Shown: piece after piece, positions 1 through 64,000 of the stretch
Position numbering within the stretch: position 1 is the first letter of the stretch
Layout of the letters: every line of letters starts with the position of its first letter
Origin: a bacterium
GTDB taxonomy: Bacteria > UBA8248 > JACPRG01 > G963555815
Assembly (NCBI GenBank): GCA_965261595.1
Contig: CBDHDG010000001.1
Coordinates: 32,001 to 96,000, forward strand
Length of the DNA: 64,000 nt
Direction of reading: 5' to 3'
The notes under the pieces: generated by a model
What the model saw: only the letters and a program-made list of their open reading frames with translations
Databases searched by the model: none
Told to the model about the DNA's origin: nothing
Program-made: the position numbers and the translations under genes

Positions 1-333
1 CCCTCCCCCCCGGTAGTGCGCCCCGCCCGCATAATGAACCAGCATCTTGAAGGCGTCGGAAACGAAATCGGCGAACTGCATCTCGATGACGGGCCGAAGC
101 CCCATCTGAGCCGAGCCGATGGACATTCCGACGAACCCGCTCTCCGCGATGGGGGCGTCCACCACCCGCATCGGGCCGTACCGGTCCAGGAACCCCTTGG
201 TCACGCCGAAGGCGCCGCCGCCGATGGCGATGTCCTCCCCGATCAGGTAGACATCAGGGTCCAGGTCCATTTCCTCTTGGAGGGCGGCGGAGATGGCGTC
301 TCGATAGGTGACGGCCGGCGTCGATGCGGTCAT
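1..333 (-). CDS. 2-oxoacid (pyruvate/branched-chain) dehydrogenase E1 beta subunit, 5' part; runs off the window edge
   Basis: Hand translation from ATG 333, which overlaps the alpha-subunit stop (ATGA): MTASTPAVTYRDAISAALQEEMDLDPDVYLIGEDIAIGGGAFGVTKGFLDRYGPMRVVDAPIAESGFVGMSIGSAQMGLRPVIEMQFADF, a typical E1 beta N-terminus. Confidence 0.92.
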   Translation of the reverse strand, partial: MTASTPAVTYRDAISAALQEEMDLDPDVYLIGEDIAIGGGAFGVTKGFLDRYGPMRVVDAPIAESGFVGMSIGSAQMGLRPVIEMQFADFVSDAFKMLVHYAGGAHYRGGG

Positions 334-1469
334 GGGGCGAAGACCCCATCGGTGGCTTCATGTCCTTCGGGGGGGGGGCTGTTCTTGGCAAAATTCACAG
401 CTTCTTCAATCGATTCGAGGTTACGGGCTTCCGTCTCCTGAAAGAAGGAATCATCCCCATGCCCCGCCGCGCGCAACCTCTTTTCGAATAACGGGATCGG
501 GTCCCCGGACTCCCACCCGGCGATCTCCGCCTCGGTCAAATAGTCCGTGTAGGCGTCGTAGATGGAATGGCCCCCGATTCTCACGTTCATGGACTCGATG
601 AGGATCGGCCCCTCGCCGGCCCGGGCCCGCTCCAGCGCCTCGCGGCAGACCTCGTAACAGGCGGCCACGTCCGTCCCGTCAATCAGGTAGCCCGGAATCC
701 CATAGGCGATGGCCCGCAGCGCCAGTGTCTTGCAGGCGTATTGCATGCGCGTGGGCGTTTTGTACGCCCAAAGGTTGTTCTCGATGATGACGACCAGGGG
801 CAGGCGGTGGACGGCGGCCAGGTTCAGCCCCTGGTGGAAGTCGCCCGTGGAGGTCGCTCCGTCGCCGCACATGACCAGAGCCGCCGATCCGTCGCTTCGG
901 TACTTGGCCGTCCAGGCGGCGCCGCACGCGATGGGGATCATCGTCCCGATGTGGCTGATGAGCTGGATGATGTTGTGCTTGCGGTTGCCGTAGTGAAGGT
1001 CCCGACCCCGGTTGATTCCATTGACCCGCCCCAGGTAGTGGGCCATGAGCTCGTTCAGGTCCTGCCCCCGGACCAGGTGAGCGGGCAGGTTGCGGTGCAT
1101 TGGGACCATGATGTCTTCCGCGTCCAGGGCGGAGGCGGCCCCGACGGAGAGGCCCTCGTTGCCCCGTCCGAAAAACGCCGACCCCGGCACCAGCCCCTGA
1201 CGATACAACTCGGCGATCCGCTCCTCGAAAGCCCTCCCCAGGGCCATGAACGCATAGAGCCGCCTCAAACCCGCCACGTCCAGTCCCAGCGCGTCGAGGT
1301 CCGCCTTGGGACGCCACGCGATCCGCAGGCCGTTGATGACCATGTGGCGGTCCCGCAAGTCCCGAAAGGAGTCGAGCCGGTCGAGCTCCTCCTCCAGGAC
1401 CGGCGTTTCCGGCAACCGGGGCTTCTTACCGATGGATAACTCGATTGTCTCTCGGTTGGCTTGGGGCAC
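330..1469 (-). CDS. TPP-dependent 2-oxoacid dehydrogenase E1 alpha subunit
   Basis: GDGATSTG...IENN TPP-binding motif, RIGGHS phosphorylation-loop motif; coupled to the beta subunit. Confidence 0.92.
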   Translation of the reverse strand: MPQANRETIELSIGKKPRLPETPVLEEELDRLDSFRDLRDRHMVINGLRIAWRPKADLDALGLDVAGLRRLYAFMALGRAFEERIAELYRQGLVPGSAFFGRGNEGLSVGAASALDAEDIMVPMHRNLPAHLVRGQDLNELMAHYLGRVNGINRGRDLHYGNRKHNIIQLISHIGTMIPIACGAAWTAKYRSDGSAALVMCGDGATSTGDFHQGLNLAAVHRLPLVVIIENNLWAYKTPTRMQYACKTLALRAIAYGIPGYLIDGTDVAACYEVCREALERARAGEGPILIESMNVRIGGHSIYDAYTDYLTEAEIAGWESGDPIPLFEKRLRAAGHGDDSFFQETEARNLESIEEAVNFAKNSPPPEGHEATDGVFAP

Positions 1470-1549
1470 GGCTCATGAATTCCACGGAACAACGAATTTC
1501 AGGAACACCGGGGGGCGGCTTAAACGAATCCGGGGCCCATCACGAGAGA

Positions 1550-1963
1550 TCACACGTCCCCCCGCGCGCCCGCCCAGCCGTGATCGGTGGGATCGATAAC
1601 GACGCCGTCGGGCGCCAGAAATTTTCTTTCATAGTAAACCGTCTCTTCACCGGCGCCTTGATAGCCGTCCGCCACTTCGCGGGAACCGTCCCGTTCGAGC
1701 TTCCGCACGCTCTCCTCGAGGTCCTCCACAATGAACCCGAAGTGGTGAATCCCCGTGAAATTTATATCCTCCCCGGGGAGATTCGTCCAGCGGGACCGCA
1801 TCTTGATGACGGCCAGATTGACGACGCCGTCCGACAGGTATACGCCCTCGGCCAGATCATTCTCAATCGTCCCGACTTCCTTCATCTCGAAGTGCTTTTT
1901 GTAGAATTCAGCCGTGGCGTCCGGATCTTTCGTGGCGATGGCGATGTGCCTCAGCTTGGCCAA
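1550..1963 (-). CDS. VOC/glyoxalase family protein
   Basis: LRHIAIAT-D...FY, YLSDGVVNLA, GIHHFGFIVEDL, APDG motifs. Confidence 0.85.
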   Translation of the reverse strand: MAKLRHIAIATKDPDATAEFYKKHFEMKEVGTIENDLAEGVYLSDGVVNLAVIKMRSRWTNLPGEDINFTGIHHFGFIVEDLEESVRKLERDGSREVADGYQGAGEETVYYERKFLAPDGVVIDPTDHGWAGARGDV

Positions 1964-2140
1964 GGGTCAGCCCTCCCGGGCGCAACGCGAAACGAACCCG
2001 CCCCCACTCCCCCCCCTACTCCGGGGTCTCGGCCGTGCGTTCCCCCCCCCCCGCGGGGCAGCCCGCTTACGCCCAATTTCTCACGACGACTCAGTTTTGG
2101 CGTCTTCATCAGCAGCGATCGCGTCGCTGGCCAACGCAAT

Positions 2141-2223
2141 GGGGCGGGTGCAGAGCCCCGTCCCTACATTTCAAAATCCTGATCGTCGAACCCGTTGTAG
2201 GGGCGGGGCTCCGCACCCGCCCC
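2141..2223. repeat. GTAG-type REP doublet (inverted pair)
   Basis: GGGGCGGGTGCAGAGCCCCGTCCCTACA (2141-2168) is inverted relative to TGTAGGGGCGGGGCTCCGCACCCGCCCC (2196-2223); the same unit recurs at 62920-62947. Confidence 0.75.
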
Positions 2224-2343
2224 CCCCAAGGACAGGACGCTCCACTTCCTTCGGGCCTTTTTGTCTCCGCCAATGGCGATTAAACCTCAACGATCTTCTC
2301 GCGTGAAGGCCGCTTCGCCTTTCTTCCCCGTCAGAAATGCAAC

Positions 2344-3882
2344 TTACGCCCATTTCCGCTTTTTCGATTTCAGCGGTCTCCAGTCGGCGACCAACTCCGC
2401 CAGAAGCCGGACTCCGACGCCGGAGGCGCCCTTGGGGGTGTAGGGAAACTCCCGATCCCGCCAGGCCGGACCCGCGATATCGAGGTGCGCCCAGGGATAA
2501 TCCTCGGCGAACCGGCCCAGGAAGGCCGCGGCGGTGATGGCCCCGCCCCAACGGCCGCCCGTATTCTTGATGTTCGCGATATCGCTCTTGATCTGGTCGA
2601 AATACTCGGGCCACATCGGGAGCTCCCAGACCCGATCTCCCGTCCGGTCCGCCGCCCGGCGAATCCGGTCGATCAACCCCTCGGAATTCCCCAGGACCCC
2701 CGAGCACGACTCCCCCAGGGCCACGACGCACGCCCCCGTCAGCGTCGCCGCGTCCACGACCGCCTGGGGCTTGTACCGCCTCGCGTAAGTCAGGGCGTCG
2801 CCCAGGATGAGCCTGCCCTCGGCGTCCGTGTTGTCAATCTCCACCGTCAACCCCGACAGGGTGGTGATGACGTCGCCCGGCCGGTTGGCCTGGCCGGCGA
2901 TCATGTTCTCGGTGCAAGGCACGAGGGCCACGACCCGCTGCGGCGCGTTCAACTCACCGATGGCCCGCATCGCGCCCAGGACGGCGGCCGCTCCGGACAT
3001 GTCGGTCTTCATGGTCCGCATGCCGCCGCCCGGCTTGATGTTTAAACCGCCCGTGTCGAACGTCACCCCCTTCCCCACCAGGACGACGGGGGCGGCCTTG
3101 GGGTTTCGTCCGGAATGCTCGAGGACGATGAACTTCGGCGGCGCGACGCCCGCCTGGGCGACGCTCAGGAACCCCCCCATCCCCAATCGCTCGGCGTCCC
3201 GAGCCTCGAGGACCCGGCAGGTCATCCCGTACTTTCTCGCCAGAGATCGGGCGGCGCGGGCCAGAAAGGCCGGGACCGCCACGTTGGCGGGATGCGTCAC
3301 GAGATCGCGGGCGAAGTTCACGGCTTCGCCCATCGCCAAGCCGCGCTTCACGCCCCCCCTGAGCGCGCCGGCTTCTTCCCGGTCACCGGCCATCAGGATC
3401 CCGGACCGGACATTTCCGGCGCGGCCGTCTTTTTCCTTTTTCCGGTAATCGTCCATCCGGTACAGGCCCATCACGGCGCCCTCGATCCAGGCCTGGGCCT
3501 GGGCTTCGGGGGGCGCTTTCAACACCTGTCCGGGGATTTCGGCGTGGAAGGCGTCAAGCTTGAGATCGCGGGCGGTCCGGGCGGCCGCGGCGGCCGCGCC
3601 CCGGAGGATGTCCACGGTGAGATCCGCGGCCTTCCCCATGCCCATCAGCAACAGCCGTTTCGGACGCAGCCCCTTGCGGGATTCCAGCAGTGGAAGGATC
3701 CGGCGCCGCCGGGGCGCGGGCTGAAACTCGCCACTGTCGAGCATGCGCCGAACGGTGCCCTTCAGGACCCGGTCGGCCTCCCGGGCGCTTCCCCGCAGGG
3801 GCGTCTTTCCTTCATAGACCGGCAGGACGGCCAACTCCGCGTCCGTTTCCAGGAGGCTTCCGACAACCACCTTACCCCGCAC
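2344..3882 (-). CDS. pepA: Leucyl aminopeptidase (M17)
   Basis: VGKGVTFDTGG, MKTDMSGAA, NTDAEGRL, ATLTGA, WAHLDIAG motifs. Confidence 0.96.
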   Translation of the reverse strand: MRGKVVVGSLLETDAELAVLPVYEGKTPLRGSAREADRVLKGTVRRMLDSGEFQPAPRRRRILPLLESRKGLRPKRLLLMGMGKAADLTVDILRGAAAAAARTARDLKLDAFHAEIPGQVLKAPPEAQAQAWIEGAVMGLYRMDDYRKKEKDGRAGNVRSGILMAGDREEAGALRGGVKRGLAMGEAVNFARDLVTHPANVAVPAFLARAARSLARKYGMTCRVLEARDAERLGMGGFLSVAQAGVAPPKFIVLEHSGRNPKAAPVVLVGKGVTFDTGGLNIKPGGGMRTMKTDMSGAAAVLGAMRAIGELNAPQRVVALVPCTENMIAGQANRPGDVITTLSGLTVEIDNTDAEGRLILGDALTYARRYKPQAVVDAATLTGACVVALGESCSGVLGNSEGLIDRIRRAADRTGDRVWELPMWPEYFDQIKSDIANIKNTGGRWGGAITAAAFLGRFAEDYPWAHLDIAGPAWRDREFPYTPKGASGVGVRLLAELVADWRPLKSKKRKWA

Positions 3883-3897
3883 GGGCGGACTCCCTCC

Positions 3898-4509
3898 CTA
3901 GCCTTCTCCGCCCTGCCAGCGGCGGAACAGTTCGTTGGGGACGCCCATGCAATCCAGCGTCTTGCCCACAATATGGTTCACGATGTCATCGAGGGTTTTG
4001 GGCATGTGGTAAAAGCCCGGACTCGCCATAAGGATATGCACGCCCATGCGGGAAAGCTTCAGCATGTGCTCCAGATGAATGGGGCTCAGGGGGGTTTCCC
4101 GGGGGACCAGGACCAGGTTGCGCTTCTCCTTGAGAATCACGTCGGCCGATCTGCCGATCAGGTTGGACGCCGCGCCCGTAGCGATCATGCTCAGGGTCTT
4201 CATCGAGCAGGGCGTCACGACCATATGGTTGAGCCCCGCGGACCCGCTGGCAGGCGTGGCCCCGATGTCTTGATTGTCGTGGGTGACATCGGCGTAGGTC
4301 TGGAGGTCCTTGTACGACATCCCCAGCTCGTGCTTGACGACCCGGATTCCGCCCTTCGAGCAGATCAGGTGGACCTCGATGTCGGTCTCTTTGAGAAATT
4401 CGAGCAGGCGCACCGCGTATATCGAACCGCTGGCCCCGGAGACGGCCACAATGACTTTCAAAGATGCGCTCTCCCGCCGGAATGTAGGTTCAGACGCCGC
4501 GACGCTCAC
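3898..4509 (-). CDS. ubiX: Flavin prenyltransferase UbiX (start approximate)
   Basis: AVSGASG, PASGS, PCSMKTL, NLIGRSADV.LKE, PRETPL, PGFY motifs. Confidence 0.93.
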   Translation of the reverse strand: MSVAASEPTFRRESASLKVIVAVSGASGSIYAVRLLEFLKETDIEVHLICSKGGIRVVKHELGMSYKDLQTYADVTHDNQDIGATPASGSAGLNHMVVTPCSMKTLSMIATGAASNLIGRSADVILKEKRNLVLVPRETPLSPIHLEHMLKLSRMGVHILMASPGFYHMPKTLDDIVNHIVGKTLDCMGVPNELFRRWQGGEG

Positions 4510-4714
4510 ACGAACCGGCCATCCCCCAATGCGTGAGAGGAGGATTCGACAAGCCGTACGGTGTTAGTCTACCACAAACGGTCCGTGGACTCAGTGATCC
4601 CCGGTTTTCGGTGGTGTCCTAATTCGAAATATTTCGGGAACGCTATTCTCCCCCGCTCTAGGGTTTTGTTGGACACTCGATTGATCCATGATTCATGGAG
4701 AAAGGGGTGTCGCG

Positions 4715-5101
4715 ATGAACGAACAAAAGCAAGAGGGGGCTTTGGCGGAGGGCGCCCGCAGGGCGAACGGAGCCAAGGCCCCAGGGCATCGCAGTGAGCG
4801 GGGTCGGTTCTCCTGCCAGCGCAAGCGGGAGGCGGTCCTGCGTCTTTTGCGGGGCGAGAGCCTGGAGACGCTCTGCCGCGAGTTGGGCACGACAGCGGCT
4901 CGGCTTTCCGCCTGGCGCGAGGCGTTCCTTCGCGGGGGCGAGGCGGCGCTCAAAGCCCGCCCGGCGGATGAGCGGGACGAGGAGAACGCCCGGCTCAAGG
5001 CCAAGGTGGGCGAACTCACGATGGAGGGCGAGGTCCTGCGGGAGAAGATCGACCGCCTGGAGGCCGGCCGCCCTTTAGCCGGCAGGAGGTGGAGGCGATG
5101 A
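4715..5101 (+). CDS. IS3-family transposase OrfA (HTH)
   Basis: RFSCQRKREAVLRLLRGESLETLCRELG HTH followed by zipper-like ENARLKAKVGELTME; purine-rich RBS before ATG 4715. Confidence 0.9.
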   Translation: MNEQKQEGALAEGARRANGAKAPGHRSERGRFSCQRKREAVLRLLRGESLETLCRELGTTAARLSAWREAFLRGGEAALKARPADERDEENARLKAKVGELTMEGEVLREKIDRLEAGRPLAGRRWRR

Positions 5102-6006
5102 GTCAGGCCCGCTTCACCTCCACGGGCAGAGCCTACGGCCTGAAGCGGGTGTGCGCCCTTTGGGGCTTGGCGCGCTCCACGGTCTACGCGCAACGGCGGC
5201 GAGAGGCGGTCCCCGTTCATGAACGCCCCACGCCCAATAAGCGCGGCCCTGTGGGCCCGTGCACCGATGCGGAACTCCTCGGCCACATCCGGCAGGTCCT
5301 GGAGGACTCTCCCTTCCATGGCGAGGGCTACCGCAAGGTGTGGGCGAGGCTGCGCTTCGCGGGCATCCGCACCAGCAAGGAGCGGATGCGTCGCCTGATG
5401 CGGGAGGCGGGGCTTCAGGCCCCCCACCGGGTGGGCAAACCCCGAGGTCCCAAGGCCCACAACGGGACCATCCGCACCGAGCGGCCCGACCGAATGTGGG
5501 GCACGGACATGACGACGACGGTGACCACCGAGGAGGGGATGGCCTCGGTGTTCGTGGCGGTGGATCACTGCTCGGTGGACTGCGTGGGGATCCATGCGGC
5601 CAAGAGCGGCAACCGCTTCGAGGCCCTGGAGCCGATCCGGCAGGGGGTCGCCGAGCGCTTCGCCGGCTTGGAGGCGGACGTCGCCGAGGGGCTTAAAGTT
5701 CGTCACGACCACGGCCCCGCCTATCTGTCCGATGACTTTCAGCGGGAGATCGCCTACCTGGGCATGACCAGTTCGCCCAGCTTCGTGCGGGCGCCCGAGG
5801 GAAATGGCTACTGTGAGTGGTTTATCCGCATCTTGAAGGAGAATCTCCTGTGGGTGCGCTCTTTCGCCACCGTAGAGGAACTGCGGTGGGCGCTGCTTGA
5901 GTTCAAGAACCTGTATAACCATCATTGGATTCTCGAGGGCTACGGCTACCGAACGCCGGCCCAGGCAAGGCAGGAAAAACTCGCTCAAGTTGCGGAGGCC
6001 GCATGA
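5098..6006 (+). CDS. IS3-family transposase OrfB (DDE/rve)
   Basis: GYRKVWARL, WGTD, HDHG, PEGNGYCE motifs; ATGA overlap with orfA. Confidence 0.92.
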   Translation: MSQARFTSTGRAYGLKRVCALWGLARSTVYAQRRREAVPVHERPTPNKRGPVGPCTDAELLGHIRQVLEDSPFHGEGYRKVWARLRFAGIRTSKERMRRLMREAGLQAPHRVGKPRGPKAHNGTIRTERPDRMWGTDMTTTVTTEEGMASVFVAVDHCSVDCVGIHAAKSGNRFEALEPIRQGVAERFAGLEADVAEGLKVRHDHGPAYLSDDFQREIAYLGMTSSPSFVRAPEGNGYCEWFIRILKENLLWVRSFATVEELRWALLEFKNLYNHHWILEGYGYRTPAQARQEKLAQVAEAA

Positions 6007-6686
6007 GGTCGAATACCCTCACCCGAGTGTCCAATAACCCAGGGGCGGTCCAATTCCCCGAAGCAATCAGGGAACCAGTCGCGCTTGAGGGGGAGGTACT
6101 TATAGACGACTTTGGCTAGCTCTGCACCGGGTTCTATGGAGGCGGCGAATATTTTCTTTCCCGCGTTCATCGCGGCTTTCACCACCGGAGTGTAGTCACC
6201 ATCGGCGGCCAAGAGGTATGCAACGTCGTATTCGTTCCGAACAGCCATCATGACCATATCAACGGCCAACATGACATCCACAGCCTTCTCCACCATGACG
6301 CTGACCTTCTCATGCCGTGTGGCACTGGCGACTAGATATTTGTAGACGTCCGGGTCAATCCTCACGGTGAGACTGGCGAGATATCGCTTTATCTCTTGAG
6401 AAAAACTATTTACGATGGATCGCTCTTCGAGGCGCCCATAATGGATGCTGATCCGCTTGTCGCGGGCGGCCAGCCATGCCATATATCGACGTTGGTTGGC
6501 ATAGAGTTCCGTATTGCCTATTTGCTTCACTTGACCAACGTAGTAGCGGGTTCCGATCCAGTCACGAGCCCCGACGATCTTCGCTGAAACCTTTGCGTAG
6601 TTCAACTGGCCCAAGCCCATTACGCCAGCCCGCTTGAGGCTGTGATACCAATTGTTGCCGTCCACGAAAACGAGAGCACGTTCCAT
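5985..6686 (-). CDS. NYN domain (LabA/DUF88, PIN-like fold) putative RNase; native stop destroyed by the IS
   Basis: MERALVFVDGNNWY..., RYY, EKAVDVMLAVDM, AYLLAADGDYTP, GKKI motifs; lower GC than flanks; the ORF reads into the IS end (LDRPWVIGHSGEGIRPHAASAT). Confidence 0.9.
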   Translation of the reverse strand: MERALVFVDGNNWYHSLKRAGVMGLGQLNYAKVSAKIVGARDWIGTRYYVGQVKQIGNTELYANQRRYMAWLAARDKRISIHYGRLEERSIVNSFSQEIKRYLASLTVRIDPDVYKYLVASATRHEKVSVMVEKAVDVMLAVDMVMMAVRNEYDVAYLLAADGDYTPVVKAAMNAGKKIFAASIEPGAELAKVVYKYLPLKRDWFPDCFGELDRPWVIGHSGEGIRPHAASAT

Positions 6687-6696
6687 AGATGACGCC

Positions 6697-6808
6697 CAAA
6701 ACGAAAACCCCGGGGTGTAGCCCTTGCGGACTAGACCCCGGGGGGGTAAGAGCCGAGTCCCGTAAGACTCCGGCACCAAGTCACTTTCGTCATCTCTTTA
6801 TCCTGAAT
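6697..6808 (-). ncRNA. Candidate structured leader/small RNA upstream of the NYN gene
   Basis: Hairpin 6752-6774 (UACG loop); long hairpin 6708-6743 (GCAA loop) followed by UUUUCGUUUU; long-range pairing of 6788-6795 with 6687-6694; lies downstream of a sigma70 promoter. Confidence 0.6.
6698..6743 (-). terminator. Intrinsic terminator/attenuator just before the NYN start codon
   Basis: CCCCGGGGTCTAGTCC-GCAA-GGGCTACACCCCGGGG followed by TTTTCGTTTT. Confidence 0.65.
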
Positions 6809-6814
6809 ATGTAA

Positions 6815-6842
6815 AAAATATAGACGCTTAATTCTTTGTCAA
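6815..6842 (-). promoter_or_regulatory. sigma70-type promoter for the leader RNA/NYN gene
   Basis: TTGACA-N16-TATTTT in an AT-rich patch. Confidence 0.65.
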
Positions 6843-6922
6843 GCTCGAATTTTCCTTTTTCATCGGCCGTGCGGCACCGGCAATTGTTGAGAACAGGTGC
6901 CGTCAAGCGTCCACCCGGAGCC

Positions 6923-7097
6923 GTCATTCCCGCGCAGGCGGGAATCCAGCGTTCTGGGTTGCGAGTCCATCCTCCTGCCCACTTATCATTGAGTTGGGAA
7001 GAATACGACAGAGAGAGAGGTCTTCGGCGCAGCCGGGGGTCGGATTGATTGGGACCGCTCTGAAGCACTTCTGGATTCCCGCCTCCGTGGGAATGAC
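6923..7097. repeat. Inverted pair of ATTCCC-N8-GGGAAT palindromic repeats
   Basis: GTCATTCCCGCGCAGGCGGGAATCCAG (6923-6949) and CTGGATTCCCGCCTCCGTGGGAATGAC (7071-7097). Confidence 0.8.
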
Positions 7098-7851
7098 AAT
7101 CGGGGGGAGGATGCGGAATGGCGGCGAGCTCTCAAGGTTCAGGGGATCGCTCGTCAGGGCGGAAATCACGGATGATCCTCGGGGGCTTCGTTTCTTCAAG
7201 TTCCGAAAACCGGGCATAACCGGGGAATCCAGGCCATCGGCGATGACGCCCGCTTCTGTAGGTCAATCGCCCCGTTTCCCGGATCTCAAAAATAAAAACA
7301 TATTGATTTCATTGCGATTCCGCCTTTGGGTTTGGATCGTACTTTTATATTCTTCAGCCGCTCCATCCCCGCGGAGAAAACTTCGCCGCACCGTTCTCTG
7401 TCCCAATCCGATGAATTTTCGGTTCCAAGCAAGTGCAGTCCATAAAACGAAATTAATACGAAACAAAAGGCCCGACAACTATTTTTTCGATCTGCGTGGA
7501 GGGACGGAAGTTTCGTTTATCGTTTTCCGATGAGATCGGCAGATTGGAGGGCGAAACGCGTTCGGACCCACACGACCGCAGGAGCAGGTTGCTCGAATGG
7601 AAGGTCAGGCGAGGCGGGCAGGATGCCCGCCCTACCGGGGGACGGGGGAGTCATAAGGCGGCGCCGGCGAACCAGCCGCCAGTGGCGCACTTTCTTGAAA
7701 CGTCTGCCGACTCCATGAATCGATCCCCGCACGAGCCCTCCCCTCTTCCCACGCCCCCCCCACCGGCTTGTGTTTTCTCTTTCCACTCACTAATGTGAGG
7801 ATGTATCCGGAGGTTTTTTCTCTTTCCAAGCCGCGAACGGGAGCCCGTCGT

Positions 7852-9576
7852 ATTCAAAAGCTCACCGGACAGCTCACAGGCCTGAGACCCCGGCAGATCC
7901 GCGGGCTCGAAGGCCTGTGCCGACGCAAGATCCCCTCCGACCAACTGATCACCTGGGAGACCGCCCGCCTCCTGGCAGAAATCTCCGCCGAGACGGGCCG
8001 GCAGATCGGGCTCCTGATTGAAAGAACCGGACAGATACGCTACGTCATCGTCGGCGACGCCCAGAGCATTTTCATCCCGGACCTCCGCCGGGAGCGCGCG
8101 CGGGGACAAAGGCTGCGCGGGCTGAGGTGCGTCCACACGCACCTGGCGGGCGAGGGGTTGAGCCGTGACGACCTGACCGATTTGGCCCTGCTGCGCCTGG
8201 ACTTGATGGCCGCCGTCACCCTGGACAAAGAGAATGATCCCGTCCTTCCCGGCGAGGTCCATCTCGCCCACCTGCTTCCCGAAAACCCGGAAGACAAGCG
8301 CTGGGAGGTCCTGGATCCCGTCCCGCTGAACGGCCTGAGCCTGGATTGCGGCGCGCTCATCGATGGCCTGGAGGAGGAGTTGACCCGCGTCCAGGGGGCG
8401 CGGGCGAAGATCGACGGGCGGGAGCGGGTCATCCTCGTACACGTCGAGACCGCGAGACAGGCCTCGAAGAACGGCGCCGGCCCGTCTTCCGCTCAACGGG
8501 ACGCCGGCGTTTCCCTGGCGGAGCTGAAAGAGCTGGCCCGAAGCAGCGGCCTCGTCGTTCTCGACACGGTCCGCCAGCGCAGGCCCCGGGCGGACCACCG
8601 GACCGTCCTGGGACGGGGCAAGCTCCAGGACCTGGTCATCCGGAGCCTGCAAGCCGGGGCGGACGTCATCGTCTTCGACCGGGATCTGACGCCGGGCCAG
8701 CTTCGTTCCCTCAGCAACTTCACCGACCTCAAGGTCATCGACCGCAGCCAGCTCATCCTGGACATCTTCGCCCAGCGGGCCAAGAGCCGGGACGGGAAGC
8801 TTCAGGTGGAGCTGGCCCAGCTCCGGTACATGCTGCCGCGCCTGGCGACGCGGGACGGGGCGATGTCCCGGCTGGCGGGCGGCATCGGAACGCGCGGCCC
8901 GGGAGAGATGAAGCTGGAGATCGACCGCCGCCGCGTCCGGGAGCGCATCTCCCGGCTGGAGAAGGAGCTGCGCCATCTCGAGCGGGGGCGCGGCCAGCGG
9001 CGGGCGCTCCGGAAACGGAACGCCCTGCCCATCCTGTCCATCGTCGGCTACACCAACGTGGGCAAATCCACGCTCCTCAACGCCCTGACGAACAGCGGCG
9101 TGAACGCTCAAAACCTGCTCTTCGCGACCCTCGACCCGACCAGCCGGCGGCTGCGGTTCCCGCAGGAGATGGAAGTCATCCTGACGGACACGGTGGGGTT
9201 CATCCACGACCTGCCCAAGGATCTGGTGGCGGCCTTTCGGGCGACCCTCGCGCAGCTCGAGGACGCGGACCTGCTGATTCACGTTGTGGACGTTTCGAAT
9301 CCCGGGTTTGAAGAACAGATGGACGCCGTCCACCGCATCCTGTCCGATCTCAAGCTCGACGGAATTCCGCGGCTTCTGGTCTTCAACAAAGCCGACCTTG
9401 CGGACGCGGTCGCGGTCGAGGCCCTTTGCCGGCGCTTCGACGCCGTTGCCGTCTCCGCCCTCCGGCCGGACACCCTGCCGCCCCTCATCGACCGGGCGCA
9501 ACGAATGCTTTGGAAGACGTTTAAAAAGGCCGAAGCCGGGCCGAAACCCGGCTTCGCCGCCCACGCCTCAAGCTGA
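7852..9576 (+). CDS. hflX: GTPase HflX, long form with N-terminal extension; start uncertain (ATT 7852 or ATG 7801)
   Basis: DRSQLILDIFAQRA, LQVELAQLRY, GGIGTRGPGE, GYTNVGKST, LFATLDPT, DTVGFI, NKAD motifs. Confidence 0.95.
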   Translation: MQKLTGQLTGLRPRQIRGLEGLCRRKIPSDQLITWETARLLAEISAETGRQIGLLIERTGQIRYVIVGDAQSIFIPDLRRERARGQRLRGLRCVHTHLAGEGLSRDDLTDLALLRLDLMAAVTLDKENDPVLPGEVHLAHLLPENPEDKRWEVLDPVPLNGLSLDCGALIDGLEEELTRVQGARAKIDGRERVILVHVETARQASKNGAGPSSAQRDAGVSLAELKELARSSGLVVLDTVRQRRPRADHRTVLGRGKLQDLVIRSLQAGADVIVFDRDLTPGQLRSLSNFTDLKVIDRSQLILDIFAQRAKSRDGKLQVELAQLRYMLPRLATRDGAMSRLAGGIGTRGPGEMKLEIDRRRVRERISRLEKELRHLERGRGQRRALRKRNALPILSIVGYTNVGKSTLLNALTNSGVNAQNLLFATLDPTSRRLRFPQEMEVILTDTVGFIHDLPKDLVAAFRATLAQLEDADLLIHVVDVSNPGFEEQMDAVHRILSDLKLDGIPRLLVFNKADLADAVAVEALCRRFDAVAVSALRPDTLPPLIDRAQRMLWKTFKKAEAGPKPGFAAHASS

Positions 9577-9646
9577 GCGCCCGGTCCTACCAGGGGGACG
9601 CCTCCGGGGCGTCTCCGCTTCGTCTTCCGCCCCCCCCCTCCTCCGC

Positions 9647-10321
9647 CTATCGAGCGGATTCGGCGCCAACCGCCGTGACGCCTTCCAGGTGCGCAATCAC
9701 CTCGTCCATGGGGAGGACATCGGCGTACTTCGTGTTCAGGTCCACGAGGGTGACGTCATGGGAGAGCTGGGAGCGGTCCGCGACGCCCTCGATGGGGACG
9801 ATGACCCGGTAGTTGAGCGAGAAGGCGTCCACGACTGTCGCGCGCACGCACCCGCTGGTCACCATCCCGGTGACGATGAGGGTGTCCGCGTTCTGGTAAA
9901 TCAGGTAGCCGTTCAGCTCCGTGCCGAAGAACCCGCTGGGCTTGGTCTTCCGAACCACGACTTCATCAGGCAGCGGCGCGACTTCCTCGACGATTTCATG
10001 GGCCTTGGGCGACTTGAGCAGGGGGTTGTCGTAGCGGGATTTCCATCGCCCCCTGATGATCTGCTTATCCGCCACAATCCCGCCCGTGTAGAGCACGGGG
10101 ATCTCCGCGTTGCGGGCCGCCTCGAGCAGGCGGCCGATCGCGACGGCGCACGGGCGGCCCGTCTTCTCGCAGGCCAGCGGGTACTCGTCCTCGACAAAGG
10201 CCCGGGTCATGTCCACCACCACCAACGCCGGGCGGTCCCCCCAGCCGATGGGCAGGCCGGTGTGCCCCTTATCGAGAAACTGCAAATCCTCTTCCGAAAA
10301 CAAGCTTGTATCGAGCGCCAT
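9647..10321 (-). CDS. Isochorismatase/cysteine hydrolase family protein
   Basis: ALVVVDM, KTKPSGFFGT, TGMVTSGCVRATVVDA (Asp-Lys-Cys triad). Confidence 0.9.
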   Translation of the reverse strand: MALDTSLFSEEDLQFLDKGHTGLPIGWGDRPALVVVDMTRAFVEDEYPLACEKTGRPCAVAIGRLLEAARNAEIPVLYTGGIVADKQIIRGRWKSRYDNPLLKSPKAHEIVEEVAPLPDEVVVRKTKPSGFFGTELNGYLIYQNADTLIVTGMVTSGCVRATVVDAFSLNYRVIVPIEGVADRSQLSHDVTLVDLNTKYADVLPMDEVIAHLEGVTAVGAESAR

Positions 10322-10566
10322 GGGAATTTCTCCTCTTTCTCCGATCCAAAGGCCTGAACGGTTTCCGGGTCAGCGATTCCACACGCTGGAGATACCACAG
10401 AGTATACAGAAAAAAGAAACACCTTAAAATAGCAAAAAGAGGGGAATGGGCCATTCGAGACCGGCCGGCCGGGCATCCCGCCCAGCCGCGAGCAAACCTC
10501 CGGGTCTCGGCGTGTAAATCTTTTTACGAAGCGCCGCGGTAGGCGAACTTTTCCAGGAGAATCCGG

Positions 10567-11214
10567 TTGGGCGACTCCCTTTGGACGTTTCTGATCAGCG
10601 TTGCGGCCATCTCCCTGACGGGCGTCATGATGCCCGGCCCCGTATCGGCTTCCGCCGTCGCCTTGAGCCGGGACCGGCGCTGGGCGGGCCTCGGCGTGGG
10701 GGCCGGACATTGCCTGGTGGAGGCCCCGGTCCTCGCTCTCCTGTTCTGGGGCGCCAGTTCGATCCTGAAAGACCCCCTGTTCCAACGCGTCCTCGGCGTG
10801 TCGGGCGGACTCGTCCTCGGATGGATGGGGGTGTCGATGATTCGGGGGAGACGCGGCTGGGCGGGCGGCCGGGATGGGGGAGGGGGAGGGGGGGAAGGAC
10901 CGGGCCAACGCCTTGTCCGGGGGCCGATGAAGGCCGGCATCCTGACCAGCCTGGGAAATCCCTATATCTTTCTTTGGTGGGCGACGGTCGGCGCGGGTAT
11001 GGCCGCCCAGGGTGAAAGGTTCGGACTCGCCGGGTTCATCGGACTCGCCGCGGTCCATTGGGCATGCGACCTGGGCTGGGGCGGCGTGCTGGGCCTGTCC
11101 TCCCACGGCATTCTCGGGAGGCTCTCGGCGCGCGGGCGGGCGGCCGTATTCGCGGTCTGCGGCTTGACGCTCCTGATCTTCGGGATTCGGTTCTTCCTGA
11201 TGGGCGTATTCTGA
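10567..11214 (+). CDS. LysE family transporter
   Basis: SLTGVMMPGP, GH..VE, GILTSLGNPYIFLWW motifs; multiple hydrophobic segments. Confidence 0.88.
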   Translation: MGDSLWTFLISVAAISLTGVMMPGPVSASAVALSRDRRWAGLGVGAGHCLVEAPVLALLFWGASSILKDPLFQRVLGVSGGLVLGWMGVSMIRGRRGWAGGRDGGGGGGEGPGQRLVRGPMKAGILTSLGNPYIFLWWATVGAGMAAQGERFGLAGFIGLAAVHWACDLGWGGVLGLSSHGILGRLSARGRAAVFAVCGLTLLIFGIRFFLMGVF

Positions 11215-11286
11215 AGGTCTTCGCAAGCGGGGGCGCATCATGGAGAGAGCATTTCAAGGGTGGACGGCTCTCCCAAAGGCTTCCTC

Positions 11287-11480
11287 GTGTAGTGTCTCGA
11301 AAATGGATTTACATATTGTGACCCGAATTGTTCCTTTCCGGCCGGGCTAGGGGTCATCCGACCCAAACACCCGGCCTACCGAACGGTGGAAACACGGTGT
11401 TTTCAATCCAGGCAGGGCGGGCATCTTGCCCGCCTTCTCCGCGATTTATGAAGAGTCAATTTATCTTGCAGACACTACAC
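11287..11480. repeat. MITE-like element with terminal inverted repeats, between convergent genes
   Basis: GTGTAGTGTCTCGAAAAT at 11287 versus ATCTTGCAGACACTACAC ending at 11480 (11-bp perfect IR, 18-bp imperfect); internal REP-like palindromes. Confidence 0.5.
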
Positions 11481-11508
11481 CGGGCGCCAAGTCCTTGACT
11501 CCGCTCCC

Positions 11509-12522
11509 TCAGGCCGCGGACTCCTCCCCCTCCCGGCCGGCCGCGAGTCGTCCTAGACTCAGATTCTCCTTCCACAAGTACACCAACCCGACCAAGACCA
11601 CCGGCACAAACCCGACGAGGTGGACAACCACGGAGTAGCTGAAGGCCGTCCCCTCGGGCACGCCGTAAAACCACAGCCCGTAGACCGAGGCCGCGTGGAA
11701 CGTTCCCACAAAGCCGGGTGAGGAGGGGAGCATGGCGCCGATCGCCTGCACCACCAAGAGAACGAGCGAGGCGTGCCAGGGCAGGTCCAATCCAAAGGCG
11801 AGGAGCGTAAAGTAGTTCATCCCCAAACCGACACCCCACAGCAAGCCGGTCAGGAAAACCATCATGAGGATCCGACGCCAGGCGGCGGGCAGGTATATCC
11901 CCCGGATGAAGCCCGCCAGGGTGTCCCGGGCCTTCCCCGCGAAACGCCGCGAGATGAGTCCGAGGCAGACATCCAGGACGCGAAGCGTCCGTTCCGGAAA
12001 ATTCCGAAGGAGCGCGAGGAACACGATGATCCCCGCGTAGAGCGCCAGAGAGAGAAAACCCGCCCGGCTCAGCCAGTAAACGGCGTCCCCATCCGGAAAG
12101 GGGACGACCCGGATGGCCGCCACGAGGTAGAGCAGGATCCACAGGCCGTCCAGAAGCCGCTCCACCACGATGGAGGCGAAAACGGCGCTCTTGCTCGTTC
12201 CCTCCCGATGACCGAGACACCAGGCCCGAATGAACTCCCCCAACCGGGCCGGCAGAAGACCGTTGGCCATGAAGCCGATGAAGGTCGCCGACAGGCGCCC
12301 GGCGAAGGAAGAACGCAATTCCTCCCGCAACAGGTAACCCCACCGCCAACCCCGAATCACCATGACCAGCAAGGCGACGCCCACCCCGGGCAGAAGCCAG
12401 CCGTATTGCGCCGTCCGAAAGGCGTCCGCCATTTCCCCGAAATCGGTCCGGTAGAGCAACGCGCCGACGGCGACCACGCTGATCCCGATCCCGATCCAGA
12501 ATTTAAGACGCATCCCGCTCAT
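11509..12522 (-). CDS. Lysylphosphatidylglycerol-synthase TM-region (flippase-like) membrane protein
   Basis: RGWRW, GFMANGLLPARLGE, VVERLLD, PSSPGFVGTFH motifs. Confidence 0.88.
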   Translation of the reverse strand: MSGMRLKFWIGIGISVVAVGALLYRTDFGEMADAFRTAQYGWLLPGVGVALLVMVIRGWRWGYLLREELRSSFAGRLSATFIGFMANGLLPARLGEFIRAWCLGHREGTSKSAVFASIVVERLLDGLWILLYLVAAIRVVPFPDGDAVYWLSRAGFLSLALYAGIIVFLALLRNFPERTLRVLDVCLGLISRRFAGKARDTLAGFIRGIYLPAAWRRILMMVFLTGLLWGVGLGMNYFTLLAFGLDLPWHASLVLLVVQAIGAMLPSSPGFVGTFHAASVYGLWFYGVPEGTAFSYSVVVHLVGFVPVVLVGLVYLWKENLSLGRLAAGREGEESAA

Positions 12523-13444
12523 CCCGGAAAAAGGCCCTCGCGACGCTCACGTCCCCGCGGATCCGCTCCACCAGGTCATCGACCGAGGGAAAGGTCATCT
12601 CCTCCCGCACCCTTCGGCAAAACCGGACCTCCACATCCCGCCCGTAGAGGTCCCCGCTGAAATCCAAGACGTGCGTCTCGATCCCGAGCGTCTCGCCGCC
12701 GAAGGTGGGATTGACCCCGACGTTGACCACGGCGGGATGGAGGACCCCCTCGATGAGGATCCGGGCCACATAGACCCCCTTGGCCGGAACGATCAGGTCC
12801 CCGGGCCGGAGGTTGGCGGTCGGGAACCCGATCTTCGCCCCCCGCTCCGCGCCGCGGATCACCTCGCCCTTTACACTGTACTCCCGGCCCAACAGCCTGG
12901 CGGCCGTCTCCACTTCGCCTTCCCGGACGAGGGCGCGGATCCGCGTGCTGCTCACCACCTGGCCGCCGTCGATTTTCAGCGGACCGATGATGTGGGTTTC
13001 GCACCCCGACCGCCCGCCTTCCCTTTGCAGGAATGCCGCGTCCCCGGTCTTGCCTCTGCCGAAGGTAAAGTTGAACCCCACGACGATCTCGCGGGCCCGA
13101 AGCGTCCGGATGAGGATCTCCCGGACAAAATCCTTCGCCTCGATTCGGGCGAACTCCCGGTCGAAGGGAACAATGAGGGCGATGTCGATCCCCGTCTCCT
13201 CGATGAGCGCCTGTTGGGTCGCCCGGCCGGTCAGGTATTGAAGGCGCCGCTCGGGCTGGAAAAACTGCGCCGGGTGCGGCCAGAACGTCATCACAATGGA
13301 CGTTCCGGAATTCCGCCTTGCGATCTCGGCCGCCTGGGTGAGAATCCGCCGGTGTCCGACATGGACGCCGTCAAAGTTTCCGATCGTCACAACCGGATAG
13401 CGCCAGTCCGCGCGAAGATCGTCGAATCCGTGGGCAATTTTCAT
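12503..13444 (-). CDS. ribF: Bifunctional riboflavin kinase/FAD synthetase
   Basis: TIGNFDGVHVGH, TFWPHP, VSSTRIR, GFPTANL, NVGVNPT, ETHVLDF..DLYG motifs. Confidence 0.96.
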   Translation of the reverse strand: MKIAHGFDDLRADWRYPVVTIGNFDGVHVGHRRILTQAAEIARRNSGTSIVMTFWPHPAQFFQPERRLQYLTGRATQQALIEETGIDIALIVPFDREFARIEAKDFVREILIRTLRAREIVVGFNFTFGRGKTGDAAFLQREGGRSGCETHIIGPLKIDGGQVVSSTRIRALVREGEVETAARLLGREYSVKGEVIRGAERGAKIGFPTANLRPGDLIVPAKGVYVARILIEGVLHPAVVNVGVNPTFGGETLGIETHVLDFSGDLYGRDVEVRFCRRVREEMTFPSVDDLVERIRGDVSVARAFFRDERDAS

Positions 13445-13497
13445 TGGTCGGAAAGAAATGGCCGCATGAAATGCTTGATCAGGACAGGGCCGCCTCA

Positions 13498-13525
13498 TTG
13501 ACACCTGAAATCACTGCTTTAAAAT
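13498..13525 (+). promoter_or_regulatory. sigma70-type promoter for tolC-ruvX-mltG
   Basis: TTGACA-N16-TAAAAT in the divergent intergenic region. Confidence 0.6.
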
Positions 13526-13710
13526 ACCTTCTTGATATACCATCCGCACGTTCAGCCTTCAACCATTCGGGATGGTTGGCGGAGGGATTCATCCGGATCA
13601 TCACTCGGGCCTCCGTGTCGGCCGGGGCGCAGAACCCTGAATTGCACCCATTCAGCTTTGTTGTCGCCCCCCGTCCTCATACGGCCCGAAACCGGGAAAG
13701 GCCAGGGAAG

Positions 13711-15273
13711 ATGATAACGGAATCCCGCGCCATTGCGTTGCCGACGGCCCGGGTGTTTTTCTGCCTGGGCGCCTCGATGACCGCGGCTTCCATGCTCACC
13801 ACAAGCGCGGCCGGCCAGACGCGTCCGGTGATGGGCGGCGTAGCGAAAACCTTGAAACTGTCGCTGGCGAAAGGAGTCCGGCTCGGACTGGCCCGCAACT
13901 TCAGCATCCGGCTCGAACAAATGAATCCCCGCATCCTCGCACAGGACGTCAAGCGGGAAGAAGCCGCGTTTGACGTGATCGGCTTCGGTGATGGAACGAT
14001 CAGCGAATCCTTTACACCATCGAATTCGTCGTTGGCCAGCGTGGAGAGAAACGAAAGCGACTCGCGATCCGTCAACGCGGGCGTCCGGCGCCGCTACCGG
14101 ACGGGAACCGATTACGAGATCACGACCAGCCTGGAACGGAGACGGAACAACGCCGGGTTTATTCAATTCGAGCCGGCCATCGAGCCGACTTTCTCGCTCT
14201 CGGTGACCCAGAATCTCCTCAAGAACTTCGGCCGCCGAGTCAACACCACCGCCATCCGCGTGGCCCGGAACAACCGGCGCATCTCCTCAAGCGTCTTTCG
14301 AGACCGCGTGATCAATGTGGTGTCCGACATCGAAAACTTTTACTCGGAGCTCTTCTTCGCCATCCAGGACCTGGAGGTGAAGAAGAAGTCACTGGCGCTT
14401 GCCCGGAATTTGCTCCGCCGGAACAAGATCCAGGTTGAGGTCGGCTCCCTCGCGCCCATCGAGATCATCCAGGCGGAGGCGAGCGTGGCGACCCGGGAGG
14501 CCGACGTCATCACAGCGGAACGGCAGGTCCGGGACAACGACGACCGCCTCAAGCGGGCGCTGAATCTGCCCAAAAACTTCCGCGCCTGGGACGTCCAAAT
14601 CCTGCCCACGGACACGCCCAATGTCATCCGCCGGGCCCCCGACATCCGAAAGAGTTATGGGATGGCCCTGAAGGACAGACCCGACTACGCCCAGGCCAAG
14701 CTCGACATCGAGAACAAGAACATTCAAGTGAAGTTCGCGAAAAACCAGCTCCTGCCCACACTCGACCTGACCGGGAGCATCGCGCTCAACGGCCTGTCCG
14801 ACGAATTCGGCGAAGCGGTGGACGATTTTGGAAGGGGCGAATTCTACCAGTGGGTGGTCGGGTTCAAGGTTGAATTCCCACTCCGCAACCGGGCGGCCAA
14901 GAGCACGCTGACGCGGCGTAAGCTGGAAACCGCTCAGGCCCTCCTGTCCCTCAAAAACCTGGAACAACAGATCCTCCTCGAGGTGCGCGAAGCCGTACGC
15001 GGCATCCTCACCGCCCAAAAGCGTGTCACGGCCACTCGGGCCGCGCGGGTGCTGACCGAAAGGCAGCTCGGCGCCGAGGAGAAAAGGCTCGCCGTCGGTC
15101 TGTCGACCATTTTTAAGGTCCTCGAATTCCAGGAGGATCTGGCCACCGCGCGGAGCACCGAGACCCGGGCGATCACCGACCAGATCAAGTCCCTGGTCAC
15201 TTTCCGGCGGGTCACGGGCCAGACCTTGACCCATCACCGGGTCCGGCTGGAAAACGTCGGCCAGGGACGCTAA
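13711..15273 (+). CDS. TolC-family outer membrane protein (start approximate)
   Basis: Signal-like N-terminus; SVTQNLLKNFG, AKNQLLPTLDL, EFPLRNR, EEKRLAVGLST helical-barrel repeats. Confidence 0.88.
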   Translation: MITESRAIALPTARVFFCLGASMTAASMLTTSAAGQTRPVMGGVAKTLKLSLAKGVRLGLARNFSIRLEQMNPRILAQDVKREEAAFDVIGFGDGTISESFTPSNSSLASVERNESDSRSVNAGVRRRYRTGTDYEITTSLERRRNNAGFIQFEPAIEPTFSLSVTQNLLKNFGRRVNTTAIRVARNNRRISSSVFRDRVINVVSDIENFYSELFFAIQDLEVKKKSLALARNLLRRNKIQVEVGSLAPIEIIQAEASVATREADVITAERQVRDNDDRLKRALNLPKNFRAWDVQILPTDTPNVIRRAPDIRKSYGMALKDRPDYAQAKLDIENKNIQVKFAKNQLLPTLDLTGSIALNGLSDEFGEAVDDFGRGEFYQWVVGFKVEFPLRNRAAKSTLTRRKLETAQALLSLKNLEQQILLEVREAVRGILTAQKRVTATRAARVLTERQLGAEEKRLAVGLSTIFKVLEFQEDLATARSTETRAITDQIKSLVTFRRVTGQTLTHHRVRLENVGQGR

Positions 15274-15292
15274 CGGCGAGGTCAACGAACCC

Positions 15293-15730
15293 TTGACCGC
15301 GACGGAAGAGGTCGGGCGTATCCTGGCGGTGGACCTGGGGACGAAGCGGATCGGGCTCGCGCTGAGTGACCCCTTGGGGTTGACCGCCCAGCCGATGCCG
15401 ACGCTGAAGGCGGAGGGCTGGGAGGCGGATGTCGCGACCATCGGCCGAATCGCCGCCGAGCGGGGCGCCCAGTCTCTCATCGTCGGCCTCCCGCTGTTAA
15501 TGAGTGGGCGTGCGGGACCCGAGGCCCGCCGCGCGGAAAGCTTTGCAAAAGCCCTTCGGGAAAAGACCCGACTCCCCGTCCGCACCTGGGACGAGCGCCT
15601 GAGCACCGCCGCCTCGGAAAGAAGCCTGATCGAAGCCGGCCGAAGCCGAAAGAAGCGCCGCGCGGCGGTCGACAGCGTGGCCTCTATTCTGATCCTTCAA
15701 AGCTATCTCGATACCATCAACCGCCCATGA
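15293..15730 (+). CDS. ruvX: RuvX/YqgF pre-16S rRNA nuclease
   Basis: LAVDLGTKRIGLALSD, VGLP, WDERLST, VDSVASILILQSYL motifs. Confidence 0.95.
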   Translation: MTATEEVGRILAVDLGTKRIGLALSDPLGLTAQPMPTLKAEGWEADVATIGRIAAERGAQSLIVGLPLLMSGRAGPEARRAESFAKALREKTRLPVRTWDERLSTAASERSLIEAGRSRKKRRAAVDSVASILILQSYLDTINRP

Positions 15731-16764
15731 GCCGACGCCTCAAATTCACCCTCTGGGGGATCGTCAGCCTCGTGGGATTGGCCGGATTCGGCGCCCTGTG
15801 GCTCTCCCTGAGGTTTCACGTTCCCTTTCGCCCGAAATCCGAGACTTGGATCGTGGAATTCGCCCGGGGGACCAGTCTTCGCGGCATCTCCGCCACGCTG
15901 GAGGCGAAGGGCTTCATTCAATCGAGACATCTGTTCACGCTGCTGGCCTGGGTTCGAAACCGGAGCCGCGGCCTCCAGGCGGGGGAATATCGCCTCAGCG
16001 CCTCCATGTCCCCGGCGGAAATCCTGGATGTCCTGGCCCGCGGCGCGGTGGTCCAACACGCGCTGACCATTCCCGAGGGGTACAACATCCGGGAAATCGC
16101 GATGGCTGTGGAACGGGCGGGCGTCAGTCCGGCAAAGGCCATCATGGCCGTCTCGACGGACCCGGCGTTCTTGAGGCGGTTCGGCATCCGGGCGAAAAAC
16201 GCGGAGGGATATCTGTTTCCGGAAACCTATCACTTTCCCCGGAATTCCCCGGCGGGGAAGATCCTGGGCCGGATGGCCGGGACCTTTCGGGAGCGTTTCA
16301 CGGCCGCGATGGTCCGCCGGGCCGAGGCGCTTCATCTCGCCATCCACCAGGTCGTGACCCTGGCGTCGATCATCGAGCGGGAATCCGCGGTGAACGCTGA
16401 AAAACCTTTGATTTCGGCCGTTTTTCACAACCGGCTTCGCCGCCGGATGCGCCTTCAGGCGGACCCGACGGTCCTCTATGCCTTGAATCGAACCGCCGGC
16501 CCGCTGACGAAGGAGGATCTGAAAGTGGCCTCGCCTTACAACACATACCGGATCAAGGGACTCCCCCCCGGGCCGATCGCGAACCCGGGTCTGGCCTCCT
16601 TACGCGCGGCCCTCAATCCGGCGCCGGTGGATTATTTGTACTTCGTGGCGCGAGGCGACGGAAGCCATGACTTCTCACGGACCCTCAAGGACCACGTGGC
16701 GGCGGTCAGGAGATATCGAAAGAATACAGCCGGATCCCCCCGCGCCTCCGGGAAAACAAGGTAG
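15727..16764 (+). CDS. mltG: Endolytic transglycosylase MltG
   Basis: N-terminal TM; TIPEG, EGYLFPETY, LASIIERE, LQADPT, SPYNTY..GLPPGPI motifs. Confidence 0.95.
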   Translation: MSRRLKFTLWGIVSLVGLAGFGALWLSLRFHVPFRPKSETWIVEFARGTSLRGISATLEAKGFIQSRHLFTLLAWVRNRSRGLQAGEYRLSASMSPAEILDVLARGAVVQHALTIPEGYNIREIAMAVERAGVSPAKAIMAVSTDPAFLRRFGIRAKNAEGYLFPETYHFPRNSPAGKILGRMAGTFRERFTAAMVRRAEALHLAIHQVVTLASIIERESAVNAEKPLISAVFHNRLRRRMRLQADPTVLYALNRTAGPLTKEDLKVASPYNTYRIKGLPPGPIANPGLASLRAALNPAPVDYLYFVARGDGSHDFSRTLKDHVAAVRRYRKNTAGSPRASGKTR

Positions 16765-16988
16765 GATGGCAGTCCACGAAAATATAATTGGACCTTGTTC
16801 TTTTGTGTGTGTATTTAAGGTTCTACATTATAATTAACTGTCATGCGCCGCGTGAATCGAGCTTTGGGGTGAACCAACGCTTGAGTAGGAATTTCAATGT
16901 GTTGCATCGGAAACACAATCAGCGCGAATTTACGCGGGGTGACTTCTTCCATGCGGTTTTTCAGCCATTTTGACCGAAGATCCCTTCG

Positions 16989-17729
16989 ATGCTGAAGCGC
17001 CTTAGACATCATATTCGAACGGTCATCGTCGCCGGGCTTCTGGTGATCATCCCGATCTGGGTCACCTTCATGCTCCTCCAGTTCCTGGCAAGACGCCTGG
17101 ATGGGGTGCTGGGGCCGCAGGTCCCCCGGTTTTTCAGTCTCCTGGGTTACCAGGTGAGCGAGATCCCCGGATTGGGGATCATCGTCATGATCGCGGGCGT
17201 CTATATTTTCGGACTGTTCGCGAAAAACCTGTTCGGCCGCCAGGTCGTCAATCTGACCGACCGGGTGTTGGGAAAAGTTCCGATTGTCCGCACGGTCTAC
17301 ATTGCTTCCAAGCAGCTCCTGGAAACCGTGGCGCTTCAACAGGATAACGTCTTCAAGCGCGTGGTCCTGATCGAGTATCCTCGGCGGGGGATGCATTGCC
17401 TGGCCTTTGTCACGTCCGAGGCGAGGGGGGAGGTGCAGGCCGCCACGCAGCGCGACATCCTCAACATCTTCGTCCCCACGACGCCGAATCCGACTTCGGG
17501 GTTTCTCATTTTTCTCCCCAGGGAAGAGGTGATTCCCCTCGACATGAGCATCGAAGAGGGCATCAAGTACGTGGTGTCCGGGGGATTTGTCGTGCCGGCC
17601 TATGCCGGAAAACCCGAGGCCGCCGAACCCGTGATTTCCAATGGAGGGACTTCAAAAGCGGCCCTCCCTCCGACACCCACAAAGCCGGAAACGAGGCCTA
17701 CGGATGGCGAAGAGTCTTCTGCTCGTTGA
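16989..17729 (+). CDS. DUF502 membrane protein
   Basis: Two TM segments; VPIVRTVY...KQ, VLIEYPR, FVPTTPNPTSG motifs. Confidence 0.9.
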   Translation: MLKRLRHHIRTVIVAGLLVIIPIWVTFMLLQFLARRLDGVLGPQVPRFFSLLGYQVSEIPGLGIIVMIAGVYIFGLFAKNLFGRQVVNLTDRVLGKVPIVRTVYIASKQLLETVALQQDNVFKRVVLIEYPRRGMHCLAFVTSEARGEVQAATQRDILNIFVPTTPNPTSGFLIFLPREEVIPLDMSIEEGIKYVVSGGFVVPAYAGKPEAAEPVISNGGTSKAALPPTPTKPETRPTDGEESSAR

Positions 17730-18534
17730 TGACAGTGTTGCCATTCGGGAAGTCGTCTCCCTGACCTTCGAGACGACCGACCTTACGATCCGAACGGCGT
17801 CCAATATCGATGAGGCCCTGGCCGCCCTGGAGCAGGAGCGGGCCGAAGTCGTCATCGCCGACGCCGACAAGGCCGAGGTCGGCGGGTGGGAGCTCTGCCG
17901 CCGGCTCAAGGACATCCCCGATAACGAATCGATTCGCGTCGTCCTGCTCACTGGGGACGACGATGAAGCGTTCCGTCCGTTGGATGTGGCTCCGGACGCC
18001 CTGGTCTCCAAACCCTTCACCTCGGACGAGCTGTTCAAAGTCGTGGCCGCCCTGATTCACCTGGACCCCAGGCCGGCGGAGCCTGAAGATGAGGCGCCGC
18101 AAGAAGACCCGATAGAGGCCGAGGAACCGGCCATCCCGGCGGAGGAAGAGGAACCACTGAACATAGCGGATTTCGACCTCGAACCGGCCATGCCGCCCCC
18201 CGAGCCCTCTACGCCCTCCCCGAGGACGGAAGAGCCCCTGGACCTCCCGCCGCAATCGCCTCCGGACCCATCGGGCGCCCCCGAGACGGCCGCGGAGACG
18301 GATGACTTGCGGCCGGCCATCAAAACCGCCGTTCGACAATCCCTGTCCAGTGCGCTCGACGGGCTGAATGGGGAGGAGCTTCGCGGGCTCATCGCGGACG
18401 CCATCCGGGACGCCCTGAAGGACATCACGCCCCAACTGGCCGGGCTGGTGGAGCAGGTCGCCCGAGAGGTCGTTCCGGAGCTGGCGGAAATCTGGATCGA
18501 GCGCGAAATCCTACGCCTCAAGGAGGGGCCCTGA
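17704..18534 (+). CDS. RomR-like response regulator (receiver, Pro/acidic linker, conserved C-terminal helix)
   Basis: LLVDDS...VIAD...LLTG...SKPF receiver; C-terminus VEQVAREVVPELAEIWIEREILRLKE; directly upstream of valS. Confidence 0.8.
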   Translation: MAKSLLLVDDSVAIREVVSLTFETTDLTIRTASNIDEALAALEQERAEVVIADADKAEVGGWELCRRLKDIPDNESIRVVLLTGDDDEAFRPLDVAPDALVSKPFTSDELFKVVAALIHLDPRPAEPEDEAPQEDPIEAEEPAIPAEEEEPLNIADFDLEPAMPPPEPSTPSPRTEEPLDLPPQSPPDPSGAPETAAETDDLRPAIKTAVRQSLSSALDGLNGEELRGLIADAIRDALKDITPQLAGLVEQVAREVVPELAEIWIEREILRLKEGP

Positions 18535-18540
18535 TCCCCG

Positions 18541-21387
18541 ATGCTGTCGAAGCGGTATGAACCGCACGCCGCCGAGGCCCGGTGGCTCGATCGGTGGCGG
18601 GAAAGCGGCGCCTTCCGGGGGAAAGACCTCTCCGAGCGTCCCGCTTTCTCTATCGTCATCCCCCCGCCCAATGTCACCGGCTCTCTCCACATGGGCCACG
18701 CGCTGAACAACACCCTCCAGGACATCCTGACCCGGTGGAAGCGGATGGAGGGGTTCAACGCCGTCTGGATCCCCGGGACCGACCACGCCGGGATCGCCAC
18801 GCAAAACGTCGTCGAGCGCGCCCTGTCGGAGGAAGGGACCGACCGCGCCCGACTCGGCCGCGAGGCGTTCATCGAACGGATCTGGAAATGGCGCGAGGAA
18901 TACGGCGGACGCATCCTGCACCAGCTTCGGCGGCTGGGCGCCTCGTGCGATTGGGACCGCGAACGCTTCACGCTGGACGAGGGCCTGTCGCGCGCCGTCC
19001 GGGAGGCCTTCGTCTCCCTGTATGAGGAGGGGCTGATCTACCGGGGCGAGCGGCTGGTGAACTGGTGCCCGCGATGCGGGACGGCCCTTTCGGACGTGGA
19101 GGTCGAGCATGAGGAGGTGAACGGACGGCTGTGGCGCATCAGGTATCCGGCGGCGGACGATCCGGGACAGGGTCTCGTCATCGCGACCACCCGGCCCGAA
19201 ACCATGCTGGGGGACGCGGCCGTCGCTATCCATCCCGAGGACGAAAGACACCGATCCTGGGCGGGCCGGCATCTGATCGTCCCGGGTGTGGGACGAAGGA
19301 TCCCCGTCATCGAAGACCCATACGTGTCACGGGAATTCGGAACGGGCGCCCTGAAGGTGACCCCCGCTCACGACCCCAACGATTTCGAAATCGGCGAACG
19401 GCACGACCTGCCCCGGATCCGGGCCTTTACAGCGGACGCGCGCATCAGCGAAGAGCTGTCCGGGGAGAACGGGCGGATCCCCGAATGGGACCGGGTGTCC
19501 GAGCTCATCGGTCTCACCACCGAAGAGGCCCGAAGCCGAATGCTCCGAATTCTGGAGGACCTGGACGTTCTCCAGGGGGAAGAAACGCATCCGCACGCGG
19601 TGGGACATTGCTACCGGTGCAACACCGTCATCGAGCCTTTCCTGACGCCCCAGTGGTTCGTGCGAACCGGCCCCCTGGCCGAGCCCGCCATACAAGCCGT
19701 GGAGGAGGGACGCGTCCGAATCATCCCGGAGGGGTGGTCGAAGACGTACTTTGAATGGATGCGCAACATCAAGGACTGGTGCATCTCCCGCCAGATCTGG
19801 TGGGGCCATCAGATCCCCGCCTGGTACTGCCTGAAGTGCAACGAAGGAAAATACGTCGCCGCGGCCGCCACGGAAAGTGAAGGCGGCCCGTCTCCGGAGG
19901 GCCGGGGGCGTGAGTTTGTCTTTCTTCCCGGCGCCGTCCCCATCGTTTCCCGCGAAGAACCCGAAGGCTGCCCGGAATGCGGGTCGGAAGACCTCATTCG
20001 GGAATCCGACGTCCTGGACACGTGGTTCAGCTCCGCGCTGTGGCCCTTCTCGACGCTGGGTTGGCCGGACGCCACCCCGTCCCTGAGCACCTTTTATCCG
20101 ACCACCACGCTGATCACCGCGTTCGACATCCTGTTCTTCTGGGTGGCGCGAATGATCATGATGGGGTTGAAACTCATGGGGGACGTCCCGTTCCGCGACG
20201 TCTACATTCACGCGCTCGTCCGGGACGAACAGGGCCGGAAAATGAGCAAGTCCCTCAAAAACGTCGTCGATCCCCTGGACATCATCGACCAGTACGGGAC
20301 CGACGCCTTCCGCTTTACGCTGGCGGCGCTCGCCGCGCAGGGCCGGGAGATCCGCTTTCAACAGGGCCGGATCGAGGGGTACCGGAACTTTTGCAACAAA
20401 CTCTGGAACGCGGCCCGGTACTGTCTGAGCACGCTGGAGGTCGACCGAAACAGCGGCGGAGCGGAATCGAGAAAAGCGGCGCTGGAGGCCGTCAGGAATC
20501 GGGCGGACTTCATCAAACCCGCCGACCGGTGGATCCTGAGCGCCCTGAACCACACCACGGGCGCCGTCCGGGAGGCTCTTTCGGCGTACAGATTCAACGA
20601 CGCCGCCCACGCCCTCTACCAATTTGTCTGGCATCAATTCTGCGACTGGTACCTGGAGGAGACGAAACCCCGTCTGGCCGCCGGGCCGGAGGAGGAAAGG
20701 CGTTTTGTCCGGGCCCTGCTCATCGAGGTGCTGGATTCGGTGCTGCGGCTTCTCCACCCGATCATGCCGTTCATCACCGAGGAGATCTGGTCCCAGCTTC
20801 CGCGCCATGCGGACGACCCGGACCTCCTGATGTCGGCGGCGTTTCCTTCTCCGGATGAGCGCTTCCTCGACGACGAAGCCGAGGAGGGGATGGAGGAATT
20901 CATCCAGGCCATCACCCGAATCTTGAACATCAAGGGCGAGAACAACATCCATCCCGCAAAGAAAATCCGTCTGATGGTCCGGAAGTTCGATGGGCGGCGA
21001 TCCCGCTCCGGTTGGGAGGTCTTCGAAGCGGAATCCGAATTCTTCCACGCGGCCACGAACATCCGGGACATCTCTTACCTGGACGACGGACAGCCGCATC
21101 CGGCCGTTTCGGCGACCGACACCACTTCGATGGGAGAATGGATCGTTCCCCTCGAGGAATTGATAGACGATCCGGCCGCGGAACGGGAAAGGGTGCGCAA
21201 GCAGCTCAAAACCGTTCACAAGGACCTGGAGCGGTTGGACAAAAATCTTTCCAACACCCAATTCCGCGAACGGGCGCCCGCCGAAGTGGTGGCGGAAAAC
21301 GAGGCGCGCCGGGAGGCGTTGGCCGACCGCGCCGTCCGACTGGAAAATCAACTCTCCCGCTTTGAACAAATGGGAAACCCATGCTGA
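18541..21387 (+). CDS. valS: Valine--tRNA ligase
   Basis: PPPNVTGSLHMGH, DHAGIATQ, DWCISRQIWWGH, KMSKS motifs; C-terminal coiled coil. Confidence 0.98.
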   Translation: MLSKRYEPHAAEARWLDRWRESGAFRGKDLSERPAFSIVIPPPNVTGSLHMGHALNNTLQDILTRWKRMEGFNAVWIPGTDHAGIATQNVVERALSEEGTDRARLGREAFIERIWKWREEYGGRILHQLRRLGASCDWDRERFTLDEGLSRAVREAFVSLYEEGLIYRGERLVNWCPRCGTALSDVEVEHEEVNGRLWRIRYPAADDPGQGLVIATTRPETMLGDAAVAIHPEDERHRSWAGRHLIVPGVGRRIPVIEDPYVSREFGTGALKVTPAHDPNDFEIGERHDLPRIRAFTADARISEELSGENGRIPEWDRVSELIGLTTEEARSRMLRILEDLDVLQGEETHPHAVGHCYRCNTVIEPFLTPQWFVRTGPLAEPAIQAVEEGRVRIIPEGWSKTYFEWMRNIKDWCISRQIWWGHQIPAWYCLKCNEGKYVAAAATESEGGPSPEGRGREFVFLPGAVPIVSREEPEGCPECGSEDLIRESDVLDTWFSSALWPFSTLGWPDATPSLSTFYPTTTLITAFDILFFWVARMIMMGLKLMGDVPFRDVYIHALVRDEQGRKMSKSLKNVVDPLDIIDQYGTDAFRFTLAALAAQGREIRFQQGRIEGYRNFCNKLWNAARYCLSTLEVDRNSGGAESRKAALEAVRNRADFIKPADRWILSALNHTTGAVREALSAYRFNDAAHALYQFVWHQFCDWYLEETKPRLAAGPEEERRFVRALLIEVLDSVLRLLHPIMPFITEEIWSQLPRHADDPDLLMSAAFPSPDERFLDDEAEEGMEEFIQAITRILNIKGENNIHPAKKIRLMVRKFDGRRSRSGWEVFEAESEFFHAATNIRDISYLDDGQPHPAVSATDTTSMGEWIVPLEELIDDPAAERERVRKQLKTVHKDLERLDKNLSNTQFRERAPAEVVAENEARREALADRAVRLENQLSRFEQMGNPC

Positions 21388-21549
21388 CCGTATTCGTGCG
21401 CACGCCCCGGTTTCGGACGAATCCTCGGCTGGAGCCCCCGCCCGGGGGGGGAGAGGGGGAAGAAAACCGTCGGTTGCACAACAGAAAAAGATGAGCCGGA
21501 ATTCACATTTTTGGATAACATGAACACCCATGGGTCAGCAGGAGGATGA

Positions 21550-22368
21550 ATGTATCTCGACTACTGGGGGCTTAGCGAGTTTCCTTTCTCGAACGTCCCG
21601 GACAGCCGATTTTTTTATAAGTCCCGGGCCCACCGGGAATCCCTGACCCGGCTCTCCTACCTCTGCACGTACCAACACGGTGCGGGAATCCTGGTCGGCC
21701 CGTTCGGATCGGGCAAAACACTCCTGGGTTTCGTCCTGCTCAACTCCATCAATCAGGAAGACAGGTTTCGCAGCGCCTTCATTCGGAACCCCCGTGTCAG
21801 CCCATTGGAATTGCTTCAACTGATTGCCGGCGAATTGGGCGCCCTGAGCATGCCCCGCAATAAAGCGGAGGCCTTGAAATCCATCGAGACGTGCCTGCAC
21901 AACAACATCCTGGACGGCCGTCACACGATCATCATGATTGACGAGGCCCACTCCATCGAAGGCGAAGACGTGTTCGAGGAGGTCCGCCTGCTGTTGAATT
22001 TTCAACTGGAGGACGCCCATCTGCTCACCCTGATCCTCATCGGACAACCCGGCATCGACGTGAAGGTCGATCGGCATAAACCCCTTTCCCAGCACGTCAA
22101 CCTCATCGTGAATCTCAGCGCGTTCTCTCTTTCCGAAACGGAAGGCTATATCCGGCACCGTCTTCAGGTGGTCGGCCGAAGGGATGAGGTTTTCAACGCC
22201 GAAGCGATGGGCGCCCTCTTTCGGGTCTCCGGAGGCCTGCCCCGAAGAATCAATCACCTCTGCGACAGCTCCCTCCTCGAGGGTTTCCTGGCCGATGCCG
22301 AGCAGGTCGACCGTGAGATCGTCCTGCAGGCGGCCTCCATCAGTCGCAGCCAGCGATCCTCTCCATGA
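21550..22368 (+). CDS. ExeA/GspA-type AAA ATPase
   Basis: MYLDYWGLSEFPF...PD, Walker A GPFGSGKT, Walker B IMIDEAH, LIGQP, GLPRRINHLCD. Confidence 0.9.
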   Translation: MYLDYWGLSEFPFSNVPDSRFFYKSRAHRESLTRLSYLCTYQHGAGILVGPFGSGKTLLGFVLLNSINQEDRFRSAFIRNPRVSPLELLQLIAGELGALSMPRNKAEALKSIETCLHNNILDGRHTIIMIDEAHSIEGEDVFEEVRLLLNFQLEDAHLLTLILIGQPGIDVKVDRHKPLSQHVNLIVNLSAFSLSETEGYIRHRLQVVGRRDEVFNAEAMGALFRVSGGLPRRINHLCDSSLLEGFLADAEQVDREIVLQAASISRSQRSSP

Positions 22369-23177
22369 CCGGACTCTCCGAAGCGATTCGCCGCCATCGA
22401 AGAGAGGGCCGTGAAGCCCCCATCCACTGTTTCACGTCCATTGACTCCACCAACGCCGAGGCGCATCGCCTGCTGGAAAACGGGTCGCCGCCGGAAGGAA
22501 CCGCCGTCCTCGCGGATGCGCAAACCGCCGGCAGGGGCCGCGGCGGTCGGTCGTGGTTCTCGCCGCCGGGGGCGGGGCTGTATCTTTCCGTCATCTTTCA
22601 CCCGGGCGGCGCCGCGGCCCCCCACCTTACGCTCGCGGCAGGCGTCGCCGCGGCCACCGCGCTGGAACAGATCGCCGGGCGCGCGCCCACGCTTAAATGG
22701 CCCAATGACCTCGCCTACGACGGCCGGAAGGTCGGCGGGATCCTCACCGAGGCCCGGGCGATCTCGGGACAAATCCAAACGGTGGTGGTCGGAATCGGCG
22801 TCAACCTCCTGCAGCGTCCCGAGGACTTCCCCGCCGGCCTCCGCCCCGCGGCCACATCGGTGGCCGCCGCTACGGGCCGGCAGGTCGACAAGGCGGAGCT
22901 GGCGGCCCGAATCCTGGACGAGCTCGACGCCGGACACCGGCTTTTGGGACGGGACGGATTCGCTCCGGTGGCCGAGGCCTGGAAGCGGAGGTCTTCGACG
23001 CTGGGCAAATCCGTGCGCGTCATGCAGGGGGGGAAGGGGGGGGGAGGCGCCCCCGTGGAGGGCGTCGCGAAAGACCTGGCGGCGGACGGCTCGCTGGTGA
23101 TCGAGACGCCCGCGGGATCGGTTCGGGTGCACGCCGGCGAGGTCGAAGAGATCGGGCGGACAGAATGCTCCTTGTAA
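22365..23177 (+). CDS. birA: Biotin--protein ligase (no N-terminal HTH)
   Basis: DSTN, QTAGRGRGGRSW, LKWPND, KVGGIL, GIGVN motifs. Confidence 0.94.
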   Translation: MTGLSEAIRRHRREGREAPIHCFTSIDSTNAEAHRLLENGSPPEGTAVLADAQTAGRGRGGRSWFSPPGAGLYLSVIFHPGGAAAPHLTLAAGVAAATALEQIAGRAPTLKWPNDLAYDGRKVGGILTEARAISGQIQTVVVGIGVNLLQRPEDFPAGLRPAATSVAAATGRQVDKAELAARILDELDAGHRLLGRDGFAPVAEAWKRRSSTLGKSVRVMQGGKGGGGAPVEGVAKDLAADGSLVIETPAGSVRVHAGEVEEIGRTECSL

Positions 23178-23944
23178 TTGACGTGGGAAACACCCATACG
23201 GTCGCGGGGCTGTTCGAGGGGTCCCAACTGCTGGTCCACTGGCGAGTCATGACCCTCGTCGGCCGAACAGCGGACGAGTTCGGGGTTCTGCTTCGGGATC
23301 TGTTCGGGAACAGCGGCAAGAAAATGGAGGCCGTGAAGGCGGTGACGGTCTCCTGTGTGGTCCCCCCCTTGCTCCCCGTCCTGGAAGATGTCTCGCTCCG
23401 CTTCTTCGGGATCCGGCCCCTCGTGGTCGGACCCGGCGTCAAGACAGGGCTGTCGATTCAGGCCGACAACCCGAAAGAGGTCGGCGCGGACCGTATCGTG
23501 AACGCCGTGGCGGGGATTGCCCGGTATGGCTGCCCCCTGATCGTGGTGGACTTCGGAACGGCGACCACCTTCGACGCCATCTCCCGGGAGGGCCATTATG
23601 TGGGAGGCGCCATCGCGCCGGGGATCTTCATCTCCCTGGAGGCCCTTTTCTCGCGCGCCGCGAAGCTTCCCCGCGTGGAGATCGCCCGGCCGGGACGCGC
23701 CATCGGCCGGGACACCATCTCCAGCATGCAGTCGGGAATCCTGTTCGGTTACGTCGGTCTGGTGAAGGAGCTGGTCGTGCGAATCGGACAGGAGCTTGGG
23801 GGATCCCCGCAGGTCATCGCGACCGGCGGGGCCGCCGAGCTGATCGCGCGGGAAACCGATCTCATCCACAAGGTGGACCCTTTTCTGACCCTGGAAGGCT
23901 TACGCCTCATTCACGAACAAAACGTAAATCCGGATGGACAATGA
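23165..23944 (+). CDS. coaX: Type III pantothenate kinase
   Basis: IDVGNT, EVGADR, VDFGTATT, GGAIAPG, ATGG motifs. Confidence 0.96.
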   Translation: MLLVIDVGNTHTVAGLFEGSQLLVHWRVMTLVGRTADEFGVLLRDLFGNSGKKMEAVKAVTVSCVVPPLLPVLEDVSLRFFGIRPLVVGPGVKTGLSIQADNPKEVGADRIVNAVAGIARYGCPLIVVDFGTATTFDAISREGHYVGGAIAPGIFISLEALFSRAAKLPRVEIARPGRAIGRDTISSMQSGILFGYVGLVKELVVRIGQELGGSPQVIATGGAAELIARETDLIHKVDPFLTLEGLRLIHEQNVNPDGQ

Positions 23945-24782
23945 CCCAATCACGGCCTAATGTGCAAACCGAGAATAGATGCTCTGGAAGTATGGTTGCA
24001 GTCGGGGTCTTGTTTCAGGAAAGTTACAGAAAAATCCGCGTTTGCGAGTGCGGCCGGGTGCCGCCATGATTGATTCAGTTGAATTCACCAAGAGACAATT
24101 CCCTGAGTCGTTCCTCGGCGGCGGGGCGGAATCGCCCCAACGGCCGCTCTTTAGCATTGATCTGATGACCGGCGGGTGTAGCCTTGTTTCTCGAAAGCTG
24201 GGGTCTTAAGAAATCGCCGTTCGAAAATGTTCCCGATCCGCTCTTTCTTTATTACACGACCCAGCACAAGGAAGCCTTGTCGCGCATGATTTACGCCGCC
24301 GAATCGAAGAAGGCCTCGGCGATGCTGACGGGCGCGGCGGGATGCGGGAAGACCACGCTTAGCCGGGCCTTCATCCAACACCTCCCCAATGACCAGTACG
24401 ACGTGTCCCTCGTCGTCAATCCCAACTTGTCCCGGGAGGACATGCTCCGGGAGATCCTTTACCAATTCGGCACAAACACCTCGCAACTCACCAAGTCCGA
24501 CCTCCTTCACAGCCTCAATGAACGGTTCGTTCAGAACGTTCAGAAGGAACGCCACACCATCATCATCGTGGACGAGGCGCACTCGATTACGGAAGACCCG
24601 ACCTTCGAGGAGCTCCGCCTTCTTTTGAACTTCCAGATGAACGATCGTTACCTTCTCACCTTGATCCTCATCGGCCAGGAGGATCTTCGTGATCGTTTGG
24701 CCCGGATTCCCCAGTTCGCTCGCCGGATTTCCATCAAGGCCCACCTGGAACCCCTTGATTTCGCAGAAACGATTAAATACAT

Positions 24783-25682
24783 GGGGATTATAAAGGTTTT
24801 GACACTAATTGAGTGAGATGTTGGACCACCAGGGGAAAGAGATCCTGGTGTCGGTGATTGTAACGGAATTCCATCTCCTTCAGGTAGAGGGGGAACCGCT
24901 CTTTGGACACCCCATGATGTTTGATGAGCCTCTCCTTGGCGTAGGCCCAAAAGCCTTCCAGGCCGTTGATGTGCACTTTGCCCCGACTGAAGCGCCGATC
25001 ATGATCCACCCGCAAGTGGCGATAGCCGCAGAACATCAGGGCGTCATAGACCCGGTAGCGGTCGGTGTAGACCACGCTGCCCCGACGGACCAACTTCACG
25101 GTGGAGGCCAAAAGGGTCTGGGCCTTGACGTTGCCGACCGCCTCCACCTTCACCCGGCCGCCCCGCTCCAATATGCCGAAAACAGGGACTTTACCCGCTG
25201 CGCCTCGGCCTCTCTTGCCCTTGCGCTTGCCCCCGAAGTAGGCCTCGTCCGCCTCCACCTCCCCTCGAAGAAGCTCCTGTCCCCCCGGCGTGCCGGCCAC
25301 AAGACTGCGCCTGAGCGTCGTCACGGCCCGCAGCGCTGTCGGATAGCTCACGGCGAGTTGCTGGGCCATCTTGCGGGCCGAGACCTCCAGCTCAAAGAGC
25401 TTCACCACCCAAAGCCACTGCCGGGCCGAGAGGCGAAGTTGGCCCAGCCAGCGGCCCGTGAACGGCCCGAAGGTGTACCGACACCCAGCGCAGCGAAAGC
25501 GCCCCCGCGTGCCCAAAACGTAGCGTTTTCGACCCTCACAACGAGGGCAGATTTTACGCCCGTTTTTCTGACACGCCATGAGCAGATGGCGTCTCGCTGT
25601 AGCTTCCGATTTTACAAGGACTTCAAAGCTCTTCAGGTCCACGACACCAGCCTAATCCGGTGTCATATCTTTTACAATCGCC
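24783..25682 (-). mobile_element. IS1595-family insertion sequence, copy A (900 bp)
   Basis: IRs GGCGATTGTAAAAGATATGACAC / GGGGATTATAAAGGTTTTGACAC (18/23 match); flanks AATACAT / AATATAT; same sequence as copy B. Confidence 0.94.
24788..25642 (-). CDS. IS1595-family transposase
   Basis: CPRC...CAGC zinc finger, HTH, EVEADE.YFGG, GRG...K, VYTD, HINGLEGFW motifs. Confidence 0.94.
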   Translation of the reverse strand: MDLKSFEVLVKSEATARRHLLMACQKNGRKICPRCEGRKRYVLGTRGRFRCAGCRYTFGPFTGRWLGQLRLSARQWLWVVKLFELEVSARKMAQQLAVSYPTALRAVTTLRRSLVAGTPGGQELLRGEVEADEAYFGGKRKGKRGRGAAGKVPVFGILERGGRVKVEAVGNVKAQTLLASTVKLVRRGSVVYTDRYRVYDALMFCGYRHLRVDHDRRFSRGKVHINGLEGFWAYAKERLIKHHGVSKERFPLYLKEMEFRYNHRHQDLFPLVVQHLTQLVSKPL

Positions 25683-25901
25683 AATATATATACTTCCGTT
25701 TACAGAAAGCCGGGGCGACGAAGAGTCTGTTTTCCAAAGAAGCGCTGGAATTCATCTACCAGGCGAGTGAAGGGATTCCCCGCCGGATCAACTCGATTTG
25801 CGACCTTTGCCTGCTGGATGCCTCAAATGCTCAAATCGCTCTGATTAACTCTGCGATCGCCAAAAAAGTGATTCAGGAAGTTTGAACAAAGAGGCGACTC
25901 A

Positions 25902-27575
25902 TTGCGACTCATTGATCTCGCAAAACGTGGGCGTCCCGCCAAAATCGAAGACCAGGAGGAAAAACTTCCTCCCGCGTCCAAGACCGACGAATCCCAGACC
26001 AGGGAGTCCGAGCCCGAAGCCCTTTCCGGCGTGGACGATCGGACTGCAAGATCCATGAAATCCGTAGACGAACAACCTTCCCCGGAACCCGTGCGCACAC
26101 AATCCCCGCCACCCCTGGCGCCAGAGGCTGAAGAGCCTTTTCCACTCCCGGAACTGGTGGACGAGCAGCCTTTTCCACCCGCGGAACCCGTCGAAGATCC
26201 ACCCTCTCCGCACCCGGAACCCGTAAGCGATCAACCTGCTCCATCTCAGGAACCGGTAGACGATCAGTCGCCCCCGGAACCAGTAGAGCGGATCTCCCTG
26301 AGTCGTATTCTGAGCATGAACCTTGATCGTTCGGATTCAGTGGCCTCCGAAAAAGAAACGCCTCTGGACATCACACTGGAGAGCGGCGAAGGGGAGACCC
26401 CTTTCAAGCCGGCGACCCGCGAAGGGAAAACCCCCCTCAGGCCGAAAAGAGAGTCAAGCAAAATCTCCTTGAAACCGAAGACCGGCGAAGGCGCTCTCCC
26501 CTTCGAAACGCAAACCCCGGGAGGGAAAACCCCTCTTTCCTTGGCATCGACTTTTGTGTCCCGCGCGGAGCAACCCGCGGAGATGGCCGAACCGGATGAA
26601 CCCCCGGTCGATGAGACGCCCTATTTTCTCCAGAAGCGCACGATTACGGACCTCCCGAACGCGCCCTCCGGCGCAAGCGATTCGGAGACCGGTCGGGCCC
26701 TGTATGACGATCTTCGCGGGAACCTCGTGAGAATCCTGCAAGGCATCTCTAAGAAGAAAAGGATTCGGTTGGACAAGCTTCATCCCCTGGTGGAAACCAT
26801 GGTCTCCGACGCGTCGGTCTTGGAAGATATCTACCGGATTGCGTTGTCCACCCGGGGAAAGAAAGGCGACCTGTCCAGCCATCTCATCCACGTGGCCACA
26901 TTCTCCGTGAAATTGGGCCAGGGACTCCGGCTGGCGGACGCGAAACTGAAACGGCTGAACCTGGCGGCCCTTCTACACGATGTGGGGATGTGCCTGGTCT
27001 CGCGGAAGCTTCCGGACAAGAAGGGCGCGCTCACGGCCCAGGAGACGACCCTGATCCAACGGCATCCGGAATTCGGCTTTCAGGTCGTCAAAGCCCATCT
27101 GGGCGACGATTACCTGTGGCTGGCCGAGGTCATCCGGCAGGAACACGAGCGAGACAACGGAAGCGGGTATCCTCAACAACTGTCCGGCAATGAGATTCAG
27201 GACATGGCTCAAATCATCGCCGTCGCCGATGTCTATGAAGCCTTGACCCACGACCGCCCTCATCGTCCCCGCCTGCTTCCCTACCGGGCGGTGCGGGATA
27301 TCATGGAACATCAAAAGAACCTCTTCTCCCCCAGCGTCCTGAAGGCCCTTCTCCAGCAGCTTTCGGTCTTTCCCATCAATTCACTGGTCCGGCTCAACTC
27401 CAACGCCATCGCGCGCGTCGTCGGCACGCATGCGGGGCAGCCCCTTCGTCCCGATGTCCAGGTGGTCTACGATCCGAAGGGGGATTACATCGAAGGCGGC
27501 CGCGCCATCTCGCTGCGGGAAAATCCCCTCCTGTACATCGTCGATTCGGTCGACGAATCGGAAGTCGGCCGGTAG
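25902..27575 (+). CDS. HD-GYP domain protein (putative c-di-GMP phosphodiesterase) with a long Pro/acidic N-terminus
   Basis: LLHDVG, HP..G, QEHERDNGSGYP, ADVYEALTHDRP motifs. Confidence 0.88.
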   Translation: MRLIDLAKRGRPAKIEDQEEKLPPASKTDESQTRESEPEALSGVDDRTARSMKSVDEQPSPEPVRTQSPPPLAPEAEEPFPLPELVDEQPFPPAEPVEDPPSPHPEPVSDQPAPSQEPVDDQSPPEPVERISLSRILSMNLDRSDSVASEKETPLDITLESGEGETPFKPATREGKTPLRPKRESSKISLKPKTGEGALPFETQTPGGKTPLSLASTFVSRAEQPAEMAEPDEPPVDETPYFLQKRTITDLPNAPSGASDSETGRALYDDLRGNLVRILQGISKKKRIRLDKLHPLVETMVSDASVLEDIYRIALSTRGKKGDLSSHLIHVATFSVKLGQGLRLADAKLKRLNLAALLHDVGMCLVSRKLPDKKGALTAQETTLIQRHPEFGFQVVKAHLGDDYLWLAEVIRQEHERDNGSGYPQQLSGNEIQDMAQIIAVADVYEALTHDRPHRPRLLPYRAVRDIMEHQKNLFSPSVLKALLQQLSVFPINSLVRLNSNAIARVVGTHAGQPLRPDVQVVYDPKGDYIEGGRAISLRENPLLYIVDSVDESEVGR

Positions 27576-27650
27576 CCTTTCGCCGGCCGCCCTCGCGCTG
27601 GATACTCAGCCGGCGGGAAATGAGCGGCAGCCGCTTCCCCGCCCGGTCTC

Positions 27651-28063
27651 TCAGCCGCCCCGATCTTCGGTTTCGACCTGAAACGCGTTCTGGATGTGAT
27701 GAATATCCGGACGCCCCCCGGCGGCAAGGTGATCCCCAAGACGTCAAACCGGCAATCCACCGTTTCCCCCAGGCCAACCAGGTAGGCCTGAGCGAGAACG
27801 GAAAGCTTGCGGCGCTTCCTTTCATCCACCGACAACTCGGGCGGGGCGAAATTTCCGGAAGAGCGCGTCTTCACTTCGACGAACACCAGAACGCCGCGGT
27901 GGCGGGCGATCAAGTCAATCTCCCCCAACCGGGTCCGGACGCTCCGGGCGATGATCTCATAACCCCGCTTTCGCAGGTAGCGCGCGCCCTCTTCCTCTCC
28001 CCGCCTCCCCAGCGCGTGACGCGGATCGGGGGGGGAGGGTTTGACCCTGTTCCAGAAAGCCAT
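27651..28063 (-). pseudogene. yraN: YraN family endonuclease with an apparent 1-nt frameshift in a G run (real or sequencing error)
   Basis: LGRRGEE.GARYL...GEIDLI...LVFVEVKTR...CRFDV; the typical tail PDIHHIQNAF lies in another frame after the G6 run at 27714-27719. Confidence 0.85.
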
Positions 28064-28767
28064 CACGCCTCCGGACCAGCCGGAGGCCGGGAGATCGGCG
28101 CCGGACCGGATTCGGGAAGCCCCTCCCCCTCCTCCCCATTCGCGGGGCCGCATTGAACCTCCCGAACGGGGCGGAAGCTCTTTCGGTGAATGGGAGAGGG
28201 GCCGAGCCGCTTCAAAGCTTCCAGGTGGGCCGGGGTCGGATAACCCTTGTGGCGCGCGAACCCATATCCCGGGTGCAGGCGATCGAACTCCTCCATCTGT
28301 CTGTCCCGGCTGACTTTGGCGAGAATGGATGCGGCCGCGATGGACGCGCTTTGAGCGTCCCCATGAACCACCGGGGTCTGCTCGATGTGAAGGCCGGGGG
28401 GGAGGGGGACTGTGTGCAGGCCGTCCACCAAAAGACAATCGGGCGCGGGCATCAGGTGATGAACCGCCCCCGCCATGGCCCGCAGGGCGGCCTGGAGGAT
28501 GTTGATTCGGTCGATCACTTCCGCCGTTTCGGAAGCGACGGCCCACCCCCGCGCCTCATCCACAATCAGCCGATACAGGGATTCGCGCGCTTCCGGCTTC
28601 AGCCGCTTGGAGTCGTCCAGGCCCGGCAGCGCGCAATCGGGGGGCAGGACCACCGCCGCCGCGACGACCGGTCCGGCGATCGGCCCCCGTCCGGCCTCGT
28701 CCACGCCGGCCACACTGGACAGGCCGGCCCCCCATTTCTCTCGTTCCCAACGCCAGCCGACGGCCAC
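28063..28767 (-). CDS. rnhB: Ribonuclease HII
   Basis: GVDEAGRGPIAGPV, DDSK, VDG, SIAAASILAKVSRD, HKGYPT motifs. Confidence 0.96.
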   Translation of the reverse strand: MAVGWRWEREKWGAGLSSVAGVDEAGRGPIAGPVVAAAVVLPPDCALPGLDDSKRLKPEARESLYRLIVDEARGWAVASETAEVIDRINILQAALRAMAGAVHHLMPAPDCLLVDGLHTVPLPPGLHIEQTPVVHGDAQSASIAAASILAKVSRDRQMEEFDRLHPGYGFARHKGYPTPAHLEALKRLGPSPIHRKSFRPVREVQCGPANGEEGEGLPESGPAPISRPPAGPEA

Positions 28768-28769
28768 GG

Positions 28770-29117
28770 TCAGCGGCGCTTGCGTTCCGAGATTCGAGCG
28801 GCCTTTCCCCGGAGATCTCTGAGGTAGTAGAGCTTGGCGCGGCGCACCTTGCCCAATCGCACCACTTCAATCTTGTCGATCTGCGGAGAATGCAACGGGA
28901 GTATCCGTTCCACGCCGACGCCGTAGGAGACCTTTCTCACGGTGAAGGTTTCCTTCGATCCTCCGCCCTTGCGGGCGATCACGATGCCCTCGAAGACTTG
29001 GATGCGCTCTTTTTCCCCTTCGGTGATTCGGGAGTGCACCCGCACCGTGTCCCCAGACCGGAAGTCCGGGATGTCCATCCTCATCTGGGATTTTTCCAGC
29101 TCATCAATCACGTTCAT
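28770..29117 (-). CDS. rplS: 50S ribosomal protein L19
   Basis: [35 protein letters not shown] motifs. Confidence 0.98.
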
Positions 29118-29895
29118 GACGGGTCAACCTCTCGTCCGATGAAACCCCACCGGGTTGTTTTTCCGTGCGCCCTGTGCGCCATTCGGCAATCCATTTGCGT
29201 TTCTCTTCATCCATCCCATCCTCACAGATGAGGTCGGGCCTTCTTTCGAGCGTCCTGAACAGCGCCTCCCGGGCCCGCCATTTTCGGATCTTCCCGTGAT
29301 CGCCCGATAGGAGCACCTTCGGCGCCCGCCTCCCATGGAACATCTCCGGACGGGTGTACTGGGGGAAATCCAGGAGGCCGGCGGCGAACGAATCCTCTTC
29401 GGCCGACTCCGCGCATCCCAACACCCCCGGGATCATCCTCGCGACCGCGTCGATCACGACGAGGGCGGGCAGCTCGCCGCCCGTCAGGACGTAATCGCCG
29501 ATGGAGATCTCTTCATCAACATAGATCTCCCGGACACGCTCATCCACTCCCTCATAACGGCCGCAGAGCAAAATGACGCGATCTTCCCGCGCCAGGGCCC
29601 GCGCCCCCTCCTGCGTCCAGGGCCGTCCCTGGGGCGTCAGGAAGATCACCTTCGCCCGGGGATCGCCGTTGCGCAAGCTCTCGACCGCCCGCCCGATCGG
29701 CTCGGCCGTCATGACCATCCCGCCCCCGCCCCCGTAGGGGTAATCGTCCGTGGAGCGATGGGGGTCATCGGTATGGTCTCTCAGGTCATGGACCCGAACG
29801 GTGAGAAGACCTCCATCGATGGCCTTGTGCAGGACGCCCTCGGCCAGGGGGGAATCGAACATTCGGGGAAAAATGGTGATGACCTCAAAGATCAA
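29104..29895 (-). CDS. trmD: tRNA (guanine-N1)-methyltransferase
   Basis: [38 protein letters not shown] motifs. Confidence 0.97.
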
Positions 29896-30439
29896 CGCCC
29901 TCTCCTCCCGACACCCGAAGGCCCTCCGGGACGCTCACCCTCATTCGCCCTCCTTCCAGGTCCACCTCGCGGACAACCTCCCGGGTCATGGGCAAGAGAA
30001 CCTCCTCGTCGCCCGCTTGAACGACGAGCAGCTCGTTCTCGCCGCAGGGTCCGGTCGCCAGTATCCCGGTCAACCGGCCCACCGGATTTCCGGCGTCGTC
30101 CACAACCACTAGGCCGACCAGATCCTCCCACAGGTATTCATCCTCTTTCAGCGGAGGCAGGCGCTCTCGGTCCACGTGAATCTCCGCGTGAACCAAGGCC
30201 TCCGCGCCGTCCCGATCCGAGACCCCTTCGAGGCGGATCAGGACGCGGCGGCCGTGCGGACGGGAGGTCTCGACGCGCACCGGCCGACTCTCCCCCTCCC
30301 CCTTCCCTTCCCGAAGCAAAAGCCGGGCGCCCGGCGCCAGCGCATCGCCGCATTCCAGCCATGGCTCGACCGAAACCTCCCCCCGGATGCCGTGGGCCTT
30401 GGCGATCCGACCGAGGGCGACGGTCCGCGGTTGTTCCAC
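29885..30439 (-). CDS. rimM: Ribosome maturation factor RimM
   Basis: GRIAKAHGIRGEV, EY.WEDLVGL motifs; synteny. Confidence 0.95.
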   Translation of the reverse strand: MEQPRTVALGRIAKAHGIRGEVSVEPWLECGDALAPGARLLLREGKGEGESRPVRVETSRPHGRRVLIRLEGVSDRDGAEALVHAEIHVDRERLPPLKEDEYLWEDLVGLVVVDDAGNPVGRLTGILATGPCGENELLVVQAGDEEVLLPMTREVVREVDLEGGRMRVSVPEGLRVSGGEGVDL

Positions 30440-30444
30440 CCGTC

Positions 30445-30675
30445 CTATTCCAGGATCTCCAGGACGTACCGCTTGCCCTGGCGCGAGGAGACCACCGACA
30501 GGAGGGTGCGCATCGCCTTGGCCGTTCGACCTTCCCGGCCGATCACCTTGCCCAGGTCTCCTTCCGCCACCCTCAGCTCGAGCGTCGACGCATCCCCCCG
30601 GTCCACTTCGTCCACACGGACCTGATCCGGCTCATCGACCAGCGCCCTGGCGATATCTTCGATGAAGCCTTTCAC
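30445..30675 (-). CDS. khpA: KH-domain RNA-binding protein KhpA
   Basis: ALVDEPD.V, DLGKVIGREGRTAKAMR; position between rpsP and rimM. Confidence 0.94.
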   Translation of the reverse strand: MKGFIEDIARALVDEPDQVRVDEVDRGDASTLELRVAEGDLGKVIGREGRTAKAMRTLLSVVSSRQGKRYVLEILE

Positions 30676-30721
30676 CGTCTCTCCCCTGAAAGGGCCGCGG
30701 GCTCAAAACCCCGAACGGCCC

Positions 30722-31003
30722 CTACGCCCCGCCGCCCGGCGCGGAATCGGCCAAAGACTCCGCGTGATACACGCCCGCCTTCTTGAAGATGGTCCGGACG
30801 GTGTCCGAAGGCCGGGCGCCGACCGACAGCCAGTAACGCGCGCGCTCCGGGTCGATGGACGCCGAGGGCGAGTCCGTCCCCGGATCGTAGGTTCCGAGAC
30901 TTTCAATGATCCTGCCGTCCCGCGGGGAGCGGGAATCTGCCACCACAACCCGGTATAAGGGATGCTTCTTGGCACCCATGCGCCAGAGCCGAATGCGAAC
31001 CAC
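30722..31003 (-). CDS. rpsP: 30S ribosomal protein S16
   Basis: [27 protein letters not shown] motif. Confidence 0.97.
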
Positions 31004-31092
31004 CTGGTTTCCTCCTCGAGTGTCTGAATCCGTTTATCGGGCTCGGCGGAGGGCGCGCTCGGCCTTCCCCCTCGCCCATCGGCGTCCGTCTA

Positions 31093-32445
31093 TCAATTTC
31101 CGGGGAAACCGGGCAGCCCCGACAGGCCAGCCATCGCCCGCCGCCGCTTCCCGCCCCGCCCGCTCCGGGTCATCATACCCATCATTTTCTTCATCTGAGC
31201 GAACTGCTTGAGCAATTGATTCAGGTCCTGGACGGTGACGCCGCTGCCCGCCGCGATCCGGCGGCGGCGGCTTCCGTTGATGAGGGCGTGGTCTCTTCGC
31301 TCGGCCGGCGTCATCGAATCGATCATGGCCCCAATTTTGACCAGTTGATCCTCCCCGCCCTGAATCCCTTTCAGCTTGTTGACGCCCGGAATCATCTCGA
31401 GCAGCTCGTCCAGCGGACCCATTTTCTTCAACTGCAGGAGCTGGTCCCGGAAATCCTCCAACGTGAAAGAAGCGGTCCGGGCCTTCTCGGCGAGGTCCGC
31501 GGCCTCATCGGCCGACAGGGCGGATTCCGCCCGCTCGATCAGCGAGAGAACGTCCCCCATCCCGAGGATCCGGGAGGCCATCCGTTCCGGGTGAAAGGTC
31601 TCGAGCGCTTCCAGCCGCTCGCCGACGCCCAGGAACTTGATGGGGATCCCCACTTCCGCGCGAATCGACAGGGCGGCGCCCCCGCGCGCGTCTCCATCCA
31701 TCTTCGTCAGAACCACTCCGGTGAGATCGACCGATTCATGGAAGCCCCCGGCCAGATCGACAGCCTGCTGCCCCGTCATGGCGTCCGCCACGAGGAGCCG
31801 TTCGTCCGGCCCAATCGCCTCGCACATCCGTCCGAGCTCGCCCATCAGGTCTTCGTCCATCTGAAGCCGGCCGGCCGAATCCACGATCAGCACATCCGAT
31901 CCCTCCGCCCGGGCGGCCTCCAACGCCGCTTTTACGGCGGAAACGGGGTCCGCAACCCCCGCCGGATCGAACACAGGCGTCTCCAGCGACCGCCCCAATA
32001 CGGCAAGCTGCTCAACGGCGGCGGGCCGACTCAAATCGCACGGCGCCAGATAGGGGCGCTTGCCCTCCCCCTTGAGCCGGCAGGCCAGCTTTGCGGCCGT
32101 GGTCGTTTTCCCCGCCCCGTGCAGACCCGCCAGAAGGATGACCGTCGGGGGCGCTTCTGCCTCGGCCAATGGCGCGGACCGCTCGCCCATCAGGGACGTC
32201 AGCTCCTCGTGGACAATCTTGACGACCTGCTGTCCCGGCGTCAGGCTCTTCATCACATCGGCGCCGACGGCCCTTTCGCGAACCGCGCCGACGAATTGCT
32301 TCACGACCCGGAAATGGACGTCTGCTTCCAGCAGCGCGAGGCGGACCTCCCGCATGGCTTCGGTGACGTCGGATTCGCTCAGTTTTCCCCGCCCGCGAAG
32401 CCTCTTGAAGACCCCTTCCAGGCGGCGGCTCAAATTCTCGAACAT
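31093..32445 (-). CDS. ffh: Signal recognition particle protein
   Basis: ALLEADV, GAGKTT, DSAGR, TKMDGDARGG, RILGMGD motifs; M domain. Confidence 0.97.
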   Translation of the reverse strand: MFENLSRRLEGVFKRLRGRGKLSESDVTEAMREVRLALLEADVHFRVVKQFVGAVRERAVGADVMKSLTPGQQVVKIVHEELTSLMGERSAPLAEAEAPPTVILLAGLHGAGKTTTAAKLACRLKGEGKRPYLAPCDLSRPAAVEQLAVLGRSLETPVFDPAGVADPVSAVKAALEAARAEGSDVLIVDSAGRLQMDEDLMGELGRMCEAIGPDERLLVADAMTGQQAVDLAGGFHESVDLTGVVLTKMDGDARGGAALSIRAEVGIPIKFLGVGERLEALETFHPERMASRILGMGDVLSLIERAESALSADEAADLAEKARTASFTLEDFRDQLLQLKKMGPLDELLEMIPGVNKLKGIQGGEDQLVKIGAMIDSMTPAERRDHALINGSRRRRIAAGSGVTVQDLNQLLKQFAQMKKMMGMMTRSGRGGKRRRAMAGLSGLPGFPGN

Positions 32446-32498
32446 GACCCACCCATCACGGATAGAAAACGCTCAAAGGCCCGGGAACACAAGGCGTT

Positions 32499-32528
32499 AA
32501 GTTAGACCCGGGAGGGCCTCCCCGTCAA
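32499..32528 (-). promoter_or_regulatory. Possible sigma70 promoter for the ffh-rpsP operon
   Basis: TTGACG-N18-TAACTT. Confidence 0.45.
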
Positions 32529-32549
32529 CGGATTTCCCGGGGCGCCCTT

Positions 32550-33290
32550 TCACGGGCCGCCGTCCGCCCCGTCTTTGTCCGGCCCATTCAGGGAGGCGGC
32601 GCGAATCCGGGCGATCGCCCCCCGGTAATCTTCCTGACCGAAAACCGCCGTACCCGCCACTAGTATCCGAGCGCCGGCTTCAACGGCGGGACCGGCCGTG
32701 TCCGGGTCCACCCCTCCGTCCACCTCGAGGATCGGCCGGACGGCCGCCGAATCCAGGCGCTCGCTCACCCGCCGGATTTTCGGCAGGACGCCCCGGATAA
32801 AGCGCTGTCCCCCGAACCCCGGGTTCACGGTCATCAGGAGAACCAGGTCGGCGAGCGCAAGGACCTCGAAAACCGCCTCCGGCGGGGTGGCCGGGTTGAT
32901 CGCGACCCCCGCGCGCACCGGCTCGCCCCGGGACGTCGTCATCTTGCGGATGGCCTCGAGCGTCCGGTGAAGATGGGGACACGTCTCGGCGTGAACGGTC
33001 AGAACGTCCGCCCCGGCCCGAACAAAGGCGTCGAGGTGCCGCTCGGGCTCGACCATCATCAGGTGAACGTCCAGGAGGACATCGCTCCGCTCCGTCTCCC
33101 GAACGCTTCGGACGGCTTCGACCGCCAACGGCCCCAGGGTCAGGTTCGGAACGAACCGCCCGTCCATGACATCGATGTGGAGCCAGTCGGCGCCCGCGTC
33201 GATCACCCGGCGCACCTCCTCCCCGAGGCGGGTGAAATCGCACGCCAGCAGAGAGGGCGCAACGCGAATCTTCTCTGTGGGTCCCGGCAC
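32550..33290 (-). CDS. rpe: Ribulose-phosphate 3-epimerase
   Basis: APSLL, HIDVMDGRFVPN, DVHLM, MTVNPGFGGQ, EVDGG motifs. Confidence 0.97.
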   Translation of the reverse strand: MPGPTEKIRVAPSLLACDFTRLGEEVRRVIDAGADWLHIDVMDGRFVPNLTLGPLAVEAVRSVRETERSDVLLDVHLMMVEPERHLDAFVRAGADVLTVHAETCPHLHRTLEAIRKMTTSRGEPVRAGVAINPATPPEAVFEVLALADLVLLMTVNPGFGGQRFIRGVLPKIRRVSERLDSAAVRPILEVDGGVDPDTAGPAVEAGARILVAGTAVFGQEDYRGAIARIRAASLNGPDKDGADGGP

Positions 33291-34246
33291 TATTGAAGCA
33301 CCCTCTCTTCCGACAGCTTGCCGTCCAGGTAGATACGGGCCACGGTCCTTCCGCTGAGCCGGACGAGCATCCCCACTTCCTGGCCGCCTTTCTTTTTTCC
33401 GTTGAAAATCTCGCGGGCGCTCTGGCCGTGGACCAGGACGACGCGCACCACGCTCTCCCGAATCTTTTCGGAGAGCGTATACCGGAAGTAGGCATACGTC
33501 CCGGTCGGCTTCGCCCCGGGACCCGCGCCCCGGGCCACGAACAGCCGGACGCCGTCATCCTTTCCAATCGGTGAGCCGGCTCTCGGCTCATGGCGGAGGA
33601 CGACGCCGACCTTCACGCCCGGGTAGTCGGCCCGGACGACCTTTCCCACACGAAGGGAGGAGTTCTGTAGGATGCGCAAGGCGACGCCGAGGTCCTTCCC
33701 CACAAAGTCGGGCATCAGAAACGCCGATCGCGGCCGCCCGTTGCTCACCAGGAGACTCACTTGCCGTCCCCGCTCGACGACCCGCGCCGGAGTGGGAACT
33801 TGGGCGATGACGCCGTTTTCGTGGTAGGAATTCGATTCCACCCAGGCGACCCGGCCCACCTTGAACCCCATCGCTTTCAGGATATTGACCGCCCGGTTCC
33901 AGGACTCCCCCCGCACCTCGGGCACCCGCGCCTCACGGGGGCCCTTGCTGAGGATGACGGACACCCGCCGCCCGCGCTTCACCCGCCGCCCCGCCGGCGG
34001 GTCCTGCCGGATGACGTTGTGCTTCGCCACGACCGGGTCAAACTCCTGGCTCCGGATCCCCAGACCCAGATCGGACTGGCCCATGATCTCCAGCGCATCG
34101 ACGATGTGCTTCCCGGACACGGACGGGACCGGAATATCCCCACCGCCCAGGACCACCTTCATGGCCACGTAACCGCTGACCGCGCTCGCGCCCACGATGA
34201 GGATCAAGAACAGAAAAAAGCGAATCACCTTCAGGATCGCCTTCAT
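33290..34246 (-). CDS. PASTA-domain membrane protein (three PASTA repeats)
   Basis: N-terminal TM; VP.V.G...VI.Q.P.AG...V...SKG repeats. Confidence 0.9.
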   Translation of the reverse strand: MKAILKVIRFFLFLILIVGASAVSGYVAMKVVLGGGDIPVPSVSGKHIVDALEIMGQSDLGLGIRSQEFDPVVAKHNVIRQDPPAGRRVKRGRRVSVILSKGPREARVPEVRGESWNRAVNILKAMGFKVGRVAWVESNSYHENGVIAQVPTPARVVERGRQVSLLVSNGRPRSAFLMPDFVGKDLGVALRILQNSSLRVGKVVRADYPGVKVGVVLRHEPRAGSPIGKDDGVRLFVARGAGPGAKPTGTYAYFRYTLSEKIRESVVRVVLVHGQSAREIFNGKKKGGQEVGMLVRLSGRTVARIYLDGKLSEERVLQ

Positions 34247-35682
34247 CCGCTTCTCCGTTCCTCAGGAGAGATCCGTCTCCATCCGGCGGCGAAAAATCCA
34301 TCTGTTCCGGCGTCGCCGGGGCGCAGGGCGAAGCACCCGGACCGATCAACGAACCGCCGGGCGGAGGAGAGTCCGTCGGGCAATCGCGAGGAGAGGTCTT
34401 CCCGTTGAAAGCGGGCGCCCTCCGCGCTTTGCTCGAAGGCCTCAACGACCCGGCCGGTTTCCTCCTCCTCGAGGGAGCACACGCAATAGAGCAATCTCCC
34501 CCCCTCCCCCTCCCCCTTCCCCGGCCCCACCGCCCGCGACGCCGCCCTCAAAATCTTCAGCGCCAACCCGCTCAGCCGCAGGATATCCGCTTCGGTCTTG
34601 TTCCACTTGGCCTCGGGGTGGCGCCGCAGCACGCCCAGACCGGAGCAGGGGGCGTCCACCAAAACGGCGTCAAACGCCTCGCCGCGCGAGGCGTCCATTC
34701 CGCCGCGGACGGGGGACACCGACCGCAACCCCATGCGCCGCGCGGTCTCCGCCACCCGCGCCAACCGGGTCCGGTGCGGATCCGTGGCCAAAAGCAACCC
34801 TTCGTCCTCCATCAATTCGGCGAGGTGCGCCGTTTTCCCGCCGGGACCCGCGCACACGTCCCACACCCGGTCCCCCGGACGGACGCCCAGAAGCGGGGCC
34901 ATGAGGGCCGCCCCTTCATCCTGGACGGCGAACCACCCATCCCGAAAGCCGGGCAGGGTCCGCACGTCTCCTCCTCCCCGGAGGGTCAGGACATCGGGAG
35001 AGATTCGCCCCCGCGCCACCTCGGCGCCCGCCGACCGAAGCGCCTCTTCGAGGACCTCCGGCGTCGCGCGGCGCCGATTCACCCTCAGCGTCAGAGGGCC
35101 CGCCGCGTTGTTCGCGCGGCAGACGCGGACCGCCCCTTCCATCCCCCACCGCCGCGCCCATCGCCGGACCATCCAACGCGGGTGGGACTCGGCGTCGGCC
35201 AATGCGTCCGCGTCCTGGGGCGAGGCCGCGTCATCGGTTCGCCTCCAGCCTTCGGCCTCCCGGGCCAAACGCCTCAGGACCCCGTTCACCAGGGCCGCGA
35301 GCCCGGCGAACCCTCTTGCCCGAACCTGACCGACGGCTTCATCGACGGCCGCCCAAGGGGGGATCCGATCCGTGAAGAGGATCTGGTAAGCGCCCAGACG
35401 CAGGACATTCAGAACGACAGGAGGAAGCTTTTCGGCGCTTCCTGAAAGGCAAAACGACAGCGCCTGGTCCAGCTGGCCCCGCCATCGCAAGGTTCCGTAG
35501 GCCAACTCCCGGACGAAGGCCCGGTCTTTCGCGTCGAGAGACTTTCTCGCTTCACACCCCCTCAACCGCTCATCCAGCCGGACGCCGGGGCGCCCGGCGT
35601 CCTGGATCAAGTCCAGCGCAACCCCGCGGGCGCCCCGATCCATTTTTCCCGCCGACCGTCTCCGAACCGCCGTTCTTCCCAT
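34243..35682 (-). CDS. rsmB: 16S rRNA m5C967 methyltransferase
   Basis: NusB-like N-terminus; SHPRW, VQD, DVCAGPGGKT, DAPCSGLG, YCVCS motifs. Confidence 0.95.
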   Translation of the reverse strand: MGRTAVRRRSAGKMDRGARGVALDLIQDAGRPGVRLDERLRGCEARKSLDAKDRAFVRELAYGTLRWRGQLDQALSFCLSGSAEKLPPVVLNVLRLGAYQILFTDRIPPWAAVDEAVGQVRARGFAGLAALVNGVLRRLAREAEGWRRTDDAASPQDADALADAESHPRWMVRRWARRWGMEGAVRVCRANNAAGPLTLRVNRRRATPEVLEEALRSAGAEVARGRISPDVLTLRGGGDVRTLPGFRDGWFAVQDEGAALMAPLLGVRPGDRVWDVCAGPGGKTAHLAELMEDEGLLLATDPHRTRLARVAETARRMGLRSVSPVRGGMDASRGEAFDAVLVDAPCSGLGVLRRHPEAKWNKTEADILRLSGLALKILRAASRAVGPGKGEGEGGRLLYCVCSLEEEETGRVVEAFEQSAEGARFQREDLSSRLPDGLSSARRFVDRSGCFALRPGDAGTDGFFAAGWRRISPEERRSG

Positions 35683-35703
35683 CTCTCAGCCCCAAGGAGG
35701 CGC

Positions 35704-35858
35704 ATCCACAAATTTCACAGATAATTCCAGTTTCTTAAATCCCTCAAATTCATCCAATCCGTCGATCCATTAGTCTCTATAATGGCCTCGAAAATGTCCA
35801 CGGATTTCACAGCTCTACAAAGACTTCCCGTTCTTTCTAATCTGTGTAATCTGTGGAT
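35704..35858. repeat. Cluster of ATCCACAGATT(A/T)CACAGAT-type inverted repeats
   Basis: Units at 35704-35722 and 35797-35812; inverted AATCTGTGTAATCTGTGGAT at 35839-35858. Confidence 0.7.
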
Positions 35859-35901
35859 TCGTCTTGAATTCGTTGATTCATCCAATCCGGACACGGGGGC
35901 G

Positions 35902-36939
35902 CTAGCCCACAACGGCGCCTTCCGGCAGCCGATATCCCTGCCAGAACGCCTTGGCATCCATCCGTCGCTTTCCTTCCGGTTGAACTTCCGTGAGGAGGAC
36001 CCACCCATCGGCGGCGGCGATTCGGATCCCTTCCCGGCCCGACGGACCCTTCGCCAAACCACCAATGAAACCCGGGGGAACATCCATCGCTCCCACGCAA
36101 TCCCCCGGTTTTTTCAAATCCGGGTCATCGGCGCAATCTGTGGATTCCCCGGACTCGGGCGCGGCCATCCACACCCGAAGCCAAGGTTCGCCGCCGTTTT
36201 CACCGGCCGCCCTGTCTCCGCCGAGGGCAACCCACCGGGTTCGGGCGACAGGCCAGGGGCGGAGGCCCCGGACACGGCGGCAGATGGCCGCCGCCTCCTG
36301 ATGCCAGTCCAAGACAGCATCTTCTTTCTTGAGCTTCGAGGCATACGTCGCCAACGCTTCATCCTGAGGGATGGGCTCAAGCATCCCCGCCCCTCCCCCC
36401 CCCAAGGCATCGATCGTCTCCATGCAGACCGCCGCGGCCAGCCCCGACAGCTTTTCGGAGAGCGACTCCGCGGTCTCATCCAGTGCGATCGGGCATCGCC
36501 GCCGCAAAAGGATGTCCCCGGCGTCGAGCTTCTCCACCATTTGCATGGAAGTAACGCCGGTTTCCTTATCTCCCTCGATCAACGCCCATTGGATGGGCGC
36601 CGCCCCGCGATGCCGGGGCAGGAGGGAGGCGTGCAGGTTGACGCACCCGAGCGGCGGCCAATCGAGAAGGTCTGATTTCAAGATGCGCCCGTAGGCGACC
36701 ACGACGATGAGGTCCGGCGACAGGGCCGGCCAGAGCTCCCGAGCCGGCCGCCGAGGCTGATAGACGGCAACGCCGGCCTTCACCGCCCTTTTCTTGACCG
36801 GCGGGGGCCGCAGCTTCCTGCCCCGTCCGGCGGGCGCGTCCGGCTGGGTGACGACCCCGATGATCTCGTGGGAGGAGGCCAGCAGGGCGTCGAGGGTCGG
36901 AACGGCGAATTCGGGGGTTCCCATCAGGAGGATTTTCAT
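35902..36939 (-). CDS. fmt: Methionyl-tRNA formyltransferase
   Basis: MGTPEFA, VVTQPD, VVAYG, NLHASLLP.HRGAAPI, LDAGD, VQPEGKRRM motifs. Confidence 0.97.
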   Translation of the reverse strand: MKILLMGTPEFAVPTLDALLASSHEIIGVVTQPDAPAGRGRKLRPPPVKKRAVKAGVAVYQPRRPARELWPALSPDLIVVVAYGRILKSDLLDWPPLGCVNLHASLLPRHRGAAPIQWALIEGDKETGVTSMQMVEKLDAGDILLRRRCPIALDETAESLSEKLSGLAAAVCMETIDALGGGGAGMLEPIPQDEALATYASKLKKEDAVLDWHQEAAAICRRVRGLRPWPVARTRWVALGGDRAAGENGGEPWLRVWMAAPESGESTDCADDPDLKKPGDCVGAMDVPPGFIGGLAKGPSGREGIRIAAADGWVLLTEVQPEGKRRMDAKAFWQGYRLPEGAVVG

Positions 36940-37029
36940 CTGCCCCACCTCTCCGCCCTTTCGGGGTGGTTCTCCCTCTCAGGCGGCCCTCCTTCTCCGA
37001 CCCAGGCGACTCAGCTTCGCCCGACCGCT

Positions 37030-37079
37030 CCGGAGGCGCGACCTCCCCGGAGGCCCGACCTCCCCGGAGGCCCGGCCTC
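37030..37079. repeat. 3 x 17-bp tandem repeat between def and fmt
   Basis: CCGGAGGC(G/C)CG(A/G)CCTCC starting at 37030, 37047 and 37064. Confidence 0.8.
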
Positions 37080-37087
37080 AACCGGGG

Positions 37088-37597
37088 TCAGGCTTCCACA
37101 CGTTGGCGTTTTCGGAGCTTCCGCTTGACCAGATCTCTTTTGACGGGACCCAGAAAATCAATGATGAGCACGCCGTTCAGGTGGTCAAGCTCGTGTTGGA
37201 GGATCAGCGCAAGATAGCCTTCCGCTTCGATCCGCACGTTTCGGCCGTCGGGCAACAACCCCTCGAAGGTTGCCCGCTCCGGCCGTTCGATCAGCACTTG
37301 GACCTCCGGGAAGCTGAGACATCCCTCTTCGGATGTCTGGCTGCCCTCGGTGTTCAAGAGCACGGGATTGATCACCGCGAGGACCGCCGCCGGGTCTTCC
37401 CCGGAAGAAGGGTCGACGACGATGATCCGGCGGCTCTCGCCCACCTGGGGCGCCGCCAAGCCAACGCCGGGAGCGGCGTGCATCGTCTCGATCATGTCCG
37501 AGACGAGCGTCCGGACCCCTTCGTCCACCTCCGCAACCGGGTCCGCCTCCTGGCGAAGCACGGAATCGGGAAAGATTCGAATTTTCATTACGGCCAT
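37088..37597 (-). CDS. def: Peptide deformylase
   Basis: GVGLAAPQ, EGCLS, QHELDHLNG motifs. Confidence 0.97.
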   Translation of the reverse strand: MAVMKIRIFPDSVLRQEADPVAEVDEGVRTLVSDMIETMHAAPGVGLAAPQVGESRRIIVVDPSSGEDPAAVLAVINPVLLNTEGSQTSEEGCLSFPEVQVLIERPERATFEGLLPDGRNVRIEAEGYLALILQHELDHLNGVLIIDFLGPVKRDLVKRKLRKRQRVEA

Positions 37598-37668
37598 GAA
37601 ATCAAATCATCCATCCTGGAAAAGGGGTCCCAAAAACCCTCTGAATTCAGGGATATAAAGGCAAATTG

Positions 37669-37697
37669 AATATAGCTCACGACCCGGCCGGATTCAA
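37669..37697 (-). promoter_or_regulatory. sigma70-type promoter for the def-fmt operon
   Basis: TTGAAT-N17-TATATT. Confidence 0.55.
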
Positions 37698-37908
37698 CTG
37701 AATGCTCCCCCGAGGGAGGCGACGCGGGCGGTCTCTACAACCATTGGCCGAAAGGCCCGGGGCGTCCAATGCCGGGTTCACGGATTGGGGTGCGGCGCAG
37801 GTCGGTTGACCCTCCGCCTCCGCCAAAGGTCCCGCTGACTCGAAAACCCAAAGAGACCGAAGCCTCGACGCCGAACCGCTTTTGAATCTGTCCGGTTTGC
37901 ACTCCCGG

Positions 37909-40251
37909 TCAGTAAAGGTCCATCGGATCGACGTCCACCCCCAACCGCACGCCGGAGGGCGGGCGGAGGTCCTCCTCCATCCGCCGCCGCGCCGCGCTCA
38001 CGACCCGCCCCAGCTTCCGGACGGACGCCTCTTTGAGGACCACCTGCCAGCGGAACCTGTTCTGAAGCTTTCCGAAGACGCCGGGCGCGGGACCGAGAAT
38101 CTCCGGAACGCCTTTTCCGGCCCCCCCCCCCTCGCGCGCCGCAAGGTTTGTCAGGGCCAAGGCCAAACGGCCGGCGAACTTTTCGGTCTTCTCCGCCGAT
38201 TCGCCCTCGATTCGGAACCGAACCATGCGTGTGTAGGGGGGATAGGCCAGATCACGGCGGAATCGGAGCTCTTCCTGAACAAACCCCTCGTAATCATGAG
38301 CGGCGGCGTGGAGGACGGCGTAGTGATCGGGCCGGTACGTCTGGATGATCACCTCGCCCGGAACCTGCCCGCGCCCCGCCCTTCCGGAAACCTGCGTCAG
38401 GAGTTGAAACGTCCTTTCCCCCGACCGGAAATCGGGGATGTTGATGGTCGCGTCGGCCAGGAGCACGCCCACCAGTGTAATCCCCGGATAATCGTGGCCC
38501 TTGGCCACCATTTGCGTCCCCACCAGGATGTCAATCTCGCCCCGCGAGACGGCGCCGAGAATCCGTCCGTGCGCCCCCCGGCTTCGCGTTGTATCGCGGT
38601 CCATCCTCACGACGCGCGCGGCGGGAAACAACGCCCGGAGCGAGTCCTCCACCCGCTGCGTCCCCACCCCTTTCGTGTCCAGGTTCAAGCCGGAGCAATC
38701 CGGACATTTTTCAGGCACCCGGGCGTGATGGCCGCAATAGTGGCACCGCAGACTCCGGCCGGAGAGGTGGAAGGTCAACGAAACGCTGCAAGCCGGGCAA
38801 TCCGCCGTCCAGCCGCAATCGCGGCACTGCACACAGGAGGCGAACCCCCGCCGATTGAGGAAGAGAAGCGACTGCTCTTTGCGATCCAGGCGCGCGGCAA
38901 GGGCGTCGATCAACCGCCCGGAAAAGATTCCGTCTCCCCGTTCCGCGCCGTCCATCACCTGTCCGGCCTTCTTTCTCAGGTCCACGACGCTCACCTGGGG
39001 AAGGGGCCGGTCTTCGACCCGCTTGGGGAGGCTCAGGCGCTCATATTTTTCGGTTTCTCCATTGAAGAAACTCTCCAGGGACGGAGTGGCCGACCCCAGG
39101 ACAACGCAGGCCCCCGCCTGCCGCGCCCGGACCACGGCGACATCCCGCGCGTTGTATCGCGGGGTCTCCTCCTGCTTGTACGACGCCTCGTGCTCCTCGT
39201 CCACGACGATCAATCCCAGTCGGCGCACCGGCGCGAACACCGAGGACCGGGCGCCGACGATGATGGAGGCGGCCCCCGCGGCGGCCCGGCGCCACTGGTG
39301 GATCCGCCCGGCCGGCGTCAGCCCGCTGTGGAGCTCCGCCACCCGCTCGCCGAACCGCGCCCGGAACCGCTCCAAAAGCTGGGGCGTCAAGGCGATTTCC
39401 GGGACCAGGACAATCACATCGCGGCCGAGGGCCAGCACCCGGTCGATGGCCCGCAGATAGACCTCCGTCTTGCCGCTTCCGGTGACGCCCCGCAACAGAA
39501 ACGCATGGAATCCCCCGGACTCGACCCCCGCGACGACCGCCTTCAAGGCTCGCTCCTGATGCGCGTTGAGGATCAGGGGAGACCCCGCGGGCGAGTGCGT
39601 TCCCGGCGGGATCATATCCTCCGGCGCCACCTCCCGGAGCCGGAGCCAGCCGCGGCCCACCAGGGCCTTGAGGGGAGCGGACCTCAGGTTTTCGGGAAGA
39701 GACATCAGGCTCACGCCCGTCTGAACGATCTCGATCTGGGGGTCCCGTCCGGCGGCTTCCAACACCCGGCCGAGGAGCTCCCGCTGCCGGGGAGAGCGTC
39801 GCAGCGCCCGGTCGATCTCTTCTTGAGGCGGCAGGTGTCCGAGCACGCAGATCCGCCGCCGCGCGGCGTTGCTTCGCCCCCCGCCCCCCCCTCCCCCCCG
39901 CCCGCCTCCGCCGGGCAGGGCGGCCTTGAGGACCTCTCCCCAACCCGCGCAATAATAATCCGCCATCCAACGGGTGAGGCGGAGGACGTCTTGGGAAAGG
40001 ACCAGGCCATCGTCCAGCACGGAGGAGACGTCGAGGATCTTCTTGGCCTCGCCCGGCTGATCGGAGGCGGCGACGACGACGCCCGTCAGGACCCTTCCGC
40101 CGAACGGCACGCGGACCCGCTCGCCGCGCCGCGGACGCTTCCGGTCCCGCATGGACTCCGGCACCCGGTAGGTGAACGTTCGGTCCACCGGGATGGGGAT
40201 CGCCACCTCGACAAATTCAGGGGATCGTTCCGTGGGCGAATGGCTTTTCAT
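37909..40251 (-). CDS. priA: Primosomal protein N'
   Basis: GVTGSGKTEVY, PEIALTPQ, VDEEHE, SATPS, Cys-rich region, QVSGRAGR motifs. Confidence 0.97.
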   Translation of the reverse strand: MKSHSPTERSPEFVEVAIPIPVDRTFTYRVPESMRDRKRPRRGERVRVPFGGRVLTGVVVAASDQPGEAKKILDVSSVLDDGLVLSQDVLRLTRWMADYYCAGWGEVLKAALPGGGGRGGGGGGGRSNAARRRICVLGHLPPQEEIDRALRRSPRQRELLGRVLEAAGRDPQIEIVQTGVSLMSLPENLRSAPLKALVGRGWLRLREVAPEDMIPPGTHSPAGSPLILNAHQERALKAVVAGVESGGFHAFLLRGVTGSGKTEVYLRAIDRVLALGRDVIVLVPEIALTPQLLERFRARFGERVAELHSGLTPAGRIHQWRRAAAGAASIIVGARSSVFAPVRRLGLIVVDEEHEASYKQEETPRYNARDVAVVRARQAGACVVLGSATPSLESFFNGETEKYERLSLPKRVEDRPLPQVSVVDLRKKAGQVMDGAERGDGIFSGRLIDALAARLDRKEQSLLFLNRRGFASCVQCRDCGWTADCPACSVSLTFHLSGRSLRCHYCGHHARVPEKCPDCSGLNLDTKGVGTQRVEDSLRALFPAARVVRMDRDTTRSRGAHGRILGAVSRGEIDILVGTQMVAKGHDYPGITLVGVLLADATINIPDFRSGERTFQLLTQVSGRAGRGQVPGEVIIQTYRPDHYAVLHAAAHDYEGFVQEELRFRRDLAYPPYTRMVRFRIEGESAEKTEKFAGRLALALTNLAAREGGGAGKGVPEILGPAPGVFGKLQNRFRWQVVLKEASVRKLGRVVSAARRRMEEDLRPPSGVRLGVDVDPMDLY

Positions 40252-40311
40252 ATCAAAAGGCGGGTTCGAATAATCCGCAAATTCATGAGCCTTTAAAAAG
40301 ACTTTGGAATG

Positions 40312-40544
40312 ATCCACAGATTACACAGATTGCACGGATTATCAAAAAACAAGACGACACCTTTCAAAACGAGAAAGCGGGACGCCCTCAACTCCGATAC
40401 GGGGTTTTTGGCTTTTCGCGCGGAAACTTCCGGCCTTTTCGAATGTGTCGATTTTTTCGACTCGGCAACGATCTTGGGATCATTCACAGATTTCAGAGGG
40501 GTCCGGTTTTTCAAATCCGTATAATCTGTGTAATCTGTGGATTC
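40312..40544. repeat. Inverted pair of ACACAGATT-family repeats bracketing ~230 bp
   Basis: ATCCACAGATTACACAGATTGCACGGATT (40312-40340) versus AATCCGTATAATCTGTGTAATCTGTGGAT (40514-40542). Confidence 0.78.
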
Positions 40545-40638
40545 ATTCCATTTTTAGAATTTGACGCACCATTGTGAGTCACCCGGCGGGGCCTGGCAAG
40601 ACGAACCCCGAACCAACCCGAAGAAGCGGAGAAGAAGA

Positions 40639-41391
40639 ATGATTCTGGAAGGGAAGACCGCAATCATCACCGGGCCGGCGACGGGGATCGGCGCGGCAAC
40701 GGCCCGCCGCTTTTCACGCGAAGGGGCGAACCTCGCCCTGGTGGACATCGATGAATCCGGCCTGGCCGGAATCGAGCGGGCGTGCCGGGAGAACGGGGCG
40801 AACGTGCTGCGCCTGGCGAAAGACGTCTCGGATCTCGCCGTCATGGATGAGATCGCGGAGAAAACGGCGGAGGCCTTCGGGGGCATTGACATCCTCGTCA
40901 ACAACGCCGCCGTCCGGGAGTTCAAACCATTCCTGGAGGTGCGGCCCGAGGATTTCTCCAAGGCGCTGGAGGTGAACGTCGCCGGTTACTTTTTCATGAT
41001 CCAGAAGGTTCTTCCGTACATGATCGAGCGCGGCGGCGGGAAGATCATCAACCTGGCGTCCATCTTCGGGTTCGTGGGCTGCCTGGGCCTTTCGACCTAT
41101 TGCGTCACCAAGGGCGCCGTCGTCAACATGACCCGGACGCTCGCCCTGGAGCTGGCGGACAAGAACATCCGCGTCAACGCCATCGCCTCGGGCCCCATCG
41201 AAACGGAAGGGCTGAAGAAGGTGGTCGCGTCGGACCCCGCGCTGATGGAACAAAGGGTGCGGGACGTGGCCATGCGCCGCTTGGGAACGACGGAGGAGGT
41301 GGCCGAAGCGTGCCTCTTTCTCGCCGGCGACGCCTCGAGCTACGTCAACGGCCACAACCTGGTCGCGGACGGCGGATATTTGACGCACTGA
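40639..41391 (+). CDS. SDR family oxidoreductase
   Basis: TGPATGIG, LVNNA, YCVTK, IRVN motifs. Confidence 0.92.
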   Translation: MILEGKTAIITGPATGIGAATARRFSREGANLALVDIDESGLAGIERACRENGANVLRLAKDVSDLAVMDEIAEKTAEAFGGIDILVNNAAVREFKPFLEVRPEDFSKALEVNVAGYFFMIQKVLPYMIERGGGKIINLASIFGFVGCLGLSTYCVTKGAVVNMTRTLALELADKNIRVNAIASGPIETEGLKKVVASDPALMEQRVRDVAMRRLGTTEEVAEACLFLAGDASSYVNGHNLVADGGYLTH

Positions 41392-41521
41392 GCGATGGTT
41401 TCCCGGTCCGTTCGGCGTCCCACCGCCACCGGGGGGAGGGGGGGGGCGGGGAAACCCGTGGAAGGGCGGCGGCGCCGGACGACGCGCCGAAAGCTCGCGC
41501 CGCTCCGGCTCGAAGGAGGAA

Positions 41522-41998
41522 ATGTCCATGACGCCGGCCGACCACGATCACTTCATGGGATTGGCCATCGAGGAATCCCGCCTGGCCCTGGAGGCGGGCA
41601 ACGCCCCCGTCGGGTCCGTCATCGTCCGGGACGGAGAAGTCATCGGGCGCGGGTGGAACCGTGTCAACTCGGACGCGAATCCGACCCTCCACGGCGAGAC
41701 CGACGCCATCCGGGACGCTTGTGAAAACCTCGGGACGCCGGACCTCTCCGGCGCCATCCTCTTTACAGCGATGGAGCCCTGTCCCATGTGCTGCTGGGCC
41801 ATCGTGGAAGCGGGAATCGAACGGCTGGTCCTGGGCGCCCGGCACGCGGACATGAAAAGGACGGACTACGGGGATTATTCCGTCGAGAAGCTCTTGACGA
41901 TGGCGAACAGAAAGTTGCACATCGTCACGGGCGTCCGGTCGGCCGAGTGCGAGGCCCTCCGGAGAAGCTGGCCGGGGTGGAGAGAGCCGCGGGCGTAA
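41522..41998 (+). CDS. Zn-dependent nucleoside/nucleobase deaminase (cytidine deaminase fold)
   Basis: HGE and EPCPMC motifs. Confidence 0.9.
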   Translation: MSMTPADHDHFMGLAIEESRLALEAGNAPVGSVIVRDGEVIGRGWNRVNSDANPTLHGETDAIRDACENLGTPDLSGAILFTAMEPCPMCCWAIVEAGIERLVLGARHADMKRTDYGDYSVEKLLTMANRKLHIVTGVRSAECEALRRSWPGWREPRA

Positions 41999-42086
41999 TC
42001 CCTTGCTTTCCCGGGGTGCGAACCCATCTCTTGAATCCTGAAACCGCGAGGGAAGCCGGGTCCGGCAATCGAAAGGAGGTGGACCG

Positions 42087-42917
42087 ATGAGCCGTTGGAT
42101 CCAGGAGATGACGTGGCCGGACATCGCCGAACACCTGGAGAGGGGGAGGGGGGACACGGTGCTCGTGCCCGTAGGCGCAACGGAGCAGCACGGGCGGCAC
42201 TGCCCGATGGGGACGGACGCGGCGGAGGCCGTCGCCACGGCGGAAGGCGTCGCCGAAAGGACGGATGCGCTGATCGCCCCGCCCCTCTGGTTCGGCTGGT
42301 CGCCCCATCACTTGGCGTTTCCCGGAACCATTTCCCTTTCGGCGGACACACTGACCCGTGCGGCGGAGGACGTCTGTCACAGCCTCATCCATCACGGTTT
42401 CAAACATCTCGTCATTCTCAACGGCCACCGGGTCGCCAACCTGGCGCCGCTGGAGATAGCCATGGTCCGCGTGCGGAATACAACCGGCGCGGCGGTGGCC
42501 CTGGTGGACCTGGCCCTGGTGGCGGGAAAGGAGATTCGGGCCGTTTGCGAGAGCCCGCCGGGCGGCATCGGCCACGCGTGCGAGTCCGAAACGTCATTCA
42601 TGCTTTACAAGCACCCCGGCCTGGTTAAGATGGACGAGGCGGTGGACCGGATTCCCGAGATGGGCGAATTTGAACACCGGTTCGTCTCGGTGGACCACGC
42701 GGTGAACAGGATTGAGAACGTCAAGCTGTCCTTTCCGCCGACCATCGAGGAGTACGGCGGGGACGGGAAGGTCTCAGGCGTGGGAGGCGCCCCGACCCTG
42801 GCAACAGCGGAAAAAGGAGAGAAGATCTATGATGCGATCGTCGCCAATACGGTCCGATTCGTGGAGTCGTTCAAGGAAGTTCCCGTGACCATCAAGGGAA
42901 CTTTCCCCCCGCTTTGA
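42087..42917 (+). CDS. Creatininase-family amidohydrolase
   Basis: PVGATEQHG.H.P.GTD, SPHH..FPGT, NGH..N, HA.E.ETS motifs. Confidence 0.92.
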   Translation: MSRWIQEMTWPDIAEHLERGRGDTVLVPVGATEQHGRHCPMGTDAAEAVATAEGVAERTDALIAPPLWFGWSPHHLAFPGTISLSADTLTRAAEDVCHSLIHHGFKHLVILNGHRVANLAPLEIAMVRVRNTTGAAVALVDLALVAGKEIRAVCESPPGGIGHACESETSFMLYKHPGLVKMDEAVDRIPEMGEFEHRFVSVDHAVNRIENVKLSFPPTIEEYGGDGKVSGVGGAPTLATAEKGEKIYDAIVANTVRFVESFKEVPVTIKGTFPPL

Positions 42918-43142
42918 CCGGACCGGCCGGGCATGGAAAGTTTCAAAGAGCGGGCCGGGCCGCCCGGGAGATGGACCCAAGCCAAACCCGCGCGGGAATT
43001 GGCAAATTCCGGCTGTTCATGTTATTCTCCCGCCATCGGCGGTAGGAGATGGGAAACGCGATTCCCCCGAATGCGCCTTTCCTTTTTCCGGCCGAGAAGG
43101 GCGGGCTGTATACCGAAAAGTGTCCGTGGGAGCAGGGTTGTG

Positions 43143-43391
43143 ATGGGGCGAATACTGAGATTGGTGATCGGTGTGATGATGGTTCTGACCCTGGGGGCTT
43201 GCGCCCTCTCCGACTCCTTCGGTGATGTGGATCGGGAGCCGATGTCGGATTTCGAGATTAATCGATACCGCTATGAGTTTTACCTGAAAATGGTTCCGGC
43301 GCAACGCAATTATTATGAGGGATTGGACCGCCCCTGGGTTATTGGACACTCGGGTGAGGGTATTCGACCTCATGCGGCCTCCGCAACTTGA
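43143..43391 (+). pseudogene. Small lipoprotein truncated at 43323 by IS3 copy 2
   Basis: Signal peptide MGRILRLVIGVMMVLTLGAC (lipobox LGAC); frame runs into the IS end. Confidence 0.6.
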
Positions 43392-44278
43392 GCGAGTTTT
43401 TCCTGCCTTGCCTGGGCCGGCGTTCGGTAGCCGTAGCCCTCGAGAATCCAATGATGGTTGTACAGGTTTTTGAACTCAAGCAGCGCCCACCGCAGTTCCT
43501 CTACGGTGGCGAAAGAGCGCACCCACAGGAGATTCTCCTTTAAGATGCGGATGAACCACTCACAGTAGCCATTTCCCTCGGGCGCCCGCACGAAGCTGGG
43601 CGAACTGGTCATGCCCAGGTAGGCGATCTCCCGCTGAAAGTCATCGGACAGATAGGCGGGGCCGTGGTCGTGACGAACTTTAAGCCCCTCGGCGACGTCC
43701 GCCTCCAAGCCGGCGAAGCGCTCGGCGACCCCCTGCCGGATCGGCTCCAGGGCCTCGAAGCGGTTGCCGCTCTTGGCCGCATGGATCCCCACGCAGTCCA
43801 CCGAGCAGTGATCCACCGCCACGAACACCGAGGCCACCCCCTCCTCGGTGGTCACCGTCGTCGTCATGTCCGTGCCCCACATTCGGTCGGGCCGCTCGGT
43901 GCGGATGGTCCCGTTGTGGGCCTTGGGACCTCGGGGTTTGCCCACCCGGTGGGGGGCCTGAAGCCCCGCCTCCCGCATCAGGCGACGCACCCGCTCCTTG
44001 CTGGTGCGGATGCCCGCGAAGCGCAGCCTCGCCCACACCTTGCGGTAGCCCTCGCCATGGAAGGGAGAGTCCTCCAGGACCTGCCGGATGTGGCCGAGGA
44101 GTTCCGCATCGGTGCACGGGCCCACAGGGCCGCGCTTATTGGGCGTGGGGCGTTCATGAACGGGGACCGCCTCTCGCCGCCGTTGCGCGTAGACCGTGGA
44201 GCGCGCCAAGCCCCAAAGGGCGCACACCCGCTTCAGGCCGTAGGCTCTGCCCGTGGAGGTGAAGCGGGCCTGACTCAT
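43370..44278 (-). CDS. IS3-family transposase OrfB
   Basis: As in copy 1, with two M/V differences. Confidence 0.92.
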   Translation of the reverse strand: MSQARFTSTGRAYGLKRVCALWGLARSTVYAQRRREAVPVHERPTPNKRGPVGPCTDAELLGHIRQVLEDSPFHGEGYRKVWARLRFAGIRTSKERVRRLMREAGLQAPHRVGKPRGPKAHNGTIRTERPDRMWGTDMTTTVTTEEGVASVFVAVDHCSVDCVGIHAAKSGNRFEALEPIRQGVAERFAGLEADVAEGLKVRHDHGPAYLSDDFQREIAYLGMTSSPSFVRAPEGNGYCEWFIRILKENLLWVRSFATVEELRWALLEFKNLYNHHWILEGYGYRTPAQARQEKLAQVAEAA

Positions 44279-44661
44279 CGCCTCCACCTCCTGCCGGCTA
44301 AAGGGCGGCCGGCCTCCAGGCGGTCGATCTTCTCCCGCAGGACCTCGCCCTCCATCGTGAGTTCGCCCACCTTGGCCTTGAGCCGGGCGTTCTCCTCGGC
44401 CCGCTCATCCGCCGGGCGGGCTTTGAGCGCCGCCTCGCCCCCGCGAAGGAACGCCTCGCGCCAGGCGGAAAGCCGAGCCGCTGTCGTGCCCAACTCGCGG
44501 CAGAGCGTCTCCAGGCTCTCGCCCCGCAAAAGACGCAGGACCGCCTCCCGCTTGCGCTGGCAGGAGAACCGACCCCGCTCACTGCGATGCCCTGGGGCCT
44601 TGGCTCCGTTCGCCCTGCGGGCGCCCTCCGCCAAAGCCCCCTCTTGCTTTTGTTCGTTCAT
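44275..44661 (-). CDS. IS3-family transposase OrfA
   Basis: As in copy 1, with one D/A difference. Confidence 0.9.
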   Translation of the reverse strand: MNEQKQEGALAEGARRANGAKAPGHRSERGRFSCQRKREAVLRLLRGESLETLCRELGTTAARLSAWREAFLRGGEAALKARPADERAEENARLKAKVGELTMEGEVLREKIDRLEAGRPLAGRRWRR

Positions 44662-44883
44662 CGCGACACCCCTTTCTCCATGAATCATGGATCAATCGAG
44701 TGTCCAACAAAACCCTAGAGCGGGGGAGCAGCCGGCTAGATACTCACCGTCCAATTCTATCTTGAGATTCTTTGAGTAGGCCCCCCACGACAGCTTCAGC
44801 CGTTTCGATCCGCCCTTTTCGAATGCAAACTGCTTTTTTGGCATCACCCCCCCCCTTTCTACGCTTAATGTTTCGCTTCTTTC

Positions 44884-45276
44884 TTATGAACCATCTCCCC
44901 TCGCAACCTTTAGCCCCGGCCCATTCCATATCAAATCCGGACGGGTCCGTCCCGGCCACTCGTTGCTGTTTAGCCGATTAGACCGCTCTCTGAGGAAATT
45001 GTCAACAGTTATGCTGATCCTGAAGCCCAAATTTTGCCGGAGTCGCTTGGCAAAAGGATGCCGTCCTGGCCTGTAAACGAACTGGACCGGCAGGTTAAGC
45101 GCCTTGGCCGTTGTGTGGACTCCGATTAGGACGCTAGACGCGGGACTGGGCGCAATCGGCTTATCCCGATCCAGATGAGGACAAAAACCATCCCTAAACA
45201 CGCCTAGCTCGGCCAACTTGAAGATGATCTGCCGGGCGTTGCGGGCGATCCTGTACCCCTTTTCGATGATCGTCAC
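44884..45276 (-). CDS. Hypothetical protein or gene remnant in a low-GC patch
   Basis: 130-aa ORF without recognisable motifs. Confidence 0.25.
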   Translation of the reverse strand: MTIIEKGYRIARNARQIIFKLAELGVFRDGFCPHLDRDKPIAPSPASSVLIGVHTTAKALNLPVQFVYRPGRHPFAKRLRQNLGFRISITVDNFLRERSNRLNSNEWPGRTRPDLIWNGPGLKVARGDGS

Positions 45277-45940
45277 CTAACACGCCTGCAGCGACCAGTG
45301 CCCTATGCGCCTCACGAGCAGCGGGGTGGCGCGGAAGGGTGGAGGCGGGGATTGATCTTGCCAGTTCTACGCGCGACCAGACGAGTACGAAAATGAAATC
45401 GCGAAAATTTTTTTAAAATATTTTCCTCAGCCCGCGAGAACGTCCGATAGCGTCATCTCGGCGCGTGAAAAGCGATCTTGGCATACCGGTCCCAGGAGGG
45501 CTGAGCTCGTAGATCTGCGTTCTGCTGAAAGAGCTAGCGAGAGAGCCTTTCAGCTCATAGCTGACCTGGGGCCGCGTGACGTGCAGAAATGGCGGGAATC
45601 GAAGACGGATAAGGGGGTTGCTGGCCTGCCCTTTTTCGAGCAAGAGGACGAACGGCAGATGGATCTCCAAAGCTCGTAGCTTTCGGCTACGCCACCAGCC
45701 TGAGGCCCTTGCGCTGATGCAGACGGCCAACTATTCTTAAACAGGTGTTACGGACACATCCCCCTGGGGACGCCAAAATAAATCAATTACTTACAAAGAC
45801 CCTGCCACCCTCCCCTCTTGCATGGTGTCCATATAGGTTGTCCAAGCGATGGATTGCGACCCGCTTGTGGCCTGCCCCGATTGTCCCCCGGCCCACATAG
45901 GCCGACCTCGGCCATTCTGGTATGCTGTCCAGGAAAAAGG

Positions 45941-46041
45941 AAAAAGGGGTCAGATCTATTTTTCGCGTCCCTTTTTTGTCCCCTATTTTTCGAAGTCAAC
46001 CGATATCGGTTATGACGGAAAAATAGATCTGTCCCCTTTTT
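45941..46041. repeat. Inverted repeat of the AAATAGATCTGTCCCCTTT type
   Basis: AAAAAGGGGTCAGATCTATTTTT (45941-45963) versus AAAAATAGATCTGTCCCCTTTTT (46019-46041), with internal GTCCC-T partial copies. Confidence 0.7.
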
Positions 46042-46195
46042 GTCATATCCCATATCCTATGCCCGGCTTTCGTTCAGCAGGTCGAGAACAACCTTTCGCA
46101 CAAAAGCCGAGAAGGCCCGGCGGGGCTTCCATCGTCCCGCGTCCTAGCCGACACTTCCGTGGTCGCGCCTATACCGGTCGAATAAGGAGATCTTG

Positions 46196-47470
46196 ATGTC
46201 GGACGAGAGCCCTCGAAACCAGAACGCCGCCGCTCCGCCGGCCCGGTGGATGTACCCCATCGCCGGCATTCTGATGATGCTCTGCATCGGAAACGTCTAC
46301 TCCTGGTCTGTCTTCGCAAAGCCGCTCTGGAAGGAGGGATTCGATCCCGCACAGACGACGTTCGCCTTCCAGATGAGCATCGTCATCTTCACGATCGCGA
46401 TGATCTTTGCGGGACGCTGGCAGGATAAGGCAGGGCCCCGGCCGGTTGCCGTCTTCTCCGGAATCATGATGGGCCTCGGGTTCATTCTCATCAAATGGTT
46501 CGGCCACACCGAGACCGGGATGCTCGTCTGCTTCTCCGGTATCGTCGGTATCGGCATGGGCGCCGGCTACGTCACGCCGCTCGCCACCGCGCTCAAGTGG
46601 TACCCGGACAAGCGCGGCCTCATGAGCGGCCTCGTCGCCTTGGGGATGGGCGCCGGCTCGATCTTCGGCGGCATGGGCGGCCCGATCCTCATCGAGCGCT
46701 ACGGCGTCTGGAACACCTTCGTCATCTTCGGCATCGTCTTCGGCGCCATCATCACGGGCTGCGGCCTTGTCTTGAAGAACTTGCCCGAGGGCTACCAGCC
46801 GCCCGTGCCCGTCTCGAAGGCCGGCGCCACGCCGGCGAAGCCCGCGGCCGTCTCGGTCGACTGGAGGGCTACCGAGATGTTGCGGACCGCTCCGTTTTAC
46901 CTGCTCTGGCTCGTATTCCTGATCGGCACCGGCGGCGGCCTGATGGTGATCTCGCAGACCGCGAACTTCGGCGAGGACATCGTCGGCCTCACGAATGTGG
47001 TCGCCGGCTCGGTCATCATGATTCTCGGTGTCTTCAACGGCGCCGGCCGCCCCGTATGCGGCGCGCTCTCGGACAAGATCGGCCGCCGCAACGTCATATT
47101 CGTCGCCTTCGCCGTCCAGATCCCCGCGCTCGTCTTCTTCCTCCCGAACGCATCGAGCTACTGGATGTACGCGATCGGAGTCGTGCTCATGGGCTTCTCG
47201 TACGGCGGCTTCCTCGGCACGATGCCCTCGATCACGTCCGACTACTACGGCCTCAAGAACGTCGGCCTCAACTACGCCTGGGTCTACACCGGCTGGGGCG
47301 CGGCCGGATACTTCGGCCCTCAGGTCGCCAAGGTGTTGGTCGGCGGCTCCGTCGACCGCAGCGACTGGAATCAGGCCTTCTACTTCATCGCCGGCGCCTG
47401 CGTCGTCGGGATGGTTCTCTGGTTCTTCACCAAGCCGCCCGTGAAGCAGGTCGAGGCCGTTCGGCCCTAG
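46196..47470 (+). CDS. OFA-family (oxalate:formate antiporter-like) MFS transporter
   Basis: GNVYSWSVF..P, GRWQDKAGPR, KWYPDKRGLMSG, GALSDKIGR, YG.KN.G.NY motifs; about 12 TM; AAGGAG RBS. Confidence 0.92.
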   Translation: MSDESPRNQNAAAPPARWMYPIAGILMMLCIGNVYSWSVFAKPLWKEGFDPAQTTFAFQMSIVIFTIAMIFAGRWQDKAGPRPVAVFSGIMMGLGFILIKWFGHTETGMLVCFSGIVGIGMGAGYVTPLATALKWYPDKRGLMSGLVALGMGAGSIFGGMGGPILIERYGVWNTFVIFGIVFGAIITGCGLVLKNLPEGYQPPVPVSKAGATPAKPAAVSVDWRATEMLRTAPFYLLWLVFLIGTGGGLMVISQTANFGEDIVGLTNVVAGSVIMILGVFNGAGRPVCGALSDKIGRRNVIFVAFAVQIPALVFFLPNASSYWMYAIGVVLMGFSYGGFLGTMPSITSDYYGLKNVGLNYAWVYTGWGAAGYFGPQVAKVLVGGSVDRSDWNQAFYFIAGACVVGMVLWFFTKPPVKQVEAVRP

Positions 47471-47688
47471 CTTCGCCAATATCCCGTCCACGGGACACTG
47501 GTGCGCAGGTTGTTCACCCGCGGAACGCGGAGCGCATTGAGATCCATACCACAAGCCGGCTGGGCACGGCGCGCATATGAGCAGCTCACCGTCGTGGGGC
47601 ATGGGATGACACTGGCGAAACACGCGCTGGCCTGGCCTGCAATGCGGTCAGGTCAAGGCATTCCCTGCGAGGTAAGCACGCCGAACGA

Positions 47689-47990
47689 CTACGCGGCTGT
47701 GCTCCACTCGTATCGGTGGTGGAGCCCGGCGACACGTGGAAGGGCTACGACCATCGCATCGGCCGACGGCCTCGGCTGCACTGGTCGGGGCTTGGGAGGG
47801 TCTTTGTCCAGACCGAGGTGGCAGCGGTCGTCATGATAGTAGTTCAGGTAATCGCGCACCAGACGGCAGAGGTGGACCTCATCGAGAACGATCACGTGGT
47901 TGAGCAAATCCTCTCGACAACTTCTGACCCAGCGCTCCGCGGTTCCATTTTGCCATGGACTTCGATACGTTGTGCGCTTGACCTTTATAC
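47689..47990 (-). pseudogene. 3' remnant of an integrase-core (rve-type) transposase
   Basis: Frame reads KVKRTTYRSPWQNGTAERWVRSCREDLLNHVIVLDEVHL...YYH..RCHLGLDKD...GLHHRYE; 5' part missing. Confidence 0.8.
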
Positions 47991-48522
47991 CCTCCAGGGA
48001 AATTGCCCGTGGTCCAAAGAACGTCGCTTAGAGAGCGTCTATGGGCTTCACTTTTGGGCGGAAGTCACAGAATTGGCCACTTCCATGGCCGGTTGGTGGG
48101 TCGGCGCAGGAGGCCACAGACGGGGGGCGTTTTCAGGTGGGAGGAGGTGCCTGGGGAGGAGGCGTCCCTCTCCGTACGGGCGAAGCTGGTGGAAGGGTCG
48201 TTTGGCACAAGCGATAGAATCGGGGAGGTACACAGGAATTGCTAAAGATGGTACGTTGAACTAAGCGTACGGGCGAACTTAATTTAATTTACCTGGCGTT
48301 GAGGACTCACAGGCCAATGGCTTCCCCTCCCCCTGGGGACGCCAACAACCCGGCAAAGATCCCGGCGCCCCCCCGCCCGCTGAAGCTATAGTCAACACAA
48401 GGCTCCCCCGGTGGACAGTCAGCCGTCAAAGGCCGGCCCTCCCGATTTTCTCGCGCCGCGGGCCGATTTGAACCTGTTTTTGTTCCTTGAGTTTCGGTAG
48501 AATTCAGCGAGGGGCATCCACA

Positions 48523-49287
48523 ATGGGAAATCGTGTGAAGGACAAGGTCGCGATCGTCACGGGGGCCGGGCGGGGCCTGGGCGAGCATATCGCGCGGGCG
48601 TATTGCCGGGAAGGCGCCCAAGTGGTCCTGACAGCCCGGTCCGATGATGAAATTCAAGGCGTTGCGTCTGATTTGAACGCGGCGGGATTGCCGGCCTTTG
48701 CGGTTTCAGGGGACGTGAGGGACGAAGAGGACGTACGCGCGGTCTTCTCCCGAGCCAGGGCGGCCTTCGGGCCGGTGGACATCCTGGTGAACAACGCCGG
48801 CGCGAATCAGTTGAAGCCCTTCACAGAAACGACGGTCGAGGAGTGGGATCGCATCCTGACGACGAACCTCAGGGGCGCGTTCCTCTGCGTCCGCGAGGCC
48901 CTGACGGACATGGTCCCGAACCGGAGCGGCGCAATCCTTAACATCAGCTCGGGCTTCGGCAGCCGGCCCTTTCCGAATTTCACCGCCTACTGCGCGTCCA
49001 AGTTCGGCTTGGAAGGGTTCACGCTCTCGCTCGCGATGGAGATGGAGGCCGAAGGCATACGTGTGAACACCCTTCATCCCGGAGGGGTGTGCGACACCAC
49101 GATCGGGGCGGCCACCGCGCCCACCGACCTCCCTCGGGAACAATGGCTCCCCGCCGACATCCTGGTCGAGCCGGCCGTCTTCCTGGCCTCGGAAGAAGGG
49201 CGAGCCGTCACCGGCCAATGCATCAACGCGAAGGGGTGGCCGAAGGGACGCGAGGCCGGGGTGAAACCCGGGGACGAGGCGGGCTGA
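48523..49287 (+). CDS. SDR family oxidoreductase
   Basis: TGAGRGLG, LVNNAG, YCASK, HPG motifs. Confidence 0.92.
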   Translation: MGNRVKDKVAIVTGAGRGLGEHIARAYCREGAQVVLTARSDDEIQGVASDLNAAGLPAFAVSGDVRDEEDVRAVFSRARAAFGPVDILVNNAGANQLKPFTETTVEEWDRILTTNLRGAFLCVREALTDMVPNRSGAILNISSGFGSRPFPNFTAYCASKFGLEGFTLSLAMEMEAEGIRVNTLHPGGVCDTTIGAATAPTDLPREQWLPADILVEPAVFLASEEGRAVTGQCINAKGWPKGREAGVKPGDEAG

Positions 49288-49456
49288 CGCCCGTTTCCAA
49301 ACCGCCGAGCCGGGTGCGTACGCAGCCCGAGGCTCCCGGACGCTGACATTTCGAGTGCGGCCGGGAATCCACTCAACCTGAATGGCGCGCGGAGGACGAC
49401 CCAAACCGGAAGTCGCCGAATCCTCGCGGCTTCAACCGCCCTGCGGGAAACAACGC

Positions 49457-50848
49457 ATGAAAGCGGATCTGAACATTGTGGGGGGAACCCTCGTCATCCC
49501 GGGCTCGGGACTCGTCCGCGCGGGCGTCTCGATCCACCGCGGGAAAATCCTCTCGGTGGCCTTCGAGGATGCGCTCCCTCCCGCCCGCGAGACCTTCGAG
49601 GCCTCGGGCCTCCACGTGTTCCCGGGCGTCATGGATCCCCACGTCCACCTGGGGTTTTCCGGCAGCTTCGCCAACGACTGCCGGACAGAAAGCCTCTCCG
49701 CCCTGTCCGCAGGGACCACAACCCTCTCGGCCCTCCTGCGGGAGCCGGGCTCCTATCTGAAAACCTTCCCGGATTTCCGAAAAGACGCCGAGGCCAACAG
49801 CTATACGGACATGGTTTTTTCCATCCGGCTCGGGGAAGAGCGGCAAGTGGAAGAAATCCCCGAGTACGTGGACCGCCTGGGCGTCACCGGCTTCAAATGC
49901 TACCAGTACGGGCTTCCGGGCATCGTCGAGGCCGAGGACGACGGACTCATGTTCATGGCCATGAAGACCCTGGCGAAGCTGGGAGACCCGACGTTCCTGG
50001 CCATTCACTGCGAGAACGAAGACCTCGTCATTCAGGCGACCGAGCGCGTCCGGGCGAAAAAGAAAAAAGGCGCCCTCGCCGACTGGGCGGATACGCACCC
50101 CGACGAGGCCGAGGAAGAGGGCGTCCTCCGGGCGGCTTATCTATCCGAAGCGACGGGCGCGCGGGTTTACATCGTCCACCTCTCGACCGCCCTGGCGGCG
50201 AGGCGGCTGCCCGCGCTTCGCCGGCGGAACCCGAACCTCCTCGTCGAGACAACCTCCCCCAACCTGTCCATCACGAAGTACTCGAAAAAGGGGTTCCTCG
50301 CCAAAATGTCGCCCCCCTTCCGCGCGCCCGAATCAGTCGAGGCGCTCTGGGAGGCGCTGCGGGACGGGCATATCGACGCCCTGGGCACGGACCACACGCC
50401 CAGGACGAGGGCGGAAAAGAACCTTCGAGGAGGGCTCTGGGGCTCCAAGACGGGAATCGCGGCCGTCGGAACCCACCTGCCCGTCCTGTTGCATGAGGGC
50501 CACCACAAGCGGGGCGTTTCCCTGGTCCGCATCGCCGAAGCGACCAGCCGGAACCCGGCTCGGATCTACGGCGTTTATCCGCAAAAAGGGGACATCCGCC
50601 CCGGAACGGACGCGGACCTGGCCCTGGTGGACCTCGAAACCGAAAAGCGCGTCCGCCCGGAGAAGCTGCACAGCTTTTCGGATTTCAGCCTGTATGAAGG
50701 GGATGTCCTCAAGGGATGGCCGAAGGCGATCATCAAGGGAGGCCGGCTGGCCCTTGTAGACGATGAGGTTCGTATCGAGCCGGGCGCGGGCCGTTACCTG
50801 CGCCGGAAGCTTGCCTCCGGCCGCCGCGCAACCGACATGACGCGATAA
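49457..50848 (+). CDS. Cyclic amidohydrolase (dihydropyrimidinase/allantoinase family)
   Basis: DPHVH, GFK, AIHCEN, IVHLS, GTDH, NPARIYG.YP.KG motifs. Confidence 0.9.
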   Translation: MKADLNIVGGTLVIPGSGLVRAGVSIHRGKILSVAFEDALPPARETFEASGLHVFPGVMDPHVHLGFSGSFANDCRTESLSALSAGTTTLSALLREPGSYLKTFPDFRKDAEANSYTDMVFSIRLGEERQVEEIPEYVDRLGVTGFKCYQYGLPGIVEAEDDGLMFMAMKTLAKLGDPTFLAIHCENEDLVIQATERVRAKKKKGALADWADTHPDEAEEEGVLRAAYLSEATGARVYIVHLSTALAARRLPALRRRNPNLLVETTSPNLSITKYSKKGFLAKMSPPFRAPESVEALWEALRDGHIDALGTDHTPRTRAEKNLRGGLWGSKTGIAAVGTHLPVLLHEGHHKRGVSLVRIAEATSRNPARIYGVYPQKGDIRPGTDADLALVDLETEKRVRPEKLHSFSDFSLYEGDVLKGWPKAIIKGGRLALVDDEVRIEPGAGRYLRRKLASGRRATDMTR

Positions 50849-51272
50849 GCAGAAGTGTTTTATTGGGTTTTGGCGGCGGGTGTGACGGAGGCCGAGTATT
50901 TCGAACCCGGAAGACCCAGCAGGCCCTCAGCCATCCGAATCACCTCCACCCACTGGGCGGCGCTCAGCTCGCCTTCCGATCCCCTAGTTTACCACTCGAT
51001 TGATCGCGCGTCAGGGGTCTCTCGCGGGAAATAATCCGCCCGACCCGACGTCTCCCCTGTCTCCCCAAACCGGACCGCCGGACAAGGCCGCTCAACCCGT
51101 CCGAGTCGGCAAGCGGGGTGCGAAACCATCTGAGGGTCAATGGACGGATAATGCGAGTGATGCGAGGAGGGCTGATTCTTTGAACCCCGGCCCCTAGCCG
51201 GCAGACAACGCGGGGAGGGCCGCTTCGGGGAGCCTCGGACAGCCACCTATCCCGACCCCCCTTGAAGTGAGC

Positions 51273-53558
51273 TTAATCCTGTCTCTCTTTCAACCGGTTC
51301 AGAAGCCGCTCCGCATTGATGGGCAGGGACTTCACCGCTATGCCTGTCGCGTCGGTGATGGCGTTCGCGATAGCGGGGGCGATGCCCACCAGCGCGGGCT
51401 CCGCCAAACCCTTCGCTCCCCAGGGACCCGTCGGCTCGTTGGACTCCACAATAATGGGAATGGTCTCGTCCGGCATATCCTCCGAGCAAGCGATCCGGTA
51501 ATCCACGATGTTGGCGTTCTGCGGAAGGCACGTGGCCGGATCCACCACCAAGTCTTCGATCAGGGCGTAACCGATCCCCTGCCCCGCCCCGCCTTCGATC
51601 TGACCCTCGCAAATCTGGGGATTGATCGCCCGGCCGAGGTCATGGGCGCACACCAGCTTCAGGACCTTGACCTCTCCCGTCTCGGTGTCGACCTCGACGT
51701 GGGCGAAATGCGCCAGAAAAGGCGGGCAGTTCGTCACCGGAGCGAAGGTCCCCCGTCCCATCACCATGACGTTCTTGTCGCAGTGAATGGCGTACATGGC
51801 GGCCTCCTCAAAGGGCAGCGCGCGCTTCGGCGCGCTCCGGACATAGACCTTTCCGTCCGCGCACGCCAAGTCCGCGGCGTCCGCCTCGAGCGCGTCGGCG
51901 ACCGCGGCCATGAGCTGGTCCCTCGCCTCCTCGGCGGCCATCTTCACCGCGTTTCCGGCCATGTAAGCCTGCCGGCTGCTGTGGGTCCCGTTGTCGTAAG
52001 GACAAAAATCGGTGTCGCCGTTGAAGACGTCGATCCGCTCCGGGTCGATCCCGAGAACCTCGCCGGCCACCTGCGCCAGGATGGTGTCGGAGCCCTGTCC
52101 CAAGTCACACGCCCCGACAGCGATGTTCACCGTTCCGTCCTCATTGATTTTCAGGACCGCCCCGGTGATCTCGTTCACGAAGGGTTTGACGCCCGTGTTG
52201 TGCGTGCCGACGGCCATTCCCACGCCCCGGACCTTCGATCCGTCCCGAAACCTCTTGCCCCGAATCTCCGACCAGCCGACAGCCTCGGCGCCTTTCCGGA
52301 TACACTCCTCCATCCCGGAGGATTCAATCGTGATCTTGCTCATTTCGTCGAAATCGCCGGCCCGCACGTGGTTCTTCAGGCGAAGCTCCAGGGCGTCCAT
52401 CTCCAGGGCCTCGGCCGCCCGGTCCATCAGGATCTCCATGGCGAAGGTCTGCTGGGGGGTCCCGAAACCGCGAAAGGCTCCCGCCACGGGGAAATTCGTG
52501 TAGGCGGCGAATCCCTCGTAGCGTACGTGCGGCGTGCGGTAGAGCATCATCCACCGGTGGCCGGTCGTCATCGTCACCTTGGGACTGGCGGCGGAATACC
52601 CGCCCGCGTTCAGATAGGCCCGAAGCGTGCGCGCGTGGAGCGTCCCGTCCGACTTGAACCCCAGCTTGAGATGGAAGCGGTTCGCGTGCCGGGTCCGCGT
52701 CCCCACAAACTCCTCCCACCGGGTCAGGGTCAGCCGGACCGGCCGGCCGGTCTCCATGGTCATCAGGGCGACAACGATCTCGTCGAACAGGTCGTTCTTG
52801 CCGCCGAAGCTGCCGCCCGTGAACGGCTTGATGACGCGGATTCGCGTCAGGGGCATATCGAGGATCTTGCCCAGGAGAATCCGGATGTTATGAACACCCT
52901 GGGTCGAGGTCCAGACCGTGAGCCGGCCCGAGTGCCTGTCGTGCTCGGCCGCGTAGGTGTGCGTCTCCATCGGCATGTGCTGGACCACGTGGGTCTCGAA
53001 GGAATCCTCCAGGACCAGGTCGCACTCCCGGAAGCCTTCCTCCGCGTCGCCGACAGACCACTCCACGTGCTTCAGGAGGTTGGTGTCCCCGTGAATGGGA
53101 CGCGCGTCCGGCTCGAGCGCCTTCTCGGGATCTCCGATCACGGGCAGGTGCTCATAATCCACCTTGATGAGGTGAAGGGCGTCTTCCGCGGCCTGCGGCG
53201 TGGTCGCCGCCACGGCCGCCACGCGGTCGCCCACGTGCCGGACAACGGGAGAAAACGCCCGCTCATCGGGAGGGAGCCGATCGTCGTCCACGGGTTCGCG
53301 CCAATAGCTGTTGAAAAGAACGTCGGGCGTGTTCTCGTGGGTCAGGACGGCCTTGACGCCCGGAACCGCCAGGGCCTTGGAAACGTCGATCCCCCGGATC
53401 CGGGCGTGGGGGACGGGGCTGCGCAGGATTCGCATGGTCAACGCCCGGTGCATCGGCAGGTCCGCCGTGTAACGCGCCTGCCCCGTCACCTTGACAAAGG
53501 CGTCCTTCTTCTTGACCGGCTTTCCGATGTACCGGAGGTCGCTCCCGTTTCCGCTCAT
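51273..53558 (-). CDS. Xanthine dehydrogenase family molybdopterin-binding subunit
   Basis: KVTGQARY, RSPVPHARI, GGSFGGK, AFRGFG, GQGS, GQIEGG, AKGLAE motifs. Confidence 0.94.
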   Translation of the reverse strand: MSGNGSDLRYIGKPVKKKDAFVKVTGQARYTADLPMHRALTMRILRSPVPHARIRGIDVSKALAVPGVKAVLTHENTPDVLFNSYWREPVDDDRLPPDERAFSPVVRHVGDRVAAVAATTPQAAEDALHLIKVDYEHLPVIGDPEKALEPDARPIHGDTNLLKHVEWSVGDAEEGFRECDLVLEDSFETHVVQHMPMETHTYAAEHDRHSGRLTVWTSTQGVHNIRILLGKILDMPLTRIRVIKPFTGGSFGGKNDLFDEIVVALMTMETGRPVRLTLTRWEEFVGTRTRHANRFHLKLGFKSDGTLHARTLRAYLNAGGYSAASPKVTMTTGHRWMMLYRTPHVRYEGFAAYTNFPVAGAFRGFGTPQQTFAMEILMDRAAEALEMDALELRLKNHVRAGDFDEMSKITIESSGMEECIRKGAEAVGWSEIRGKRFRDGSKVRGVGMAVGTHNTGVKPFVNEITGAVLKINEDGTVNIAVGACDLGQGSDTILAQVAGEVLGIDPERIDVFNGDTDFCPYDNGTHSSRQAYMAGNAVKMAAEEARDQLMAAVADALEADAADLACADGKVYVRSAPKRALPFEEAAMYAIHCDKNVMVMGRGTFAPVTNCPPFLAHFAHVEVDTETGEVKVLKLVCAHDLGRAINPQICEGQIEGGAGQGIGYALIEDLVVDPATCLPQNANIVDYRIACSEDMPDETIPIIVESNEPTGPWGAKGLAEPALVGIAPAIANAITDATGIAVKSLPINAERLLNRLKERQD

Positions 53559-54034
53559 CCCGCTTCCCCCATCCTCTTCGCCGCGAGCTCGATGGCGTCG
53601 ATGATCTTGATGTATCCCGTACACCGGCAGTAGTTCCCGTGGAGGGCCTCCCGGATTTGACCTTTGTCGGGATTCGGAATTTCGTCCAGAAGCGAGATGG
53701 AAGTCAGAACCATGGCCGGGGTGCAGAATCCGCACTGCACGGCCCCGCATTCGATGAAGGCCGTCTGGACCGGGTGCAGCGCGTCTCCGTCCGCCACGCC
53801 CTCGATCGTCCGGACCTCGGTCCCGTCGGCGCGAACGGCGGGGATCAGGCAGGAACACGCCAACTCCCCCCCCATCAGGACGATGCAGCAGCCGCACACG
53901 CCGACGTCACAACCCACCTTCGTCCCGGTAAGCTGAAGGTCTTCCCGCAACACTTCCGACAGGAACCGGTTCACCGCGACGGTGAGCTCGATGGGTTCGT
54001 CATTGACTGAGAATCGGATTGTCTTTCTGTCCAC
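53555..54034 (-). CDS. Xanthine dehydrogenase family 2Fe-2S subunit
   Basis: GCDVGVCGCC, QCGFCTP, CRCTGY motifs. Confidence 0.95.
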   Translation of the reverse strand: MDRKTIRFSVNDEPIELTVAVNRFLSEVLREDLQLTGTKVGCDVGVCGCCIVLMGGELACSCLIPAVRADGTEVRTIEGVADGDALHPVQTAFIECGAVQCGFCTPAMVLTSISLLDEIPNPDKGQIREALHGNYCRCTGYIKIIDAIELAAKRMGEAG

Positions 54035-54090
54035 GAGGATCCTTTCCGGAACCGGCGAACGCCCGGCGCCGGGCCGTGGGTGTCGCCCGG

Positions 54091-54954
54091 TTAATCCCCG
54101 GGCGTGATTTGCTTCAACAGGCGCGGGAGGAGGACCTTGACCATCTCCCGCTTGTACGTCCCGGAGCAGTAAACGTCGTCGGGCGGATCGACTTCGGCGG
54201 CCGCGGCCGCGGCCGCCGCGTCAAAGACTCCCGCATCGAGCGCCTTCTCACGCAGGGCCTCTTCCGCCCCCGTCGAGCGCATCGGCGTCGGCGCGGCGTT
54301 GGAAAAAGCAACGCGGGCTTCCAGGCACGTCCTGCCGTCGGGCGCGAGATCCAGCCGGACGGCGATGCCCAGGGTGGGCTTGTCCGCCTTCGAGCGGGGC
54401 GTGAACTTCAGGTGTCCGAAGACCGAATTCTCCCTGACCTTCGGGATTGAGATCTCGCCGATGACCTCAGAGCGCGTCAGGCAGGTCTCATAGGTGTCGA
54501 CGAAGAGGTCTTTCACCTCGATAGTCCGGTAGCGCCCCTTCCGGACGGCGTGGACCGAGGCGTCCAGAACCAGGCAGGCCGCGGGCGGGTCCGAAGCCGT
54601 CTCCCCATAGGCCAGACACCCGCCCAGCGTAATCTGGTTGCGAAGCCGCCGGGAGGCGACCTTCCCCACGACTTCCGCGAGGAACGGAACGGTGTTGAGG
54701 ACAACGGGCGATCGCTCGATCTCGGTCAGCGTCGCCAACGCGCCGATCCGAAGACCCTCCTCACCGGCCAGAAGGAACCGGAGCTCGGGTATGCCCTGGA
54801 GGTCCACCAATGATTCCGGGGAGAAAATCCGCTCCTTCATGAGGGCGAAGAGCGCGGTTCCGCCGCCGACGGCCTTCGCCATCTCTCCCCTGGTTTCCAG
54901 CAGCGCAACGGCTTCTTTCAGGTCGTGCGGCAGTTGATAGTCGAAGTTCTTCAC
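54091..54954 (-). CDS. Xanthine dehydrogenase family FAD-binding subunit
   Basis: GGGTAL, RIGA, RNQITLGG, ASD motifs. Confidence 0.93.
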   Translation of the reverse strand: MKNFDYQLPHDLKEAVALLETRGEMAKAVGGGTALFALMKERIFSPESLVDLQGIPELRFLLAGEEGLRIGALATLTEIERSPVVLNTVPFLAEVVGKVASRRLRNQITLGGCLAYGETASDPPAACLVLDASVHAVRKGRYRTIEVKDLFVDTYETCLTRSEVIGEISIPKVRENSVFGHLKFTPRSKADKPTLGIAVRLDLAPDGRTCLEARVAFSNAAPTPMRSTGAEEALREKALDAGVFDAAAAAAAAEVDPPDDVYCSGTYKREMVKVLLPRLLKQITPGD

Positions 54955-55016
54955 GGTCCGCTGAATCCTTCCCCGGGGTCGTTCCGCCCCGCCGCTTGGT
55001 CCATCCGCCTCGGGCC

Positions 55017-55058
55017 TCGGCGTGAATTATACTTCAATCGGCGTGAATTATACTTCAA
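55017..55058. repeat. Perfect 2 x 21-bp tandem duplication in a divergent promoter region
   Basis: TCGGCGTGAATTATACTTCAA twice; the minus strand contains TATAAT in each unit. Confidence 0.85.
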
Positions 55059-55249
55059 ACGGAATCCGGATCAGGGCTTTCCCGGAAGTTGTCACCCCGC
55101 ACGAATGTTGATACACTTGGGGCTTTGCGGAGGTTCAAGCCATCATCCCGCGCGGCGCCGTTTTGGTTCGGAGGGCGCCGGGGGGGTTCGCTTCACCGAG
55201 CCGGTCCGAATCTCAGGATGTTTTCCACCGTTAAAAAGAGGAGAGCAAC

Positions 55250-56665
55250 GTGGCCATCGACCTTCTTATCCGGAACGGGACCATCGTCACCCCCGACGCA
55301 ACGTTCGAGGCGGCCATCGGCATCGACAAGGGTGTCATCGTCGCCATCGGCGATGAGACCAGCATGCCGGAAGGCAGAACTAACATCAACGCCAAGGGCC
55401 TTCATGTCCTGCCCGGCCTCATCGACGCACACGTCCATTTCCGGGAGCCCGGCGTAGAGTACAAGGAAGACTTCAACACGGGCAGCCGGGCCGCGGTGTG
55501 CGGCGGCATCACGACCGTCGTCGACATGCCCAACGTCATCCCCGCCACGGCCGACGTGCCTGCGTTCAATCTGAAGGTGAGCCGTCTCCAAGGGAAATCC
55601 TTCGTGGACGTCGCGGTCCTGGCGGTCGTCGTCAACACCAACCTGGGACAGCTCAAGGAGCTCGCGAAGGCCGGCGTGATCGGCTTCAAGGTCTTCCTCG
55701 GCGAGACGGTGGGCGGAATCCCCGCCCCGGACGACGGCCCGCTCCTCGAGGCCTGGGACATCATCGCCGCGACCGGCCGCCGGACGTGCATTCACGGCGA
55801 GCACCGGCCCATCACCAGCCACCTCATCGAGAAGTTCAAGAAGGAGGGCCGCACGGACCCGCTGGCCCACGTGGACAGCCGCCCGCCCATCTCCGCGGTC
55901 CAGGCCGTCATGACCGCCGTCAACTACTGCCGGGTGACCGGGGCGAAACTGCACGACCTGCACGAAGGGTGCGCGGACGTGATCAACATGCTCCGCGAGG
56001 TGAGGGCCAAAGGGGACGTGGACGTCACCGTCGAGACGGGGCCCCACTACCTGCTCATGACGGCCGAGGACATGAAGAAGAAGCACATCGGCAACCTCAT
56101 CCGGATGAACCCGCCCATCCGGTATAAGGGACATCAGGAAACCCTTTGGGAGGGTCTGAACGACGGGTCCATCGACATGGTCGCCACCGATCACTCCCCG
56201 CACACCATCAAGGAAAAGACCCAAAAGAGCATCTGGGACACCATCCCCGGATTCCCGGGCGTCGAGACCAACGTCCCCATCATGCTGACCCAGGTCGACG
56301 CGGGGAGAATCAGTCTCGAGCAGTATGTCCGCGTCCAGTCCGAGAATCCCGCCAAGGTCTGGCAGATGTACCCGCAGAAGGGCTCGCTTCAGCTCGGCAC
56401 CGACGGGGACATCACGATCGTGGACTTGAACAAGACGGGCACGATCCGCGCCAAGAACCTCCACTCCAAAAACAAGATCACGCCCTGGGAGGGGTGGAAG
56501 GTGAAGGGGATGCCCGTTTACACCATCGTCCGGGGAAACGTGGTCATGAGGAACGGGAAGGTCATGGGCAAACCGCAGGGGCGGTTGGTGACCCCCATCG
56601 ATCACAAACCCGAGGCCCCCAAGAAAAAAGCCGCCCCCAAGGCGAAGGCTGCCAAGAAAAAGTAA
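55250..56665 (+). CDS. Cyclic amidohydrolase (allantoinase/dihydroorotase family)
   Basis: DAHVHFREPG, GGITT..DMPN, GFKVF, IHGE, MNPPIR, ATDHSPH motifs; AGGAG RBS. Confidence 0.92.
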   Translation: MAIDLLIRNGTIVTPDATFEAAIGIDKGVIVAIGDETSMPEGRTNINAKGLHVLPGLIDAHVHFREPGVEYKEDFNTGSRAAVCGGITTVVDMPNVIPATADVPAFNLKVSRLQGKSFVDVAVLAVVVNTNLGQLKELAKAGVIGFKVFLGETVGGIPAPDDGPLLEAWDIIAATGRRTCIHGEHRPITSHLIEKFKKEGRTDPLAHVDSRPPISAVQAVMTAVNYCRVTGAKLHDLHEGCADVINMLREVRAKGDVDVTVETGPHYLLMTAEDMKKKHIGNLIRMNPPIRYKGHQETLWEGLNDGSIDMVATDHSPHTIKEKTQKSIWDTIPGFPGVETNVPIMLTQVDAGRISLEQYVRVQSENPAKVWQMYPQKGSLQLGTDGDITIVDLNKTGTIRAKNLHSKNKITPWEGWKVKGMPVYTIVRGNVVMRNGKVMGKPQGRLVTPIDHKPEAPKKKAAPKAKAAKKK

Positions 56666-56671
56666 GGGATG

Positions 56672-56715
56672 GGGCGCCGGCGGTTCCCGATGCGGAAAAG
56701 CCGGCGCCCTTTTTT
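56672..56715 (+). terminator. Probable intrinsic terminator
   Basis: GGGCGCCGGC...GCCGGCGCCC stem followed by T6. Confidence 0.55.
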
Positions 56716-56759
56716 CATTCGGTGAACCGGAAAATCAGGGGAAATTGGAGGAAGAGAAG

Positions 56760-57929
56760 ATGAGCGCCGCCCTGGAGGACCGGGGCGCGGTGACGCGCCC
56801 TGCCATCGAAGACAACCTGCACCTCTTCTGGCAAACCCTGAAGAACCGGGGCGTCCACCGACGCGAAGTCCTGGGGACCCTTCGGCGGGCGGAGCGCGCC
56901 CTCGGCCCGGGCCGACTGGAAGAGATCGCGGACCTCTCGGCCGGATCGGAGACCCCCTTTGAAGACCTCCTCGCCTTCAACCTCTACGAGGACGCGGTCT
57001 TCCGGGACGGCTGCACGGTCCTGATGGCGCTGGGAAAGACCTCGGCCTCGGGCAACCCCATCCTCCTGAAGAACAGCGACAAGGTCGGTGGCCAGAGCCT
57101 GACCGGACCGAACTTTCATCTCAACAAGGAAATCAACGTCATTCAGGACGTCCGCTCCGATTCCGGACACCGGATCCTGGGCGTGTGCGCGGCCGGCTCC
57201 ACGGGGATCAAGATGGGGATGAACGACGCCGGCGTCATCACCGCCAGCAACATCGGCCGGACGGTCGAGCTCAAAGAGAAGAAGACGGACCTCACCACCC
57301 TGCGGGCCATCGACCGGGCGCAGGTCATGCGCGACGGACTCGAATTCGACAACGCCCGCGACGCCGCCGAAAGGACCCTGTCCGACCTCATCGACAGTCC
57401 GATGAGCACGCCGGGGAACGTGGAGTTTCTGGACAAAGAAGCCTGCTACATCATCGAGGGGTCGTACACGCAGTTCGCCGTCGAGATCATCCGCGGAGAC
57501 CGCGTGGCCGCCCGGGCCAACCACTTCAAACTCCTCCACGACCTGAACGATCCTGAAGACATCGCCGGGCACAAGCGGTACGCCCGCTGCATGGAGCTCC
57601 TCGAAGGCAACGCCGGGCGCGTCGACCGCGAGAAGATGATCGAGTTCTCCATGGACCACGCCAACGGACCGGGGCCCAATTCGATCTGCCGCTATGGGAC
57701 GACACCGGAGGAAGAGACCTCTCTCTCGTCCATGATCATGGAGATCAATCCGGACGATCCAAAAAAATCCGCCGTTCACATCTGCCTCGGCAAGCCCAGC
57801 CACGCCTGGCGGGATCCGGCGGGGAACCTCACTCTGTCCATGGACAGCAAGCCGAAGGACATCCCGCAAGGCTTCCTCAACGGCGACATCTGGAAGCGGT
57901 TCTACACCGAAGAGCCCAACGCGGCGTAG
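56760..57929 (+). CDS. Ntn hydrolase, peptidase C45/acyltransferase-like
   Basis: EEI..L..G...DLLAFN pro-region; G-CT autocleavage site; LLKNSD, GMNDAGV, ANHF motifs. Confidence 0.78.
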   Translation: MSAALEDRGAVTRPAIEDNLHLFWQTLKNRGVHRREVLGTLRRAERALGPGRLEEIADLSAGSETPFEDLLAFNLYEDAVFRDGCTVLMALGKTSASGNPILLKNSDKVGGQSLTGPNFHLNKEINVIQDVRSDSGHRILGVCAAGSTGIKMGMNDAGVITASNIGRTVELKEKKTDLTTLRAIDRAQVMRDGLEFDNARDAAERTLSDLIDSPMSTPGNVEFLDKEACYIIEGSYTQFAVEIIRGDRVAARANHFKLLHDLNDPEDIAGHKRYARCMELLEGNAGRVDREKMIEFSMDHANGPGPNSICRYGTTPEEETSLSSMIMEINPDDPKKSAVHICLGKPSHAWRDPAGNLTLSMDSKPKDIPQGFLNGDIWKRFYTEEPNAA

Positions 57930-58214
57930 GAACGAGGCAAGAAACCGCTCTCGGGATTAAGCGGGGGAAGATCGCCCTTCCACACAATGTGGCGACACGG
58001 ACTGGCTCCGCATTCGGATTGAACCCTCTTCGAATTATGAACGCTTCCACGGCAAAATCGTTCTGAACAATACGGATCCGCCTGAATTCCTTTCTCATCG
58101 ATGACAGTGGAGGATGGCTTCCTCTTCTCCAACCCGTCCGCATTGGGTAGGATTGGTCCCGGCGGGCGATTTTTCCCCGCGAGAAAACCGGACCTCCTTC
58201 AGAGGGCGCTCCCC

Positions 58215-59579
58215 ATGAACTTGAAGACACTCGGATGCCTCGCACTGTCCTGCATCCTCGTCGCGCCCTGGGCCGCGGCGGCGGAAACGGTCGAGATCAT
58301 CGTCTGGGCCCCGGCCGACCGGAATGAGCGATACCGCTACGAGGGCGTCGTCCTGGCCGCGAAGATCCTCAACGAGGAGCTCAAGATTGAGGGCCGCTCC
58401 ACCCGCGTGACTGTCCGGGCCCAGGCCTTCTCGGGCGCGCAGACCTGGCAGAAATTGAAGCAGGGATTCTCCCTCGCGGTCGAGGCCGGCCGGGGACCGC
58501 ACATCATCGTCGGCGGCCACGAGGACATTGCGGTCTGGGGACGCGCCGGCATCATCCAACCCATCGAAGACCTCGTCGATCTCGAACAATGGCCCCTGAG
58601 CAACGTGCACCCGAACCTCTGGCCGATGATGTCTTATGACGGCCGGGTCTGGGGCGTTCCGCAGGACGCGGAAATCCGGTCGTTCTTCGGCTGGATTCCT
58701 CACCTGAAGGCCATCGGATATTCCGACGCGGACATCCAGGCCCTCCCCCAAAGGATACGCGACGGCGAATACACCCTGCGAAACGTCCTGGAGGACGCGA
58801 AGAAGATCCAGGACGCCGGGCGCGTCGAAAAAGGATACGGCTTCTATCCCCGCCCCTCGAAGGGGAGCGATTTCTGGCAGTTCTACCTGGCGAGCGGCGG
58901 CGCGATGATGGACCCGAAGAGCGGGAAGCTGGTCCTGGACAAGGCCGCCCTGCTGAAATATTACCGGTTCTTTCACGAGGCGGTCTTCAAGTACGGCGTC
59001 ACCAAGAAAAACCACCTGGGCATGGAATGGGACCAGTGGTACAAGGAGGTCGCAACCGGCAAGGCCGGCCTCTGGCACGGCGGCTCGTGGCATTACGCGC
59101 GCTACACCCGCAAGGAGGGGCTGGACGACTTCTTCGGCAAGGTGACATACGGGTTGATCCCTTCCGGTGGGCCGGCCTCCGGCGGGCCGGGAGGAAGGGC
59201 GGTCACGCTCACCCATCCGCTGGTCTACCTGGTCTCGAAGCGGGCCCGGGGGGTGGAGGCGGAGATGGCCGGACGGCTGATCACCATCGTCTCCGAACCG
59301 CGACTGAACACCCTGCACGCGATTGCCTCGGCCCATCTCGGGATCACGCGCTCCCAGGAGAAGGTCGCGCTCTACGCCGATGATCGGTGGACGATCGAGA
59401 TGACGAAACTGCTGAAGGGCGCAGTCGCCCTGCCCAACAACGTCCATTTCGGCCGGTACGATCAAATCGTCTGGCGGGGCCTGACCGCATCGTGGAGCGG
59501 CGTCCCGCCCCTGGAGGCGGTGAACACCGTGGTCAAGGAAATCCGGGCCGTTATGGGGGACAAGGTCATCATCCGTTAG
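58215..59579 (+). CDS. Carbohydrate-type ABC transporter substrate-binding protein
   Basis: Signal peptide ending AAA; GRGPHI, YDGRVWGVPQDAE motifs; upstream of the permeases. Confidence 0.88.
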   Translation: MNLKTLGCLALSCILVAPWAAAAETVEIIVWAPADRNERYRYEGVVLAAKILNEELKIEGRSTRVTVRAQAFSGAQTWQKLKQGFSLAVEAGRGPHIIVGGHEDIAVWGRAGIIQPIEDLVDLEQWPLSNVHPNLWPMMSYDGRVWGVPQDAEIRSFFGWIPHLKAIGYSDADIQALPQRIRDGEYTLRNVLEDAKKIQDAGRVEKGYGFYPRPSKGSDFWQFYLASGGAMMDPKSGKLVLDKAALLKYYRFFHEAVFKYGVTKKNHLGMEWDQWYKEVATGKAGLWHGGSWHYARYTRKEGLDDFFGKVTYGLIPSGGPASGGPGGRAVTLTHPLVYLVSKRARGVEAEMAGRLITIVSEPRLNTLHAIASAHLGITRSQEKVALYADDRWTIEMTKLLKGAVALPNNVHFGRYDQIVWRGLTASWSGVPPLEAVNTVVKEIRAVMGDKVIIR

Positions 59580-59634
59580 GATTTCCCGTCCACCGGGGGG
59601 CGCGCCGCTCGCGTCCAGGAAGCAGGAATGCCCG

Positions 59635-60942
59635 ATGTTGAAACCCCAGAGCCGGCTGCTTTTCGGGTTCCTCTTCCCGGCGGGCCTTGCCGTCACCCTC
59701 TTTTATCTCATCCCGGCCATCCTGACGTTTCTGTTCAGCTTCACGAACATGGGATCCGAAACCGGCATTCTCGGGAAGCGGTACATCCTCTCGGGGGAGA
59801 CCCTCCGCCGACTCGAGGCGGCGGACTTCAACGCGGAGGCCGTCCGCAAGCTCGCCCGCACTGTTTTCGAATTCGACGACAGGGGCCTGGAAGCGTTACA
59901 GGCGTCGGGTCTCGATCCGGGCACGCTGCGGGAAATTCGGCGGAAGTTTTCCGGGAAAACCTATCGCTCGGAAAGGAGGCTGCTCTCCGATCTCAAGAGG
60001 CTCGAGAACCGTCCGCGTTCTCACATGGAACGAAAGAAAATATCCAAGGCCGTCGCCCGAACGATCAAGAACACGGCGTTCTCTTCCGCCGATGAGCTCC
60101 GGGCTGCCTTGCTCGGTCTCGGCATTGAATTGAGCGGGAAAGATTTCAGGACCCTGCTGGACCTCGCCAATACAAGCTGGAAATGGACGCTCGGCAACTA
60201 CAAGGAGCTTTTCGCCAGCCAGTTTTCGGCGCGGATTTTGATGAACACGCTGTTCTACGTTTTCTCGACGCTTCTCCTGTTCAACACCGGCCTCGCGCTT
60301 CTTCTGGCATTACTGACCTTCTACATCCCGCCGGGACAATCGAAATTCTTCCGGGCCATTTGGCTCATCCCCCGGATCAGCCCGTCCGTCCTCTACATCC
60401 TGGTGTGGAAATGGTTCACTTACGATAAGGGTTTCATCAGCCATTTCCTCGAACCCATGGGAGTCGGCGGCGCCAACTGGCTGATGGAATTTCCCTGGAC
60501 CTTCATCATTTTCATCAACGGATTCGTGGGCGCGAGCATGGGGCTGATCATATTTTCCAGCGCCATGCAGGCCATTCCCAGGTCCATCCTCCACGCGGCC
60601 GAGGTGGACGGGGCCTATCCGCTTCAGCAGGCCTTTCGGATCGTCCTCCCGCTGATGCGCTGGCCGATCCTGTTCATCACCAGCTACCAGACGCTGAGCC
60701 TCCTGACCTCGTGGGAATACATCCAGTTGACCACCGACGGGGGGCCGGGATTTTTCACGACCGAGGTCTGGGCGCTGCACGCTTATCATACGGCGCTGTC
60801 CAACTACTTCGGCAGCCTCCGGTACGGCTACGGCTCGACGCTGGCGGTGGTCCTGGTGTTGGTCGGCGTCGGCCTGGGGCTCGTCTATCTGCGTTTGTTC
60901 AACTTCAAGACGCTTCTTTCCGACCCGCCGATAGAGAACTGA
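59635..60942 (+). CDS. ABC transporter permease with a large soluble insertion
   Basis: AAEVDGA (EAA motif), TTDGGPG, multiple TM segments. Confidence 0.9.
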   Translation: MLKPQSRLLFGFLFPAGLAVTLFYLIPAILTFLFSFTNMGSETGILGKRYILSGETLRRLEAADFNAEAVRKLARTVFEFDDRGLEALQASGLDPGTLREIRRKFSGKTYRSERRLLSDLKRLENRPRSHMERKKISKAVARTIKNTAFSSADELRAALLGLGIELSGKDFRTLLDLANTSWKWTLGNYKELFASQFSARILMNTLFYVFSTLLLFNTGLALLLALLTFYIPPGQSKFFRAIWLIPRISPSVLYILVWKWFTYDKGFISHFLEPMGVGGANWLMEFPWTFIIFINGFVGASMGLIIFSSAMQAIPRSILHAAEVDGAYPLQQAFRIVLPLMRWPILFITSYQTLSLLTSWEYIQLTTDGGPGFFTTEVWALHAYHTALSNYFGSLRYGYGSTLAVVLVLVGVGLGLVYLRLFNFKTLLSDPPIEN

Positions 60943-60944
60943 CG

Positions 60945-61769
60945 ATGAACCACGCGAAAAAACACCGGGGAGCGACCGTCTTCCTGGCACTTATCTCCCT
61001 GCCCATCATGATCATGTACGTCTGGTTGTTCGTGGACAGCGTCACCTTGACCGAAGACGGCGGCATCTGGCCCTCGGCGTTGACGCTGAAAAACTGGCGT
61101 TTCCTCTATCAGACCCTCGAAGGCCATGCCTCGATCTGGCCCGTCGCGCTGAACACCCTGATCTTCGCGTGCAGCGTCGTCGCGATCGTCGTCAGCCTTT
61201 CCGCCACGGCCGGGTACGCCCTCTCCCGCCTGAAGTGGCGCTTTCGCGGTCCCGTCCTCGGCGGCGTTCTTCTCCTTCACGCCTTTCCGAGCATCACCCT
61301 CATCATCGCCATCTTCGTCATGCTCCAGGCCCTCCATCTCTACAACACGCTGATCGGCGTGATCCTCGTCAAGGCCTCCCTGGAATTGCCGCTGGGGATC
61401 TGGGTCATGAAGGGGTTTTACGATTCGGTCCCCTGGGAGATCGAGATGGCCGGCCTCCAGGACGGCGCCAGCCGTTTCCAGGTTTGGCGAAAGCTCATCC
61501 TGCCGCAGATTCGGCCCGGCATCGCCGCCTTATCGATCTTTTCCTTCATCGCCGGCTGGAGTGAATACGTCCTGCCCCTGATCCTCGCGCCGAGCGCCGG
61601 CGTTCAAACCCTCTCCGTTTATCTCGCGGGCCTGTTGCAGGACAATTACCTGTCCGACTTCGGCCTGTTCAAAGCGGTCGGGATTTTCTACATCGCCCCG
61701 GTCCTGATCTTCTATCTGTTCACGCAGGAAAAACTCATGCACATCTACGCCGGAGGGACGAAAGGCTGA
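60945..61769 (+). CDS. ABC transporter permease
   Basis: AGYALSR, EIEMAGLQDGASR, LPQIRPG motifs. Confidence 0.92.
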   Translation: MNHAKKHRGATVFLALISLPIMIMYVWLFVDSVTLTEDGGIWPSALTLKNWRFLYQTLEGHASIWPVALNTLIFACSVVAIVVSLSATAGYALSRLKWRFRGPVLGGVLLLHAFPSITLIIAIFVMLQALHLYNTLIGVILVKASLELPLGIWVMKGFYDSVPWEIEMAGLQDGASRFQVWRKLILPQIRPGIAALSIFSFIAGWSEYVLPLILAPSAGVQTLSVYLAGLLQDNYLSDFGLFKAVGIFYIAPVLIFYLFTQEKLMHIYAGGTKG

Positions 61770-62848
61770 TGCGCATTCTCCTGGAAGGCGTCTCCAAATC
61801 CTTCGGCGCGACGCCCGTCATCGAAAACCTGGACCTGGAGGTGCGCGACGGGGAAATGATGGCCCTGCTGGGTCCCTCGGGCTGCGGCAAGACGACGACC
61901 CTCCTGTCCATCTGCGGCATCCACCGGATCTCGGCGGGCCGAATCCTGTTCGGCGAGCGCGAGGTCGGCGATTGGCCGCCCCAACGGCGCAACGTGGGCG
62001 TCGTCTTTCAGAACTACGCCCTCTACCCGCATCTCACGGTCTATGAAAACATCGCCTTCCCTTTGCGCGTCCGAAAGGAAAGCCACCGGGAGATCGACGC
62101 GAAGATCACCGGCATCGTTTCCATCCTGCGGGTCGGCGAGCTCCTGGACCGCCGCCCCGCCCAGCTCTCCGGCGGCCAGCAGCAGCGCGTCGCCCTGGCG
62201 CGCGCCCTGGTTCGGAACCCCGATGTTCTGCTAATGGATGAGCCCCTCGTCAATCTCGACGCCGGCCTTCGTCTCGATATGCGGAGCGAGATCCGGCGGA
62301 TCCAGCGGGAGACGGGGATCACCGCGATTCTGGTGACGCACGATCAAGCCGAGGCCATGAGCATGTGCGACCGGATCGCGTTGATGCATGAGGGGAAGAT
62401 CCAGCAAGAGGACGCGCCCAAAGAAATGTACGAGCGGCCGGTGAACGTGTTCGTCGCGGGTTTCCTCGGCTCTCCCCCCATCTCTTTTTACGAGGGAAAG
62501 ATCGCGGAAGGCCGCTTCGAGGGGCGGGGGGGGAGGGGGGGGGGCTCGATAAGCTTCGAATTGTCCGATCCCATCCGCCGCGCCGCCGGGGTTTCGGAAC
62601 AGAAAGCGACCCTCGGCATACGGCCCGAAAACTTCCAACCCGGGTTCGGCCTGACGGTCGAAGGCGAAGTCGCTGTCGTCGAGCCGGCGGGCCGTGAAAC
62701 GGTTTTCAGCGTCAGGCTCGGGGACGGACAAACCCTGCGCTCAATCCAGAACGGCAGCCCGAGCGTCCATCCCGGCGACAGGGTCCATTGGGGGATCGAA
62801 AGAGAGGCCCTCTTGTTTTTCGATGATCGGGGCCGCCGGATCGGTTAG
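61769..62848 (+). CDS. ABC transporter ATP-binding protein (MalK-like)
   Basis: GPSGCGKT, FQNYALYPH, LSGGQQQR, MDEP, VTHDQ motifs. Confidence 0.95.
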   Translation: MRILLEGVSKSFGATPVIENLDLEVRDGEMMALLGPSGCGKTTTLLSICGIHRISAGRILFGEREVGDWPPQRRNVGVVFQNYALYPHLTVYENIAFPLRVRKESHREIDAKITGIVSILRVGELLDRRPAQLSGGQQQRVALARALVRNPDVLLMDEPLVNLDAGLRLDMRSEIRRIQRETGITAILVTHDQAEAMSMCDRIALMHEGKIQQEDAPKEMYERPVNVFVAGFLGSPPISFYEGKIAEGRFEGRGGRGGGSISFELSDPIRRAAGVSEQKATLGIRPENFQPGFGLTVEGEVAVVEPAGRETVFSVRLGDGQTLRSIQNGSPSVHPGDRVHWGIEREALLFFDDRGRRIG

Positions 62849-62919
62849 TGAGGATGGCATAAATAATGTCCTACACATAGCGGCTCACCAAAGTATCCGG
62901 AGGATTCCCTCACACCTCT

Positions 62920-62994
62920 GGGGCGGGTGCGGAGCCCCGCCCCTACACGCAATTCTGCAATAGACATGTAGAGGCCGGGCTCTGTGCCGGCCTC
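62920..62994. repeat. GTAG-type REP doublet
   Basis: GGGGCGGGTGCGGAGCCCCGCCCCTACA (62920-62947) and TGTAGAGGCCGGGCTCTGTGCCGGCCTC (62967-62994). Confidence 0.72.
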
Positions 62995-63029
62995 TTCTCG
63001 GCAGACGCAGATAGCCAATAATAATAAAA

Positions 63030-63929
63030 GGGGATTATAAAGGTTTTGACACTAATTGAGTGAGATGTTGGACCACCAGGGGAAAGAGATCCTGGTGTCG
63101 GTGATTGTAACGGAATTCCATCTCCTTCAGGTAGAGGGGGAACCGCTCTTTGGACACCCCATGATGTTTGATGAGCCTCTCCTTGGCGTAGGCCCAAAAG
63201 CCTTCCAGGCCGTTGATGTGCACTTTGCCCCGACTGAAGCGCCGATCATGATCCACCCGCAAGTGGCGATAGCCGCAGAACATCAGGGCGTCATAGACCC
63301 GGTAGCGGTCGGTGTAGACCACGCTGCCCCGACGGACCAACTTCACGGTGGAGGCCAAAAGGGTCTGGGCCTTGACGTTGCCGACCGCCTCCACCTTCAC
63401 CCGGCCGCCCCGCTCCAATATGCCGAAAACAGGGACTTTACCCGCTGCGCCTCGGCCTCTCTTGCCCTTGCGCTTGCCCCCGAAGTAGGCCTCGTCCGCC
63501 TCCACCTCCCCTCGAAGAAGCTCCTGTCCCCCCGGCGTGCCGGCCACAAGACTGCGCCTGAGCGTCGTCACGGCCCGCAGCGCTGTCGGATAGCTCACGG
63601 CGAGTTGCTGGGCCATCTTGCGGGCCGAGACCTCCAGCTCAAAGAGCTTCACCACCCAAAGCCACTGCCGGGCCGAGAGGCGAAGTTGGCCCAGCCAGCG
63701 GCCCGTGAACGGCCCGAAGGTGTACCGACACCCAGCGCAGCGAAAGCGCCCCCGCGTGCCCAAAACGTAGCGTTTTCGACCCTCACAACGAGGGCAGATT
63801 TTACGCCCGTTTTTCTGACACGCCATGAGCAGATGGCGTCTCGCTGTAGCTTCCGATTTTACAAGGACTTCAAAGCTCTTCAGGTCCACGACACCAGCCT
63901 AATCCGGTGTCATATCTTTTACAATCGCC
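63030..63929 (-). mobile_element. IS1595-family insertion sequence, copy B (900 bp), with 8-bp target duplication TAATAAAA
   Basis: Same IRs as copy A; TAATAAAA at 63022-63029 and 63930-63937. Confidence 0.95.
63035..63889 (-). CDS. IS1595-family transposase
   Basis: Protein identical to 24788-25642. Confidence 0.94.
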   Translation of the reverse strand: MDLKSFEVLVKSEATARRHLLMACQKNGRKICPRCEGRKRYVLGTRGRFRCAGCRYTFGPFTGRWLGQLRLSARQWLWVVKLFELEVSARKMAQQLAVSYPTALRAVTTLRRSLVAGTPGGQELLRGEVEADEAYFGGKRKGKRGRGAAGKVPVFGILERGGRVKVEAVGNVKAQTLLASTVKLVRRGSVVYTDRYRVYDALMFCGYRHLRVDHDRRFSRGKVHINGLEGFWAYAKERLIKHHGVSKERFPLYLKEMEFRYNHRHQDLFPLVVQHLTQLVSKPL

Positions 63930-64000
63930 TAATAAAAAGATCAATAGCCGGGATTCCCCGAAAAAAGCCCCTTCGGGTCACGAAAGCTTCGCCGCGAGCC

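Follow-up and report, generated by a model that had tools for sequence, protein, structure and literature searches.

A conserved two-hairpin RNA upstream of a NYN ribonuclease gene, a candidate restraint of the nuclease

We describe a compact genetic module in which a structured RNA with two hairpins is encoded directly upstream of the gene of a NYN-domain ribonuclease. The module lies on the minus strand of a 64,000-nt stretch of bacterial DNA (the window; contig CBDHDG010000001.1, positions 32,001 to 96,000), and the RNA recurs ahead of related genes and persists in loci from which the gene has been lost. Whatever its mechanism, the leader is a structured RNA motif without an entry in Rfam 15, a conclusion that is well supported by sequence comparison. 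Our preferred reading, that the RNA is the cognate restraint of the nuclease, acting like an antitoxin in trans and as an attenuator in cis, is a tentative one, and we give it slightly less than an even chance of being right.

RESULTS

Layout of the locus

The elements of the module are compiled in Table 1. The promoter, both hairpins, the U tract, and the NYN gene had all been named in the initial annotation of this DNA, and each was found again in place on the minus strand by sequence inspection, consensus scan, folding, or Pfam search. They lie in a low-GC island, with a GC content of 0.52 to 0.56 over positions 5800 to 7400 compared to 0.65 to 0.70 in the flanks, in line with the lower GC content ascribed to the gene. 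The surroundings comprise an insertion element along with hflX, ubiX, and pepA-type genes. Upstream of the module, the window has no minus-strand gene; positions 6850 to 7650 are devoid of a convincing open reading frame, and hflX is divergent. A separate promoter between the RNA and the NYN gene is impossible, since the spacer that divides them is too short.

Table 1. Features of the RNA-NYN module and of the adjoining insertion element (positions in the window)
Feature	Position	Strand	Basis and remarks
-35 hexamer TTGACA	6837..6842	-	Consensus scan; TTGAC conserved in relatives
-10 hexamer TATTTT	6815..6820	-	16 nt from the -35 hexamer; alternative reading TATATT at 6822-6817
5' extension of about 30 nt, predicted start to hairpin 1	6775..6808	-	Fold; specific to this genome
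P1 (hairpin 1), GCCG-G-AGUCU-UACG-GGACU-CGGC	6752..6774	-	9 bp, one bulged G, UACG tetraloop closed by U.G
Single-stranded linker UCUUACCC	6744..6751	-	Invariant U and A in relatives, then a conserved C run
P2 (hairpin 2), GC rich, C.C mismatch, GCAA loop	6708..6743	-	Fold, repeat I2; putative intrinsic terminator stem
U tract UUUUCGUUUU	6698..6707	-	Directly after P2
Spacer with weak Shine-Dalgarno-like GGGCG	6687..6697	-	Sequence
NYN ribonuclease gene, native 211 codons (M...PDCFGE)	6054..6686	-	Pfam; ATG at 6686
22-codon C-terminal extension LDRPWVIGHSGEGIRPHAASAT and new stop	5985..6053	-	Native TAG stop destroyed by insertion
IS3-family insertion element, 1408 bp	4645..6052	+	Pfam; inserted at the NYN stop codon

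Closer inspection of the 3' end of the gene revealed the two reading frames of the IS3-family element, orfA (4688-5101) and orfB (5089-6006), with the Pfam domains HTH_Tnp_1, HTH_21, and rve. In runs X5 and X6, contigs pass straight from position 4644 to position 6053, skipping 1408 nt, and this IS-free junction puts a TAG stop back immediately behind E211. Relatives of the protein are also about 211 amino acids long, and the native end ...PDCFGE, which had been deduced from the window, is thereby confirmed. Contig depth over the insertion element exceeds that of its flanks about 100-fold. Insertion elements strike the NYN gene both here and in one of the related loci (L180).

The promoter is made credible by its conservation in relatives and not by the count of single sites, since a consensus scan found one TTGACA-N16-type site in the region where 1.2 were expected, which is chance level. 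At the matching -35 place, TTGAC is present in 43 of the 48 motif loci that are linked to a NYN gene and in none of 75 control windows, and a TAnnnT-type -10 box follows in relatives some 7 to 12 nt ahead of hairpin 1. Transcription probably starts near 6808. The RNA would then be about 110 nt long compared to about 75 to 80 nt in relatives, owing to the extra 5' segment of some 30 nt that relatives lack; in the fold, part of this segment (AGAGAUGACG, about 6797-6788) is base paired with CGUCAUCU, which immediately precedes the start codon. A 20-codon open reading frame, which runs from ATG 6793 through P1 into P2 and ends at TAG 6731, was rejected as a conserved leader peptide because it needs the extension that is unique to this genome. 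The one RNA run that was located (a twentieth of the sampled words, as contigs) covers parts of the insertion element and of positions 6822-6950 but nothing across the leader or the NYN gene, and it is uninformative on transcription.

The leader is a conserved, strand-specific structured RNA

The minimum-energy fold of the leader has an energy of -55.3 kcal/mol (z = -4.0), which was reached by none of 200 shuffled sequences, and contains both hairpin 1 and hairpin 2. The opposite strand folds with similar energy (z = -4.4), and therefore, the strand could not be chosen by energy. It was chosen by the covariance model, which scores 64.4 bits on the minus strand of this leader and, in relatives, 47 to 87 bits on the sense strand versus 21 to 25 bits on the antisense strand. 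U.G closing pairs are common (42 of 101 aligned rows). Hairpin 2 is a near-perfect inverted repeat; a simple terminator scan missed it, probably because of the internal mismatch and the long stem, but it is present in the fold.

A search of Rfam 15, the check that the initial annotation had called for, gave no match overlapping the leader (E values up to 10, positions 5500 to 8000), and the same search of nine related loci (six bacterial leaders, one orphan RNA, and two archaeal loci; E values up to 0.1) gave only a tRNA. The comparison covers ToxI and known riboswitches as well as the abiF motif, which we take to be included in Rfam 15. A tRNA or tmRNA identity of the leader was rejected, as ARAGORN found neither. 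Positions 6650 to 6850 contain neither a tandem nor a direct repeat, and the motif occurs in one copy per locus, the exception being L175 with two copies.

The same RNA is found in relatives, and more than 100 distinct examples are at hand. The covariance model (R1) matches directly upstream of the NYN gene in 67 of the 74 loci of the bacterial family; among the other seven, four have no upstream DNA, one is cut short, one has a divergent version of the motif that is recognizable by eye, and one has a broken gene without the motif. When 60 distinct leaders were aligned by MAFFT without regard to structure, 87.7% of the cells were paired compared to at most 52.5% with slid partners, and changes on both sides of a pair occur in 138 cells compared to 48.9 in shuffles, none of 500 of which reached the observed number. 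Alignment of 101 rows to the model raised the paired cells to 93.0% (at most 49.1% with slid partners) and the changes on both sides to 286 (105.9 in shuffles, again none of 500 reaching the observed number). The claims that this is a real RNA read from the minus strand and that it is conserved upstream of NYN homologs are thus borne out by covariation, by the sense and antisense scores, and by the matches of the model.

The two hairpins differ in what is conserved. The sequence of P1 varies freely between loci, and seven of the eight pairs of its main helix change on both sides yet stay paired in the 101 aligned examples. P2 covaries in its base pairs and its apical part, and the nucleotides of its inner segment (GUCU.. 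/ ..ACAC), including the C.C mismatch, are more than 90% conserved in the 60-sequence alignment. In that alignment, the columns T44, A46, and C50 to C52 are invariant, T44 and A46 being the U and A of the linker, and a U-rich tract follows P2 in all 60 leaders. The distance from P2 to the start codon in relatives is 14 to 75 nt, with ribosome binding sites of the AGGAG or GGGGG type. The order of promoter, RNA, putative intrinsic terminator, and RNase gene is conserved, as is the orientation of the RNA to NYN and promoter. When the alignment was cut before the 3' strand of P2, RNAalifold found no conserved alternative (antiterminator) helix beyond the tip of P1, with consensus energies of -0.7 and 0.0, which argues against a switch of the riboswitch type; control mediated by a protein would be compatible with this result.

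The NYN protein

The open reading frame that starts with ATG 6686 encodes a NYN domain (PF01936; E = 1.9e-14, 54.8 bits compared to a cutoff of 24.2), and this is the only domain found by Pfam. An alignment of 32 relatives shows D9, E133, D137, D162, and D164 to be invariant, and the nuclease active site, whose acidic residues had been noted as complete, is intact at the sequence level. The AlphaFold2 model of the protein has a mean pLDDT of 91.9, and its best matches among solved structures are 2qip (E = 7.6e-8) and MARF1 (5yaa and 6fdl). Relative to the archaeal proteins, bacterial members of the family have some 35 additional residues, inserted at about 95 to 130. The protein belongs to a widespread "LabA/DUF88" family whose known members are nearly all from uncultured bacteria of soil and sediment.

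As the initial annotation had observed for this locus, no protein antitoxin is adjacent; indeed, no conserved protein partner adjoins the NYN gene in 24 loci. Only 4 of 55 immediate neighbors in relatives match PADLOC defense models, all of them generic (kinase, helicase, subtilase, and PrimPol), and therefore, a defense-island context has no support. The NYN core itself matches the model of HEC-09 with an E value of 5.9e-16, a match confined to residues 126 to 182 and to profile positions 96 to 154 of 203.

Distribution, gene loss, and orphan RNAs

The module is present in a single copy in this genome, and the NYN gene was found in none of 40 relatives. The RNA-NYN pair recurs in many bacterial phyla. 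The module is accessory and probably reached this genome by horizontal transfer. Analogous elements (promoter, hairpin, and U tract) mark the extreme 5' end of the gene in DPANN archaeal relatives, whose genes lie inside a conserved metabolic neighborhood (FAD-oxidase / HD / NYN / Fe-S), which suggests a stably inherited gene and not a selfish module. No match to the RNA (blastn) or the protein (tblastn) was found among the plasmids of PLSDB. In viral (phage-like) contigs, a protein-first search gave no NYN relative, and a DNA pattern gave two copies of the RNA, one with a 12-residue NYN remnant (L211) and one without NYN (L212).

Of 80 motif loci, 32 have lost the NYN gene or carry it in disrupted form, while their RNAs score as usual. 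In syntenic pairs, NYN has been cleanly deleted and the RNA left in place, and the NYN remnants vary in length, as expected of ordinary deletions and not of precise excision. A NYN gene of the family was not found elsewhere in 12 of 15 genomes with orphan RNAs. Many orphan copies stand alone, with promoter, RNA, and putative terminator followed by a convergent gene. TTGAC is kept in 20 of the 32 orphan copies, less often than in the linked ones, and the pairing of P1 is 0.81 to 0.82 in orphans compared to 0.86 in linked copies; this pairing cannot separate selection from recent loss, since the orphans were found by a pattern that demands an intact P2. In the only orphan pair that was compared (L161/L171), the RNA region is 96% similar and the flank 95%. 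The orphan RNAs need not be under selection to account for these data.

DISCUSSION

A model of RNA-restrained nuclease synthesis and activity

In our model, a strong sigma-70 promoter would drive a short structured RNA made up of P1, the linker, and P2. P2 and the U tract would form an intrinsic terminator at which most transcripts end as free small RNA, and the NYN ribonuclease would be translated only from the minority of transcripts that read through. The RNA should then be in excess over the NYN mRNA, and the layout, with its promoter, its U tract, and the 14- to 75-nt gap between P2 and the start codon, favors such an excess. The protein may recognize the parts of the RNA that are conserved in sequence and do not covary, i.e., the U and A of the linker, the C run, and the inner GUCUGG/CCACAC with its C.C mismatch. 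Restraint could be exerted in cis, with the RNA attenuating the synthesis of the nuclease, and in trans, with the abundant RNA serving as a decoy or inhibitor, by analogy to the antitoxin RNAs of type III systems or to RCd22 of AbiF. The low-GC island, the single copy, the absence from 40 relatives, the loss of NYN, and the insertions point to an accessory gene that is costly to its host. It is imaginable that the module represents a new class of RNA antitoxin, with a NYN toxin and a single, nonrepeated two-hairpin RNA whose terminator sets the ratio of RNA to toxin, that it spread horizontally over more than 10 phyla with a hairpin version in DPANN archaea, and that RNA-only copies, in genomes and on phage-like contigs, protect against incoming NYN modules or serve phages as a counterdefense; we would judge this extended proposal to be possible but rather less than probable.

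The main rival to restraint of a toxic nuclease is a leader that acts purely in cis on a nontoxic RNase, either by constitutive attenuation or as an operator that is bound or cut by the nuclease, with the free RNA as a by-product. It explains most of the same data, and we consider it a serious contender, with the odds nevertheless clearly against it. In family members, the motif is part of the 5' untranslated region and is a single unit without repeats, the archaeal hairpin and U tract sit at the 5' end of a gene whose conserved neighborhood suggests stable inheritance, and the promoter is lost more often in orphans than in linked copies. The single unit and the promoter loss also speak against restraint, as do the possible lack of selection on the orphan RNAs, the metabolic neighborhood in DPANN archaea, the scarcity of defense genes among the neighbors, and the lack of protection by HEC-09 (see below). 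However, a near-consensus promoter followed by a strong terminator would be an odd route to low expression, and a regulated switch would have to work without a conserved antiterminator. Furthermore, clean gene loss has in many loci left the RNA in place, its promoter and P1 included, and patchy spread and frequent inactivation of NYN are more in keeping with a gene that is costly than with a housekeeping RNase.

The many orphans that stand alone with promoter, terminator, and convergent gene, and the freedom of the P1 sequence to vary between loci, could also be read as signs of an independent small-RNA gene or of an RNA with a guide or cofactor role in activating or targeting NYN, i.e., an RNA-gated or RNA-guided nuclease. 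We regard this as improbable: the variable nucleotides of P1 pair with each other and are therefore not free for target pairing, the conserved parts are identical across loci and thus unsuited to a guide, and there is no sign of an activating signal. Still far less probable is an element that works at the level of DNA, such as a recombination site, a small mobile palindrome, or a cassette end. Hairpin 2 is nearly palindromic, the module is mobile, and "empty" copies without NYN exist, but the single copy in the genome rejects a repeated mobile element, the orientation to NYN and promoter is constant, G.U pairs and model scores are strand specific, and the NYN remnants do not reflect precise excision. 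The related notion that P2 is the terminator of an upstream gene, for which our estimate is equally low, conflicts with the lack of a minus-strand gene upstream in the window.

If the RNA does restrain the nuclease, the logic of type III-like RNA antitoxins would extend to the NYN/PIN-like superfamily and to nonrepeat RNAs, and a first function would be at hand for the widespread "LabA/DUF88" family. Regardless of mechanism, the motif is of value for the heavy covariation of P1, the unusually conserved internal loop of P2, and the archaeal counterpart. With its small size, its clear boundaries, and a predicted protein partner encoded alongside, the RNA lends itself readily to assays of binding, cleavage, and toxicity.

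Comparison with known systems

The module had been likened to type III toxin-antitoxin systems (ToxIN, CptIN, and TenpIN), and this likeness stands for the layout, which is conserved: one promoter, an RNA, a Rho-independent terminator (a predicted one in the module), and an endoribonuclease gene, with no protein antitoxin. In type III systems, the terminator is considered to keep the RNA more abundant than the toxin (PMC5086642). The likeness does not stand for the RNA and the toxin. Type III RNAs are tandem arrays of 34- to 45-nt repeats that are processed by the toxin, whereas here a single two-hairpin unit is present, and their toxin is ToxN, CptN, or TenpN, whereas the protein described here has a NYN (PIN-like) fold. 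Without a repeat array and a ToxN-type toxin, the module does not belong to the type III group. A full-text literature search found no paper on an RNA partner of, or a type III system with, a NYN protein, in agreement with the initial annotation, which knew of no such system.

The leaders of rne, rnc, and pnp of Escherichia coli mediate feedback through the 5' leader of the RNase's own mRNA. As in the module, the 5' untranslated region of an RNase gene contains a conserved hairpin that the enzyme may bind or cut, but these leaders belong to core genes and are not known to be intrinsic terminators behind a near-consensus promoter or to persist as separate units after gene loss.

Among NYN proteins, those of the LabA/VPA0982 type and MARF1 share their fold and acidic active site with the bacterial members described here, which in addition have the insert of about 35 residues and a dedicated RNA. 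HEC-09 is described, in the sections of the preprint cited here, as a NYN candidate defense gene that is embedded in Hachiman loci and that failed to protect against the phages used in the one published trial (bioRxiv 10.1101/2024.01.29.577857). Its NYN core is related to ours, and related stand-alone NYN genes thus occur in defense loci; however, only the core matches, HEC-09 differs in its N-terminal domain, and those sections mention no RNA partner.

The nearest functional analog, as far as analogy carries, is AbiF with its RNA. In Clostridioides difficile, the noncoding RNA RCd22 lies upstream of abiF; it represses the gene in cis and, through direct binding, counteracts the toxic protein in cis as well as in trans (PMC12373285). 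The protein there is of the Abi_2/AbiD/F type and HEPN-like, and the RNA differs as well, but both systems place a structured, nonrepeat noncoding RNA just upstream of the gene of an RNA-targeting protein.

Module architecture and strand

Every element that the initial annotation had placed on the minus strand was found at its coordinates: a promoter, two hairpins (P1 and P2, the latter being the predicted terminator stem), a U tract, and the start codon of a NYN ribonuclease gene. Both hairpins are part of the minimum-energy fold of the leader (−55.3 kcal/mol, z = −4.0), and none of 200 shuffles was as stable. The complementary strand folds with about equal energy, and therefore, the assignment of the strand needs evidence other than energy. 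Compared to its relatives, the window leader has about 30 extra nucleotides ahead of P1, part of which can pair in the fold with the bases immediately before the start codon; in the relatives, a few bases separate the −10 box from P1, and therefore, the RNA is predicted to start at P1. The Rfam check that had been suggested gave no match in Rfam 15 for the window leader (E values up to 10) and no leader match for six related bacterial leaders, one RNA without an intact NYN gene, and two archaeal loci (E values up to 0.1).

Features of the NYN module and its surroundings in the window
Feature	Position	Strand	Description
Promoter	6842-6837, 6820-6815	minus	sigma-70 type; TTGACA, 16 nt, TATTTT
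Hairpin P1	6774-6752	minus	nine pairs, one bulged G, UACG loop closed by U.G
Linker		minus	UCUUACCC; single-stranded, between P1 and P2
Hairpin P2	6743-6708	minus	GC-rich, C.C mismatch, GCAA loop
U tract	6707-6698	minus	UUUUCGUUUU
NYN-domain gene start	6686	minus	ATG
Insert in NYN protein	about 6297-6404		~35 residues, about 95-130
IS3-family element	4645-6052		1408 bp, exactly in NYN stop codon; transposase domains (Pfam)
Palindromic unit	6923-6949 and 7071-7097		27 nt, GTCATTCCCGCGCAGGCGGGAATCCAG type; two inverted copies upstream of module
Lower-GC stretch	6850-7650		~800 nt, between module and hflX-like gene
hflX-like gene	7768-9576	plus	divergent

A conserved RNA motif upstream of NYN genes

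Relatives of the protein were collected from species-representative genomes (41 loci) and metagenomes (80 loci). By eye, the order of promoter, RNA, terminator, and RNase noted for the window recurs in all bacterial relatives whose upstream DNA can be read: a promoter with TTGAC, a hairpin that varies but has a stable tetraloop, a linker of the UUUAYCC type, CCCCGGGGUCUGG...CCACACGCCGGGG, a U tract, and a ribosome-binding site ahead of the start codon. Covariation, proposed earlier as a check, is strong. Sixty distinct leaders were aligned with MAFFT; scored against the structure with two helices, this alignment has 87.7% of its cells paired compared to at most 52.5% with slid partners and 138 cells that change on both sides compared to 48.9 in shuffles, and none of 500 shuffles reached any of five pairing measures.

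From this alignment, we derived a covariance model, which scores the window leader at 64.4 bits and matches immediately upstream of NYN in 67 of 74 loci of the bacterial family, with no match in any of 22 archaeal-type loci. Four of the misses are on contigs without upstream DNA (L021, L063, L084, and L093), one is cut inside P2 (L096), one has a divergent version of the motif that is visible by eye (L019), and one has an internally deleted NYN gene and no motif (L082). In 101 model-aligned examples, 93.0% of the cells are paired (at most 49.1% when slid), both sides change in 286 cells (105.9 in shuffles), and covariation is seen in seven of the eight pairs of the main P1 helix; since this alignment is fitted to the model, the MAFFT figures are more conservative. 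Sense matches score 47 to 87 bits, antisense matches only 21 to 25 bits, and U.G pairs are common in the aligned examples; therefore, the RNA is read from the NYN strand, in line with the earlier claim of a real RNA on that strand.

In the 60 leaders, sequence is fixed or almost fixed at the linker U and A, in the C run, and in the inner GUCUGG/CCACAC of P2 with its C.C mismatch, whereas it varies freely in P1 and at the tip of P2. This pattern suggests a sequence-specific reader of the RNA, which would most simply be the NYN protein. No conserved alternative helix was predicted in the alignment when the 3′ strand of P2 was withheld, and the leader does not look like a switch.

Among 80 loci found by an RNA pattern search (see below), L175 is the only one with two tandem copies of the whole motif before one NYN gene (1052-1145 and 1193-1281, minus strand). 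Another relative, L081, lacks P1 (about 2387-2483); a tRNA-like sequence (GGTTCGAATCC...CCA) has its 3′ end directly before the promoter, suggesting insertion of the module beside a putative tRNA gene.

The NYN protein

The window protein matches Pfam NYN (E = 1.9e-14), and its AlphaFold2 model is confident (mean pLDDT, 91.9), with the NYN proteins VPA0982 (2qip) and MARF1 as closest solved structures. The acidic residues described as intact (D9, E133, D137, D162, and D164) are indeed invariant in 32 aligned relatives. The open reading frame extends to 5985, adding 22 residues, only because an IS3-family element, with GAAT at both junctions, occupies the stop codon. Contigs from two other sequencing runs (X5 and X6) join 4644 to 6053 without the element, which restores TAG directly after E211; since relatives are also about 211 amino acids long, the native end ...PDCFGE had been read correctly. 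Summed over contigs, the depth of the element exceeds that of its flanks about 100-fold, and hence, those samples contain a great many copies of it.

An insert that forms two helices in the predicted model is present in bacterial family members but not in archaeal relatives. P1 is likewise present in bacteria and seemingly absent from archaeal leaders; a link between insert and P1 is speculation.

Distribution and genomic context

The module is accessory. It lies on a low-GC island (0.52 to 0.56, compared to 0.65 to 0.70 in the flanks) and is single copy in its genome, and a search of 40 relatives from the same genus, family, and class did not find the NYN gene in any of them. No neighbor gene is conserved across 24 loci, which agrees with the earlier remark that no protein antitoxin is adjacent. 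By record titles, the motif occurs in Acidobacteriota, Gemmatimonadota, Myxococcota, Planctomycetota, Binatia, Rokubacteria, Fermentibacteria, Krumholzibacteria, Verrucomicrobia, and some Proteobacteria.

The lower-GC stretch upstream of the module has no convincing open reading frame and no Rfam match at E values up to 1. Summed contig depth in bin 6894-6950 exceeds 46,000 in three runs, and therefore, the palindromic unit is a very abundant REP-like repeat.

DPANN relatives of the protein (archaeal loci L022-L040 and L097-L123) are 25 to 30% identical. Their leaders have a TATA box, about 25 nt, and CCCCGGUAUGAC-loop-GGAAUGCCGGG, with a U-rich tract immediately ahead of the start codon. Of 45 loci, 43 have the hairpin (38 matched a strict pattern, and 5 variants were recognized by eye), and it has compensatory forms (CCCUGG/CCAGG, CCCAGG/CCUGG, and CCCCAG/CUGGG), widening the rule of promoter, hairpin, U tract, and NYN beyond bacteria. 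In most of 12 loci examined, NYN is flanked by FAD-linked oxidase or HD genes on one side and, on the other, by a 4Fe-4S (Fe-S) gene overlapping its 3′ end; the gene looks stably inherited in DPANN.

RNA without the gene

A P2-core pattern found 84 stretches in species-representative genomes, and all 80 loci fetched gave a full-length sense match including P1. According to tblastn, NYN aligns over most of its length 14 to 75 nt downstream in 48 loci (191 nt in L175, behind the second RNA copy), is broken or truncated in 13, and left no trace within about 1.2 kb in 19, one of which (L180) had its gene split off by an ISL3 element. Syntenic loci reveal clean deletions that removed NYN and kept the RNA (L126/L132, L186/L161, and L131 and L143 compared to L201). 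The family NYN was found nowhere in 12 of 15 orphan-bearing genomes searched, mostly metagenome assembled and possibly incomplete; the others have one distant NYN only, one intact copy elsewhere, and fragments, respectively.

Downstream of orphans are convergent genes or varied cargo (SocA/Panacea, Gp49, MmeI-like, SIR2-like, DarT, a ribbon-helix-helix protein, and transposases). L153 is one example of toxin or defense cargo in place of NYN behind a retained RNA: a DarT ADP-ribosyltransferase gene (429-1091, minus strand; Pfam E = 1.8e-50) directly follows the orphan RNA and a 19-residue NYN remnant. Two IMG/VR viral contigs also carry the motif: in one (L211, 1493-1588), a BppU-like tail gene is adjacent, and no more than the first 12 NYN residues follow; in the other (L212, 1493-1582), the RNA occurs alone.

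Function of the RNA

In sum, our data confirm and extend the initial observation. That the RNA keeps the nuclease in check both in trans and in cis is a tentative proposal, to which we give a little less than an even chance. NYN almost never occurs without the RNA, whereas the RNA often occurs without NYN, as an antitoxin-like RNA predicts. This asymmetry also speaks against a purely cis-acting leader, but it is not decisive. P1 pairing is similar in orphans (0.81 to 0.82) and linked copies (0.86), which may only reflect recent loss, since the pattern preselects an intact P2; TTGAC is rarer at the −35 place of orphans (20/32) than of linked copies (43/48; controls, 0/75); and the single orphan pair compared is about as similar in a flank as in the RNA region. 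The DPANN branch, with its apparently stable inheritance, favors a regulatory reading there, as a purely cis-acting leader would have it; for the module at large, we consider such a leader only somewhat less probable than the RNA restraint proposed above.

Comparison with known systems

The initial annotation had proposed an analogous, type III-like toxin-antitoxin module. The layout equals that of type III loci as a review (PMC5086642) defines them, but these loci have a repeat array and a toxin of the ToxN, CptN, or TenpN kind, whereas a repeat search found no array in the module's RNA and the candidate toxin is a NYN protein. Because these two defining features fail, the module is not a type III member. 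The related remark that no described type III system with a NYN toxin was known fits a full-text literature search (few subscription journals, no supplements), which found no description of an RNA partner of a NYN protein. The NYN core matches the PADLOC model HEC-09; this candidate, embedded in Hachiman loci, was not protective in its only test (preprint 10.1101/2024.01.29.577857). [quoted passage not shown]
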